Source: Entomortierella parvispora E1425 (taxonomy: Eukaryota; Fungi; Mortierellomycota). Taken from it: a DNA stretch of 64,000 nucleotides. The translations under genes and the position numbers were made by a program. Shown piece by piece: positions 1 to 64,000 of this stretch. The notes under the pieces were generated by a model. It had not been told where the DNA came from, did no database searches, and was given only the letters and a program-made list of their open reading frames with translations. The stretch is from positions 1,240,001-1,304,000 of the forward strand of contig BQFW01000012.1 in NCBI GenBank assembly GCA_020891255.1, read 5' to 3'. Position 1 is the first letter of the stretch. Every line of letters begins with the position of its first letter.

Positions 1-26
1 TGAAAAGAAATTGTGTTTTTTCACAG

Positions 27-473
27 TTTTTCTGAAAGAGTACCTTCGAGGGAGGGACATGGTTAGCACTATCCCAAGGGCTACATGGGATTGTAAGCCT
101 GATTGGTCAAAGATTGCATATCTCATGTCGTGCTGGTGCAACCATGGTAAGCTTTTTCATACACTGGACCTGCTTTTTATTATTTTTTGCGACTGGGTCC
201 AATGGTTTTTTGTTGTTTTTTTGCCACAATCAAAGAGATCCTAAGAATCTATGTGAGACCATGACAACAAGACAACAACAAACAACCAAGAAACAAAAAT
301 CTCGAACTGTCGGTCCTGATTTGTCGAGAGAGACACAGAAGGAGAATATGAGAGTGAACATTGAAGTTCAGACACAGGCCCTCATCTATGGAGAGGCCCC
401 AGCCCCAGCTTTGGGCAGTGATCTATTTGGGGGACTCGACATCCCTTGCGTAAGGAATGCCTCCAAAGACTAA
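27..473 (+). CDS. possible 3' exons of an unknown gene starting upstream of the window
   Basis: Acceptor-like TTTTCACAG ending at 26, open exon to a GTAAGC donor near 146, then an open frame ending at TAA 473. No recognisable domain. Confidence 0.25.
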
Positions 474-3400
474 TTCTTGGAAGTTGGGCGCTTTGGACAG
501 AAAGGCGAAGATACCACATATGAGACAGTTTGTGACGCGAAAAAAGCAGGGGGAAGGCGCCGATTCCCGTACTGTATTGAGGATCTGCAAAAATGTAACG
601 AAAAGGGGGGGCCTGGATCCCTTGCATGAAGAACTCCGCTGGTGCCTTGCAGTTGCAATACATAGCGACAATGCGAAAGGGCTTCAGGCCATCGTGCGCA
701 TTTATCAACGGAAAATCACTTTCTCATGAATTCTGGTCTCAGTGAGAGCTGGCCTATGAGAACACACCCGACCTCAATTCGCCGAGGAACATGAGAAGGA
801 CAATACTGTAACTCTTTCCTGGTTGAGCGGAGTTCTTGAATTCAGGAACAGACGCAGGTGCGGGTGCAAGCCTGGCACGGTTGTTGGCTCACCCGCCAGC
901 GGTCGAGCACTCTAGACCCCCCGGCGCTCTTCCTCATTGAGGACAAAAGAGGCAAGGAAAACGGCGTGGAAAAGAAGGAAAGTCAAAACAAGAGGAAAAG
1001 CGTTGACACACACGCTCAGAGAAGGTGGGGTAGCGGCGGACGCGGTGGGGAATGAAAGTAGGTTTTTTTCCGTGTGAAAGAAACAAAATGAGGAACAACT
1101 CCTGTCGAGTCGATGGTCGATGGCGCCATATCTCATTTCCCATCTTTCGCTCTCGGGAGCTGACATCCCAAATGTCTTATTCCAGTCTTGGTCAGTCAGG
1201 CGTTGCTCTACTCTGTTTATTGTCTTTTTGCAGTTGGTGCTACTAGACTACTGTTGCTGCTGTTGTGTACCACCCCTTGCTGCTCCCAACACTCGAGCCC
1301 CTCGCCCCGCGTCTGCACCAGTGCCGCTGCCGCAACCCTGATTCACCGCTATGACTTCTCCCCAAGAATGGTATCCTTTTTGGCCCTTTGACTTTTTTTT
1401 TGTTGGTGTTTTGTTTGTTTGCTCGCACCCAAGCCCATTGCTCCACGTTCTGGTTATTGCTCAATTGGACTGTCCGGAAGAGAAAAGGTTAGAAGGTCCC
1501 TCTTTTTCGACTATGCCCTCGCCTGTTTGTCGCTGACCCGAAAGTTGGGGAACAGGGCGAACGATTCGGCGCAGCGCAATGATCTGCAATGAAGTAAGCT
1601 AGACTAGCAGAATCTGCAGTTCAATCCGCGATGCACTCTCTCTGCTGCTCTTCGCCCTGGCACCAGAACACCTCAGCTCCATGGAATCGAACGAATAGGA
1701 CCCTGACAAATATCTTTGGACCAAACGTGGGGGGCCGGTACCTGCTTCTGTATGCAGGTGGTGATCAGAGCTTTCATTTGAGATATCATTTACCGAAAAT
1801 TATTGCAAAGAATCGTTCTGTTGGGGAGAGGAGCCACAAGATTTAGGAGCAGCCGTGGACGCCCCAAGCGTTGCAAAGACAAGTTGACTCACTGCGCGGG
1901 TCATCGATTGTCAACAGCCGCTTGGCCCTGCAAGGGGCGAAGACGATGATGGGCCTGGTCACACCGTCGAGATAATTGGGTCATTGACACAAAATTGCAC
2001 TGTTTTTTTTTTTGAAGCTTCGGTTCGACAAGCTCGACGTGTGCATTGCAGGAGACCTGGTTGGAAGAAGGTTCCCATGAATGCTCTCAAGAACACCTTT
2101 GTTTTCTTCTCATTTAAAGCAAAACGAGCAGACAATTCGCCAAGGTAAAGATGATGGAAGAAGTACAGGGGGTTTTAATTAAATGAAAGGAAACACGATC
2201 AGATCTTCAATGAGCGATTGAGGCAAAGCCATCTTGCTCTTGGATCAAAGTCCTTTTTTTTTGTTTGGTATGCAAGAAAAATATCTGGGGTTGAAGGGAG
2301 CAACGCGAATGTTTAATTGCTCAGGCACAGACAGGTAAACCTGAACGCAATCCAAGCCCTGGCAATTGAGAATGAACCCATAGTGATGCATGGACCCCAG
2401 CAACAGAAAGGCCAATTTTAAGGAGCAATTGGCTCTCGCCAAATATGTACAAGCACTCCATGTGTTTAGAAAAGAAACATAATGGTATCTTTTCTTCATG
2501 TTTCGGCGCCTCCTGAATGCGCCGCCGGAAATGGAGGGGAGGAAGGGAAAGGGACCCTTCTCTAAGGACCCTGGAGCTAAATTGAGTACACGCGAGCGCG
2601 CTCGCGATTCATTTCAGGGATTCAGGTCCCAAATGAAAGCGTGTAAGAGATAAAGGACAACGTCAACGGTTTCGCTTTGAAGCATGAGGAACGTTTTTCC
2701 GTCGCATCCTGTCCAAATGTGTCGATGAACTTTGCCCAATACTAACCAGGCAAGACTCGTCAGAATTCCTGGGAAACAACCAGAAACAGACTAGCAGTAC
2801 GCGTGTTTGCTCCAGGGAGGCATGCTATCTCTTGGTCACGCCTTCCCCTTCATTGCTTTGAGCAACACCAGCTATGGGTGAGTTGAATGAGTTATAAGAA
2901 TATTTTTTTTATATTCTATTCCAAAGGAAAAACACGGAAGAGCAAGGCAAAAGCCAGAAAGGCGCTTGACAGTCCCAGCCAGTCCCAGCTAGCATAGAGA
3001 GCAACGAGCACAAAGTCAACAGAGATGGTTATCACTTCTGATCATCAGTATTCAAAGGCAGGCGGATTCAATTGCCAAGGACCTCTGAACGTGCTCTCTG
3101 TGCCCAGAGCACGTAGACTGGTGATTGCCATAAACGGAACGCGACACTTAAGGTGTTGCGTCGACGTGTCGAAGGTCGCACAGTGAGAACCTTGAATCGA
3201 AAGTCAGTCAATCTCAGCACAAGGGAATTGAATCGACAGAGGCCGGGAGTGAATAGAGTTTTGCGCCTCTTGCCATGGTCTTTTTTTGTGTGCACCACCC
3301 CTGCCCTGTGGCCAGGGTCTTTACTTTGAGACGCGACTTGACCTCTTTTTGACTTGTTAAGGATTTTGGGCACGACAGCAAGAATAAGGCTCTATTCATT

Positions 3401-4117
3401 CATTCCACAGAACAACAGTTGAAAAAAATAGACCAAAGAACTTACACAACTCAATGAATGTCTCTTTATCCTTCTCTCTTTCTTTGCACACGGAGCAGGT
3501 GCACGCTCACTCCCACCTGGGTGTGTATGTGTTTTTGCTCCACAACAACGCACACACAAAAATGACAGGCACAAAGGCACTTCGCTCACCACTGTGCAAC
3601 AAAAGTCAGTTTGCCCAGTTGGAGCAAGACCAAAAAGAAGTGAGAAAAGGCAACGGCGACTTATAGAGGGCAGACAGGTGGCCATGGTTTGAATGAATCA
3701 ACAGCAAGGCACGACAGGGAGCAGTTGCTCATGGGAATATGCGAAATAAGCGAATAAGCGGCTGCCCATCCCACTGTGGAACAGGTGTCTGAATGAATCA
3801 ATTGAGACTGAGTACCCTCGGCCTGCTCTTTGCTCTGGGCCTGGGGCAAGGCTGGGCCGCGCTTTTTTTTTTTTTTTTTTTTGTTCTTCATCCGCCTTCG
3901 CACTCTTCTTTTCTTCTTCACCTTCCGTCCTTCTTGTTGTTGTTGCCTTTTCCTTCTCTCGTCTCTAGCTCCTTCGTAAATTCTCTCCACTCCTCTCCTC
4001 TGCCCTCAGCCTTCACGCTTCACCCCTGCATCCTTCTCCACACCCCTTTTGTTTTTGGACCCAGTTCCGGCAACGGTGGCAATATCGACACAGAACAACT
4101 TGAAGCCTCTACTCAAT

Positions 4118-5029
4118 ATGACAAGCTTTTCTCCCATCGTCTCATCAGCCCTCTCCACAGCGGCCCATCCTTCCTCCTCTGGCCCCTCTACAACCTCGAT
4201 ACAATCAAGAACCATCCTGGAGATGCCGTTCTTGTCCGAGGATTTCTGCTTCCCGTTTGACACATCCTTTACCGGATCGAATCTTCATCATTCTACAACG
4301 ACACAATTATCCACACCTGCAACGTCCGTATCATATACCTCTGAAGCAGAACTCTCGTCATCATCATACTCCCTCTTCAGCACCTCACCTCAAGAGGTCT
4401 TGCTGTCGATCCCAAGCATGTCGACTGCTTGCCCTTATTCCTCAGTTTCGACAACATCGACCTACATCGGAGCGTCTTCATCTTCCCCAAATTCGACAAC
4501 ATCAACACCGTTTGGCTCTCTTGACCTGACCACGTCCTGTGCTCCCAATGCAATGCGTTCGTGTCACTCTCCATCGTCAGCCGGTGCGCTGTTCCTGGAC
4601 GACCAAAGGAACAACTTTGGGATCAATGCACTCTCGAATAACAACAACATCAACAGTAACAACTCTAACGACTGGTCCCTGATGTCCACAACACTGAATA
4701 CCAGCAGCGCTTCTGGCCCACAGCGTGCTGCACCACTTTCTCAACTTGAACTTACTCACTCTCAGGAATACCAATTTGAGCAGGATCCAGACATCTTCTC
4801 TGCCTGGTCCTCACACCCCACGTCTTACCTCACAGCGGCCACACAAGCCCTGACTGGCAATCCTCAGTCCATTCAAACAATCTTGCCCTCCCATGTTGGA
4901 CAACAGCCCCAAGCTCAACAACAGCCTCAGCAGCAATCCCAACAGCAGCAATCCCAACAACAGCAACAGCAGCAATCCCAACAACAGCAACAGCAGCAAT
5001 CCCAACAACAGCAACAGCAGCAATCCCAA

Positions 5030-5065
<36 letters not shown>

Positions 5066-6532
5066 TCCCGACAGCAGCAACAGCAACAGCAACAGCAGCG
5101 CCTCCAGACTCAGACAAAGGCCTTACTGCCTCTTTCTCATTTGCAGCCTCTGTCAAGTCGATCCCAAGGCGAAATCTCCCCCCCAGAGAGTCCGACTTCG
5201 ACTGCCTCTCCGCTCAGCCTTAAACGGGAATCATCTGTGCCGAGGCCCTCGTCTTCGCTCTCGTCTTCTGCAGGAAATGCCCTGCCGTCGATCCCAGCTT
5301 TGCCAGCCACACCTACATCCCCCCTGTGTGACACTCAGAGATCCAAGATCATGCCCACTGTTGACTCGACAAAGACTAGGGCCTCTTCCCCAAAGGCGAT
5401 CCGACGAGCAAGTGAGATGTCAACTACCTTGCTCGTGAAGGCCTCATCCATTCATGGTAGCAACACATCTGCAGCCAAGGTAACCAAGGTGCGCAAGCCC
5501 TCCAAGGCGGCGATCAAGGCGGCGGCCGGGATGGGCATCCGTTGTATGAATTGTGGGGTGACAGTGACACCACTGTGGCGCCGGTCCGCCGACAATGAGC
5601 CCCTGTGCAATGCATGTGGGTTGTATCACAAGTTGCATGCGATGCATCGGCCCAAGCATCTTCAGCAAACGGGGGCCGTGCACTTTTCCGGTGCCACTCA
5701 GCCCATGTCGGCAACATCAATGAATGGTGCCCCTGCCTCCCTGATGCTCAATAGCCCTCAACATCAGCTATCATCGAACATGGACAAGATGGAAGGAGAC
5801 TCGACAAGGACGATGCAGCCACTGATGTTGCACCACCCCTCTGCCACTGGAAGCACCGCCCTTTCACCTGCCTCGTCCCTGACTTCAACCTCTATGTCCT
5901 CGACACCGACGCCAGCAGCAATCTCTACATCGAACTCGTCGACTTCATCGGGGGGATTGCAGCCCACATGCACCAACTGCCGGACAACTTTGACTCCTCT
6001 TTGGCGCAAGGACGATGCTGGAGAAATCCTGTGCAATGCCTGTGGACTGTACTACAAACTGCATCATGTCCACCGACCCATCTCTTTGAAGAGAAACGTG
6101 ATTAGACGTCGTTCGCGGTACGAGAGTGGCAAGGGACCCATCCCAGTGGCCTCAAATGTTGTCTCGTCGGCTATGCTGGCCCAAGCTCAGGCACAGACAT
6201 TTTCCCAAGTCCTGCAAGCTCATAGTCATCAACAACAGCAACAGCAGCAGCACCGTCAACAGCAGCAACAACAATTGCAAATGCAGCAGCACGCTCAGAC
6301 CCAGGCCCATGCTCAAGTTCATGCTCAAGCTTTGGCTTACCAGCGCCAATTGCAACAGCAGCAGCATCATCACCTCCACCAACAGCAACAGCAGCGGCGC
6401 ATTCACAGTCAGACCCAGTCCTTTGGACACCAAAATCAGACGCCCATGGCCCTGTCGAACCCTATGCTTAAGCCTATACTAGATTCACAGCGTGGCGGTC
6501 TCCCCTTTTCACCCATTGGATATATGAGCTGA
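4118..6532 (+). CDS. GATA transcription factor with two C-x2-C-x17-C-x2-C zinc fingers and polyQ tracts
   Basis: Intronless ORF; first in-frame ATG at 4118. Fingers [32 protein letters not shown] and [33 protein letters not shown]. Confidence 0.95.
4900..5098 (+). repeat. CAG/CAA polyQ tract with interspersed TCC (QQQQQQS units) in the GATA factor
   Basis: Repeated CAGCAGCAATCCCAACAACAGCAA units seen directly. Confidence 0.9.
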
Positions 6533-6753
6533 AGCCAAGTATCTCTGACAAGTAAAATAAAATAAAAACATAAAATAAAAAAAACGTGGACGTGCTGAAG
6601 GAAACTTTCACTTCGAGTCTCAAACTTGAAAAAGTGCGGCCCTCAAGTCAAGAGAGCAGTCACAAAACATCGACGCCACTCCCCTCATGTTCACCTCTTC
6701 ACCATCTTCCCACACTCATTTCACCTCTTGCTGATTCTACGTGAATCGTCGAC

Positions 6754-6981
6754 ATGAACCGAGGCTCAAACAACGCTCACTCGTACGGAAACAACAGCCA
6801 GGGCAACCACTGGTGCACTCGTGGATCTTCCACTGCACCTGGAGGAGCCTATCACTACTCGAACTCTGACGGCTCTTACTACTATCAAAACTCGAACGGG
6901 TCGACCTATTACAATTCGGGCAACGGCTACTCGAGATACACTCCTCCTGCTGGCAACGGTGGCGGGAAATCCTCTCGCTAA
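6754..6981 (+). CDS. small Tyr/Ser/Asn/Gly-rich protein (75 aa) resembling a fungal family of unknown function
   Basis: Motifs NSQGNHWCTR and YHYSNSDGSYYYQNSNGSTYYN match my recollection of a widespread fungal hypothetical small-protein family. Clean ATG to TAA ORF. Confidence 0.7.
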   Translation: MNRGSNNAHSYGNNSQGNHWCTRGSSTAPGGAYHYSNSDGSYYYQNSNGSTYYNSGNGYSRYTPPAGNGGGKSSR

Positions 6982-7536
6982 ACAGAAGCTACCCTATTCA
7001 GGGTACTCTGCTCCAATTCTTTGAAGTCCTGGGGAAAGAAAACCAAAAAACCATACGAAAAAAGAAAAAAACCTGAAAAATGAAAAATGAAAAAGGGACC
7101 TCTTGTTCCCACACTTCCCCATTTTACCTGCATCCCGTAGCAGCCGATGCTCCTTGCCACTCCATTGTTCAGTTGATCAAATCAGAACTGAGCAGTCTGC
7201 ATGGCTACTCTCATTTCTCCTGCTGCTCTACGCTAACCACTTCTACCCGTGAAACCCGCCTGGTGTTTGACGGCCAAATGCTGCCGCCGTGTGAATTTTT
7301 GAGTAGAAGAACGAACCTGCTTCTGTGAAGTATGATAACGCTTTTCCTGGAAAGCGCAAAAAAAAGGGGGGGGGGGAGGGGTCTCACGTTTTTTGTTAGA
7401 AGATTTCTCAGTTACAGACATGGTCACCAACGCCATATCTCTTTAATGTGCCAGTCTAGCGTCAATTGGACTCCCCCTTTCAGCATTTGTCGCGCAATTG
7501 ATACGAAATCCAATTGACGCGTGGGTACGCTTCCGT

Positions 7537-8364
7537 TTAGGGAGTATAGCTCATGTTCCGGAAGTGGCTAACCACTTCTCTTCCATCAGTTGGCATCTCA
7601 AACTTCCCGGCCCACTGGTCCTCTTGATCATGGGTCCACGAATTCATTGCCAACTTGAACTCTGTTGTCTTTGGGTCCGCAACTTCTACATCCGACTGCT
7701 GGTGCACTTTTCGTCCATCCACATACCAAGCAATAAAATCCTTTCTCCATTCGATCGCGTAGGTGTGCCATCCAGCAGCTGCATCAAATCCTAGGTCAAT
7801 CTTGACAGGATGCTGCGTCTTGCCCTTCCAAACGTTCAGCCAACAAACGGTGGAGACCCTGCCTGTGAGCTCAATGTCAATCTCGTTGATCCCATTGGCA
7901 ATGAGGAAGAACGCTGTGACATGTCCTTTGATATTGGTAGAGATCATGTCACAAGAGTAGATTCCATAATCCAACCCCGTTTCTCTAGAGATGAGCTCTC
8001 CACCTGAGTAGGGCTTCACTGTGGATTTGGTGCCGATGGAGATTGTGGCGCCTGAGGGGGTGAATTGGACTTCATCACGAATGTAATTGCTGCTCCAACG
8101 TTCGGGTCCAGACTCGTTGGGGATGATAAATTTGGAGGCTAGATTAGCACTTGTGCTGATGCCGCCATCCTCAGCGGTCGCCAAAGTTTCGTGGAATGGC
8201 TGCCTAGTACTTTTGGGTTGTTGAACTTGATCTCCATTGAAGACCTGTTGCTCTTGCTGCTGTTGAGCAAAGGGATCCAAATTTCCAGAATTCAAAGCTT
8301 GACCACTGTTGTTGTTGTTGTTGCCACTGTTTTGTTGGCGCTGTTTACTATTCTTGTTTCCCAT
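7537..8364 (-). CDS. glycoside hydrolase family 16, lichenase-like beta-glucanase
   Basis: Catalytic EIDIE in GHVTAFFLIANGINEIDIELTG, plus LGFDAAAGWHTYAIEW..WYVDG and KLAMNSW..DQWAG, as in beta-1,3-1,4-glucanases. Intronless. Confidence 0.9.
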   Translation of the reverse strand: MGNKNSKQRQQNSGNNNNNSGQALNSGNLDPFAQQQQEQQVFNGDQVQQPKSTRQPFHETLATAEDGGISTSANLASKFIIPNESGPERWSSNYIRDEVQFTPSGATISIGTKSTVKPYSGGELISRETGLDYGIYSCDMISTNIKGHVTAFFLIANGINEIDIELTGRVSTVCWLNVWKGKTQHPVKIDLGFDAAAGWHTYAIEWRKDFIAWYVDGRKVHQQSDVEVADPKTTEFKLAMNSWTHDQEDQWAGKFEMPTDGREVVSHFRNMSYTP

Positions 8365-8762
8365 GGTGCGTAATACGTTTCCCTTGGCGAAGTTTTGTGT
8401 AAATGAATGAATAAAGTGGCAGAAAAGTTAAACGGCAGGAGAGAAAAGAAAAAACGAGACCTTGGAAATCAAGAAACAATGACAGAATAAGGATCCACCC
8501 AAGAAGTGCGCAGATGTTCCTGTCTCTACCTCTTGATGTGCGGTATCAAAGACGATGCATCAACGCGGGCGAAGGAACTAGAACTGTTAAGGACAACACC
8601 AAGAAATATCCAAATGTGGAATGTGAGTGCAGATCAGGTGACTGAAATGTGGCTGAGCTCTCTCTCTCGGAGCTGAGGATCAGGGGCGATCAGGGGAAAG
8701 CGCATGGTTGATCACATTCATAGCATTCACTGTCCTCCACCACACTCCACTTCAAAATCATC

Positions 8763-9154
8763 ATGTCGGCAGCAAACATGACAAGGTTTTTGACCCAGGT
8801 CAAGGTCACTTTGGCCCCTTTCGCTCCCGCCTCAAAGACCTCGAAGTAACGGATATAGTCGTACTCTCCTTTCCATGTCGTGATCATTCAGATGCCAGTC
8901 AATTGACAAGTCTTCATTCCATTAGGATCTTCCTCTCACGGATCATCACCAGCGATGCCCTCGCTGCTAACCCAACTCTCAAGATTGTCACAGACTCGCA
9001 CGCAGACATCTCAAAACCTCCCACCATCTCTGTCACCTACAAGGACGGAAAGACACTCGATATCAACGCTGGAGATATGAAAGTGAACGATGTTCTGCGC
9101 CAGGTCGGAAAGCATGCCAGGAAGCTTCAGGAGAAGGAGGAGGCCAACGCATAG
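8763..9154 (+). CDS. MRPL44: mitochondrial large subunit ribosomal protein mL53 (yeast MRPL44-like)
   Basis: Exons 8763-8845 and 8926-9154 give MSAANMTRFLTQVKVTLAPFAPASKTSKIFLSRI...ISVTYKDGKTLDINAGDMKVNDVLRQVGKHARKLQEKEE, which fits the mL53 pattern. Confidence 0.8.
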
Positions 9155-9610
9155 AGGCTGTCCGCCATTAATTCGACAGAAAACAGCATTATCATTTTTA
9201 CTTTTACATTCAACCAATATACACACTATCCAACAAGCGTGTCCAAAATGCAAATCGAAGCGCCTGTTGTTGTCGCTGGGTGGCAGAGGACAGCCATGAC
9301 GAATATGTCCATGAAAGGCAAGCAATGCCGAGGACGAGTGCCAGGGGAGAGATAGACAGACCATGTGGCAAAGGAGTGAAGGCAAGAGTGGGCACAAACA
9401 GACAGCAAGGCTGATCAGTCACACACCATCGCTGGTCACTTGTGTACTTTGCCCCTATTTGTGGCCTGCTGCCAGTGTTTGTTCTGTCAGCATGTCATCG
9501 TTAAAAGCCGCCTTTGTCGACCCATCCTCTTCTTCTCCTCATACCATCCCACTCACTTTCTTCTCACCACTTTGAATCCATACCCCCACATCATTAATCA
9601 CGCATCACCC

Positions 9611-12600
9611 ATGAACGGCTCTGCTCCTGCGATCCCAAAGATCCATCCTGTCTTTGCCACGCAGCCTCTGAAAACTCTCGGTTCTGTTTCGGATGAAGGG
9701 GAGCTCGAGGTTGAATACAAGGATGGGGCCTTTTCCATAGATGCCGCTCTGCCTCAGAAGCAGCCAGAATCTGGCCAGAGTGGCACGGATCAGCAGTCTC
9801 CTACTCCATCGGGAGGAAACACTCCACAGCAGCAACCTCCCCCGCATGGCTGGACTGTGAGAGCTTTATACGATTTTGAGGGTCAGCCAGAGTTCTCTGA
9901 GTTGTCGTTCAGTGCAGGCGATGTCCTGACGGTTGTCAAAGTCGGGTTGGCAGAGGGTTGGTCCCTCGCAGAGAAGGATGGGGTCAAGGGCCTGGTACCA
10001 GAAGCTTACATCACTGTACGGCCAAGATCTCGAGTAGATTCTCTCTCTTCTCAAAGTCTTATTACGGTGGCAACATGTGCTTTTATTGAACCGTTTGATT
10101 CTGACAGTGGCAAAACTTTTCTTCTTTCTCTAGTATATTCATGACTTCTCGGCTTCTCCTCCTGGCGTGGATCAAGCCAGCGGAAATCACGCTCAAGAAG
10201 CATCAACAACCTCTGCATATTCGAGCTATTCGACTGCAACGGCCATCGGAGGAGGCACCAATCCTCGGAACTCTGTGTTTGGAAAACGTCAACTAAACAG
10301 GTTTTCTTGGTTTGTAACAACTGGCGTCGAGGAGTTTATCCTCACTGGGGGTGCAACCGCTACCAACAACGCGTCGACAAAAAATGCGAAGCCAGGAAGC
10401 GCCGATGGCTACTCTAGCTCTACCTTGGATGCAGGGCTATCCCGTCGCACAAGTGCTGTTGTTGTACCAGATATTTATGACCGGTCGCCACCGACTTCTG
10501 TGGGAGGATCGGTCCGACAGCCCTATGGGCCTGGCGGTAGCCTGAGAAGCAACAGTGGTGGCTCAGGAGGCGGTGTGGATAGTAAGTTAACCGATGACTC
10601 GGAAGAGGAGGAGGAAGTGACAGAGTCGGACAAACACTATGTTCAGTCGGGTCCGAGTTGGCAAGAGAAGGCACCTCTCTTCAAGGTGAGAGTGCATGAC
10701 CCCGAAACTCGACGAAAGATGGTTGGTATGCAGGAGTATACTCTCTTTCAAGTCACCTCGACTGTAAGTCTACCTAGGAGCGTGTTCTTGGGGTGCTCCT
10801 TGCCTCACCGGCTGATAGCTAATGACGATTCAACCGTTCTTTAGTTTACACAAGGGGTATCGGTTACCGTGGAGCGAAGATATAGCCAATTTGAGTGGCT
10901 CTATGAGCGATTGATCCGCAAGTTTGGAGCACTTGTGTTTCCTCCTCTGCCAGAAAAGCAGTATACAGGTAAGCATGTTCGCGCGTGTTGCATTTTCTTT
11001 AACCTCATTGTTAAATGACATTAACCTGAGTGTCGTTTACTTTATAAGGTCGCTTCTCGGACGAGTTTATCGAGCGCAGAAGACGCGCTCTTGAACGGTT
11101 TCTAAACAGACTGGTCCGTCATCCAGTGTTGCGATATTCGGATCTTGTGACCCACTTTTTAAGCTGCAGTGACGATGGAGACTGGAAGAGAGCGGAGCGC
11201 AAGTTCGAGAATGACAAGATTACTGGCACCGGATTTTTTAAGCATGTGTACCATCCGGAGTTCAACGTGAATGAAGACGGGTAAGAACTCATTTGTCATT
11301 GCTCACCATGTTACATGGAACGTACAGCCGTTCGGTTAACATCAGTGGACACGTTTTTGAATAGGGATATTGACCTTGTTGAGCGATTCAATGCTCATTG
11401 CAAGGGTTCAGAGAGGTTGATGCCGTTCTTGACCGATGCGACGTTGGCGTACAAGGAAGGTGTCAGTGGTAAGTTTAAGTATCAAGTCGGTATGGTATCG
11501 CCAGCCCTGGCTTTTTATTAACTGTGATGCTACCTTTATCTAGATTCTCAGTTCCGCTATAAACGGTTCGGTCTGGCGCTCCTGAACCTCATTTCAACTA
11601 CAAAGGATGGACTTGAGAACCAGACTCTCAATGACGATCTCGCTTGGTGTTGGCGTGAGAACTGCAATGGTATACCACTTTTTTTTTTTTTTTTTTTTTA
11701 AAATTTTATTCACTTTTACTCTTTCAGCCTCAAGAAAGCGTACCTAATCCTTTTTTTTTTTTTATTCTCTCATAACAATAGAGTGTCTCCGGTTAACAAA
11801 GGCATTGCAAACAACTGCGGAGACCATGCAACTGATGGCTGACGTTCACCAATCGCACATCACTGAAGGATGCACGCTTTGGCAAGATACCATCAAAGAG
11901 CATGCCACTCCCTCCACTACCTTTGCACCTCTAGTGGACATGCACACTGGAACGCACAAAAAACTGGTTGAAATATTTGAAAAAGAGCAGACCATGGAGG
12001 TAAAGATTTCTTAGTTTAACGTCAGGTTCGATTGGGGCTTTTGTTTTTTTCTTGTTTGGAGCTAACGCAATACTCCTCCCAAAAAAATCATTTGCTATCT
12101 ATCTACGCACAGGAACTCGACTCGGAGACTGTCAAGTCTCGGTGCGATACAGTCTTCAACATCACTTTGGCAGAGATGGATCGCGTTCACGATGAGCGAG
12201 TCGAGGACTTCCAAAATGGCACTAAGGAATTCTTGGACTCTCAAATCGCGTACCACGAAAAGGTAAAACACAACGTTTAGGACTGCAGCCTCTTGACGAG
12301 ATATGTAGTGTGCACTGGGCTGACAATTATCTGCAACTTGTGTTTTTAGATGCTAGCCCATTTGAAGCAAGCTAGGGCTGCGTTTGACACGCCCTACTAT
12401 GACAATCTGTCCAACTCGCCTCGATTCCGCTCCCGGTACGAAAAGGATTTAGACGACCAGCGATACCAGTCTCAGAAGCCATCACGCCCTGTCTCTGCGG
12501 CGTCTGTTGCGTCTGTGTCCAACATGGTTGGAGGAGTTGTGGATGGAGTAGGATTCATGAATGGCCTTCTCAAAAACAAGACGCGAACATCGTCAGGGCG

Positions 12601-12625
12601 TAGTATCATGGGCTTTTGGTCCTGA
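9611..12625 (+). CDS. SH3-PX-BAR sorting nexin (SNX9/18/33-like), multi-exon
   Basis: SH3: VRALYDFEGQPEFSELSF..GWSLAEKDGVKGLVPEAY. PX: VRVHDPE..VERRYSQFEWLYERL..PPLPEKQ..RFSDEFIERRRRALERFL. C-terminal BAR helices: LAEMDRVHDERVEDFQNGTKEFLDSQIAYHEK. Several GT-AG introns. Confidence 0.88.
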
Positions 12626-12891
12626 GAGATCTTCAGGGCCCCAATTGACGGGGGGCACTGGATAGGAGAGGGGGGCAAGTGGAGAGAAAGAAGAGCCAAG
12701 TCGTACGCAATCAGGCAACATCGCCCATGCGCGAAAAAAGGAAATAAAATATTCTGCCCAAAGCCACAACGGCGAATCACCGGCGGAATCGAATCTCCGA
12801 GATAGGACGGGGCGCGTGTGATTTTTCGCTCCTTTTGCTCCTTTCTTTGTTCACCATCCTCCCATCCCTCTCCGAGGCTGACTCTTTGACC

Positions 12892-14557
<1,666 letters not shown>

Positions 14558-14797
14558 TTACGTACATGTTATTTAAGAAAAATTTTCAATATTTCAACTC
14601 TCCTGGTGCCAGCTTGCGCTCAGCTGTCCTGTCGAATCTGCTGCGTGATGCAGTCTTCTTGTCATGAAGTAAAAAAAAAAAAAAAAAAAAGGCCTTTCTC
14701 TTGTTCTCTTGATAAAAGGAAGGCTGTTCCAGGTATGATCACGTGATGATGTCAGAACTTGGATCGTGATAGGAAGAGGCACCATCATCCAATCTAA

Positions 14798-14869
14798 AGC
14801 AAAGTCGCCCAGAGGAAGAGCGCTGGGCTCATAACCCAGAGGTCGGTGGATCGAAACCACCCTTTGCTA
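14798..14869 (+). tRNA. initiator tRNA-Met (CAT), copy 1
   Basis: 72 nt cloverleaf with A1:U72, anticodon stem CTGGG/CCCAG, loop CTCATAA and T-loop ATCGAAA (A54/A60), all typical of eukaryotic tRNAi. Confidence 0.95.
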
Positions 14870-15006
14870 TGCTGAGGCCCTTCGAGGATTCTTTTTTTTG
14901 CATTTTTTCTGTCGCCGATGACTCATCGGAGGAAGTGCCAAAACTGCGGATTTAGGTCGGGATATCAAGCGCCATCCTTTCTTTTATTTTCTATATGGAC
15001 TCTTCA

Positions 15007-15078
15007 AGCAAAGTCGCCCAGAGGAAGAGCGCTGGGCTCATAACCCAGAGGTCGGTGGATCGAAACCACCCTTTGCTA
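15007..15078 (+). tRNA. initiator tRNA-Met (CAT), copy 2, identical to copy 1
   Basis: Same 72 nt sequence, offset by 209 bp. Confidence 0.95.
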
Positions 15079-16479
15079 CAATCTCCTGAGCCTGGGGCCC
15101 CATTGGGAACTCGGGTTTACTTTTTTTGCTTCAAGAGCTTTTGCCCCAAGTTGTACTGAATGCAAAACAGACACACAAATTACGAAAAGTCGTGTATTGG
15201 GATCAATTGCTTGTTCGATTTCGCGTGAGCAGTTGAACGGCGGGTGTTTGGGACTACAAGTGGGGGCAGCACAAACAGATGTAGTGAAAACTTTTGTCGC
15301 CAAAGCTGACATTGCAGGCAAGCACAGCTCTAACTAAAGACGCGTGCTGGTCTCATGATTAAATTACTCTCATCGCAACCAGTTACACAAAATAATTGTG
15401 GGCCAAGGGCCAATAAACTAGTTCATCTGGGGACAGCTTCGCCAAGTAAGCTTCTGATGTCAAGCGACGGTGTACCACGTCTTGTCAAAGCACTTTTCTT
15501 TCCCCCCCTTCTTTCTTCACCACCAACAGCTGACAACGACGGAAGAAATTGGAAAGACGACAATTCTGATCTCATGCTCCTCATTTCGGTTGTCGACTCT
15601 TACCACTTTCTTCTCAATGAGATTCCACGCCAGCTATGTAGGGCGAAGCAGAGTGCACAAGGTCCAAATATTTTGCGAACTTGAGCTTTTCTTTGTATTC
15701 GTTCTCCTGCCTTCCATTTCTTTCCATTCGTTTTTTTTTTTTTGCTCCAAACGAGGCACAGCATTGTCCGCGTTCAATCAAGGCAAGGGGATCGTCTCGT
15801 CGCCCTTGGCGTCACTGTAAGTACAATTGAAGGGCAAGATAACCAATGGAAAAGCATATCCATGATGCTTTGCTCGACTTTTGAAACTAGCCATGAATTT
15901 TAGTACGATCGACGGGAAGAATGGTGGCAAGTATTGGTGAAGGGTGACCAGAACTGTGGTGAAAACTGTGTTGTGGAAAAGTCCCGATATCTTCTCGGAT
16001 TTGTTTGTGCAGGTATTGTAGAGGGAAAATGTCCTCACACAGCCAATCAGACAAACACCGCCCTCTTTTATTGTTGTTGTCATATGGCCTGTGCGACTCT
16101 CGATGGTGCCAAAAAAAGGATCGGACAGTGCTCACCCACCTTCACCACAAAGCACAGCAGCGGGAAAACAGTGAAATTTCTACCTCAGTTCAACATCAAC
16201 AAAGCTTAGGCAATTAAGGACATGCAGTTGTCAATGGGTGGTCACAGGAGGTCAGAAGGCCAAAAGGGTGGCAACCTTGCATTAAGCTTCGCCATGGTCC
16301 CCATGTTGGTCATCATCTGACTATGGCGAAGTTTGTCAGCCGCAGACAGCGAGACCTTTTTTTTGGGGTAGGGGGGATGGGGTTAAAAGGGCCAGCATTT
16401 TATGAAATCTCTTGATCTCAACTCCCTTATCCCACCTTCCTCTTTTCTTCTACCATATCCCCTTCTTTGGAAATCCACA

Positions 16480-17156
16480 ATGTCCGTGGCTAGTTTCTAC
16501 GACTTTACTCCGCCAGTCAACCAGCTCTTCGCTGCTCTGGAGCACCAGCCCTTTCTTGCACATCACACGTGGCCACAATTCGATTACCATACTACTCCCT
16601 ATCAGGAGGCGTCTTTTGTCAACATTGAGGCTCGCATCATATCTCCTGCTGCAAATGTCATATCTTGTGATGAAGGAAGTCAAGGTCAGACGAGATTTTG
16701 AACGGATCTTATGTGCATTTTTTTTTCAAAGAGTATTGTAACTAACCTGCTGTCACGATAGATTACCTGCGGCTTATGAGGATAGAAAATTTGCACAATC
16801 CTGGAGAGAATATCCAACTGGCTTTCTTCTCCAGTCGCAAAAGTGACTTGAACCTTCTGGAACATGGGTATATCATCACTGCTAGGAACGCAAAGGTAAC
16901 GTTTCTGGTGCAGAATCAAAGAGGAAAAAAAATATGTGTCAAAAAATAGAGGGAATCTGACGCTTGCTTTTTTCGTTGTCTGTCGTGATCTTGATACCAA
17001 TCATAGTTCCTCAGGCACATAAGATTCGGGTGGCAGGCTCAAATTACGGGTGATAATCTGGAATGGACCGTACAAAAGCCGCAATGTCCTATCATGGCCA
17101 CACCTTTGCGGTACACGCCCAGATTTCCAACCTTTCGCCCAAGAGTGCCAATCTGA
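16480..17156 (+). CDS. small stand-alone OB-fold protein (POT1 OB1-like), paralog 1
   Basis: Exons 16480-16684, 16762-16895 and 17007-17156 give FVNIEARIIS..CDEGSQDYLRLMRIENLHNPGENIQLAFFSSRKSDLNLLEHGYIITARNAKFLRHIRFGWQAQI. Aligns with its neighbour and shares both intron positions. Confidence 0.65.
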
Positions 17157-17520
17157 CGGTACTGATGTTACTGACCTCTAACAGACTGGCAAACATCTCC
17201 ATAGTTCATTTCCCCATTCACGAGCAGCAATAGGGAATAAAATAAGAAATGCCGTCATCAACGCAGTTTTATTTCATACTGTATATTCTTGGAGAGAGAG
17301 AGGGTGAACAGGATGGATGCTGGAGAGATCCACCTCTGGTCATGTTCATTTAATCTTTATAGCTATCACCAAAAATTGGTGTCTAGGTGATGGAAGTGTG
17401 GGTGCCGTGGCAACGATATATGGAGGATTAGAGGCCCAGGCATTTCATTCCTTACCCTCTCCCCCGTCCGCTCCATTGGTTTGCCTCTCATATACGCCCT
17501 TCTTCTCAACACCAACACTC

Positions 17521-18159
17521 ATGGAGCTATCAAAGGAGAAAAGAAAGATGGGCACTGTCAACCACTCTACCACTCGCCCCTCATTGCCTTTGATGACAAG
17601 ACTGTCGGATTTAGAACCCTCTCGAATTCGAACCAGTATCAACATTGCAGGGCGCGTTGTTAGCATTGGGCCGCTCGTCCTCTGCGAGAGCGGAACGCAA
17701 GGTTTTGTCAAGAGCCTTTCCTTTCCTGCTATCTCTCCTGACTTCTCGTTAGAATGAACAGATGCCTGATCCCCTTTCTATCCATCATAAAAAAAAAAAA
17801 ATTAGACTTCTTGCGCGTGTTGCAGATCGAGGATATTTACAATCCGAGTCGTCTGGTTCGATGTGCTCTTTTCTTGACAGAGGGCCACGACTTGGGAGAT
17901 ATTGAGTCCAAAGATGTTATATACGCCTTTGGCGTGAGGGTAAGGGGGACTGTGCTGATGGTTGTACAGAAACGATCTCATTTCAAAGTCTTATTCGTCT
18001 GCCCCACCTTGCCAACTGATCGCCCGTTAGTACATTTGCCATGAGAGATACGGTATGCAGATCCAAGTGTCCCGGCTCCAAGAGAATAATTGGGTGGTGA
18101 TGAAGTCGACACACCCCTTGCCAAGTCGACGACGAATGCTGGCAGCAACTCAACGTTGA
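17521..18159 (+). CDS. small stand-alone OB-fold protein (POT1 OB1-like), paralog 2
   Basis: Exons 17521-17701, 17806-17939 and 18031-18159 give SINIAGRVVSIGPLVLCESGTQDFLRVLQIEDIYNPSRLVRCALFLTEGHDLGDIESKDVIYAFGVRYICHERYGMQIQV. Confidence 0.65.
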
Positions 18160-19432
18160 CGCCATAGACCACCATCCGCTCATCTGTTCACTGGCAAATA
18201 ATGCAATGGGCATGCCACTGACCCTACCGAATGAAAAGGGTCGCGTGCCTGCCTCACGTCAAGGGCACAGCGTCTATGGCAATAAAACATTATCCACGAT
18301 TGCACTAATCTTAGGACTGCATGGACGTTGCCCTCCTAATGGCCCATTTTGTCTTCAAACATAATTAACATTGAACGTTTTCCCCTAGAAACATCATTGC
18401 CCAATGACATTTGTTGCGTAGCGTTTCCTTTCGTCGTTTAGAGTTGTTGAGGTTGTCGGGAGGGAATTAAAAGGCGGGTGGTTGGTGCAACCCGAAAGTG
18501 GACTGAACGCGAAATGAAAAAGTGAGCGGTCGAGACAGCTGTGCTGTGTCAAATGTCCGGACAAAAAAGAAAAGACAAAACTAAAAAATCGCATGCCCGG
18601 TAGACTGAGCACAAGTTGAGGCACGTTCGGTGGTCGTGCATGTCGAGTCACTGATCTTGGAACAACATATCTCCACATTCTCTTTCGAAGCTACAGAAAC
18701 ACTATGTAAGCGTCAGGATTGTGCTTACGAGAGGAAAAGGGAGGAACGGATAAATCTTTTCTCTCCTATCGATCCAATCTTCAATGACCGTCATGATGGG
18801 TGCGTTGAGCTAGCAGTGGGTTCCGTGGGGCTATTCATTTTCTGTGTTTTGATCTCAGCAGTGAAATAGCTGTGCGTCTTGTTGTCGGAATCATGAACCC
18901 TAGTGTGTCATCGTTCGCAGAAGAAACAAAAAATTCAACTGGCGCAAGTCTCTTGTCATGTCTCAATGCTTCTCGCATGCCTCGTTTTTAATGGCCCCCT
19001 CGACTGTCGATCCCATTCCACATCCGTGCTTGGGTTTCTTCCATCGCTCGTCACTCTTGCTCGTCCATTGTTGTCACTAGCAGGAGAGCTGCGAGGACAT
19101 TGAAAAAAAAAAACTCAGGTATGTCAGACCCTTGTTTGTTGGTGTTTGTTCATTGAACATTTGTTTCTGACTCTCGGCAGTTGTTTGCTCCAAGTTGCCA
19201 GAACAAATAAAAGTACGGTCTGACGCTTGCTTTCCCCCCTTTCTCTTCCATCGTTCTTTTAATTCCTGACCTGTGCCCTCGACTTCCCGAAGCATTCATA
19301 GCTTCCATTTTTTTTCTTTTCTTTTTCGTTGGGTTTATCAGTCATTCCCACCGTTATAAGTCCCCTCTGTCCTCCGACATCTTTCAAACAACCATAACCA
19401 CAACAACGCTAACCCAGTCCAGACCTCGGTTA

Positions 19433-22057
19433 ATGGTCGCGACCACTTGCTTCACACTTGCATTCTTACTCGTTGCATCTTCCTCGTCTTCATCTTCTCC
19501 CGTGTCTACTTCCTCTGCTTCTTTCTCTCCGTCCACAGAGTCCATTACTGTCTCTCACCCATCACCACTTCTTGACCTTTACTCAAGGCCAGTGGCACAT
19601 GACCGCCGACGCCGAAGAGTGGGGGAGGTGGAGGGTGATTCTGAGACCGTGCGGCCCTCCCGGGTCGTCCAGAGAATCAGCAGAAGGAAGCGTAGAAGTA
19701 GTGCCCCGATGATCATTGCCGAGAGCCTGGTACTTGGGTGGGTAGAAATGAAAGGTAAGGGCAGATCGCAACAGACAAACAAACTGGAAAAAAAAATGAA
19801 CAGCGGAGGTCTCAATTGTGTTGCTTTCAGGGACTGAATTTCTTTGATCTTTTATATTTCCTTCAAACAGCTCCCAAAACCAAGGTGCTCCAACGCAGAG
19901 ATGGCGAGGACGAAGAGGAAGAAGAAGATTCTGATAAGAAAAAAGACTCTAGAGATCAACACAAACACCTTGAAGAGCACGAGCAAGAAGACGACCATTC
20001 GGGTGAGAAACAAACAACGAGCAGGACCCAAGAGACGACAGAGACGCCGATAGAGAAAAGGAACACCAAGCCCGAGAAGCAGAGCGGAAGCGAAAGGAGG
20101 AAGAAGAAGCCAAGGGCAAGGAGGAGGCCGATCGCCAAAGAGTAAAGGAGAAGGAAGAGGCCAAGGCCAAAGAAGAACAAGAGAGACAAAAGGACAAGGA
20201 AGAGGAAGAAAGGAAAGAGAGAGAACAGCAAGAGGCCAAGGAACGAGAGGAGAAGGAGAGGGAAGCTAAAGACAAAGCTGAAAGAGAGGCCAGAGAGGAG
20301 GCTGAGCGCAAAGCCAGAGAGGAAGCTGATCTCAAGGCGAAAGAAGAGGCTGAACGCAAGGCCAGAGAGGAAGCTGATGCAAAGGCCAAAGAGGAGGCTG
20401 AACGCAAGGCCAGAGAGGAAGCAGATGCAAAGGCCAAAGAGGAGGCTGATGCGAAGGCCAAGGAGGAAACAGATCTGAATGCAAAAGAAGAATCAGACCT
20501 GAAGGCCAAGGAAGAGGCCGATAAGAAGGCTGCCGAAGAAGAAGCTGCCCACAAGGCTAAAGAAGAAGAGGCCAAGATCAGAGATCAAAGCGAGGCTGAC
20601 GAAAGGGCCAGAAAAGAGGCCGAAGAGAAAAAAAATGAGCGCGAGAAGAACGAAAAGACCGAGCAGGAGGAGCGCGACCGACAAGCGCAAAAGGATGCTG
20701 ACAAAGACAACAAGGACAACCAGGGCCATAATGGTAACCAAGCCCATCTATATGCCATGTCTCTCTCCAATGCAGTCTTGATTCCTAACACTTTCTGGAC
20801 TATCCTCCTCTTCAATTAGACAAAGGGAAAGACGAAGAGTCAACTCTTGATGGCAATGAAGTCTTGAAGGAAAAGAGTGAAGATAGTAATTCCAAAAGGA
20901 CTGTTCTCGTTGTAGCCTCCACTGCTGGGTGCGCCGTCCTCGCAGCTATAATCTTTGGTCTTGTCTTTAGACACAAGCGTCAAGCTCGCAAGAAGTCCTC
21001 GGCCCTCAACAGATATTTGAACCGTACTGTCGAGCTCCACCCAATGTACGGCCAGTCTTCTCACTCGTCATTCGGAGGATATCGCAGCAACGGCGAAGAG
21101 ACTGATCTGGCTACCTGGTCCGCTTCCCAACCGTCGCAGCATCAGCAGTCATCACAAAAGCTTGCTCATGACGATCTCCATAGCAATTGGAATGGGCCTA
21201 TGCCTTCTTCCATGCCATCGCTTCTTCCAGTCGACCGCCAGCACTACCCCGGCCACGATGATGTCGACGAGAGAATGGGCCATGAGATGGTTCAGTATGG
21301 CCACTTTTACCCTCAACAACCACCTTTTATGACTTACGACCCCCAACATCAATATCATGACGCGTACCAACAGCAGTACCATCAACACCACTACTACCCC
21401 GAAGACTCTTACGACACCTACGGCCAAGAGTTCAACGATAATGAACAACACCACTCTCAACTTCGCACCGGCCCTGTTTTAACAGCTGCGCTGACTGTAA
21501 CGAACAACCCCGGGCAGCCATCATCCTACTTCATTTCCACATCCCCCGAACCTGCCGCAGTTGCTACGCTGTCCCCGCCACCAAGGGAGGCCGGTCTTCT
21601 ACCCATCTTCACTGCAGATCTTCCACAAGCTGAGGCGGCGCCTTCAAGCTCGTCTCCAGCGCAGGACAAGCCAAGGGTAATCCGTTCTCCCGAAGCCATT
21701 GTGGAAAGAGAAGCAGAAAAGGGCACATTTGTTGTGCGGATGGGACGAGACTCAAGAGGCATTCATCCTCCCAACATCAACATCATTGCACAAGATAACG
21801 ACAACACAGACAGCAGGAGCGGCGTCTACCCTCTTCCTCTGAACAGACATGAATTCAAAGCAAACCCTGGTCTGCGCACGACCTTCAAACCCGCATCCGT
21901 TTCTGCCCTGATCGCCTCGGAGCTCACATATTCCCCACCAGTCAGGAGCGCAGCCGGCGATGAAGAGTCTGGAACATTACCCAGGCAGGGATCACCATCT
22001 GAGGAACTGTCTTCACCAAAGACCGTTCGGCGGTCGGGCAGTCTGCTATTTGAGTAA
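19433..22057 (+). CDS. putative type I membrane protein with charged coiled-coil (KAKEEA) stalk; apparent -1 frameshift near 20008
   Basis: Hydrophobic N-terminus (MVATTCFTLAFLLVA), introns 19755-19870 and 20734-20819, E/K/A-rich repeats, TM segment VLVVASTAGCAVLAAIIFGLVF followed by RHKRQARKK, low-complexity tail. Confidence 0.65.
20280..20520 (+). repeat. coding tandem repeat, 24/48 nt units (EEAERKAR / EEADAKAK)
   Basis: GAGGAGGCTGAACGCAAGGCCAGAGAGGAAGCTGATGCAAAGGCCAAA-like units repeated. Confidence 0.85.
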
Positions 22058-22375
22058 AAAGACCAGAAAGAAGAATGCAGCAAAATAAACATTTGAACGA
22101 TACTTCCAAATGTGCGGCGCTTTTTTGATGCTATTTTTTTTTGTGTTTCACCATCGGTACATCCGAGAAGGCCCGAAGGCCACGGACCCGCTGATTCTTC
22201 CAAACGAAGCGAGTGCTCGTACGCAGTTTGCAGCTGGGAAAGTTGAGGACGGTGGATGGACAAACAAGACTCAAAGGGGACAAGCAAAAGATGTTTAAAT
22301 ACCTCATGAAGTTCCACCTTGCCTTGCTCGATGAACCCCTCCGCTCCTTTTTCTTTCTAGCGTAATAGTCCAGAT

Positions 22376-23587
22376 ATGGCTCCTTCAACTACCATTACCA
22401 AGGCCGCCGTTTTCAACGGCCCCAAGCCCACGCTTTCTTGACCATCACTGAGATTCCAATTCGTGAGCCCACCTCAGGAGAAGCTGTCGTAGAGATCCTG
22501 GCAGCTCGTGTTCTCAGCTACGCATCCGAGATCTTTGATGGCAGTCGTCCTTACCCAAACCTTCTCCCTCTCGTTCCCGGAGCGGGCGGTATTGGCATCA
22601 TTCGGTCCATTGGTCCTGGCAACACCACACTACAAACTGGCCAAATGGTGGTGATTGATCCAACGATTCGCGCTCGTGATAATGCCATCTCGCCTGACAT
22701 CATGCTTCATGGCCTCATTGCCTATGGTCCTGGACCTCAAAGTCTGCAGTCCGTGTGGAACCATGGTACATGGGCTGAGAAATCGATCATCCCTGTCGAA
22801 AACTTAGTAAGAATTGCGCCCAACAGTTAGGTAACCATGGCGGATGCTAAATGTAACATCGTCAACTAAACAACGTTTTGACTTACTTTGACCGTCTCAG
22901 AACAAACAGTTCGCCGTGCCACCCAGTCTCCAGACCAAGTATACCAGTGCGCAGCTGACGACCATCGGAACCTTTGCAGTCGTCTATGGAGGTCTTCTCT
23001 CCGCAGACTTCAAGGCAGGCCAGACCATTGCCATCACAGGTGCCACCGGCCCTTTTGGTTCATCCGCCGTAGCGGTCGCTTTGGCCATGGGCGCGCGTCG
23101 CGTCATTGCATCAGGACGCAACGCAGCGGTTTTGGAATCGCTTGTGGCCAAGTTGGGTCCTCGTGTCTTTCCTTTGGTCGCCACAGCAGATGAGACTCTA
23201 GACACGGCCAACTTCCGAAAAGCCGCCGGAGAGGGTTTCCAGATCGACGTGACCTTTGATATCTTGCCCCCCACGGCTCCATTTTCGACAGCCAGGGCGG
23301 CCATTGGTGCGTTGCGATTTGGTGGTACTGCCGTATTGATGGGTGGTGTTCAGAGCAATGTCGAGTTGCCCTACCCGGTCATCATGAGCAACAATTTGAC
23401 GATCAAGGGCAACTTCATGTACACACGAGCAGCGAACGTGAATCTGCTTGGCATGCTGGATTCTGGACTGCTCGATCCAACTTTGGTCCAGGGAACGTCA
23501 TTCAAGCTGGATCAGGCCGATGAGGCTGTTCAGTGGTCCAAGAACCATGCTGGTCCTTTTGAGGCTACGCTTTTGACGCCAAATTGA
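22376..23587 (+). CDS. MDR-superfamily (zinc-independent ADH/quinone reductase-like) oxidoreductase, copy 1; -1 frameshift at about 22433 (pseudogene or sequence error)
   Basis: ATG 22376 (MAPSTTITKAAVFNGPKPT) hits TGA at 22439-22441. Homology to copy 2 continues in the shifted frame (FLTITEIPIREPTSGEAVVEIL). Intron 22807-22909. Nucleotide-binding motif AITGATGPFG. Confidence 0.8.
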
Positions 23588-23832
23588 GGCACGCAAGTGA
23601 ATTTATCCGTTATCTGCCAATAAAAATACGTGCTAACGATCCGTGACCTGGCTAAGCCCTTCACATGCGCAGCGCCCACCAATGGTAGCCTGGACGTCCA
23701 TGGAGTTTCTTGGTTTTTTTTTCTTTCTGAATGTCACAATAACCTATAAAAGCCTCTCCTGTTTGTTTCCCTCTTTTGAAAATCCTCGCAATCTTTTCTT
23801 GACCAACCTCCCTCACAAAAAAAAAAAAAAAA

Positions 23833-25076
23833 ATGGCAACGACCGCGAGAGCAGCTTTATTTACAGGACCAAAGGCCACTCAGCCTTACCTAGAGTTTGT
23901 TGAGCTCCCCATCCGCGAACCGGCTGCAGGCGAGGCCGTCGTCGAAATTTTGGCGGCCCATGTTCGAAGCTATGTTTCCGAGAACCTCAGTGGCGAACGT
24001 CCTTTCAGGAGCATTCCGCCCATGGTCCCTGGAAATGGAGGCATTGGTGTTATCCGAGCTATCGGGCCTGGCAATACCCTTTTGGAAGTGGGCCAGTTGG
24101 TCGCCATTGATCCCGCGATTCGTGCTCGTGACAATGCAATTTCTCCAGATACCATCATCATGGGCTTTTACGCTGCAGGTCCAGGAGGCAAAAGTCTTCA
24201 CTCTGTCTGGAAGAATGGAACTTGGGCTGAGAAGGCCGTTATTCCTTTTGAAGTGCTGGTAAGAAAAAAAAAAGCCCGCCCCTACTTTCAGTTTCTTTGA
24301 ACAAGAGTTCAAAATGACAATAACTGAAGCATTTTTTTTCTTGTTTCCTCCGTCTCATGGACTTGTAGTTTCCAATCCCACCAAGTCTTCAAGAAAAGTA
24401 CGAAGTTCATACACTGGCGTCTCTTCCGGGATACTGCATCTCTTATGGAGGGCTCTGGGATTCACTCAGTCCAGGAGAGACTATTGCCATCACCGGTGCA
24501 ACAGGTCCCTTCGGTGCATCTACCGTTGCGGTGGCTCTGGCTATGGGTGCCAGACGTGTCATTGCCTCAGGCCGCAATGAGGCTACTTTGAAGACGTATG
24601 TAGAAAAGTTTGGTCCTCGTGTCGTTCCTTTGGTCACCACAGGGGACGAGGCGCAGGACACTGCCAATTTCAAAAAGGCAGCAGGAGAAGGGTATGAGAT
24701 CGATGTGTCCTTTGATATCCTCCCCCCAACCGCTCCCTTTGCCACAGCCAGAGCGGCCATCAATGCAGTGCGAACCAACGGTACTGTCGTTCTGATGGGA
24801 GGAGTTCGCGCCAATATCGAGTTCCCTTACTCCCAACTGGTATTCAACAACTTGACCATCAAGGGTCGCTTTATGAACTCAAGATCGGCAGTGGTACAGC
24901 TTCTGGCCATGATGGAGGCTGGTTTGCTAGATCCCATGCTGATCGAGTACAAGACTTTCTGTCTTGATCAGATTGAGGAGAGTCTCCAATGGGCCAAGAC
25001 ACACGCAGGACCCTTTGAGGCGACTGTGCTGCTTCCCAATGCCAAAAGTAACCAGCCATTCCCAAAGGAGCAATAA
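23833..25076 (+). CDS. MDR-superfamily oxidoreductase, copy 2 (intact)
   Basis: Exons 23833-24258 and 24369-25076 are in frame. GroES-like N-domain plus Rossmann motif AITGATGPFG. Same intron position as copy 1. Confidence 0.88.
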
Positions 25077-27817
25077 ATAGATGTGGTCATCGCTAGACGC
25101 GTCCGATACTCCCCCCCCCTTCCCCAAAAAAAAAGATAAACGTGGCTAGCCACAAAGACACCCCCCGATCCTCTTATGGTCTTGCTGTCTTTCCTGTTTT
25201 GCTTTTCGTAAAGCTGTAGGCCAAACTGGTTATTTAACAAGAGCTCTAGGGAAGGCGGCGCAAGATTACCGCTGTTCTTTTTATTTTTGACATGAGCCGT
25301 TTTGGGTCATAAGCCAACTCTTTTTTTTGTTTGTAAATATTGCAATCATGTTCTAAAAACAAACAATATTACTGATGCGCAGAGCAATAGGGGAGCTTGC
25401 TGCCCAGAGCCAGATGGTCATAAGCTATCCTGAGACAGGAACATTTGTGGCAGCACAGAATGTTGATGGGAACAGCCTCCCCCCCGGCAGGGTCCCACCT
25501 TGTGTGGGGGAGGAGCCATTTTCGGAGGAGATAAGCTGAGCATCAATAGAGGTGCCCTATAGTGGTAATAGACTACTTTACGCGACTCCTCAACGATTTG
25601 CAGACAAACCGGAAAGAGTGCACTTTGTAGAAAGCGCACCGTTCCGGTTTCTTGTTTCTTGTAGATCGGGAGATGGACTGGACAGATCGGGCCCAATAAA
25701 AGATGGACAGCCGGTTTCATCCCCCCTTGAAATCCAGAAAAGGACAGCGCAGTCCAAAAGTGATAAGATGGCCTAGCTTATTAAGGTATGCGAAAAGGGT
25801 TGTGTGGCAGTAAAAAACCAGATCGGGCGGCAACACGTCGGGTTCTAGTTCTTGTTGTCAAATGTCCTGTCGTCGCGTCTTGCCAGCGATCCAAGGGGGG
25901 ATAGGGTGATGGAGTAAGAGAGAGTGGTCTGCAGGCAGGGGACACATTGATGGATCATCACCAAAAAATGTGGGCTGAAGATGTCAGGTCCAAACCACCT
26001 GCTTGATCCCAGTGGCTTTTGTTCCTGAACTCAACCCAGGGGGGTGCCTAGGAAAGGGGGAAGAGGGAATCATCTTCGCGTCAAAATACCGCGGCAGGAG
26101 GTTGCCAGGAAGAACGGGTTCTTAAGAAAGAGAAGGGAAAAACAAAAGGGACATACGGCACAAGAACACGTACCTGCAAAAGGTAGAGGAGAGGCTAAAA
26201 GAGGGAGTATTGACACAGGGGAGGGCTGACGATGTTATCCAAAAGCCGAGTATGGGCAAAGGAAGGACCATGGGGAAACTTGTTTATTCTCAATACTATT
26301 TTTGAGAGTGCCATATTTTGAAGATGTCAGACCAAAGTGAAAAAGTCGTGTATCATCCGGCCACAATTGCGCTGCGTTCTCCGCAGACTGTGGTGACATT
26401 TTCCATGATAAAGCCAAGTGGGATAGAAGAACAATGATCAGGATGGTGAGAAGGAGTGTCCACTGGTTCTCTTTTTGGAGACGACGATCTCCGCGATTGC
26501 GGTCGGCTTGATTCTAAGTGGTGTAGACGACAGAGCTAAAGTGCAAGATGGACGTTGGGGTTACGCGGACACCTATCAAGCAAGACACCTTGAACAGTGG
26601 CAGCAGCCGTCTTTCATTGATCCCGACAGGTCCTCTCTCTTGGGCAAGCAGCAAGGCAAAGTGAAATAACTGCGATAGAAAAAAGAATTGACAAAACTGG
26701 TTTTTTGCGTGGCTGAGAAAAAGCAATCGAGATCCAAAATAAGGTGGAGGTGAAAACCGGTTTTTTGCAAGTGAGTTTGAATGCAATAAGAATGGTGGGC
26801 TTGAGATAGGCATCGCGCTAGTGGTGCAGACGTGCGGAACCAGCAAAGAGGACCTGGTTGTGCTCTCTTCATTTCCCCTGGCCTTTTGTTTGTTGTCACC
26901 ATCCCAGGGGGCTACTTCCGAGCAATAGGGGCCTCTTGATCACTCCATGTCCTTCCCCTCTGGCTGCCCTGCCGGATAGGGACTAGAGACTAGGAACGGG
27001 CACCGGCCATGGCGAGAATAGCAGACCGAGAGAACTCCTTTTTAGGGCCAACCCTCGCCATTGCGGGAAACTAGGACGGCGAAAACACACAAAAAAAAAA
27101 CTGGTTCTTCGTTTTTTTTTTTACATCAGAGGAATGGATGATAAATCGGTGCTGAGTTGTGGAGACGGAGACTGCGGGAGGTGTGGCGGACCTTTTGCGA
27201 AGTGCGGGTTCAGTCCATCCGCTCCTTTCCTGCCCAGGCCAGTCTTTGACTACTTGGCAACCCTTGTCAAAATACTTGTTTGTAACAGACCTGAACACAC
27301 TCAATCGGTCTTTTACTTTTGCCTGTCGCCATTTCGAGCGCATCATGTTCGTCAGCTCAGTCTCATGTTCTGCAAGAAACAGGAAACACACTTTTTTGTC
27401 CCCTAGCCCTTCCTCCGATCCCTGTTTCCAAATCTCATTCTTATTTTACAATCCCCTGCTTTCCTTGGGATCACCTTATTTTTTTGTCATTCTTATAAGT
27501 AGGGTCGTTGCCTCCAGACCAACCTTCTTCAATTACCTCTTTTTTCTCTTTTTTTATTATTTGCTTCTGCTCTCACTCTCACTCTCTTTTCTTTTGCTTC
27601 TTCTCTTTCGATCTTCGCCCATCCCCCTTCCTCACCTCACATTCTTATATTATTAACGACTCGACAATCCCCCTCTGTCTGTCTCACACTCCCCCTCGCT
27701 CCCCTGACAGTCAACAGCAACAAATTTATAGCTCCCTTTCACGACAGTTACAAACAAGGATCTGATAAACACTCAACACAAAATCCATACAGACGCAGGC
27801 ACCGACACCTATACACA

Positions 27818-29762
27818 ATGGCTTCGTCCGTCAACTCTGAGACGACGCAGCTCGACACTCCAGCAGTCCATGTGCCTGGAAAGACCGAGGTAGACCTGTA
27901 CAGGGGCGACTCGAGCTCGAATGCTTCCCAGATTGAAATGGAGACTTTGGATGTGGAACGACAAGGTGAACCCGAGCAACCCGCTATTGGGCCTCGTGCT
28001 GCCATCCTTCTCTTTGTCGGGTACGTTCTTTCAACTACAATATCAACTAGTCTCTCCCTCGCCCCCTTGTACGCCCCCCCACTACAGTTTTATTTTATTT
28101 TTTTCTTCCCGGGTGCTTGCGCCATGCCATACTCCCAGGCTCCCATTTCGCGCGTGCAACACCCTCTTTTCGGTCTCACATTCAAGGACCTCAGCAGCTG
28201 GACTTTGGAGAACTAACAGCATAGCTTCTTTTTTTCTCTCTCCTTTGCCTTGCCTTGCCTACCTTTATTTTTATTTTAGATTGGCCATGGCTACCTTCTT
28301 GGCCAGTTTGGATGGCACCATCATTGCCACCGCGCTTCCCAAGATTGCCTCGGAATTTAAGGCTCAATCCCAAATGTCCTGGGTAGCAACGGCTTACCTG
28401 TTGACCTACAATGCCTTCCAGCCCTTGTACGGAAAGTTCTCGGACATCTTTGGCCGCAAGGTCATGATTCTCTTTGCCGCCGTCACTTTTATGGCAGGAT
28501 CCGCCGGTGCCGGAGGCGCCAAGTCCATGACCATGTTGATCGCCTTCCGTGCCATCCAGGGTCTGGGCGGCTCGGGTCTCTTGTCGATCGTGTTGATCAT
28601 CATCTCGGACATCTTTCCGTTGGAGCAACGGCCCAAATACCAGTCCATCATCTGGAGTGTCTTTGGTGTCTCGTCCGTGGTCGGTCCTTTGCTCGGCGGT
28701 GTGTTTGTCCAGTCGGTGACCTGGCGCTGGTGCTTCTTGATCAACTTGCCCCTCGGTGTGGTCACGATTGTGTCCGTGCTCTTGTTCTTGCGCTTGCCCT
28801 TTGAGCGTCAAGACTTGAAGAAGCAATTGAAGCGTATCGATTACCTCGGTACGGGGTTGATCATCGCCGCCGTCATTTGCTTGCTCTTGCCCATCACCTG
28901 GGGCGGTACGACCTATGCCTGGAACTCGCCCGTGATCATCGTCCTGTTCTGTGCCGCCGCCGTCTTGATTGGCGTCTTGATGTGGGTCGAGTCCAGGGCG
29001 CACGAGCCCATCATCCCCCCAAGACTGTTCTTGAACAAGACGGTCTCGGTCCTCTTTGGTGTCAACTTCTTGACCGGCATGGGTTTCTTGGGTGTCATCT
29101 TTTACTCCCCCATTTACTTCCAGGTCGTCAAGGGCGTTGGTGCGACCGCTTCCGGTCTCCATCTCTTGCCCATGGTGTTGGGTCTCGTCCTCTCCTCGAT
29201 CGCGTCTGGAGCGGCCATGGCCAAGGTCCGTGATTACAGAATCTTTATCTGGCTCGGTACCACCATGATGTCGATCGGTGTCGGTCTTTGCATGCTGTTC
29301 AGCAAGGACTCGAGCATGGGTCAGCAGATTGGCTTCCTGTTGATTGTCGGTCTCGGTATCGGTTTGATTCTCCAGACCTGCATGTTGGCAGCCCAGGCGG
29401 CCGTCGAGAAGGAGGACATGGCGGTGGTCACGGCGCTGAGCGGTTTCATGAACTCTATCGGAGGTGGTGTTGGTATTGCCATGTGCTCTGCCTTGTTCAA
29501 CAACCACTTGACCACCAACCTGCAAAAGTTGCCCGCGGACGCCTTGCAGATCATTGCCGAGTACAACATTGCAGAGTCCATCACGGCCGTCCAGCAGTTG
29601 CCCGAACCCGTCAAGGGATTGGTCATTGATGCCTATGTCAACACGTTTCAGTTCATCTTCAAGTGCATCACCCCCATTTCTTGCTGCTCCTTCTTGTTGT
29701 CCTTGTTCATTCGCAAGTTGAGAATCTTGGATCCTTCCGAGGTTATCATGGCGGCTGGTTAA
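27818..29762 (+). CDS. MFS drug:H+ antiporter, DHA2 (14-TMS) family
   Basis: Intron 28021-28279. FLASLDGTIIATALPKI, WVATAYLLT..FQPLYGKFSDIFGRK, FRAIQGLGGSG, SWRW-like VTWRWCFLINLPLG, and multiple TM helices. Confidence 0.93.
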
Positions 29763-30348
29763 GAACAAAAAAAAAAAAGGAAAAAAAGAAAGAAAAAAAA
29801 CACATTAAAAAGGAAGACACCACTGTACTTAGACCAGTATCTCTACCTATCCATCATCTTGGCATATAATTCTCATTAAAGCACTGTAAAATATTACTTT
29901 TTTAAAAAGCGGATGACACAAACGCTTGCAGAGAATGGAGAGAGAAAGAAGAGGGAGAGGGAAGGAAGAAAAAGTTGAATGTGGTTGAACGGATCATGTT
30001 CATGGTTGCGGATTGCCACCAAAGCACTTTTTTCGTCCATCAAATAAACTATTAAAGTAATAATGACATTCTTTTATATATGGTTGGATCTCTACGAGTT
30101 GCAGCGTAGAAGGGTGAAGGGGATGTAGCTATTGCTATGCAGTTTTTTTTTGAGAAAAGAGAGGATGAGGAGAGAGACAGGAGAGGGCATATGAAATCCA
30201 AAAAAAGACCAAAAAGTATGCCAACGATGGTATCATTTTTTTTGCTCCCTCCATCCTCTCCTTCCAGTTTCGATGCCAATGCCTCGCTCGCTTGGGTTAC
30301 CAGAGAAAATGTCCATTCATGTCCATCTTTGGACCCCTCAGCTCCGTC

Positions 30349-33192
30349 TTAGAGACCGCCAGGTCCATACATGCTCTCGCCAGGCTGACGCTGAACGACG
30401 GGAGGAGGCGTGGCCTTTGGAATTATTGGCGTGGGAACGATCGTGTTCTTCTTCATGGTTGTTGATGGGTAGCTGTTGTTGGAGTTGTTGGAGTTGTTGG
30501 AGTTGTTGGGGCTCGAGAATTGGTTGTTGCTGCTATTGCTGTAGCTATGATTGTGTCCTCCGTTATTGTTGTTAAAGCTGTTGTTGTTGTTGCCAAAGTT
30601 GTTTCCGTTGTTGTTACCATTGCCATTGAAACATCCATTGTTGCCGTTATTGTAGTTTCCGCCGTTGTTGAAGTTGTTGTTTCCTCCATTGTTGTTGAAC
30701 CCTCCATTATTGTTGTTGTTGTTTCCATTGAAACCGTTGTTGTTGTTGTTGTTCTTGTTGTTGTTGTTGTTATTGTTATTGTTGCCGTTGAATCCGTTGT
30801 TGTTGCCGTTAAAGCCATTGTTGTTACCATTGAATCCATTGTTGTTGTTATTCATCTGGTTAACATGGCCTGTGCTGTGGCTGTTGACGCCTCCATTGAC
30901 ACCATATGGACCCAATCCTTGACCATTGTTGTTGTTGTTGTTATTGCCGGGATAAGAACCATGGAAGCTGTTGTTAGGAGGGAACCCTGGTCCGCTATTA
31001 TTGGGTCCAGAAGACTGAGGAGGGTATCCGCTGTTATTGTTGTTGCCGGGGTACGAGCCTGGATAGTTGTTGTTGTTGGAGGGGAAGACTGGGCCGCCGC
31101 TATTGGGTCCAGAGGGCTGAGGAGGGTATCCGCCGTTATTGTTGTTGCTGTTGTTGTTGCCAGGGTACATGTTGTTGCCAGCCATGGGATATCCTGCAGG
31201 TGGGTATCCTCCAGGTCCAGGGGCGGGTGCATTGTTGGCGCCAATACCGGCAAGGATAGGCAGTGGCTGACTTGGGGCGTAGGGCGAGCTCGAGTTGGAA
31301 TGGACGCTGCCTGGGTAGCCGTTTCCTTGAGGGGGGTATGCTCCTTGAACATTGGGGGTAGGGAATCCAGATTGGGGGAATGAGGGGCTAGTGGCTTGTG
31401 GTGGGTAAGCACCAGGTTGAGAGACACCAGGAGCCTGAGGAGGATAGCCTGGGTTAGCAGCAGGATACCCTGCTGGTGGGTATGGTCCTGGCGCCACTGG
31501 CGGTTGTCCAGGGAAGGAGAGGCGCTTGTTGGCGTCTGCTTGGTTGGGATCCTGGTAAGGTCCTGCAGCTGTTGGGTAGCCAGTGTACGCGGCTTTAGGT
31601 CCCGCGTATGGGTTGACTGCAGGCTGAGGTTGGCCGTAGGGGTTCACAGGAGGGACTTGAGGCGTATGGTGTCCGACATAATGGCTAGGCGAAGGAGGAC
31701 GGGCAGCCCCTGGAGGCAGCGTACCATAGGGGTATCCTACCGCTCCGGGGACCATGGGTACTTGACCCATCGTTGTAGGATCCTGGTAGACGGGAGCTTC
31801 GGGGACGACAGGAGGTTTGTAGACTGGACCCTCGTCCGTGTTTGCATCCTCTTCCACTTCTGGCTTTTTCTTCTCCTCGTCCTTGTTCTCCTTGACTGGG
31901 TGAAGAGGGCGACGGAGGGCGCCATTCAGGGTGGTGGTGGAGGCTGCAGGTCTGTTGTTTTTGTGAGTTGGGTGCTTGGGATCCTAGTTTCATTGAAGGT
32001 GACCAGAAATATATAAGACTTCAGCCCAGTCCATGTCATTGTCAAACTCTTGGCGACTGCTTACATGCGAGTAGTATGTCAATTGAAGCATGAGCATGCC
32101 TGCTTCCTTGCCCTTGTACAAAAGTTCAAACCAGTCTATTCAAGTATGGCATGACAACCAGGGGTAAGAAGGGGTTAGTCTCCATCCCACGTTGCAAAGC
32201 AGGAAGACACAGGAATTACGCCTCCATTCTATTTTCCGACTTTTGAATCGCAACAGCCTCGACCAGTGGTTTGAGGTCCTTACCATCCTGTTCGCCATTC
32301 TCCAGGACCTTAGCCAAATTGATGACACAGTCGCCAATGAGGTCGTTCTTCTGAGGGTCCTCGTCCAGACACGTCACGTAGAGAGAAAGGGCATCCTTGG
32401 CCTCACTATCGTACATGAAGATGTTAATCTATGGGACAGCAGAGAAGGACGTCAGCACAGGTTACAAGAGCAGGTGGAAGAGCGCCATGTTTGTTGTTGC
32501 TTGTGCCTCCTCGGCTAATTGTTTTTTTTGTATGTTTCTGCTCCTGGTTTTGTTCTGTTGGGCGGACAGGGATGTGTGTCACCCGCACGAGGATTCCCCA
32601 CGCGCACGAGGCATCCGCGAAAGGGGGCGGTGGACAAGAAGCGCTTGTCGTTCCTGATGTGGCAGGGGAGCCCTTTCTTGTCCTCTTTGAGTGTCTATCC
32701 TTGTCCTCTTTGAGTGTCTATCCTTGTCCCATCCTCTGGCGTTCCTGCTGGTGTGTGCATGGCTCATGGCCACGACCCTGGTAACTCATCCAAAGAAAAA
32801 AAGAACGGCAGTTGGCTGTACCTGATCATCGTTCCAGCGGGGCTTTTGTCCTCCTCGGATGTCCGTCTTGCTCCTCTTGGATACGTTTCCGAGCTTGAAG
32901 AGGATGAAGGGGTCCTGCTTGCCGAACCGCTCTCGGTTAGGGAGATCCTTTCCTTGAATGGGGACAATGACCAGCTCGCCTGTTTGTTCAGTTCAAAGAA
33001 TGTGAAGTTGAGTCTTTACGTGGTCCTTGGGGGGTGTGGTCTCTCCTCGGCCCAGTTTTCTCTAGGGCGGTGCTAGTTACCGATGGGAGTCTTTCCCTCG
33101 TCCGGGTCGACCAGGGGTTCTGGCAGGGGCTTGTTCATGTTGGGAGGGGGAGCCGCGCTGTGGCGATGAATGTCCTTGAATAACCGGTTCAT
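30349..33192 (-). CDS. C2-domain protein of Inn1/Fic1 type with Pro/Tyr/Gly-rich and Asn-rich tail
   Basis: Exons 33192-33081, 32979-32822, 32428-32284, 32135-32065 and 31983-30349 give GELVIVPIQGKDLPNRERFGKQDPFILFKLG..KTDIRGGQKPRWND..DLIGDCVINL..DWFELLYKGKEAGMLMLQLTYY. Confidence 0.85.
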
Positions 33193-33308
33193 GATGCAGG
33201 GAGGGAGGGAGGGTGAATGAAGAGGATGAGAAGAGAAGATGAGAAGAGAGGATGAGAAGAGAAAGAGAGAAAGAGAGGAAGAATGGGCGCAGACAGGAAC
33301 GAAAGAAT

Positions 33309-33417
33309 ATGAATGAATGAATGAATGAATGAATGAAAGAGATTGAAAGAAAAGAGAGAGAGAGAGAGAGAAAAGTGGAGAAGGACGGACGAAGCAAAGC
33401 AAAGCAAAGCAAAGCAA
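33309..33417. repeat. compound microsatellite (GAAT)n, (GA)n, (GCAAA)n upstream of the C2 gene
   Basis: Seen directly. Confidence 0.85.
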
Positions 33418-33532
33418 ACAAGAAAAAGGGCTCTTATGCTCCCATGGGGTGCATTGCATCCATTCCTTCATTCACCACGGCGGAGAAGAAAAAGGACGCT
33501 TTCACCGCGTGTTTTTTTCCTGCTTCCTCTCT

Positions 33533-33566
33533 CTTCTTCTTCTTCTTCTTCTTCTTCTTCTTCTTC
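33533..33566. repeat. (CTT)n microsatellite
   Basis: About 11 CTT units seen directly. Confidence 0.9.
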
Positions 33567-34051
33567 ATCGCCTCCATCCTTTGCCCTGCCTTGCCCTTGC
33601 GAACTGTCCGTGGGCTGTGCTCCTGCCCCTCACCCGTCGGGATCGCCGCAGCGGCCCGTATTTTTAGACGGGTTCATCAGGAACGAAAAAGACCTTTTTT
33701 CGCGACGATTTTTTTTTTTTTTGTTTTAGTGGCGTCTGTGGGGAGCCGTAATCATCGGACTTTTTTTTGGCGGGTATCCTTTCCTTCTTTCCTTCTTTTC
33801 GTCTCGGACCATACCTGTCCCGTAGAACGTCAATCCTTGTGTGTCAAGTGTTGTCTCCCAAGGATCCTTGGAACATAGCAAAAAAAACCAATCTCACAAC
33901 TCAAAGAGAGAGGGGGTAAACATGATATTAGTGTATATTTTTATGCTAAAGAATAGATGCGGGCAGGTCCAATGGGTGTGTGGGCAAGGAGGATGGGCTG
34001 AGGAAGAACGCACCCTGGCTTCTTTTTTTTTTTTTCCAGTCTCCAATAATC

Positions 34052-35326
34052 TCAAAGGTACTTGATCTCCTCCTCATTAATCTCTTCGTCGTCCTCTTCT
34101 GCTGTCACGGAAATAGGACGTCCTCCTACACTTGGCTGGTGTGGTTGCGAGTGCTGCTGCTGCTGTTGTTGTTGTTGTTGTTGTGGATGGGGGTGTGGCG
34201 TGCCATCACCATCACTGCCGCCTAGAATCAACAAGCCGCGTCGCTCCGCCTCCGGATCTTCATATTCTTCTTCAATGTCCATCGCCCTTGCTTTACCTTT
34301 GCCCCTGCTGTCGAGGGCCGGGCCAGTTGGCAAGGCAGCATGTGATATCTGTGGGGTATCTTCCACCGGGATCAAATCAATGTAATCACTGTGACCCCCT
34401 TCATCTTTGTTGTTGTTGTTGTTGTTGGCTGAGGCGGCATGATGTTGGACAGGGGGCTGATAGGTGCTCCTGGGCTTGTAGTCGATGGTATTCAACGGTG
34501 GAGGGGATACATTGCGTCCAAACGAGGACGCTGTCGCTGTTGTCATGGGTGCTTGCTGAGATACAGAAGAGGACGGCCCCACAGCTGCTGTTGGGTAGGC
34601 GGTGGGCGTGGCTCTGAACAGAGGCGAGGCTGCGGGCATCGGAGGGATATGGAACCCTGGTCCTCCACCTCCACCTCCACCTCCACCTCCAAGAGATCGA
34701 TCTTGCACCTGGACCAAGGTTTCTTCAGACATTTCACGACCTTGGTTTTGTTGTTGTTGTTGTTGTTGCCGTCGCTGTAGTTCTTGTCTACGCTTCTCTT
34801 CCTCTCCGCCTTCCTCGCCATCTTCAAACACATTCAAGCCAGACCCAAGTCGTTTCCGACCGCCGGCGGCACCCCGACGCTGTCGACTCTTGCGTCTATA
34901 GGCGACCAACAACGCCAAGGCCACCACGACGACGGCCACTCCGCCCACTGCGGCTCCGATAATGGCACCCGTCGAGATTTTGGAGGATGAAGAGGGTGCA
35001 GGGGCAGGGGCAGGGGCAGGTGCATTGGTCGGAGGAGAGACCTGCTGTGGGTTTCCACCAGAGTTAGGACCAAAGACAGGGCCCTGGGTCGATGGCCCCG
35101 AGGGCACAAGAGCCCCGGGAGTGGTGGCGGTGGTGGAAGCAGGGACAACTTGAATGTCGCTGCAGTCTTCGCTTAGAGTGCTGCGACAGACTGCCACCGA
35201 AGGTGACAAGTCGTACTTGATGACTGTGCATCCACCAGAAGTTGGGGTGAGAGTGTAGCCAGTTTGAGAGGTATTGAACAGTTGGATCCCCGGATTGCCT
35301 GGGGTAGAGGGAATGCAGTCTGCCAT
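34052..35326 (-). CDS. single-pass membrane protein, Mid2/Wsc-sensor-like layout, function unknown
   Basis: Four-Cys N-terminal segment, S/T/P linker, TM GAIIGAAVGGVAVVVVALALLVAY followed by RRKSRQRR, and a low-complexity tail. The start codon is uncertain. Confidence 0.7.
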   Translation of the reverse strand: MADCIPSTPGNPGIQLFNTSQTGYTLTPTSGGCTVIKYDLSPSVAVCRSTLSEDCSDIQVVPASTTATTPGALVPSGPSTQGPVFGPNSGGNPQQVSPPTNAPAPAPAPAPSSSSKISTGAIIGAAVGGVAVVVVALALLVAYRRKSRQRRGAAGGRKRLGSGLNVFEDGEEGGEEEKRRQELQRRQQQQQQQNQGREMSEETLVQVQDRSLGGGGGGGGGGPGFHIPPMPAASPLFRATPTAYPTAAVGPSSSVSQQAPMTTATASSFGRNVSPPPLNTIDYKPRSTYQPPVQHHAASANNNNNNKDEGGHSDYIDLIPVEDTPQISHAALPTGPALDSRGKGKARAMDIEEEYEDPEAERRGLLILGGSDGDGTPHPHPQQQQQQQQQQHSQPHQPSVGGRPISVTAEEDDEEINEEEIKYL

Positions 35327-36409
35327 GACGAAAGAGCTGCAAGACTTGGCAGGATGAGCAGAACGGGGGGAGAGGAGGGAAAAGAAGGGAAGGGAGGGTG
35401 AAAAAGGGGATGGATCCAATTTTTTCTTTACTGCAAAATTTGGTTTATGTATGTGTCTTGATGAGGCTTTGCGTGGGACGCACAAAAAGAAAATTGGGGG
35501 CACAAATGGAGGGTTAGTTGAAGAGGAAGGAGTGAAGAGAGGGGAAAATGGCCAAGATGACGGAAGGAGACTTTTGTGCCCACACGAGGAAAGTCATCAC
35601 AGCCCTTGTTCTTTTAGTGGCGGGAGAATACGAGCTAGCGAAGAGCAATGTTCGTGGGCCCTTTAGTCCTGACCTCACCATCGATGGGATGGCTGCTGCC
35701 AGTATGGCCCTTCCTTTTTAAAAAACAAGAGGCTTGATACCAAAAGCTCTTTATCCTTCCTTCAGCGGCGCGTTCTCGCTCAGGAGATGGGCAGAGTATC
35801 CAGTGAAAGAGGAGCTCAAGACAGAGAGACCTCTGTGGGCAGTGCAAAAACGATAAAATTAGGCGCATTGTTGGCTTACTTCGCCCAAGGGTGCGAAGCC
35901 CACTGTTGCACAGAGGGGGAACAGGTTAAGAACAAGACCAACATCTCTTTCTCCCTTCCTCCTCCCACCCCCTTGGTCTGTCTGGCCTGGCTATGACCTC
36001 TTTGTCCTCCTCTACCTTTACTCAATATACTTTTTGGCGGGTAGAGGGTCATTTGTGACCCACACCAGCCTTCCCACATCATGATCGTCAGAATCTGACG
36101 CGATGAAGCCGTAGTTTTTTTTTTTAATAAAGGACTCGGTACAAGCACTAGTACCCTTGCGGATGATATGAGAGGGGAGAACCCGAAGGAGGAGAGACAA
36201 GAGGGGCGCGGAGGGACAGGGACAGGGATGAATGGGTTCCGAAGCGACCATTCATCACCAATAGATAAATAAAAGGAACGGGACCTTTCTGTACACAAAA
36301 CAGTAACTGACAAAAAAAAAAGAAAAAAAAAGAAAAAAAAAAGAAGTAAAAGCAAGAAAGAAAAAAAAAAGGCAAGACAAACGAAAACAAGAAGAGGGTG
36401 TATAAAAAC

Positions 36410-38901
36410 TCAGAAGCCAGGAAAGTACATGCCCAGATCATCTTGCTCTCCGACTGGGTAGACTCCATATTGTTCTGCGTCTTCTGGGTAATCATCAAAG
36501 TTGCTGGCATCGCCTTCGCCCATGATCGTTGGTCTATAGGGAGCCTCGATCTGTCGAGAGTAAACCTGGTCCCAGTTGACACCTTCGAACCAAACGTGGT
36601 TCTTGATGTCGGTGGCGCCTCCTCTCAAGTTTCCGTACCGCTTGGTCAGATCCGAGGTCAAGAGTCGCTTCAAAAGATCCTTCAGTGCTGGTTGAAAGTG
36701 GGGCGGATACCGGACCTTGCCTGCCATGATCTTTCCATAGAGCTTGATATGATCCTCGTCAAAAAATGGTGGGAATCCTGCACACATTTCAAACATCAAG
36801 ACGCCCATGGACCACCAGTCCACCGCTTTTCCGTATCCCTTTGATTGAATGATTTCTGGTGCAAGGTAGTCGGGAGTACCACAAAGGGTCCATGTCATGT
36901 TCTGAGGTACGTGCTTGGCAAATCCAAAGTCCGTGATCTTGATGTGCCCCATAGAGTCCAGCAGCAGGTTCTCGGGTTTGAGATCACGGTAAATGACGGC
37001 GTGGGAGTGCAGGTACTCGAGTGCCAAGAGAACCTCGCAGGTATAAAATCGCGCGACATGCTCCGGGAAGCGCTATTATGTTCAATTAGGGAAAGAGGTC
37101 AGGCTATTGGAATAGAAGGGAGCAGGGAAGAACAAGGAGGGAAAAAAAAGAGCTGGGTGGATCGGGTGCCTGGCCGGTGGTTGGTCCAGGCCGAGTTCAT
37201 GCACAACATGAACACAAAGATATTCCTGTCGTGCAACCTGTCCCCATCCGTGCAGTATTTTATGTTTGCGCCCTCCTTTGGGGGGGTCTCCCGCAACACA
37301 GATGCACCCGTCAGTGCTCTCGCTCTACGCTCTCGACTCATTTTGCATAGATGTCGTGTCTTGTTTGAGTCTGTCGTCTTGGTAGCGACCCCCATTCTTT
37401 GTGAACACCAACCCAGCTCCACTCAAAACAGTTGGCCCAGCCCACTTTTTGTCCTCCCATTCAATGCACTGGACCCCGTGTTCTCTCCACTTCATTCTTG
37501 ATGGATGACTCGCCTGTCAACGACCAGAGTTCTCTGTGCAACTCGAGAGGGAGGTTTTTTTTGTCTTCCACATCACCAATGCACCTGCCCCCGCCCCTCT
37601 ACTCACTCTCAGTTATTATTTTTTTTACTTCCCCGCTCAGTCTCTGTGAGAGTCACTCCACCGACTCACCTCACCCCAGTGTTCTCACCTGCCCACTTGC
37701 TCTCGCCTCTTTTCAATTTTGCATGAATGCTCCAAATTTCGGGGGAGAAAAGAAAAAAAAAGAGAATGAACGAAAAAGATAAAGGGACGGAATTGGTCAA
37801 AGGCAGGGGGGGTGGTGTGCCTAGAAAACTATTTTTGTTTTTTTTTTCTCTGGACGACCAACACCCATTGCCGCTTTACCCGCAGGAGTGGAATGAGATA
37901 ACAAACAGAACATTGAGATTGCAATATGAACGCCCTCCAGTACGCTACTGTCTTGCTCTTACCTGGCTCTTTCGCAGCACTGTGAATAGTTCTCCTCCGA
38001 CGACATAGTCCATGACCATGTACAGGTTCCGGACGTCCTGGAAAGTGCCCCACATGTTGATCAGGAACGGATGTTCGACTCGCTCCAGGATCATCTTTTC
38101 GTTGTTGGTATGCTCCACTTGCTTCAGCCGGACGACTTCAGTCTTTTTGAGGACCTTCATGGCATAGAATCGAGAGTTGAACCGGGACTGGACCAGATGA
38201 ACGCGTCCGAACGACCCTGTGCCTAGTGTACGATGGATTCGGAAATCATCCAGGTTGAACTTTCGTCGGGTGGCCGCTTGCTGTTGCGGAACTCTTTGCT
38301 GTACTGCTGGCTGAGCTGCTTGCTGCATTTGTTGTGGTTGCGACTGAGTTTGTGCCTGCTGTTGCTGTTGCTGTTGTTGGGCCAAGAGTTGTTGCTGCTG
38401 CTGCTGCTGCAATTGCTGGGCTTGGAGTTGCTGTTGCTGTTGCTGTTGCTGTTGTTGGGCCAAGAGTTGTTGCTGCTGCTGCAGCTGCAATTGCTGGGCT
38501 TGGAGTTGCTGTTGCTGTTGTTGTGCCAAGAGAGCCAGTCTCTGGGCCTGCTCGGCCTGTTGGGCCTGCAGGGCCGCCTGTGATTGTGCCAGTGCTTGAA
38601 CTTGGACTTGGCTATCCTGCTGCCGTGGAGGTGACCGTGGCTGTTGTACTTGTTGTTGTTGCTGCAACTGTAATTGCTGCTGCTGAAGTTGCTGCTGCTG
38701 CTGCTGAAGCTGAAGCTGTTGTTGCTGTTGTTGCTGTTGTTGCTGTTGTTGCTGTTGTTGCTGTTGTTGCTGTTGTTGCTGTTGTTGCTGTTGTTGCTGT
38801 TGAAGAAGTTGTTGCTTCTGCTGCTCCAGTTGTTGATGTTGTTCTAGTTGCTGACGTTCGGACAGAGATGTTTCTGCAGAGACCATTTCGACAGATTGCA
38901 T
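36410..38901 (-). CDS. pkaC: cAMP-dependent protein kinase catalytic subunit with polyQ N-terminus
   Basis: Exons 38901-37963 and 37072-36410. [56 protein letters not shown] tail GDASNFDDY. Confidence 0.97.
38311..38848 (-). repeat. long CAA/CAG polyQ-encoding region of the PKA N-terminus
   Basis: (TGTTGC/TGCTGT)n runs on the + strand. Confidence 0.9.
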
Positions 38902-41464
38902 TCCACGGATTTTGAATGATTACTAGGGAATGATGGTCCGAGGGCGAAAGTTAGCGTGAGAGAAAGAAGAGGAGAGAGAGAGAGAAGAGAGACGCGTTTC
39001 GGAAGGGACAGGGAGGGAAGCGGGAGCGGGAAAGAAGGGTGGGGGATGGGAAGAGTGAGGACGAGAGGGAGAAAGGGAGAAAGGGAGAAGGAAAAAGAGA
39101 AAGTGAAGTTATGAGAAGAGAGAAGAGAAAAAAAAGAAAAAGAGAAGAAAAGAGGAAAAGAGAAGAGAAGAGCTGAAAAGACACAAAGGAGGCGTGTGAC
39201 GGACACAGACCGACCGACCGACAAGACCGACAAGACCGACCAGGCCAGGCAGGACCAGGCAAATGAAGACAAAGAGGACAGAGACGCGAGAGGAGAGGAG
39301 AGTGAAGTGGCAGTGGTTGTGGCCGCGGAGGGGTGCAGTGCAGTGCAGTGCAGGAGATGAACCCGCATGGTGCTCTCTTGCCCTCGCTCTTGTCGTTCTT
39401 CGTTATTCCGTCTATCTCTTGCTCATTGGCAAGAGACAAGAGACGGCGGGGTGGGTGTGTCGCCCCCCTCTCTCTCTGTCTCTCTCTCTCTCTCTGTCTC
39501 TCCACAACTTTTTTCATCCTTCATACAACCCTCTTCCCCAACCACTACTGCTCGGCTGTTCCTTCATTTCGTCCAGGGGCGGGCTGACAAGAGGCGGAAG
39601 AGGCGAAAGAGGGGCACAAACGCAGGGCAGGATAGGAGAGGATTCAAAAAAAATTGTGCCTCGGGGGGCGCGCGCGCGTTTCGTCGTTCCGATGACAGAG
39701 ACGGACCGACGGACAGGCATGGATGGCATCACCCCACAGTCCATGGCAAGATGACCGTGTCCCATGCCATCCACCTCTCATCCTATGTCTGTGTTCCATC
39801 CACTCTCCTATTCGTTGGTCCACCAGTTCTCTTTACTAGCAAACAGAAACACGACACCGACCTAGAAGAGTCCGTTTACCCGTGCCTGGTCTGGAGCAGC
39901 TCCTGGCCTGTCTGACAAAACAAGCTGTTCTCGGCCCGGTTGCAATCCTTTTGTCCCAGTCCCGTCCTGCAAGGAAAAGACCGTTGTCCCCAACGGACTG
40001 CAAGGGTGAACGGGTCAGACATGGCCAGATAAACTAATCCTTTCCCCCTTCTCTCTCACGCAAACACCCAAAACACAACACCACAAAAAAAGAAACAGCA
40101 TACACAACGACCAGCTTGTCCCAGTTCCGAGGCCAAGGGGAAGGAGAGATAGGTCATTCAAAAAAGGGAGGGAAAGGATTGAAAGGAAGGGACACAGTCC
40201 CCTTCTTTCTCTTTTTTTTTTTTTTTTTTTTTTGTTTCTTCCCGCCTTGTGCATGTTTTCTCTCGTTCTGTAGTCATCTCTTCCCCCTCCACAGGATATT
40301 GTAACAAACGGTGAACGCAAAGAAGTATAAAATAAAGGGACAAGGAGAGAGTCTTTCGTGTCCCGTCCGTTCAATCCTCAAAGGGAATTGTTTTTAGAAC
40401 AAGAGATCCGAGATTGGGAGGAAAAGAAAATAAAAGGTGGAGCAAGAAAAGGGTGAGGAGACGCACTGCACGTCTGCGCGATGCTATGCGATGCCTTGAT
40501 CGACAGAGAAACAAGATAAAAAAAACGTGGAGTTCCCCCGAGGATTGTGTAAGGAGAAAGGCCGGAGGTGTGTCCCTTTTGCAGTCCTGGATAAGTCAGG
40601 ACAGACGCATATCCGTTGGCCAAGGGTCTAGTTGGTTGTGTTGTCAGTCCATGTGAACTGTGCCTTACCTGAGCCAGTGATGATCAGGATGTCCGCTTTG
40701 AGGAAAGAGGACGTGAAGAACGAGAAGACGTGAAGGGGGGAAAGGGACGTGTAATGTTTACCAAAAAGAGAGAGGCAAGGTGCGAGACAGCAGGTCGACC
40801 TGCGGCGTGTGAAGAAAGATGAGATGGAGAAAGATAAAAAGAAAAGAGATGAAAGAAAAGAAAAAAGAGGAAAGAAAAGAAAAAAGGGTGGACGGAAATG
40901 AACAAAAGTGAAACAGACGACACCGATAATACATCCCAAACTCACCGCGAAATGAACAGCAAAAAACCAAAAAAAAAAAAAAGTTCTTCTCTCTTTCACG
41001 CTCGTGGACAACATGAACCCCCCCATCGATCCTCCTTCCTGCTCAGAAATGACGAGAGACGGACATTGGTCACTCACTCTGGGGGGGAAGGAAGGAGCAA
41101 GTAGAGATGGAAGGGGTAACAGACTCCACCCAGTGAAATGACATTGGTCAACCACATCACACAAAAAAGACTGCAGCTGCACAAGATATTAACCCTTGGC
41201 GACACGGGAACCACACTCATTGCGCCAGCCCTGCCAATCTTTTGTCTTTGCATGACTTCAGTATTTCAGGTCATGATCTGAGCATCCTAGGGGACAGAGG
41301 AAAGGATAGCAGGGGGAGCCATTTCTTTTTATATATCTTTTTTTTTTCTTGCAAGATGCCATAGTCTACATATTATTTTTATTGAATGTTGGTGATGCAG
41401 AATTCTGCAGACGACTCCTATTCAGATATCTGCGGTTGCCCCGGGTTTAGAATACTCTCCTTCT

Positions 41465-41764
41465 TTACTTGACCAAGTACTTTGATCGGTCCAAAATCTC
41501 CAAACCATAGACTGGTATTGCTGGCTGTGGCGTGGGTACTTCCTCATACGAGGTCATGGGTGTCATCCCGGTCATCGCGTTGGTGCTTGAGGGCGAGCAA
41601 GGCATGGGGGGGATTTGACTGGGAGGCATGCCCTCCTTTTGAAAGCCGAGGCCTTTATTGGCTATGATATGGTCCTGATCCAAGTTGTGAAAGTAGTAGC
41701 GCGAAGGCTTGTGACCATCTGAAGGGATCGGGCGAGGAGGATATTGGAAACTGTGCATGTCCAT
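41465..41764 (-). CDS. small hypothetical protein (99 aa) at the island edge
   Basis: ATG-to-stop ORF, Pro/Met-rich, no recognisable domain. Confidence 0.3.
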   Translation of the reverse strand: MDMHSFQYPPRPIPSDGHKPSRYYFHNLDQDHIIANKGLGFQKEGMPPSQIPPMPCSPSSTNAMTGMTPMTSYEEVPTPQPAIPVYGLEILDRSKYLVK

Positions 41765-42264
41765 CGCGTTTGTGCAGGATACTTTTGAGGTTGGATGTTT
41801 GTTAGATTGCGAAAGATGAAATGAAACGTAAAGTGAAGGGAGGAAAGGTTTGAGGAAAGGTTTGAGGAGGAGTGTTGCTACATGTACGATCTTTTATCCT
41901 GCTGTGTTCTTTGTCTCAGACCCCTCGGTACTCTGCTCTGAGAGGTGTTTGTTCCGTCTTCGATTGCCAATGTCCTTCACACCGCAGTCCATGGAAACCT
42001 GCCCAGTCGCGTTTGCCCTTCAAATTGGAAGGAAATCACGTGATTTACCTGATTCGTGACGTCACAGCATTTTTATCTGTGGATGTTTAACGCAAGCTTC
42101 GCGTCGAGAAAAAAAAGCTTTGCCACGCGTTTTTGTTTTTTTTCCCTTTTGCACTATATCATCCTTCTTTTACCGCCAACTCCCACGCCATTTCCTTTGC
42201 CATCGAGCATCCCACACATTTCATTTTCTCACCTCACTCCCACGCCAAGAGCATCTCCTCCACC

Positions 42265-45244
42265 ATGTCTGATCCAACGTATGGTGAATTCCGGTCGTTC
42301 ACCAAAGCCAAGTACTATGATCCGCAGACTGGAAGGGACGTGAACATGTATTTTGCTTTGGACAAGATCTTCCACGAAAACGCCGACCCCATCGGCCAGC
42401 TGCTCCTCATGGCGCGTGGCAACCGTCCTATAGGCGCAGATGGCAAGAAAATGAATGTCCATCATATCAATCAAGAAGATCACAAGAAAGGTGGAAACTT
42501 TGCGCTGCTGTCCGAAACCATTCACAAGTGCGAACAACTCCATAAGGCGCCCCCCACCGAGAGAGCTATAAAGAAAGTAGGCCGTAATGCAACCCCCGAT
42601 GAAAAGAAAGCGCAAAAGAACATGCAGAGGGAGTTTCTAAGGGGTTTGACACTGTCAGCAAGAATTTCATTCGTACCATGTTTGCGCACATTGTCGAGGG
42701 CCGTCTTCGTCATCCGGCCGTCACCGAGGCTGTCCGCCAGGGCTTTTTGGAGACTCGTGAATACCGCAACGCCGCCAAATGTGCCATACGCTACCAGTCT
42801 GAACCCAAGGCAGGTGGTATCGAGATTATGACCTCGCCCAGTCTGCCGCCTTGTACCGATATTAGGATGTCTGCTGACAAGAAGTTTCTGAGAGCTACCT
42901 TTAACGGAACCAAGTATTGGCTGCCCATTAGTCCGATCGGCGAAGATGCAGTCTTTTATTTGATCTATACGACCATTTTGGACGGGTCGAGACTTTGCAT
43001 CGATATTTCTGCATGTGGCTCCTTTTACATCGTCCATTTGGATGGATATATTGGATCGAGCACGGACATTGCAAAGACCATGGAGCGAGCAGACTTTTTG
43101 CTCGGGGCAATGTCTTTTGGTCGTGATCCTCGCACAGGTGCTTTGTTCGAGCCGAAGAAAGGTCAGCTCCCTGGCTACAAGAATCCCGTTCTCGAAGAGG
43201 CTAGGTTATTGAGGGAGGATGCTCAGTTCGCGGCGGCAAGGTGTCAATACATTGACGTTTGGCCCTACCCAACCTTGGTCTACGATACCCCTTTCTCTTT
43301 TCCAGAGGAGAAGTGGTGGGATGTTTGGCCAAACCTGCAGTTCCCCAAGTCTTACTTTCGCGTGACTTGGCGTTTAGTGATGTTGGATTTGTGCGGGAAA
43401 CAGGCCTTTTACGACATCCCTGAAGACAATGTTGACACAGAAGCCAAGGTGCTCTTGCGTCCATACCAGGCTCTCATGGATTCTGTGCGGCAGCATGGTG
43501 CCGACTGGATTGAGTCTGAACCTGATTTGTGCAAGGTCAACTTGTACGCCAAAGTGTTTCAAGTTCTCTCGCGCGGCCGAACTTCGAGCAACCTGAAGAA
43601 CATCACAATTCCGCCTCTCACAGAAACACCACCGATGGCATGCTCCACCACCGTGGATGAGCGCGCAGATTTTCGGCTGCCCTTGCCGTCTTCTAGTGAA
43701 ATCGACGATGTTGGTCAAGCGCTGGAGTCTGCCTTCACTACAGCCATTGTCGGAAACCCGGATGACCTGACGCGTGCGGCCCAATACAAAAGTCTTGGTA
43801 TGAGCTGCTCCAGGCAAAACAAATTCGACAAGGCCGCTCTTCATTTTCTGGTGTCCGCCAAAACGTATGCTGGCTGTCTTCAGAAAAGCTTGTTGAATTC
43901 CCAGGTAAAAAACCTTCGTTCAGAACACTGATCTTTACAATTTGGTGGCACATTGGTGGCTTACCTACTTCTCTGTCTTTTCGTTGTGGATGGGTTGTTA
44001 GCCCAGTGGAGTGGGATTGCGCCAAGGAGGGAATACGCGACAGCCTTACGTCTGCGTTGGACTCCATCTACCAAGCGCCCACTGACTGGGTCTTCCAACA
44101 GGATGAAACCAAGTATCCACAGTGGTGGAAGCTGCTCCAGACGCAGTTCGGTGACGCGCTTCATGTTGTCACCAGGGTTCTTAGGGAGCCTCGCTTTCAA
44201 CAGATGGAAGGATCTCAAGCCCAGATTGCTGCACCTCTCGTGGCGCACATACTTCTCGTTCATCTTGCGCACGAGATGCTGATCCAGTTTGAAGAGCTGG
44301 AAGACTTGGACGGCATTCGTCGCATCTGCGGCTTTATGGCGCGCCTGTACCATGAGATGAAAGAGCGGGGTATTCCTGTGAATGAGGACGAGAGCGGAAA
44401 CGCAGAGGGCCGTTGGTCAAGTGTCGCGCAGGCGTCGCGAGATCTCCAGGTCCGTCTCTTTGCCAACACCGACAGAGCCGATCCATTCAAGGTGCTGGAC
44501 AAGGTCCTCCAGGATGATGTTGATGAGTCTCTATCTGCCATCGAAAAAAAGCTGCAACAAGATGGCTATACCTCCACTGATCTCTTGACAGATCCCTTGG
44601 GTAGCTCTGCCTTCAACTCTAAACAAATGACTTCTGAAGGCAAGGTTGAGCAGGCCGAACAAGCCATGGACGCTTATTTTATTCAGGGAGATATAGCAGC
44701 GGCCTTGGCTTGCGCGCTCGTCCTGGTCGACGATGAACGAGTTGCAGAAGCCGCATCCACGTTTGCCGAACGTAAAAGATTTTGGACCAAAGCTAGCACA
44801 ATTGCAGAGTACGCCTACGCTCAACAGAACCTTTTGAGCGCCAAGGAGCTAGTCGCAGGTGTCAGAACCACGCTCGACAAAAGACTATACCGAACAACAG
44901 GGATCGAGAGCAAGGCGGCACTGCTGTCTTACCTCACAGAAGCTTCTACCTTGCTTGAGCCTTGCAAACGTTTGTTTCCAAGAGCATCTGAGGCTATGAT
45001 GGGTCTCATCTACAGCACTATGGCGAGAGTCCACAGAGCATGGCTCGACAGCGATACAGCATCCAAATGGACTATGGCCGCAAAGGCGCGAGAAGAGGCA
45101 GCCAAAGCTGAAAGTGATGAGTTGGGTACAAGATACTACGCTCGTGAATGGCTCTTGGACGATAAAAACAAGAGAAAAGAGGACGCCCTCAAATGCACCG
45201 AGGGGTGGCGAGCTATGGTGGCGACTCTGGTGTGCACTGAATAA
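42265..45244 (+). CDS. LHH-type HNH/EndoVII nuclease toxin-like multidomain protein, paralog A
   Basis: N-terminal LMARGNRPIGADGKKMNVHHINQ..LSETIH..QLH. Frame change at about 42600 (short intron or -1 indel). Probable intron 43865-44001. Collinear with paralog B throughout. Confidence 0.75.
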
Positions 45245-45567
45245 TGATAGATGCTGTAGCTCTCAATGAATAACCTTTGGTACAAGTATTGAAATACCAT
45301 GATTTGGCGCGTGTAGTGTTTGTTGTTTTTCTTTCTTTCTATCCTTCCCGTCCAGTTCGCTTTTTCATGCAACTATCTCCGCTTGACATGCATGTCGACA
45401 TCCCCTGTTCCTGCGCTTTGCTTTGCTTTGCCATACATTTTTCTTTGTCAAGCGTATTCTTTCCTTTGCCAGTTCACTCTCACGCCCTTCCTTTCCCACT
45501 TCACCATCCCAACTCCCCTTTCAACATTCATCCATTCATCCCCTCGCCAAGACCATAAGCGCCAGCT

Positions 45568-48372
45568 ATGTCTGATACATCTGATCAAACACACGTTGAA
45601 GACGGATACCAAGCCAAGAACATTAATCTCAGGAGTGGAAGAGAATCGAGCATGTCCTTCCATTCGGATAAGATCTCCCACGACAACACTGACCTCATCG
45701 GCAAGCTGTTCCTCATGGCACGTGGCGTATGTCCCATCGATTCGGATAACAAGATGTCGAAGGGCAATGGTTTCATTCGCACCATGATTGCCAATATCAC
45801 TGACAGTGGCCCTCATCCGATCGTCGCCGAAGCTGTCAGTCAAGATTTCTTGGGCACCCGTGAGTATCCCGACATTGCCGAATGTGCCGTGCGCTATCAC
45901 TCTGTTCCAAAGCCAGGCGGCATCGAGATCATGACCTTGTCCAGCCTTCCCGAGTGCGGCGAAATCAAACTGGAGGATGACAAGAAATCTCTGTCGGCTG
46001 TCTTCAACAGGACCGAATACTGGTTACCCATGAACGATGTTTCACAGGAGGAGCTCTACTGTTTGGTTCATTCTGCCAGCTTGAGGGTGCCTAGGCTGTC
46101 CATCGATATCTCCACCTATGGATCCTTCTATGCCGTCAATATGGACGGAGGTGTTGGACAGGGAACGATTGTGGCCAAAACTATGGAGCGTGCGTTCTTT
46201 CAACTCTGTGCAATGGCTTTTGGTCGTGATGCCCATTCTGGTGCTTTGTTCGAGCCCAAAAGAGGTCAACTTGCTGACTACAAGAATCCTGTCCTCGAGG
46301 AAGCCAAGCTTTTGAAAGAGGATGCTCAGTACGCAGCGGCAAGGTGCCAGTATATTTCGGCGCGTCCTTACCCGACATTGATCTATAACACACCTTTCTC
46401 CTTACCGGCGCCAGGATGGTTGGATATTTGGCCAAAGTTGGAGTTTCCAAAGTCCTACGTTCGTGTGACCTGGCGTCTTGTGCTGGTGGATTTGTTTGGT
46501 CGATCGGCCTTCTATGATGTTCCTGTAACGAATGTTGAGGCAGAGGCCGAGATCCTCCTGCGCCCCTACAAGGCCCTGATGGAATCCGTGCGGAAGCATG
46601 GTGCCGAGTGGATAGACTCGGAGCCTGATCTGTGCAAGGTGAACATGTACGCCAAAATTTTCCATCTGCTCTCTCGGGCGCGCTCATCCAGTGGATTCCG
46701 AAATTTTGACATTCCGTTCAATATTGCGGAATCGCCCAAGTCTTTTTCTGCCACTGTGGTCGAGCGCGCGGATTTCTTCTCGCCGAGTCCTTTGGAAATC
46801 GACAGTCTTGGACAAGAGTTGGAGTCTGCCCTCACTTTGGCTGTTGTGAATAACCCCGATGACCTGACACGTGCGGCTCAATACAGACGATTGGGCATGA
46901 GCTGCCTCAGATTGAACAAGCTTGACAAGGCCACGCTGCATTTTCTGCAGGCCGCGAAAATGTGTGCCGCTTGCCTTCAGCACCGTTTGTCGGATCCCAA
47001 GGTAATCAATCTTACCTCAATGAACTTTATGGTTTTGTAATAATGTGATTTTGTTGCTTGGATGGTTGCTGATATGAACTGCCATTAGTCGAGTCGTGCG
47101 ATAGAGGCGGAGTACGCCAAGGAAGGAATACGCGACAATTTCGTTTCTGTTCTGGAGACCATTTACCAAATGCCCACAGACTGGGTCTTTCAAAGAGACG
47201 TGTCCAAGCGACCGCCATGGTGGAAAGCCCTCCAGGATCAGTTTGGTGACGCGCTTTGCATTATAGCCACAGTTCTTGAAGACCACTTCTTCTTGTCGAT
47301 GGGGGAACGTCTGGCTCAGAGTGCGGCACCTCTTGTGGTGCACGTGCTGCTTGTTCAGCTGGCACATGAGATGTTGGCCGAGTTTGAAGAACTGCAAGAC
47401 TTGGATGGCATTCGTTGGATCTGCGAGTTCATGGCGCAGCTGTATGGTGGCATGGAGAAGCGGGGCATCGCTGTGAGTACTCGTTACAGCGAAAGCTCAG
47501 AGTATCGTTGGCCAAGTATCGAACTGGCGTCGTTGGCGCTCAAGAGGCGTCTCTTTGACGACACTCATCCAACCGACCCATTCACAGTGTTGGAGAGGGT
47601 CCTACAAGGCGACACTGCTGGTTCATTCTCCTTCAACAAGGAAATTCAGCAGCAGGGTAAATCGTCTGACACCACCCGCTCTCCAGCACTTGATGCCGTA
47701 TGTGACACCCTTTCCAGTTCCCAGCATATCTCTCCAGATGGCAAAGTCATGCAGGCTGAACGGACAATGGATTTTTACTTTATTCAAGGGGACATAGCAG
47801 CCTCCCTGGCCTGTGCCCTCGTCCTGGCTAATGACGAAGAGTATGCCAAGGTATCCACATTTTCCGATCGCGCAAGGTTCTGGACCAAAGCCAGAGTAGT
47901 TGCTGAATACGCCTCTGCTCAACAGAGTCTTATGGGTGCCAAACAGCTCATCCAAGGTGTCCGGTCCACTCTCGACGAAAATAATTACCAGACGTCCTTG
48001 ATCGGGCACAAGGCTGCACTACTTTACTATCTCACGAAAGCCCATGATTTGCTTGATCATAGCCGACGTCCGTTCCCAAGGGCGCCCGAGATCTTGCGGG
48101 GTCTTGTCTACAGCACCATGGCAAGTGTGCACGAAGCCTGGTTCGATAGCAAGACTGCATCTAGGTGGACAGTGGCCGCAGGGTCACGAGGTGAAGTGGC
48201 TGGATCTTGGAGTGATGATCTTGGAGCCAGGATGTACGCTCAAGAATGGCTCTTGGACGCCAAGAGTCAGAAAAAGGAAAGTGCCCTGAAATGCACCAAA
48301 GAGTGGCAGGACATGGTCAAGGCCATGACTGAACTCTCAAGAGTTCCACTGAACAAAGATTCTGAGCCCTAG
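45568..48372 (+). CDS. paralog B of the LHH-fused protein, lacking the nuclease catalytic core
   Basis: Exons 45568-47001 and 47089-48372 are in frame (phase-0 intron). Strong similarity to A, e.g. GGIEIMT, AKTMERA, ALFEPKxGQLxxYKNPVLEEA, WPxLxFPKSYxRVTWRLV, EPDLCKVNxYAK, YFIQGDIAAxLACALVL. Confidence 0.85.
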
Positions 48373-48659
48373 CGTTTTAAATAGACATCCTTTGGTACAA
48401 ATATTATAAAAAGTCCTCCAGCGTTCACTCGGCCGTTCATGGAGGTGCATGCCATTGAAAAGAAACAGACTGTGGCTTGGCCGATCGAGCCCAAAATCAA
48501 TGACACGCGCAGCCTTTAGTCTTTTGCCACCACTTTTTTTCCTGTTCGTCTCCTGCACTTCGCACTTCCCACTCGATCCTCACCACCGGCACTTCCTCAC
48601 CTCCTCACTTCCTCACCTCCTCACCTCATCACCTCCTCACCTCCTCTAACAACCAGGAT

Positions 48660-49271
48660 ATGTTCAACAGCCCTCCCAACATGTTAACGCCCGCAGAATG
48701 CGCCAGGAAGTGGTCTTCGAGCAACGATCTCCCGTTTACGTGCTTCGTGTTACCATGGCTTGATTCTCTTGATGTCCTTGTCGACTATAGTTCTGTGGAG
48801 GACAAAAATACTCGTATGGTGCACAAAGAGTGGTTCTGGTTCTTTGGATATTCAAACGGCAGCTCAGCGACGCACTGGGGCTGTGATATGTTTGTCAACA
48901 TCAACGAAGCCTCTTCTCACAAAGGAACTGTAATTGTGCGAGAGGACCAAAGCAAGTTTTTGGTGTGGAACTTTCGAACATTCTTCATCTTTCCAAGTCT
49001 GAAGCGCCAGTTGAGGTTTGCAACGAGTGCAGCGTTCCCAAAATATCAGAAAGAGAACAACTACTATGTCGCCGATGATGTTGTCTATGAGCAAAGGGGC
49101 AAATCTGAAGACCACCTTCAGGACGAAAACCTACGTGACTTTATTACGAAATGTGCCGAAAAAAGTGGCTACATGTTTCATACTTTCTGTGTCCCGGCTA
49201 CGGGAGAGCTCGTGTCTGAACTTGTGGACACCCTTGTGGAATCGGAGCCTTTCAAATATAGGCGGATTTGA
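48660..49271 (+). CDS. orphan hypothetical protein (203 aa)
   Basis: Intronless ATG ORF with globular composition, directly downstream of paralog B. Confidence 0.6.
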   Translation: MFNSPPNMLTPAECARKWSSSNDLPFTCFVLPWLDSLDVLVDYSSVEDKNTRMVHKEWFWFFGYSNGSSATHWGCDMFVNINEASSHKGTVIVREDQSKFLVWNFRTFFIFPSLKRQLRFATSAAFPKYQKENNYYVADDVVYEQRGKSEDHLQDENLRDFITKCAEKSGYMFHTFCVPATGELVSELVDTLVESEPFKYRRI

Positions 49272-49752
49272 ACTTTGCAGGAAAGACCTGAGATCCCGTA
49301 TCTCCCACTATTGCCGATGCATGGGATACGATATGATACAAGCTCGCTCTTGGACCAGGTCCTCACAAACTTGAACCCTGGCCCACAGCAGATATTCTTA
49401 CTCTTGCGTACGATTTCAATCAAAGGACTGACAGGGATCGTCAGTTATCACATTTGCACCATGCCCAACGAAGTACAAGTACAAGCACAAAAGCTCTGTA
49501 GACCACTGAAATAAACGTTTCGGTCTATTCTACGGTAATGGGTGGGCAAGAGATGGATCCACGTCCTGAAGGGCGCGTGAGGAAAGGACGTGCGTTGATT
49601 GCAGGTTGATGGTATTGTCGCCTGGAAATAAGGAATCCATTAAATCCCCGCAACAAAAACCCAAAAAATGTTCGCAGTGTTCACACCCCATGCACCTTGC
49701 TGGTATGGAATTGCCAACAATCGTGTGTCCCGCCTAGTGCTTCCACCTCAGG

Positions 49753-51739
49753 ATGAATCCACTGAAGATCAAGGACATCTTTCTGCAGTCCACTGACTTT
49801 CGCCCCACCGAGACGGTCGAGCCCTACCCTATCCCGAGAGCACACGATTCACCGAGTCTTTTTACCGCCACTTTTACCTTTGACGAATTCCGTGCATTCT
49901 GGGCAACGGAGCGCATTGCTTTTCAATGGGAGTTTCGTTCCGAGGGCGGCCGACGGGATTTTGCACAGCAGGTCGGAAACACACTCTTGCCGACGTATGT
50001 GCCCCGGGAAGGCCGAGGAAAACCACGCCAGTTTGACTGGTCCTTTCGGTTTCGGTGCAGGAGACATCGCCCACCTAAGGACCTTGCTATCCGAAGAGAA
50101 TCTGTAGGGACAGGTTGTCCAGTGTATATCAGGATGCGCAAGCCTATTCGTCAGGACACGGTGCAGATCGAATACCTTTGGCGACATAACCATGATGTGT
50201 CTGCCAAAGCTAGAGCCATGCTTCCCGTCGGGAAAAACGAGCTAAATTGGACAAAGTCCAAGATTGCTGAAGGTCTGGATTGGATGGGGATCAAGACGCA
50301 GCTGCAGCCTTCAGAGGATGTCCTTCGACAACTGGAACTTGAACAAGTCGAACCCCCCCCCTCGACCAACATCTCGTATCAGCATTTCCGAAAAGCCATC
50401 TATCGTCAGGAGACGAGCGAATGTCGAAAAGCAGAAGAGATGGCCAAGAGCGTGAGGCTCTGGATGGAACAAATTGAACAGGAGGGTGGCAAGACCTTGT
50501 TCATGGAACAGATTGAGGACAGGCCAGACAGTTTTATGATTGCATGGTCCACATCCTTTCAACTCCAGGTATTGTTTTGTTCCCCCTCTTCCCCTCAGTG
50601 GACATTTTACCCAATCCATTTTGTTGGAAAAAAAAATCGATTCGCAGTCTTTGCAGATATTAACGAGCTTTTTTTCCCCTCTCATCGTTGCCATAGATCC
50701 TACTCGCCAACCAATCTATATTCTACGTCGACACTACAGACAAGGCATGCAAATCTTTAAAGTCGACAGAGGCGAATGGCAAAAATGTCGAGGCAGGATT
50801 GTTGTTCACATTACTTGTCAAAGATCAGGCTACGCACAAAGGGATACCCGTTGCTTATATGATTGGCAACCTGGAGTCACGGTACGTTCAAGGAGTTCTT
50901 TGGTCGAGTCCACAAAGGAATGGAGGGAAAAAAAAAATGCTGATGCGACGTGACTTTGTTTCCTTCCTCAAAATCTAGCGATATTTTGGAACGGTGGTTG
51001 ATTTGGCTTCAAGATGAATGCAGGTGGAAGACATCCAACCTCATGGTGGATTGCTCGATCCCGGACTCGCAAATCCCCTATTCAACCATTCCCAACATAT
51101 CAAAGTACTATTGCGCATTTCATATTGGATGTGCATGGGACCGAAAGATGAAACAGCTGCACCGAGTACGTTGATGACTATCGTGAATATCCCAAGAACT
51201 TTTGATTTTACGCTGGCAAGAAGACGAAGCTAACTCTGCTTATTGTAGGTACCTGACTGGGAAATGATGCGTCCTCCCTTGCAGCAAATGCGATCAGCGT
51301 CGTCTGCCGAGAGATTGGTAGCAGGATGGAGTACCTTCAAGGAAAGGTTTCCTGGTGCCACCGGGTTGATTCAGTATCTTGAAACGTGGATGGTACCGAG
51401 CATGGTGGCAAGATGGGCGGTCTATATGCGCGAGGTGAGTTTTTCTTTTTCTCTTTTGCTCTATTTTTCCTTTTTTTTTATTTTTATTTTTATGTTTTCT
51501 GGAAAGAGGGACTGACATGGACACACCACAATATTATTCATCGTTTCTAGTATCGAAGCAATCAGCAGATCGACGCTTGCAACCTAGTGGAGGAATGGCA
51601 CGTAGCACTGAAAAGGCACCATGTCGGGATCGGACGCGATGCACGACCGGACCGTCTGATTTTCTTTTTGCACGGCGAAGTTGAAGCAGAGTTCTCAGAG
51701 ATGTATCGCAAGGCCCGGGATGGATTGGAGTTGGTGTGA
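49753..51739 (+). mobile_element. Mutator-like (MULE) DDE transposase gene with four introns; no TIRs recognised
   Basis: N-terminal C..H..GCP..EY..HNH zinc-finger-like module. After splicing: YVDTT (D1), LMVDCS (D2), CAFHIGCAW, YLETW, NLVEEWHVALK (E), RPDRLIFFL. Confidence 0.85.
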
Positions 51740-52029
51740 GCAGATCATTATCGGTTTCGTCTCTACTGTATTTCCTCATGCATCATTGCCATTGTTCACG
51801 GTGGAACACGCTTCTCACTATAATGGCTCAAGGTGTTAATGACCGCTACTCGTCCTTGTTGGTTGGACCATTGGCTTCTGTAAAAAGAACTCTTCCAGGT
51901 CAGCCTTTGATTCACTCCAAGAGACGTAATTTGTTGGCTCCAACACGACAGCTTTGTAAAATATCAGCTCTGAGCAAAGCAAATAAATTCTTGTTTAGAG
52001 GAATTAAGTCGTTTCATTTATTTTTTTTC

Positions 52030-54945
52030 TCATCCGTGCCTATATTTTCTATGGCCGACACCGCCGTGATGATGGTGGTGCCGTCCATGTCCGCCGCCTA
52101 CCCCTGAAGCACCGCTACCAGTTGCACTTCCAGAAGGTTTAGGAGGCAATGGAATGGGCTTGTGTGGCAGAGGGATGGGAGCTCTACCAGATCCTGAGGG
52201 CGTCGAGGTCGCCCCAGAACCGGATGTCGTGGAAGGAGGAAGCCTCGACTTGAGTCCTGAGGAGGAAGGTGATGAGGAAGAGGATGACGGCGAGGAAGTG
52301 GTCGGATGGAGGACGCGTGGTGGCGATTTAAGCAAAGCCGAGGGTTCGGCCACACTAGTATCCAATTTGGAGGCACCATCGCCCGCAGTTGGTTTAGCAA
52401 TAGGTGATGTTGGCCCAAGAGGTGGAGATTCCATCAAGGCACCTTCTTCAGATGATCCAGCATCTGATGCAGTCGAGGATTGAGGTGGTGGGGTAGGTGG
52501 CGGCGGAGGTGCGGGAACAGCTGGCGGCGTGACTGGAGGTTCAGGCTGTGGCACCGATGGCGATGTTGACGTCTCCAACTCCATCGCACTGCCCTGCGCT
52601 GTCGAGGATGTTTCTGCCTTTACGCTCTCTGATCCTCCAAGCTTGGACAGTGGTGCTGGCTTTTGTTCAGAGTCCTGCGCGGTAGATGTCACTGGTTTAT
52701 CCCCAGATGCGTCTGTCGATAGCGATCCAGTGGATGAAGCAAGAGATCCATTAGAAGAAAGGGATCCAGAAGAGCAATTTGCACCTGGTGATTTCAAGTC
52801 CGTGGATTTCGACTCTGCTGTCGGTTCTTGACAACTTTCCGCCTTCTCTTCAGTGCCTGGAGCTGCCGATGATGTTGCGGATGTTGGCGTTGTCCCGGTC
52901 AGTGCGTTTTCCGTAGTCGATTTTGATGAATGTGAGGTTGAAATACGAGGCTTGGCGGTAATCGATGGCGAGGTGCGACTAGATGGGGGCGATCCTATCA
53001 CACCTGGCGTCTTTGAGGTATGGGAAAGTGATCTCGATCCTGTCAATCCCAGACGGGGTGGAGGCGGCAGAGGGTGCTGGAGATTAAGTGGTGGTGGAGG
53101 CAGGGATGGGTGCAGACGATTCAAAGAAGAGGATAAGGGTGGCGTGGAAGACACTGGAGAAAGAGCCGATGCAGCGGTAGAGTTTGAAGGGCTGGTCCCG
53201 GCACCGGTGGATCCAGTGGCGGTTGTGCCACCAGTACTGGAGGTTGAACGACTGTGGCTGGGTCGTCGGGGTATTGACGGCTTTGGTATTGGCTTTGGTG
53301 GGAGAGGTACAACCATTGGCCTTGGAGGCAGTGGTAAAGGTTGATGCGGTATCCGTTTGTGGGTTGTTCCCTGTCCATGTGAATGTTCCCGGGGTAATCT
53401 CTTTTCGACACTGTCAGATTCCCGTCGCCGCATAACACTGACAGAGTTGGCTCCTGTTGCTGTCGGGGAGCGGATGGGAGGGGTGGGTGTTGAGGATGAC
53501 GGACTGTGCCTGTGGCTATGATCTCTGTGTGATTTGTCTGATGGTGAATCGCGACTACCTTTGGGAGTTGACTCGGACTTTTCAGACGCTTGTTCGACTT
53601 CGGTGGCATCTGTTGATTTCGCCAAAGACTTTAGGACCTCAACTTCCTTTCTTGTCACGCTGCTGACTCCCTTGGTGTCCAGCACATCTCCTGATACATC
53701 CATGGATATGTCATCGTCTGTCCGAACCACGCCATCCATTTTGCTATCAGTCGAGTTGTCAATGGCATCTGTCGAATCGTTGTTTTTCTCCGAGATCGCT
53801 GATTTATCTCTGTGCGCCGCTTTCTTTGACAACTTTTTAGCCCTCCTGCCTTCTTTGTCACGGGGTCCGTGGTCAGAGTCCTGGTCTGAACTTGAAGGTG
53901 GACTGGAAAGAGAAGAGTTGGAATCCATGCTTTGACGCCTGCTGTTTCTTTTTTTAGGTACAACTTTCCGACTGGAGCTCTCCGATGATTTAGCATGACG
54001 GCCATTTGACGTTTTTGTTGCATCAGGATTGTCGATATTCATATCGGATTCCTCTTTGATCCTATCAGACTTTTCTGCAGCATCTTGCGCAAGAGATTCT
54101 GGTTGAGTTGAGGACGATGCTTCCCGTTTGACAATAGAGTCGGATCCATTTCTGTTTGCGTTCTTTGATTCTTTTGACTCCCTCGACTCTTTTGATTCCT
54201 TTGCTGATCTGGAAGTTGCAGTGGTAGTGGTCGACTTTGAGCTCGATGTGTCTTCCACTGTAGACGATTCTGTTTTGGGTATTCAGGGGAGGGGAGGTGC
54301 CAGTTTGATTGTTAACGCATCTGGTTTCCGAGAGATATTGAAAGCCTCGAGAAATACACTAGCTTCATACCTGGAGGTGCCTGTTCCTGAACAATGGTCC
54401 TCAGCTTGCTTTCAATCTTGCTCATGTACTGCGATGGCTGCAAGAGGGAATCCACGAACTGCTGGACTTTTTTGTACTCTGATGATCTATAAATGCGAAA
54501 TGAAATGTAAGTTTATGGTAGGTATACATGGTAACAAAAGAGCCATTGGCACTGCGTTCCCGGATGGGTTACTTTGTGATGCGTTCGACCATCAGTTGAT
54601 GGAATTCCGACTTTTCGCGCTGCAGCAGACCCGAGTCTTTGTCGATGCATTCTTGAAGAATGTCCTCCAGTTGCAGGGTGAATTGTTGTCCAACGTCCTA
54701 TACATGAATTGCAAGCAAAGGAGAGATGGAAGGAGAATGAGTCGTGTGTTGGGGGTTGCAAGCATGGTAGGGTGGGGTAGGGTAGGGCAGGAGTGGGACA
54801 GAGCAGGGGAGGATGGGGTGTTTCTGGGAACAGGCGGGCCAACGAAGGAACATACGCTGTTCTGGAAGTCGACGAGCAGGTCCTTGCGCGTGCTATCAAA
54901 GTCGCCGCGTCGCTTGAAGAGCGTGGCCAGCTCCTCGGGCGTCAT
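52030..54945 (-). CDS. BOD1/Shg1-like COMPASS-associated protein with long S/P-rich tail
   Basis: MTPEELATLFKRRGDFDSTRKDLLVDFQNS fits the COMPASS-Shg1/BOD1 N-terminal motif. Three introns join it to the 742 aa low-complexity ORF. Confidence 0.75.
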
Positions 54946-55059
54946 GTAGTCGGGAAATATGTATGTGAGGGCGAGAGGGGATGGGCGGAGGGGTGAAGAG
55001 AGGAGAGCAGAAGGGCGTCGTGCAGAATGAAAGGAGAGAGATGGCGGCAAAAAGGGAGC

Positions 55060-55137
55060 GACAGGACAGACAGGACAGACAGACAGACAGGACAGACAGA
55101 CAGACAGGACAGACAGACAGACAGACAGACAGACAGG
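55060..55137. repeat. (GACA)n / (GGACA) microsatellite between divergent genes
   Basis: Seen directly. Confidence 0.9.
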
Positions 55138-55326
55138 CACACACAGTGCATGCAACCTTACCTTTGCAAGGGTCTCTCGCACTCCGTTGGCAGTCACAGC
55201 ATCCGTCGGTGGCTTGGATCGTTTTTAGATGTCAGTCTCTTCTCTCTGCTTCTCTCCTCCCACCCTCCTTCTTGTCTGTCGCCTCTCCTCCTCGCTTCAT
55301 TCCTTCTCCCCATTCACACCCCTACC

Positions 55327-57111
55327 ATGCGTCGCGACAACAGCAACGGAACCTCAATCCACGTCAGTGGCTTCAAGGACAGCACGCGGTAAGGATTAGC
55401 CCTCATATGGCGTCCGAGTGGCCTGGCCAGGTCCTGCTCCTGGAAACAACCCACTAGCCTGACAAGCAACCTCGCTGACCTCTCCCACCTTCAGCCCTAG
55501 TGATCTTGCTGTTCTCTTTGAGCCTTATGGACGTATCGCCGATGGTATGTTTGCTTCAGGAGTCTATTATATGTTGTCCGCACGCCGACTCTTCTGTCGC
55601 TCCAACCAGTCACTCACCCATAACTGTTCTCTTTTGTTATGATCAGTCTACATCCCCAAAAACTACTACACGGGTGTCTCTCGAGGATTCGCTTATATCC
55701 AGTACGGTTTGTTGTGCTTTTTTTGTGATCAATACCCCCCTCATCTTCTCCAGTTTACCATCCTATCGGCGCGTCTGGACAGTTGACATTTGACCCACAG
55801 GATATGGACATTCAAATCTCAGCACTATCATGTCACAACCCAGCTGCTTGTCTCGCTGATACCTTATATCCTGTTCAACCACCCAACTTCAAAGACTTCA
55901 AGGAGGGAGCCCTGAGTAACATTGCTCCTCAAGTCAAGACAAGGACTGGACAAGAGCTGGGCAAGGGTTACACAAGTCAAGATGACCAACAGCGACACTG
56001 TGAAAAGCAATGGACACATCTAGGACCCAAGAACTGTGACAACCTCTGGGCAGAATATGACTGGCAGTTGGACCTAGTACAAGAACCTTCTTCCAAGCCT
56101 TCGGAGAACACGCACATCTTCAAGACCTGGATTACTCTTTTTCACTATGACATCAAGATTCAGACAAGATCCAACAAGGCTTCCTAACCAGTGGGACTCA
56201 AACCCGCGTCATGGTTTGTGTAAATTCCTTCTTTGAAATGTCTAAACAGGTACGAAAACGATGAAGATGCTCGCCGCGTCATGGAAGGTGGCGATCAATT
56301 TTCACTCGATGGCCGTCGCCTCACTTTGGAATATGCCCAAGGGCGAAGAAAGAGTAAGTCTGTTTTCTGGTTGTTTGGTTACATGGTAATCGGTCTCTGT
56401 GGTTATTCTCATCCTAACGATGCTCGTCTTTTCTTTCACCGTAGGCCCAAATCAAATGAGGCAGTAAGTTTCTTGTTCACACAGACTTTCAAGGTAACCT
56501 GGGTCGTCTTGGTGGTCATCTCACCTTGTCTTTCTTCTTGCATTCTAGCGGTGAACGTCGCGGAGGTGACCGAGGCCGTGGACGGTCTCGTTCCCGTTCT
56601 CGATCGCGTGATCGTCGCTACAGACGCAGGTAAGCACATTCGACTGGAATGATAAGAGATTCTCATCGCCACGACTGTAAACTTACAATGACCTACCTTT
56701 CTGATTAGCCCTCGCCGTTATTCGCGTTCTCGATCACCCTCTCGTGATCGTCGGGACCGCCGCGACCGTCGACGAGACAGTCGTAGCCCTGTGCGCCGTC
56801 GTTCGCGCTCCCCTACACCCTCGCGTTCCCGTAGCCCTTACAGACGTGAGAGCAGCCGCCGTTCTCCCTCTCCCCGAGAACGTGGATACCGCTCACCTTC
56901 TCCCAGACGCGGATCCTACCGCTCTCCTTCCCCCAAGCGTGGATCTTACCGCTCACCCTCTCCAAGGCGTCAAACATTCTCGCCCAGAGGATACAGCCCT
57001 CGTCAGCCGGCCATCAACCAAGAGCAGGGTGAATATCCACCAGCAGAAGTTGAGGGATATACACCACCTCGCCATATCAGTCCCGCTTCCTTCAACAATG
57101 ACGGATATTAG
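55327..57111 (+). CDS. SRSF10: SR splicing factor, SRSF10/SRSF12 (plant SCL)-like: RRM plus RS domain
   Basis: Spliced RRM: IHVSGFKDSTRPSDLAVLFEPYGRIADVYIPKNYYTGVSRGFAYIQYENDEDARR..LDGRRLTLEYAQGRRK.PNQMR. The PNQM signature and RS/SP repeats follow. Confidence 0.85.
55801..55915 (+). other. candidate poison (stop-containing) alternative exon in the long RRM intron 55702-56249
   Basis: TTGAC branch-like site and CCACAG acceptor ending at 55800. In-frame TGA at 55913-55915, immediately followed by a GTAACA donor. Confidence 0.55.
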
Positions 57112-58420
57112 TGTAGCATGCTGATCCGACATTCTCTGTTTTGAAGTACTTGCTTTCTTGCATCTGTTTCCCAATAAAAGGGCTAATCCATTATTCACCT
57201 GGATTTATCCGCGACGTCTCATTTCCATACCTTTGTTTTTACAAGAGTGTAGAGGAGGTGGACATACGTTGAATCAGGATTCTTGGACAGCTCCTCAACA
57301 AAGAACTTAGCCATGGTATCGTGAGCGTGATGTCTTTTGCAAGGCCATAGTTGTAGAGCTGTACATGGTTGTAGAGCAGTGCATGGTTGCCTGGCTCCTC
57401 GATGAAAGAAACCAAGATACCTTGCTGGTCGTTGTTAAACAAAAAACAGAAAGAAAAAAACAAAAAAAAAAACGGTTATAAATCACAAGGATGAGCCACT
57501 TGATGGTGTCCTCCTGCATGCATAGGCAAAAGATAACGACCCAAGGTACATGCTGCATCCTCTGGACTCCGGCACTTGGCGTGGCAGGCTAATTTATTCT
57601 TTTCTTTTTTTTTTGGGGGGGGGGGGAAAAAAAAATAAAGAGGCAGAGTAACTCTCAGAATGTGCGACCGCCCTTATCATAGCCCACAAGTGGACTAGAC
57701 AAGATCATCAATAAGCAACAAAGGACTCTTCCGAAGAAAAGAACTCTGAGCTTCGCTTCCCTCTATGGGCAGCGCACTTCAACTCATCGTCGAGAGTAAA
57801 CTGTGTGTCTAAGTTGGAAAACAAAGACTGGAGATGAACTAGACAGAAATCCTGTAAAGTACGATCATAAGGAGAAAAAAAGTTCCTGTTGCTCGGTCTC
57901 TTTTATAGTCCTTGTAGAGTGACTGTTGTGAGTGGAGTGCAAGCAGACAGGGCTTTGCAAAAATGAGAATCTGAGGTTCAATTGAATCGGCGCAAACAGA
58001 TCAAAAATTGATTTTAGTGGGCAGACGATTTCGTTTTACGCTGAAAGAAAACTTGAGCACAGAGCCATCGGACGTGCCCTCCTTGCAAAAGCAAGCAAAG
58101 GCGCAAGAGACCATGAAGAAAACATCCGACGTTGCAGTTTTCCACCTCTCTCAATTGCAAGAGAAGGGTCTTGCACTCGTTCACACTTGTGTTCATTTCT
58201 GCACACCCACCTGCCACCTGCCCGCCCCACTGCACTGAACCAGCACAGAAAAGAGAAAATCAAAACAGAGCAGCAGTCACTCTTTTTTTTTTTTTTTTTA
58301 CGCTCCTCTTGCCTGGCTGGCTCTCTGACAAAGCAGCCTCGGCCTAGAAAGTGCGCCAGGGCCTGCAGTCGAATTGTTCCTCCTCTTTCATTCTCAGTTC
58401 CATCTTTCAGCGTACTTGCC

Positions 58421-60649
58421 ATGGGAAGAAACAACAAGCCCACCGTCAAAGGTCACAGACAGGCTAGGGCCGCTGCCAATGCCCATGCCAATGGCGGAAG
58501 TATGTGCCGACATCTCTTTTCCTGCTCGTTGTACTGCGGACTCGTTACATTCTCCTGCCTTGACTGTGTCAATCCTTCCAGGGGACAACCACGACGAGGA
58601 ACTTTCATGTCATGGTGCCAAGGCATTACATCCATGCATTACCCGACTAACGCACACCTCCCCACTATCCTGTCCTTACTTACTCCTTCCTAGAACTCAG
58701 AAAGGATCCAGGTGTCCCTAACCTGAACCCTCTTCGGGAACAGATGCTTCAAAAGAAGAAACGTGCCGCTGAGGCCAAGCAGCTTCAAAAGGAAGCACGA
58801 GAGAATGCCATGAACAAGAACCGCAAGATCATCTCACACTCCAACCCCGGTTCGATCATGGACATGGCCAAGAATGCTGCTTCCAGAGCCAGAGAATTCG
58901 ATGCTACTGCTGTGGAGGTCAAGGCGGACGATGGTGTCCGTGATGTTGTGGATTCTGCCGCAGTCGGTGGCAAGGATAACTCTAGAAAGGCTTACTACAA
59001 GGAGTTCAGGAAGGTGCTCGAGAACGCAGACGTTATTCTGGAGGTCCTGGATGCCAGAGATCCTCTCGGATGCAGAACCAAGCAGATTGAGAGACTCATT
59101 ATGGATGCAGGAACGGACAAACGTATTATTCTTGTCCTCAACAAGATTGGTAAGAGATGATTGCCAATTGAATTTACATCTTGTCCCCCACTGCTCTCCC
59201 TTTCCGATGATTAACTTTTAGTTGTTTATTAGATCTTGCCCCCAGAGAGAACGTCGAGCAGTGGCTTAAATACCTTCGTCACGAATATCCAACCATTGCC
59301 TTCAAGGCTTCAACACAATCACAACGCACCAACCTCGGCCAGAGCAACGTCGGAACAGATATGGCTACCGAGGATATGTTGACGAGCAGTGAATGTTTGG
59401 GAGCTGATCAATTGGTCAAGCTGCTGAAGAACTATTGTCGAAATGCCAACATCAAGACTGCGATCACAGTCGGAGTCATTGGATACCCCAACGTCGGAAA
59501 GTCGTCTGTCATCAACTCGTTGAAGCGTTCCAAGGTGTGCGGTGTTGGTTCTACCCCCGGTTTCACCAAGGTCGCTCAGGAGATCAACTTGGACAAGAAC
59601 ATCAAATTGCTGGATTGCCCCGGTATTGTGTTCAGTAAAGGAGAGAACGGAGAGACCTCGGCCGAGCTTTTGCTCCGAAACTGTGTCAAGGTCGAGTTGC
59701 TCGAGGACCCTCTTTCACCCGTCGAGTTGATTGTAGGACGATGCAGGAAGGATCAGCTCATGGAGATGTATAGCGTTCCTTATTTTGAGGATGTGAATGA
59801 TTTCCTGGTCCATTTGGCCCGTCAACGTGGAAAGCTGAAGCGTGGAGGTATCCCTGACATCTTTTCGGCTGCTCGCTCTGTCCTGAACGACTGGAACTCG
59901 GGCAAGATTCCATACTATACCATCCCTCCCGCAACAGCCCATACACCCGCTGCTGCTGCCTCGCTTATTGAGGGATGGAGCAAGGAGTTTGATATCGATA
60001 CTCAGGAGGATGTCCAGGTTCTGAGCAGCATGAGATCCACTGTCGACATGAAGCATGCGATGGCCTTGACTGCCAAGGAATCTGTCCAGGGACAGATGGA
60101 CTTGGAAGATGAGGACGGTATGGATGACGATGATGACCATGAGGATGAGATGTCGGCTGGAGGTGACATGTCCATGGATGAAGATATGGACGAGGATCAC
60201 GATCAAGAGGCACCCGTTCTCGGACGCTCCTCCAAGCCTATCATCAACTTCAAGCCCAAGGGCAAGAAGTTGGAGGCCAAGGTCAAGCCCCAGATGGCCT
60301 TCACACCCGAGGAGGCGGAGCTGAACCCTCGTTTGAACCAGGATCGCAAGAAGATGTTGAAGCAGCAGCAAAAGAAGGCCCGCAAGCTTGCCGCTGCTGT
60401 GGATGCTGGCGAGGATCTGGAGATGGATGACGATGATGAGGCCATGGGTGGCGACAGCTCGTTTGGTCAAGGCTCCCGCTTTGACTTTGGTAGCTTTGGT
60501 GGCCAGTTTGGCGTGTCCAATGACTGTAAGTGTCTTTTATTCCCTTTTCTAACCATGCGTTTTCTGTTGTATGAATGGGTTACTAAACGCGTCGACAACA
60601 CTTTCTCTATTTTCTTACAATAGTGCCCGACGAAGACGACGATCTGTAA
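58421..60649 (+). CDS. NUG1: nuclear circularly permuted GTPase NUG1/GNL3 family
   Basis: [73 protein letters not shown]. Introns at about 58500, 59149 and 60526. Confidence 0.93.
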
Positions 60650-61022
60650 ACTAGACCATCTGCCCTACCCACTATCTATGTACTTGCTTCCCCTTACGAC
60701 CGCATAGAGATCATATCCATCATCATCATCATATCCCTTCAATTGCATTCATTCAATAATACTTGTTCACGAAAGAAAGAAAGATCATTGGCGATGAGTG
60801 ACTGTCTCTCTCAACACGCACGTTCGAGACGCGCGTCCTGGGCTTGCGAAAGGCTCTTCACCTTTGGTCGTATTTCAAGACACTCTTTCTCTCTCGCTCT
60901 TCATCTCCATCCTCGACTACAAACTGTCATTGCTACTCTACAAGACCAGGATCATCTCAGCATCTCAGGACTCTCAGTCTCGATAGGAATCAAAGGCGCA
61001 ATCCAAACAAAGACAACTCAGC

Positions 61023-61970
61023 ATGAATTCATTTGTACCATCTCCAGGATTTGATGTCAGCCGACTCAAAGGCACCACCCTCATCCTGCCATCCGTTTCC
61101 ATCGGCAATGTACCTCAGCTTGCGACAGACCTCTTCCTTTCAACGTTGAACTTGGACAGAGTCGGTTGTATCGAGGACGAGAATGTGATCCCTGTCCTCG
61201 GACCAGCTGATAGACCCCACCCTTCTTCAGTATCAGCGTCCACTCCACAACCACAACAGCAGCTCTCGCTGGCTATTGAAGTATTTCAATCCAAAGATGG
61301 CCAGTGGACCATTGTCCAACAGCGTTCTCCCACGGTCCGTCATCGATCCCATTTCTTTGCCGACAACTTGATTCAGTTCATTAAGGACTCTGGGTTCGCC
61401 CAGGTCGTCCTCCTCGCCTCTGCGGATGGTGCCCGCAGGATCGACGTTCAGCTGCGATCAGGAACACCGGTCCGTTACATTGGCTCACCGGCCCTGTCGT
61501 CGTTGCTTGTGGACAAGATCCAAGGGCTGGGATTGCAGCCTTTGGAGAGTGTTCCCCCCACAGAAGAAGAGAAGAGAAATGCCGAGATCCACAGAAAAGA
61601 ACAGCATGCTGCCGCTCTGGCAGCAGCAGCAGCCTCTGGACTGGCAGATCGTGTCCAAGGGATCCAACTTGAAGGAGAGCAGGAGCAGGCACAGCAAGTC
61701 TTGGAGAAGGTGCCCAGGATACCCAATGGAGGAATCGCCCGTCGATTTCATTCGCTCTGTCAGGAACAAGGCATTGCCATTTTGACCTTGGTCTTGTTTG
61801 CAATGGAAGGTGATAATGCTCCTGACGCCATCTTTTTGGCCAATGTTGCCAACGCCATCCTGAACGTCCATGTCCCAACTCAAGAGCAGATTATGAGCGG
61901 CGAGGGATGGAAGTTTCCAAAAAGCTGGGATTCGCTCTATGGCAACACTCATCACGAAGATATGTACTAG
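61023..61970 (+). CDS. PAC2: proteasome assembly chaperone 2 (PSMG2/PAC2 family)
   Basis: LILPSVSIGNVPQLATDLFL, QQRSP, VVLLASAD, GGIARRF, FAMEGDNAPDAIFLA, WKFPKSWDSLYG. Confidence 0.9.
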   Translation: MNSFVPSPGFDVSRLKGTTLILPSVSIGNVPQLATDLFLSTLNLDRVGCIEDENVIPVLGPADRPHPSSVSASTPQPQQQLSLAIEVFQSKDGQWTIVQQRSPTVRHRSHFFADNLIQFIKDSGFAQVVLLASADGARRIDVQLRSGTPVRYIGSPALSSLLVDKIQGLGLQPLESVPPTEEEKRNAEIHRKEQHAAALAAAAASGLADRVQGIQLEGEQEQAQQVLEKVPRIPNGGIARRFHSLCQEQGIAILTLVLFAMEGDNAPDAIFLANVANAILNVHVPTQEQIMSGEGWKFPKSWDSLYGNTHHEDMY

Positions 61971-62221
61971 GTGCGGACTGAAATAAAAGAAAAAAAAGTG
62001 AACAATCTACCTCCAACTGTCAAGAGATTGGTTTCCCAAACTGCCTTTTTTTTATTGTGTATTGTCAGGCGTGGGGTATGCATATAGTACAATTTAATAG
62101 GTGTGCGTCGTCCCGCCCATGGCACACAAGTGTCCTTGTCAGATATAGGAACGGCGACACGAGCTGTTTTTCCTGCTAACAGCAATGATCCAAATGTGAT
62201 GTTGCTTCAGAAAAGGTCCAC

Positions 62222-63012
62222 TCAATCTCTGGCAGATCCATCCCTAATGGCGACAGTTATGACAAAGAAAAAAAGTCGAAACGTTAGTAATGTTAGAAAT
62301 AGCGAGGGGTCTTTCATCGATCTCTTTCATCTCATTTTCCCATTTTCTGATCAGAAAGGCATACCTTGGTCTGTACTTGAAGCCCTTGGACTCTAGTTCT
62401 TCTTCAATGTCCTCAGGAAGTCGTCCTTGTACTTGAACGGCATAGATTCCCTTCTCGAATTTATCTATTGGTTTAAAATAGAGAGCTGTTAATTGGAGAT
62501 GTCATTTATAAGTAGTTCTTTTGAAATCTCTACGATTTCTCCGCAGTCCTTACCAATGCGCTGCCATTTAGCGACCCAGCTCTCCGAAGGCTGCATCACA
62601 GCAACGGCTCTATTATACAGAGGAGAACAGATTTCGCAGCAGGTAAAGGTTAGCACTCTGGAGGTGGATAGCCGATGGTAGAGTTCCGATTGTTGTTTCC
62701 TGAAAGGTGGCAATAGATTCCTCCTGCATTACCCATCAAAGTGCTGACTGGTGCAATCCATGACCTTGTCCATTTTGCCTCTCATTCCCAAAAGGGACTC
62801 GCAGTTATCACATCCGCTCCTGAGGAACTGTTCCTGCTTCTAGAGACAGAGAAACGACGAAACAGCGATCACGAGTTAGTGTATGGAGATGGAGGTTGTC
62901 AAGGAATGGATGGGGTGCGCAGGCCGACTGCGGCAACGGTCCTTGCCTTGATAAGGGAGCAGAGCATGCAGGCGCGAAGCTGCTTCTTGTCGGTGGGGAT
63001 GATGCCAGACAT
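62222..63012 (-). CDS. SPT4: transcription elongation factor Spt4, five exons
   Basis: Spliced product MSGIIPTDKKQLRACMLCSLIKKQEQFLRSGCDNCESLL..CTSQHFDGAVAVMQPSESWVAKWQRIDKFEKGIYAVQVQGRLPEDIEEELESKGFKYRPRDGSARD. The first intron (62946-62840) is GC-AG. Confidence 0.93.
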
Positions 63013-63436
63013 TGTGATGGAGATGAGAGGGATTGAGGAGAAAGACACTGCATGCATGCACAGCACCTTGATATGTACCACAGCGAAGCCAGACACCCCA
63101 ATCCCACAGGCAGCAAAGAGCCAAGCCACCGTGACAGTGTCTTCTTCTTTCCGCCATTCGCTTCTTTCTTTTTCAATTTCATCCATTCCATCCCTCTCCC
63201 CCATTTCAGTCAGTCTCCCCTTCAACATTCATCCATCCACCATCCATTCATCAGTCCTCCCGTGGTTATTTCGCACAGTCCTACTTTATCCTCTCCTGAG
63301 CTAACTCCATTTATACCCAAAGTACATTCACTGCTTTCACCCCCCGCACGTCTATTCTTCAACTCATCACCATCCTCCGTCTTCACCATCCTCCGTCGCT
63401 GAACGCCACCAACTTGACACGTATCACACAAAACAC

Positions 63437-64000
63437 ATGTCCGCCGCATCAAGTCCATTCCCAAGCAACATTGTTACAGGGGGCACCATAGGCTCAATAG
63501 TCCTCGGATGCAAACTACAAGTCCTCCATGGAACCCCTGCAGAGTACCGGAAAGCAGAGATTTTATCCATTCGTCCCACCCCAACGGCTGACGACCCTAC
63601 CCGATGCGAATACTATGTGCATTACTCTGATTACAACAAACGTCTGGATGAATGGGTCGCCCCAGAGAGACTCAACCTCCTCGGAGAGATTGAGTACCCC
63701 AAATTGAAGAAGCCCAAGAGCTTGCTTGCTGGAGTTGGAAAGGAGACCGGCAAGGCCTCGGAACCTGGTACCCCCAGCAGCAGAGTCTCCAAGAATAACC
63801 GGAAAGCCTCTAATCTTAGCAAGGCTGCGTCTACAGGCAAGGCTGGAGAGGCGGCACCGGGAACGCCTGGAGCCGCAAATAACAAACGGAAGGCCGCAGC
63901 GATGGAAGAGGGTAGCGCCAGTCAGGACAAGGACAAAGCAGGGGGTGACGATGACGATGAAGATGGATCAACAAATGGAGATGCCACACCATCAGGGACA
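63437..64000 (+). CDS. ESA1: MYST histone acetyltransferase Esa1/Tip60, N-terminal part (runs off the window)
   Basis: Tudor-knot/chromo-barrel segment GCKLQV..RKAEILSIR..EYYVHYSDYNKRLDEWV..RL..EIEYPK. The MYST domain lies beyond the window. Confidence 0.8.
   Translation, partial: MSAASSPFPSNIVTGGTIGSIVLGCKLQVLHGTPAEYRKAEILSIRPTPTADDPTRCEYYVHYSDYNKRLDEWVAPERLNLLGEIEYPKLKKPKSLLAGVGKETGKASEPGTPSSRVSKNNRKASNLSKAASTGKAGEAAPGTPGAANNKRKAAAMEEGSASQDKDKAGGDDDDEDGSTNGDATPSGT

Follow-up and report, generated by a model that had tools for sequence, protein, structure and literature searches.

A Mortierellomycota gene family joining an LHH-type nuclease domain to a large body, and its two probably uncoupled tandem copies in Entomortierella parvispora E1425

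The LHH domain is known from bacterial polymorphic toxin systems, where it serves as a toxin module; the published listing is confined to bacteria (PMC3482391), and a 2017 census counted 522 bacterial sequences and a single eukaryotic one (PMC5714182). The fungal family described here resembles these Tox-LHH/PF14411 toxins (Zhang et al. 2011, 2012) in scoring above the profile cut-off, in possessing an HH dyad with two downstream histidines, and in the preceding G.xP.G.DG motif. It differs from them in that the genes are eukaryotic and contain introns, the LHH domain is N-terminal rather than C-terminal and reads VHH instead of LHH, with a match limited to profile positions 5-50 of 76, and the domain is attached to a body of 800 aa for which no bacterial relative was detected. 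Secretion, trafficking, RHS and filamentous domains are all missing from the fungal protein; no secretion-related Pfam domain was found in the family proteins and their N-terminus is hydrophilic, which sets them apart from polymorphic toxins. Furthermore, neither SUKH nor any other Pfam match was detected in the neighboring ORFs (48660-49268, 49753-50757, and 41465-41761), and fold searches with the body returned no SUKH-like fold.

Two eukaryotic or partly eukaryotic systems offer further points of comparison. The SPOK proteins of Podospora (PMC6660238) are likewise cytoplasmic fungal proteins in which a larger body carries a nuclease, variants with a dead nuclease are maintained, and distribution is patchy at variable genomic places; SPOK differs in combining a PD-(D/E)XK nuclease with a kinase, neither of which is found in the LHH family by Pfam, and there is no sequence homology between the two. 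Fungal NLRs and bacterial Avs-type STAND proteins share with the family the order of effector, central domain, and C-terminal helical or TPR-like region, but the LHH family lacks a NACHT or NB-ARC domain (Pfam), a conserved Walker A, and a P-loop fold match. A likeness to CLU/CLUH proteins comes solely from the automatic UniRef label "Clu domain-containing protein" carried by the Actinomortierella ambigua homolog P0026. This candidate was rejected, as both body alignments reached an hhalign probability of only 0.2% against the genuine CLU domain of the genome and no Pfam CLU domain (PF13236) was found. Searches for defense-system, NLR, or immunity-protein signatures, including PADLOC, gave no match.

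The locus lies in a window of 64,000 nucleotides from the soil fungus E. parvispora E1425 and comprises two head-to-tail genes, hereafter paralogs A and B, with the following features.

42265..42645, + strand: first ORF of A up to the frame change, 127 codons (47-aa N-terminal leader and LHH domain)
42577..42641, + strand: candidate 65-nt GT..AG piece (GTAGGC..CTAAG), which would restore the frame if spliced
42640..42647, + strand: reading-frame change of A, letters AGGGGTTT; frame 1 reads ..QREFLRG and frame 0 goes on as FDTVSKNFIRTMF
42646..42831, + strand: out-of-frame tail of A's first ORF, ending at a stop codon
42648..43904, + strand: central body of A, frame 0; alpha/beta domain, then the first helices of the helical region
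43905..44011, + strand: inferred intron of A (GTAAAA..GGAG, phase 0), from homology with the B exon end ..HRLSDPK and with Linnemannia elongata P0003
44012..45244, + strand: C-terminal helical region of A, 410 codons plus stop
45568..47001, + strand: exon 1 of B, 478 codons; N-leader and LHH N-terminal remnant LFLMARGVCPIDSDNK, then body directly
47002..47088, + strand: intron of B, 87 nt, GT..AG, confirmed by an RNA-like contig
47089..48372, + strand: exon 2 of B, C-terminal helical region, 427 codons plus stop

The sequence-only reading had placed an LHH toxin nuclease in both tandem genes, and for paralog A this was borne out. The peptide it quoted is present, and the four His codons at 42460, 42463, 42523, and 42541 correspond to H66, H67, H87, and H93 when counted from the ATG at 42265. 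The first ORF of A matched Pfam LHH (PF14411) with E = 8e-8 and 32.7 bits over residues 48-93 (nt 42406-42543), and a shorter cut of the sequence reached 34.3 bits, compared to a curated gathering cut-off of 23.3 bits; the match in A spans profile positions 5-50 of 76 only. In a six-frame scan of the 38.9-Mb genome, A was the sole LHH match (E = 1.3e-6, 33.7 bits). An alignment of 17 fungal, dinoflagellate, and bacterial LHH sequences (A4) showed H66, H67, H87, and H93 to be invariant together with G52, P55, L92, and R107. The arrangement is that of the metal and water ligands of the LHH class, an HH dyad on the first strand and two His on the helix, with the dyad as V-H66-H67 followed by H87 and by L92-H93, and the C-terminal R..F motif is kept (R107, F110). 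Among the residues listed as conserved by Zhang 2012 (N, E, and W), E84 is present in A and variable across the fungal clade, while the fungal sequences show no evident counterpart of the conserved N and W. The AlphaFold2 model of the domain has a low pLDDT (55), its strands at 64-68 and 78-82 and short helix at 90-93 fitting the beta-beta-alpha-metal pattern; no sequence relative of the domain was found in the PDB. The N-terminus MSDPTYGEF closely resembles that of the ortholog P0002 (MSDPTYDEF), and dN/dS of the LHH ORF relative to the intact ortholog on genomic contig L007 is 0.12. The profile match and the invariant His support the N-terminal part of A as a bona fide LHH-family His-Me-finger domain.

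The proposed fusion of this domain to the body held in part, as both pieces are present in A but stand in different frames, that of 42265 for the LHH ORF and that of 42642 for the body, with the switch at 42640-42647. Orthologs encode the matching stretch in a single frame (QEEFRRGFRTVSGGFIRTMF), and QEEFRRGFRTVS is likewise read in one frame in orthologs, whereas A requires two. The sequence of the frame change was identical in an independent contig from a DNA run of the strain (depth 76, 0 differences), and the genome assembly is reported to have been polished with Pilon using HiSeq reads (PMC8759367). The letters at the frame change form a G_GGU_UUG heptamer, downstream of which no RNA structure was predicted (z = 0.36). 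In its present state, the first ORF of A runs over 42265-42831 (part of an ORF at 42133..42831) and would encode 188 aa, and this exact product is absent from the public protein collection.

Removal of the 65-nt piece at 42577-42641 as an intron would make A an intact gene producing a full LHH-body protein in E1425. The piece has GT..AG ends and the right length for restoring the frame, the spliced product, whose junction AIKKGFDTVS resembles the family motif TIDRKAFRRAS, obtains 222.9 bits with the family HMM, and the LHH codons are strongly conserved, as their dN/dS indicates. The HMM does not separate the two models, since read-through with an X scores 218.5 bits. Against splicing, the piece is purine-rich (14% T, as opposed to 36-41% for the other two introns), contains no pyrimidine tract, and has its sole branch-like CTAA at the acceptor. 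Moreover, it encodes VGRNAT..QREFLR, homologous to ortholog coding sequence, with QREFLRG standing precisely at the place of QEEFRRG in L. elongata and VGRNAT at that of SGGNST in the Benniella group. The RNA-hinted public annotation also starts without an LHH exon, and no RNA contig covers the piece or any part of 42200-42653, so the LHH ORF may be silent. We thus consider an intact, spliced A unlikely. The piece, being T-poor and ancestrally coding, is probably not an intron, and for this reason A likely has a broken frame downstream of its LHH domain.

The public model of A, EMPS_08789 (P0001), begins at the Met at 42678, omits the LHH part, and is 100% identical to A from that position on, with a different intron at 43865-44001. 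RNA-derived contigs lie on A at 42654-42906, 42930-43283, 44258-44619, and 44808-45256; none spans its intron, whose borders at 43905-44011 are given by homology only. The intron-containing structure anticipated for the genes is therefore one intron each, that of B being confirmed by RNA and that of A supported by homology. The central alpha/beta region was recovered as a confident AlphaFold2 model, with a mean pLDDT of 77 for the body and about 90 over residues 60-380. No known fold matched the body (best E of 0.04 with Foldseek against the PDB, TM of at most 0.24 in the ESM Atlas, best Z of 4.4 with VIA-align). The C-terminus is helical as anticipated, but the TPR-like character ascribed to it is reflected in sub-threshold TPR-type matches only.

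Paralog B has no Pfam LHH match, so the expectation of a nuclease in both genes failed for this copy. It lacks about 70 codons bearing all four His, with the junction at approximately 45751-45759. A single gapless RNA-derived contig runs over B from 45506 to 46999, and an RNA-like contig (run X2 from the same sample, depth 24.7) leaves out exactly the 87 nt with GT..AG ends; the depth of 24.7 on B compares to 3-7 for the fragments on A. B is a well-transcribed and correctly spliced copy. The head-to-tail duplication was confirmed; the genome contains no copy besides A and B, which are 62% identical over the central body. They are sisters in the family tree, the B branch being 2.4 times longer. 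With dN/dS of about 0.2, the bodies are under purifying selection; values range from 0.12 to 0.34 across the LHH and body segments compared, and only the short pre-core leader is higher in the A-versus-B comparison (0.62). A and B are old tandem paralogs, and in E1425 B is uncoupled from the nuclease by the deletion and A probably so by the frame change.

The family was found only in Mortierellomycota, where its hosts include Entomortierella, Linnemannia, Dissophora, Actinomortierella, Benniella, Modicella, Podila, and several Mortierella species, and it occupies differing genomic places, with flanks that are non-syntenic between species and a gene tree discordant with the genera. Metagenomes yielded two loci only. 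The proteins are about 950-1010 aa long, lack a signal peptide, and consist of a short N-leader, an LHH-type His-Me-finger (HNH/EndoVII) domain, an alpha/beta domain of about 330 aa, and a helical C-terminus of about 450 aa. Intact fusions were present at 11 of the 17 assessable loci, contiguous LHH-body ORFs being found on genomic contigs L007, L008, and L009 and in P0011, P0029, P0030, P0012, P0018, and P0019. At the other six, the nuclease is independently damaged. Examples are AG-77, which misses one base within the LHH domain, Modicella, which has the HH dyad and last His replaced along with a stop codon and a repeat insertion, A. ambigua, which lost the fourth His in-frame, and L. exigua, which changed LH to LL. 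At some of these loci in other species, the apparent damage could stem from errors of assembly or annotation. Family-wide, damage to the nuclease arose independently several times, with the body retained. A conserved housekeeping family present throughout fungi, which would have contradicted the original proposal, is not what this distribution shows, given its restriction to one phylum, its lack of synteny, and the repeated loss of the nuclease.

Acquisition from a bacterium or endosymbiont had also been raised from sequence alone; a recent transfer of the LHH module, whether its donor was a bacterium in general or the endosymbiont Mycoavidus, gained no support from these comparisons. LHH domains are overwhelmingly bacterial (PMC3482391, PMC5714182) and the host strain harbors a Burkholderiaceae-related endobacterium (PMC8759367), but no close donor emerged. 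A phmmer search against 1.8 billion representatives returned 9 matches only, the best non-fungal one being a dinoflagellate transcript (E 1e-8), and the nearest bacterial-type sequences had E values of 2e-4 to 6e-4 with approximately 42-44% identity over some 60-90 residues. Neither the LHH piece nor the body had a relative in scans that covered 185,579 species genomes of bacteria and archaea. G+C content and introns are host-like. The domain is common to deep-branching Mortierellomycota, Benniella and Modicella among them, and any transfer would therefore be ancient; a recent acquisition is extremely improbable.

The explanation that we favor, with a probability of about one half, is a conflict-type nuclease effector of the cytoplasm that is coupled to a regulatory body and has been recurrently disarmed, with both E1425 copies uncoupled. 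In intact members, the LHH domain would act as a metal-dependent effector cutting nucleic acids, which the body would restrain and/or aim or trigger. The family would then be no housekeeping enzyme but a conflict system, whether of the self/non-self, anti-invader, or toxin-antidote type, in line with the toxin, self/non-self, or drive role first suggested for it. In E1425, this system would be disarmed, and selection would now act on a nuclease-free function of the body, such as regulation, sensing, or protection.

Two more specific versions of such a conflict and one reading without conflict appear less probable. In a toxin-antidote selfish element of the Spok kind, a killing nuclease would be paired with a protecting body, B would be an antidote-only copy, and the nuclease would decay after fixation. 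SPOK offers a parallel in which the nuclease kills, another domain protects, and nuclease-dead alleles keep resistance (PMC6660238), and the repeated loss of the nuclease with retention of the body, the patchy and non-syntenic distribution, and the nuclease-less copy adjoining a nuclease-bearing one in E1425 are all consistent with it. This scheme nonetheless seems quite doubtful considering the lack of SPOK homology and domains noted above; in addition, most intact orthologs are present as one copy, and the purifying selection on them is of an ordinary kind. An immune sensor akin to NLR or Avs proteins, whose helical C-terminus would sense an invader (endobacterium, virus, or foreign nucleus), whose center would switch, and whose LHH domain would destroy nucleic acids, agrees with the domain order, the accessory-type evolution, and the endobacteria harbored by the host fungi (PMC8759367). 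We regard it as improbable, as the nucleotide-binding signatures and PADLOC matches described above are missing and the copy number of 1-2 is unlike expanded fungal NLR repertoires. A domesticated, non-toxic nuclease working in DNA repair or RNA processing with the body as its partner, the E1425 copies being decaying or subfunctionalized duplicates, would account for purifying selection on the whole protein, including LHH where intact, and has precedents in toxin-derived HNH clades that eukaryotes took up for DNA repair (PMC3482391). Conservation of the body at the 6 of 17 loci that lost the nuclease and confinement to one fungal phylum at differing genomic places make it very unlikely.

The conflict-type effector that we favor could also be read in a stronger form, which we hold to be a long shot: an unrecognized eukaryotic conflict system in which a bacterial-type LHH toxin is coupled to a new-fold body serving as antidote or trigger, with E1425 carrying a nuclease-bearing copy beside an antidote-only copy. 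If true, early-diverging fungi hosting endobacteria would possess a single-protein toxin-antidote (Spok-like) element or a STAND-less sensor.

The segment at 42265-48372 holds two genes on the + strand, arranged head to tail as the sequence-only reading had described them, and these are the only two copies of the family in the genome of E. parvispora E1425. The features of this region are as follows.

Paralogs A and B and the ORFs downstream
42265-45244, + strand: paralog A, a first ORF with the LHH domain, then the body
45568-48372, + strand: paralog B, the tandem sister copy of A
48660-49271, + strand: 203-aa ORF directly downstream of B
49753-50760, + strand: 335-aa ORF with no Pfam match at E <= 1

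The first ORF of A starts at 42265 (MSDPTYGEF...), as in its orthologs, and its residues 48-93 matched positions 5-50 of the 76 in the Pfam LHH profile (PF14411) at E = 8e-8, its 32.7 bits exceeding the cut-off of 23.3 bits; a shorter cut of the same ORF reached 34.3 bits. In a six-frame scan this was the sole LHH match in the 38.9-Mb genome. The nuclease domain proposed for A is thus borne out by the profile, and the four histidine codons assigned to it are present as H66, H67, H87 and H93, which are invariant across the aligned fungal, dinoflagellate and bacterial LHH sequences. PDB sequence searches returned no solved structure related to the domain. An AF2 model built from a 17-sequence alignment had a pLDDT of 55, and a Foldseek search with so weak a model gave nothing usable. 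Complex prediction of the LHH domain of A with its body, run without controls, scored 0.00, a value that speaks neither for nor against an interaction.

A protein search with B recovered P0001, a hypothetical protein of Entomortierella parvispora (EMPS_08789, GJJ76430.1) that is identical to A from Met 42678 onward. The public model starts at this Met and leaves out the LHH-encoding 5' part of A (42265-42677). The L. elongata AG-77 model K457DRAFT_143219 likewise starts at the equivalent Met and omits its own LHH part (7642-8046 of locus L006). Public annotations therefore miss the nuclease in at least these two fungi, and in both the LHH part is out of frame with the body.

The body of A is in another frame than its LHH ORF: frame 1 reads ...KNMQREFLRG to 42645, and frame 0 reads FDTVSKNFIRTMFAHIVEG from 42645. 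The ortholog of the Linnemannia isolate L007 (P0002), an uninterrupted genomic ORF, reads ...KTQEEFRRGFRTVSGGFIRTMFAHIVEG in a single frame where A needs two, which places the frame change of A within AGGGGTTT (42640-42647). An independently built contig from a DNA run of the strain, at depth 76, is identical to the window over 42200-47200, so the letters at the break are no assembly slip. We therefore consider it probable (roughly 70%) that A is frame-broken after its LHH domain. Read without splicing or slippage, this ORF encodes 188 aa, comprising the LHH domain with its four His and a 62-aa out-of-frame tail, and the body could be produced only from an internal start.

The 'intron-containing' model of the sequence-only reading implies instead that a 65-nt GT..AG piece (42577-42641) is spliced out to restore the frame. 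Against a family HMM, the spliced product scored 222.9 bits and the read-through, with an X placed at the break, 218.5 bits, a difference that does not separate the models. The candidate intron has only 14% T, compared with 36-41% in the two other introns, lacks a pyrimidine tract, and encodes residues homologous to ortholog coding sequence (QREFLRG versus QEEFRRG, VGRNAT versus SGGNST). It is also unused by the public annotation, which was made with RNA-seq hints on a Nanopore assembly polished with HiSeq reads (PMC8759367). We thus regard this intron as unlikely; what stands of the earlier claim is one intron per gene, that of B at 47002-47088 confirmed by RNA and that of A placed by homology. 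Other explanations are far less probable still. Programmed -1 ribosomal slippage, for example, would find a G_GGU_UUG heptamer of the slippery X_XXY_YYZ type (42642-42648) where the frame changes, but no downstream RNA structure was predicted (z = 0.36), and such runs of identical letters are prone to single-base loss anyway.

B reads LFLMARGVCPIDSDNK and then MSKGNGFIRTM; about 70 codons are missing, among them those for the HH dyad and the two helix His, and B has no Pfam LHH match. In run X2, an RNA-like run of the same sample, a 2.8-kb contig covers 45506-46999, leaves out 87 nt bounded by GT..AG and then continues, showing that B is transcribed and its intron spliced. RNA-derived contigs of A were limited to four short ones of low depth, all downstream of 42654, which show neither transcription nor silence of the LHH ORF. 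Run X3, from another sample of this organism, contributed no matching contigs. B is the expressed copy and would have to act without a nuclease.

Values of dN/dS were 0.12-0.34 in every LHH and body segment compared, including the LHH codons of A versus L007 (0.12) and the body parts of A versus B (0.20 and 0.22); the sole higher value, 0.62, came from a short pre-core leader of A versus B. The two paralogs differ by a dS of ~1.4 and are sisters in the gene tree with support of 100/100, the branch of B being 2.4x longer. These observations indicate an old A/B duplication, with the reading frame of A altered comparatively recently.

Relatives of the two genes were found only in Mortierellomycota among the searches, not as a single-copy housekeeping family across fungi. 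Carriers include Linnemannia elongata, L. gamsii and L. exigua, Dissophora globulifera, Actinomortierella wolfii and A. ambigua, Benniella, Modicella reniformis, Podila horticola, Mortierella hygrophila and several Mortierella spp., plus three further isolates and two soil-metagenome contigs. Five annotated proteins (P0011, P0029, P0012, P0018 and P0019) are intact LHH-body fusions of 959-1016 aa, genomic contigs L007-L009 encode an N-terminal LHH and the body in a single ORF, and the truncated gene model P0030 keeps an intact LHH. The four His are in frame with the body at 11 of the 17 assessable loci. The remaining six are damaged, and some of these may be sequencing errors, yet the kinds and places of damage differ.

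Damaged loci
E. parvispora E1425 (two loci): A and B
L. elongata AG-77: within the LHH domain, one base fewer than in L007
Modicella: VHH changed to RHL and QLH to QLR; also a stop codon and an inserted repeat
A. ambigua: fourth His lost in frame
L. exigua: LL for LH

At the Modicella reniformis locus (L010, ~4110-4330), degenerate PDI(Q/L/K)-type peptide repeats are inserted after the decayed LHH remnant, and the stretch is annotated as an intron.

The gene tree is at odds with the genera, as Linnemannia (elongata versus gamsii and exigua) and Actinomortierella (ambigua versus wolfii) are each divided between two well-supported clades, which suggests either ancient paralogs that were lost differentially or transfer within the Mortierellaceae. 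Flanking genes are unlike between species, and tblastx comparison of seven orthologous loci with the window gave only short noise matches outside the genes. Such differing flanks fit an accessory gene.

The central 421 aa of the body gave an AF2 model in which helices follow a mixed alpha/beta domain, with a mean pLDDT of 77 that rises to ~90 over residues 60-380; the alpha/beta region proposed from the sequence is thus confidently modeled. No fold match rose above noise (ESM Atlas TM <= 0.24; best Foldseek PDB E of 0.04), and VIA-align, searched exhaustively, peaked at Z 4.4, with MHC-platform-like rows at the noise level of Z 3.6-3.8. The body had no Pfam, NCBIfam or PADLOC match, a Walker A motif is not conserved, and a search of 185,579 bacterial and archaeal genomes yielded no relatives. 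'Clu domain', an automatic UniRef name given to one homolog, was rejected by hhalign. The most conserved stretch reads RADFLLGA..FGRD..G.LFEPK.GQL.GYKNP.LE..RLL..D..YAAARCQY. For the C-terminal 410 aa, the suggested TPR-like character was recovered in part: TPR-type signals are present but all sub-threshold, and language-model look-alikes gave TPR leads only, below 0.9; the central domain had no look-alikes. Given their hydrophilic N-termini, the proteins are probably cytoplasmic. The 203-aa ORF that follows B has no Pfam match, genome paralog, language-model look-alike or public protein entry, and a SUKH-like immunity reading of it, based on a vague resemblance, was dropped.

A phmmer search of the N-terminal 127 aa of A against 1.84 billion representatives returned nine proteins: five family members, one Amphidinium carterae transcript and three small LHH proteins of bacterial or uncertain origin. 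One of these three belongs to a gene pair of the toxin/immunity-like kind typical of bacteria. The dinoflagellate protein (P0013, EukProt EP00971, 221 aa) has a full LHH domain (70.7 bits) followed by a short ..YR..RFDSFPKPGGV.. segment, whose resemblance to the beginning of the fungal body scored E 5e-4 and a probability of 32% in hhalign. This protein may represent a distantly related eukaryotic form of the fusion, or else a contaminant. On a bacterial metagenome contig (L014, 8001-9010), a 168-aa LHH protein (97.5 bits) has its stop codon overlapped by a 167-aa gene, near transposase and TIR-TPR genes; the two are likely a toxin/immunity pair. A search of the species-level genome collection gave no close bacterial relative of the LHH. 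The proposed acquisition from a bacterium or endosymbiont is therefore not supported if meant as recent: any bacterial transfer would be ancient, and the endosymbiont is not plausible as a recent donor.

The LHH domain itself is already known. Tox-LHH was catalogued in bacteria only (PMC3482391), and a 2017 census counted 522 bacterial sequences versus one eukaryotic (PMC5714182); our full-text literature searches found no link of LHH or polymorphic toxins to Mortierella or Mucoromycota. Whereas the domain has been catalogued as a bacterial toxin module with almost no eukaryotic members, the fungal clade carries an N-terminal LHH on a large, conserved body. New here are the N-terminal joining of the domain to a body of new fold, its occurrence in a fungal phylum and the way it has decayed. 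Where the fusion is intact, the LHH domain would act as a His-metal nuclease that the conserved body may restrain, aim or trigger. Lineage restriction, variable genomic location, the mismatch between gene tree and genera, and repeated loss of the nuclease with the body kept point to a role in conflict rather than housekeeping. Such a system might be an immune-like sensor, a self/non-self system or a toxin-antidote element like Spok (PMC6660238). Repeated, independent disarming of a nuclease whose body is kept is the pattern that a harmful effector attached to a useful partner would be expected to leave, and the family offers a tractable way into systems of toxin-like or immune-like character among Mucoromycota-grade fungi. 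For E1425 the message is more sober: by its gene structures, the nuclease appears uncoupled from both copies and the system disarmed.

What the first reader, a model, noticed from the sequence alone, without database searches (positions are those of the whole stretch)
55702..56249. Candidate poison exon in the SRSF10-like gene at an intron position matching animals and plants
Seen: the intron after GFAYIQ (phase 2, CA|G) is 548 nt, several times longer than the other introns of the gene. It contains an internal acceptor (55800), and inclusion gives an in-frame TGA at 55913-55915 directly followed by GTAACA. The following sequence is dense in ACAAG/TCAAGAC/GGAC motifs. Known (from memory): vertebrate SRSF10 has an autoregulatory poison exon in the intron after GFAYVQ (a minor-class intron), plant SCL genes have unproductive splicing in a long RRM intron, and SRSF10 prefers purine-rich ACAAAGAC-like sites. 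Inference: ancient AS-NMD autoregulation preserved in an early-diverging fungus, with a U2-type donor (GTACGG) here.
Basis: partly seen in the sequence, partly recalled or inferred. Interest (0 to 1): 0.7.

Follow-up and report, generated by a model that had tools for sequence, protein, structure and literature searches.

The report
Ancient CAAG-repeat splicing switch in SR gene

Summary
The gene at 55327-57111 (+) is Entomortierella parvispora EMPS_08793, an SRSF10/12/SCL-like protein with one RRM and an RS tail. Its third intron (55702-56249) is 548 nt, against 79-106 nt for the other five. The intron core is the densest CAAG region in the whole 64-kb window: 15 CAAG versus 3.4 in shuffles, and 1 on the opposite strand.

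The same intron is 474-1023 nt long and CAAG-rich in all 11 fungal loci fetched. These are ten Mortierellaceae loci (two paralog clades) and the chytrid-grade fungus Gonapodya. Ten non-redundant introns hold 154 sense CAAG against 32 antisense. About 45 animal loci have a U12-type intron (CA|ATATCCTT) at the identical codon position, and about 22 of them carry 18-24 CAAG per 300 nt.

Its donor GT is absent in the two closest orthologs. The conserved internal signal is a branch-like CTGAT with a pyrimidine tract ending at AG 55893-94 or 55901-02, directly before the cluster, and every non-productive outcome meets an early stop.

My reading is a fungal, U2-type variant of the SRSF10 autoregulatory module. 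The plant comparison was not tested.

The parts
55327..57111 (+). SR-protein gene with 7 exons and 257 codons. It encodes one RRM and an RS tail and equals EMPS_08793 (P0041).
   Evidence: Splice sites were read. Frame and length were checked. Each exon translated on its own is found in P0041.
55647..55701 (+). Exon 3. It ends ...RGFAYI + CA, which is phase 2 inside the Gln codon of RNP-1.
55702..56249 (+). Long intron 3 (548 nt), the feature under study.
   Evidence: It is single-copy in the genome.
55702..55711 (+). 5' splice site GTACGGTTTG. It is U2-type and off-consensus. The 10-mer is identical in 7 of 11 fungal loci, GTACGGTTTA in L008, GTACG-type in L003 and Gonapodya, and GTATGT in L010.
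55784..55786 (+). First in-frame stop (TGA) if the intron is simply retained.
   Evidence: The ORF 55709-55786 lies in the retention frame.
55801..55915 (+). It is present in the sequence, but its splice sites are not conserved.
   Evidence: The donor GT at 55916 is AT in L004 and is not conserved in L096.
55854..55902 (+). Conserved internal 3' splice-site signal. It has a branch-like CTGAT (55856-55860) and an AG-free pyrimidine tract, with the first AGs at 55893-94 and 55901-02.
   Evidence: The block CGCTGATA.C.T.T.TCCTGTTCAACC and TTCAAGGA are conserved with L004. The AG-free run is 49 nt, and the AG lies 4 nt before the cluster. An analogous tract plus AG occurs in 7 of 8 Mortierellaceae introns, and the same is seen by eye in a ninth, L096.
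55913..55919 (+). Premature stops. TGA 55913-15 is in frame for acceptors 55800 and 55902. TAA 55917-19 is in frame for acceptor 55894.
   Evidence: Read directly and translated.
55899..56178 (+). Cluster of 15 sense-strand CAAG motifs (8 of them CAAGA), plus TGGAC motifs, in a T-poor segment.
56181..56211 (+). Conserved block TTCCTAACCAGTGGGAC.CA..CCCGCGTC holding the distal branch point CTAAC (56183-87) at the 3' edge of the cluster.
   Evidence: CCTAAC lies next to the last CAAG in most lineages.
56192..56249 (+). AG-free zone (56 nt) followed by the productive 3' splice site AG at 56248-49.
   Evidence: The other fungal loci have AG-free zones of 19-115 nt.
56250..56353 (+). Exon 4, the second half of the RRM (YENDEDARRV...YAQGRRK).

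Best explanation
Intron 3 of this SRSF10/12/SCL-like SR gene is most likely an autoregulatory unproductive-splicing module. Productive mRNA needs the off-consensus donor at 55702 to pair with the distal branch point (CTAAC, 56183) and the AG at 56249, across 548 nt. Between them lies a 280-nt platform of sense-strand CAAG(A) repeats, probably bound by the gene's own product and by its paralog EMPS_04182. When the protein is abundant, binding diverts splicing to an unproductive outcome. The most likely route is activation of the conserved internal 3' splice site directly upstream of the cluster (AG 55894 or 55902), which would leave 55895-56249 in the mRNA. An alternative route is masking of the distal branch point at the cluster's 3' edge, which would cause retention. 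Every such isoform meets a stop within 8-28 codons (TGA 55784, TGA 55913, TAA 55917), upstream of three further introns. It should therefore yield no functional protein and is a plausible NMD target. Shown here: the anatomy, the statistics, and conservation across paralogs, genera, phyla and animals. Inferred: who binds the cluster, the direction of the effect, which internal site is used, and NMD. My rough odds: conserved RNA-level cis-regulatory element 0.9; negative feedback by unproductive splicing 0.6-0.65; the internal 3' splice site at 55894/55902 as the route 0.4.
For: 1. The intron is long in all 11 fungal loci fetched (474-1023 nt), while its neighbours are about 80-110 nt. It persists in L004, where the upstream introns were lost.
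2. CAAG is 3-5 times enriched in each intron, and no more than 2 of 500 shuffles reach the observed count. Pooled over eight Mortierellaceae introns it is 126 against 32.5 expected, z = 16. Over ten non-redundant fungal introns it is 154 sense against 32 antisense. It is absent from the other introns and is the densest spot in the window.
3. Gonapodya, from a different phylum, has a GTACGC donor, a 474-nt intron and 16 CAAG against 3.5 expected.
4. About 45 animal loci have a U12 donor at the identical codon position. About 22 of them have 18-24 CAAG per 300 nt, sense strand only, starting right after a pyrimidine tract plus AG.
5. A fish srsf10 locus has an AAAG/NAAG cluster in the matching place. 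In mammals the exon 3 enhancer there is the experimentally shown SRSF10 autoregulatory element (PMC7244321). The reported SRSF10 site AAAGACAAA (PMC8522700) shares AAGACAA with the fungal CAAGACAAG runs.
6. The internal branch-like motif, pyrimidine tract and AG are conserved directly before the cluster.
7. CTAAC plus a long AG-free zone is conserved at the cluster's 3' edge.
8. UPF1, UPF2 and Mago nashi are encoded in the genome.
Against: No conserved internal 5' splice site was found, so a true cassette poison exon is not demonstrated. Binding of this RRM to CAAG is inferred only by analogy. The vertebrate cluster is AAAG-rich rather than CAAG-rich. One animal subgroup shows no cluster within the 3 kb held. 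The repeats could instead help removal of a long intron, which would be a positive or neutral role. Gonapodya and L005 lack a clear internal pyrimidine tract plus AG before the cluster.
Confidence: 0.6

Rival explanations
1. One reading: a 115-nt cassette poison exon, 55801-55915, spliced in through AG 55800 and out through GTAACA at 55916. The CAAG cluster would then act as a downstream intronic enhancer.
For: Both sites exist and the TGA is in frame. The AG at 55800 aligns with an AG in L004. Donors without G at +5 do occur in the paralog's ordinary introns, for example GTACAG and GTATAT, so GTAACA is not impossible.
Against: The donor GT is AT in L004 and is not conserved in L096. The region upstream of 55800 is not a conserved pyrimidine tract. 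In animals the cluster lies inside the regulated exon, directly after its 3' splice site, not downstream of a cassette.
Confidence: 0.12
2. The CAAG cluster is a splicing enhancer needed for efficient removal of an unusually long intron in a fungus that normally defines short introns. On this view it is constitutive or positive, and no regulated unproductive isoform exists.
For: SR-bound enhancers can promote use of nearby splice sites. The cluster abuts the distal branch point. No RNA evidence for a poison isoform was obtained.
Against: This does not explain why the intron stays long in every lineage, even where neighbouring introns were lost. It does not explain why an internal 3' splice-site signal is conserved before the cluster. 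In mammals the element at the same place drives the non-coding isoform (PMC7244321).
Confidence: 0.15
3. The cluster is a platform for a different RNA-binding protein, or for RNA modification at RGAC sites, so the regulation is not autoregulation.
For: The binding partner is untested. TGGAC is a second enriched motif, 23 against 6.6 expected. AAGAC and GGAC fit a DRACH-like pattern (my inference).
Against: Only 28 of 126 CAAG sites continue as AAGAC. The cluster co-occurs with this one gene family across fungi and animals, which fits self-recognition. SRSF10 is shown to act on its own exon 3.
Confidence: 0.1
4. This is a non-functional long intron: repeat expansion, a decayed insertion, or a hidden coding exon or non-coding RNA.
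For: A 134-codon ORF (55783-56187) and a 152-codon stop-free run lie in the intron. M. verticillata has a tandem (CAAGA)n stretch.
Against: The sequence is single-copy in the genome. The ORF has no Pfam hit. The stop-free frames differ between lineages, and the indels against L004 are not multiples of three. CAAG repeats carry no stop in any frame, which explains the long ORFs. There is no Rfam hit in the intron. Conservation across phyla rules out drift.
Confidence: 0.03

Closest known systems
Mammalian Srsf10 autoregulation through exon 3 and the competing minor and major 5' splice sites (Meinke et al. 2020, eLife, PMC7244321)
   Same: The gene family is the same: 43% identity over the RRM to an animal SRSF10-like protein, E = 4e-23. 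The intron position is the same, phase 2 after GFAY[IV]Q. A pyrimidine tract plus AG inside the intron is followed at once by a roughly 300-nt purine-rich NAAG repeat cluster. Inclusion gives an early stop.
   Different: The fungal donor is U2-type GTACGG and has no U12 competitor. No conserved downstream 5' splice site or AATAAA lies inside the intron. The cluster runs straight into the branch point of the productive 3' splice site. The core motif is CAAG, as in many invertebrates, rather than the vertebrate AAAG. Function is untested here.
Plant SCL33 and SCL30a autoregulation through a long RRM intron (Thomas et al. 2012, as cited in PMC4598772; Kalyna et al. 2006, PMC1636356)
   Same: Both involve a single-RRM SC35-like SR protein. 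Several database entries name the fungal orthologs SCL30a or scl25a. Both have a long, alternatively spliced intron inside the RRM that gives truncated products, and the protein binds repeated GAAG motifs in that intron.
   Different: Identity of the intron position between plants and this gene was not verified here. The plant motif is GAAG, not CAAG.
Fungal srp2/SRSF5 unproductive intron retention (Lareau and Brenner 2015, PMC4379411)
   Same: A fungal SR gene keeps an unusually long intron at a position shared with animals, and the retained intron carries stops and is NMD-sensitive in Neurospora.
   Different: It is a different SR subfamily and a different intron. That intron's sequence is reported as not notably conserved, whereas here a specific repeat motif is shared between fungi and animals.

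Membership tests
SRSF10/SRSF12/SCL-type single-RRM SR proteins | One N-terminal RRM followed by an Arg/Ser-rich tail | tested here: met
   Pfam RRM_1 is precomputed for P0041 and its orthologs. The RS-rich C-terminal half is visible in the sequence. The nearest solved RRMs are SRSF2 and SRp46.
SRSF10/SRSF12/SCL-type single-RRM SR proteins | Closest relatives outside the family Mortierellaceae are SRSF10/12, sharing RGFAY[IV]Q and ...AQGxRK at the end of the RRM | tested here: met
   The profile of the N-terminal 57 residues finds Gonapodya first and then cnidarian, mollusc, hemichordate and vertebrate SRSF10/12. BLASTP gives 43% identity, E = 4e-23. No phylogenetic tree was built.
SRSF10/SRSF12/SCL-type single-RRM SR proteins | Phase-2 intron inside the Gln codon after GFAY[IV]Q | tested here: met
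   Seen in the window, in all fungal loci, and in about 45 animal loci plus read-through models ending ...QYPF.
SRSF10-type autoregulatory unproductive splicing module | Competing U12-type and U2-type 5' splice sites | tested here: not met
   The only donor is GTACGGTTTG, with no [AG]TATCC. A U12 snRNA search of the genome found nothing, but that search had no valid control.
SRSF10-type autoregulatory unproductive splicing module | Internal 3' splice site followed by a repeat enhancer cluster inside the intron | tested here: met
   Met at the sequence level only. CTGAT, a pyrimidine tract and AG at 55894/55902 are followed by 15 CAAG, and the arrangement is conserved.
SRSF10-type autoregulatory unproductive splicing module | An unproductive isoform exists in RNA and responds to the protein's level | not testable with these tools
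No truncated transcript-derived ORFs from Mortierellaceae appeared.
SRSF10-type autoregulatory unproductive splicing module | The protein binds the cluster | not testable with these tools
   There is only an analogy to the reported SRSF10 sites AAAGACAAA and AGAGAV.
U12-type (minor) intron | 5' splice site [AG]TATCCTT and branch site TCCTTAAC 10-20 nt from the 3' splice site | tested here: not met
   The donor is GTACGG. CCTAAC lies 62 nt from the AG.
Plant SCL long-intron autoregulation | Same intron position, and GAAG repeats bound by the protein | not tested
   No plant locus could be reached, because the word search needs shared 5-mers. Only literature statements were read.

The most novel reading that the evidence does not exclude
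The NAAG-repeat platform in the intron after GFAY[IV]Q is a single regulatory module inherited from the common ancestor of fungi and animals. It may be older still if the plant SCL33 GAAG repeats are the same thing. It would have survived more than a billion years, a switch between U12-type and U2-type splicing, gene duplications, and the loss of neighbouring introns. That would make it one of the oldest known cis-regulatory RNA elements and a direct readout of the RNA specificity of the SRSF10/SCL RRM.
Probability: 0.45. Interest if true: 0.8.

Novelty: new variant of a known kind. Interest (0 to 1): 0.68.

Why it matters
Autoregulation of SR proteins by unproductive splicing is well known, but most events are thought to have arisen independently in each gene and lineage. 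Here a specific motif cluster, at a specific intron position, is shared by Mortierellaceae, a chytrid-grade fungus and many animals. This points to inheritance rather than reinvention, and the element works with either spliceosome type. It offers a compact 548-nt, genetically tractable fungal version of the SRSF10 switch. It gives a testable prediction for the RNA motif of the fungal RRM, namely CAAG(A). It also explains why public gene models of this family are so often split or truncated at this intron.

Tried and rejected
I did not resend or trim the query, so read laying could not be used.

The search for related loci with the 34-residue exon 4 was too short. A stop-free read-through reference meant to widen the length window held a stop.

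Pfam on single exons gave nothing useful because the pieces are short.

A search for truncated transcript-derived ORFs from Mortierellaceae found only genome-annotation fragments. One Logan locus (P0053) returned no DNA.

The intron as a repeat or transposon: it is single-copy. The intron as coding sequence or non-coding RNA: rejected.

A second CAAGA-dense spot at 28.5-29.2 kb on the minus strand is the antisense of an MFS-type coding ORF and is unrelated.

The U12 snRNA search was uninformative.

A literature search for CAAG together with SRSF10 returned one unrelated paper.

Spliced model: I sent no joined exon model to any search tool. Exons were searched by reference one at a time, and the database protein P0041 was used for full-length work. 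In one search a script joined the exons only to count length and stops.

No human sequence was fetched. A fish locus stood in for vertebrates.

Full report
**Observation.** The gene on the + strand at 55327-57111 has seven exons: 55327-55388, 55495-55544, 55647-55701, 56250-56353, 56445-56463, 56549-56629 and 56709-57111. The frame closes at 257 codons. Each exon translated on its own is found in the database protein P0041, 'EMPS_08793 [Entomortierella parvispora]'. The introns measure 106, 102, 548, 91, 85 and 79 nt. The AG at 55799-800, the in-frame TGA at 55913-15 and the following GTAACA are all present.

**Motif density.** The interior of the intron is unlike the gene's other introns. T falls to 14-16% between 55900 and 56050, against 36-44% in three of the short introns. 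It holds 15 CAAG, against 3.4 in dinucleotide shuffles (maximum 10 of 500), with only 1 CTTG on the opposite strand. Every 300-nt window with 11 or more CAAG in the whole 64-kb window, on either strand, lies in this intron. The other five introns hold 0-1 CAAG each.

**What could not be done.** I did not resend or trim the query, so no reads could be laid on the window. Everything below is comparative. I sent no joined exon model to any search tool; exons went in one by one by reference, and the identical database protein P0041 served for full-length work. In one search a script joined the exons only to count length and stops.

**Relatives in fungi.** The intron is single-copy in the genome. 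The genome has a paralog on another contig (L003, EMPS_04182, P0023). It has the same exon structure and a 794-nt intron at the same place. A search with the 34-residue exon 4, followed by look-ups of the encoding contigs, gave nine more Mortierellaceae loci, named in the protein hit list as Podila, Linnemannia, Dissophora, Benniella and Mortierella spp. In every one the intron after GFAY[IV]Q is long: 502, 580, 703, 704, 706, 788, 1017 and 1023 nt. Seven of the eleven fungal loci, counting the window and Gonapodya below, begin with the identical GTACGGTTTG, and L008 has GTACGGTTTA.

**Statistics in fungi.** Pooled over eight non-redundant Mortierellaceae introns:
- CAAG occurs 126 times against 32.5 expected (z = 16).
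- CAAGA occurs 65 times against 11.6 expected, with 6 on the opposite strand.
- TGGAC occurs 23 times against 6.6 expected.

Across ten non-redundant fungal introns there are 154 sense CAAG and 32 antisense. The flanking DNA in the same loci has about 4-8 CAAG per kb, against 16-34 per kb in the intron. In L004 the upstream introns have been lost, since residues 1-56 are contiguous, yet the 580-nt intron is kept.

**A distant fungus.** Gonapodya prolifera is a chytrid-grade fungus. Its ortholog (P0052, L014) has the donor CA|GTACGC and a 474-nt intron with 16 CAAG, against 3.5 in shuffles (maximum 8 of 300; 10 of 500), and 2 on the opposite strand.

**Relatives in animals.** A profile of the N-terminal 57 residues found many short SRSF10/12 models from cnidarians, molluscs, a hemichordate, fishes and a salamander. 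All read ...RGFAY[IV]Q-YPF/L, which is a read-through of a U12-type donor. A scan of metagenome contigs with the same profile gave 80 loci, mostly host animal DNA. About 45 distinct loci have CA|ATATCCTT, and one has GTATCC, at the identical codon position.

About 22 of these loci carry 18-24 CAAG in a 300-nt window, sense strand only, 150-1700 nt downstream of the donor. The maximum on the opposite strand anywhere in these loci is 7 or fewer. In the loci I printed, the cluster begins directly after a pyrimidine tract and AG. In L033 it ends at an ATATCCT. That matches the published mouse arrangement, in which exon 3 contains an enhancer and an unused minor 5' splice site (PMC7244321).

A named fish srsf10 locus (L095) has the U12 donor and a pyrimidine tract plus AG about 158 nt into the intron. 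A roughly 300-nt cluster follows, but its repeat is AAAG/NAAG rather than CAAG. One animal subgroup, with ATATCCTTGAAACTCAG|GTAGCA, shows no cluster within the 3 kb held.

The shared unit across these groups is therefore NAAG(A): CAAG in fungi and many invertebrates, and AAAG in the fish. The reported SRSF10 site AAAGACAAA (PMC8522700) shares AAGACAA with fungal runs such as CAAGACAAG. M. verticillata has a tandem CAAGA run.

**Anatomy inside the window's intron.** Alignment with the closest orthologs, L004 and L096, shows three conserved islands in otherwise diverged sequence:
- The donor GTACGGTTTG.
- A block at 55854-55882 with a branch-like CTGAT and an AG-free pyrimidine tract. Its first AGs are at 55893-94 and 55901-02, four nucleotides before the first CAAG of the cluster.
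- A block at 56181-56211 holding CTAAC at the 3' edge of the cluster. A 56-nt AG-free zone follows, up to the productive AG at 56248-49.

An analogous internal pyrimidine tract plus AG sits within -4 to +51 nt of the start of the densest cluster in 7 of 8 Mortierellaceae introns, and the same arrangement is seen by eye in a ninth, L096. It is not clear in L005 or Gonapodya. CCTAAC lies next to the last CAAG, followed by a long AG-free zone, in most lineages.

The GT at 55916 is AT in L004 and differs in L096. I found no conserved internal 5' splice site in the window's clade. Donors without G at +5 do occur in the paralog's ordinary introns, so a weak internal donor cannot be ruled out from sequence alone.

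**Consequences for the reading frame.**
- Retention of the intron meets TGA at 55784-86.
- Use of AG 55800 or AG 55902 meets TGA at 55913-15.
- Use of AG 55894 meets TAA at 55917-19.

All these stops lie upstream of three more introns. UPF1, UPF2 and Mago nashi are encoded in the genome, so NMD is feasible.

**Rejected alternatives.** The 134-codon ORF in the intron has no Pfam match. The stop-free frames differ among lineages, and the indels against L004 are not multiples of three. CAAG repeats contain no stop in any frame, which explains the long open stretches. No Rfam family matches the intron.

**Interpretation.** The best-supported reading is a fungal, U2-type variant of the SRSF10 autoregulatory module. 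A CAAG-repeat platform between an internal 3' splice-site signal and the distal branch point would be bound by the SR protein or proteins, and binding would divert splicing from the productive 55701^56250 join to an isoform with a premature stop.

- I put about 0.9 on the cluster being a conserved RNA-level regulatory element.
- I put about 0.6 on negative feedback through unproductive splicing.
- I put about 0.4 on the internal acceptor at 55894/55902 being the route. Branch-point masking with retention is the main alternative.

**Comparison with what is known.** The module matches mammalian Srsf10 autoregulation in gene family, intron position, internal acceptor, repeat cluster and premature stop. 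It fails the defining feature of competing minor and major donors, so I file it as a variant rather than a member. For plant SCL genes the literature read here confirms a long, alternatively spliced RRM intron and GAAG repeats bound by SCL33. I could not verify that the position is the same.

The precedent for cross-kingdom unproductive splicing of an SR gene is SRSF5/srp2 (PMC4379411). There the intron sequence itself is reported as not conserved, whereas here a motif cluster is shared. Searches of the paper library found no report of this fungal module or of a CAAG cluster in SRSF10/12 genes. That library does not cover subscription journals.

**Verdict.** The general idea of an ancient autoregulatory intron is strongly supported by comparative evidence, but remains unproven at the RNA level.

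Noticed in passing
window 57650-57868 (-); L003 about 2610-2830: A U3 snoRNA gene (Rfam RF00012, 90 bits) lies just downstream of the SR gene. An identical copy lies downstream of the paralog on contig C6, so the SR gene and U3 appear to have been duplicated together.
   Followed up: partly
L014 4960-5030 (Gonapodya prolifera): The long intron ends in ...cgtttAG immediately followed by GTAAGT. A 63-nt intron then runs to the real exon 4. These abutting 3' and 5' splice sites form a zero-length exon, as at a recursive-splicing site.
   Followed up: no
L004 3001-3168: In this Mortierellaceae genome the first 56 codons are contiguous, so introns 1 and 2 have been lost, yet the 580-nt CAAG-rich intron is retained.
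   Followed up: partly
P0002, P0003, P0005, P0011, P0014, P0017, P0045, P0047-P0049, P0056 (public models): Public gene models of this family are often split or truncated at the long intron, or start inside it. Several skip the 19-nt exon 5, which gives frameshifted Ala/Val/Leu-rich tails instead of the RS domain.
   Followed up: partly
L028 1-1307: This metagenome-collection contig looks like cDNA, with residues 8-57 contiguous. It continues through the U12 donor into a cluster of 24 CAAG. It may be a transcript that retains this intron in an unidentified eukaryote.
   Followed up: no
window 27921-29762 (+): A 613-codon ORF, apparently an MFS-type transporter by its look (not searched), explains the TCTTG-dense stretch at 28.5-29.2 kb. 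It is unrelated to the SR-gene cluster.
   Followed up: partly
window 55060-55135: A (GACA)n microsatellite lies about 200 nt upstream of the SR gene's start codon.
   Followed up: no
same genome, other pieces (findings s1-201191, s1-176457): First-stage notes list candidate poison exons in long introns of another SR gene (at the SWQ|DLKD position) and of a FUBP/PSI-like KH protein in this genome. They would be worth testing with the same comparative approach.
   Followed up: no
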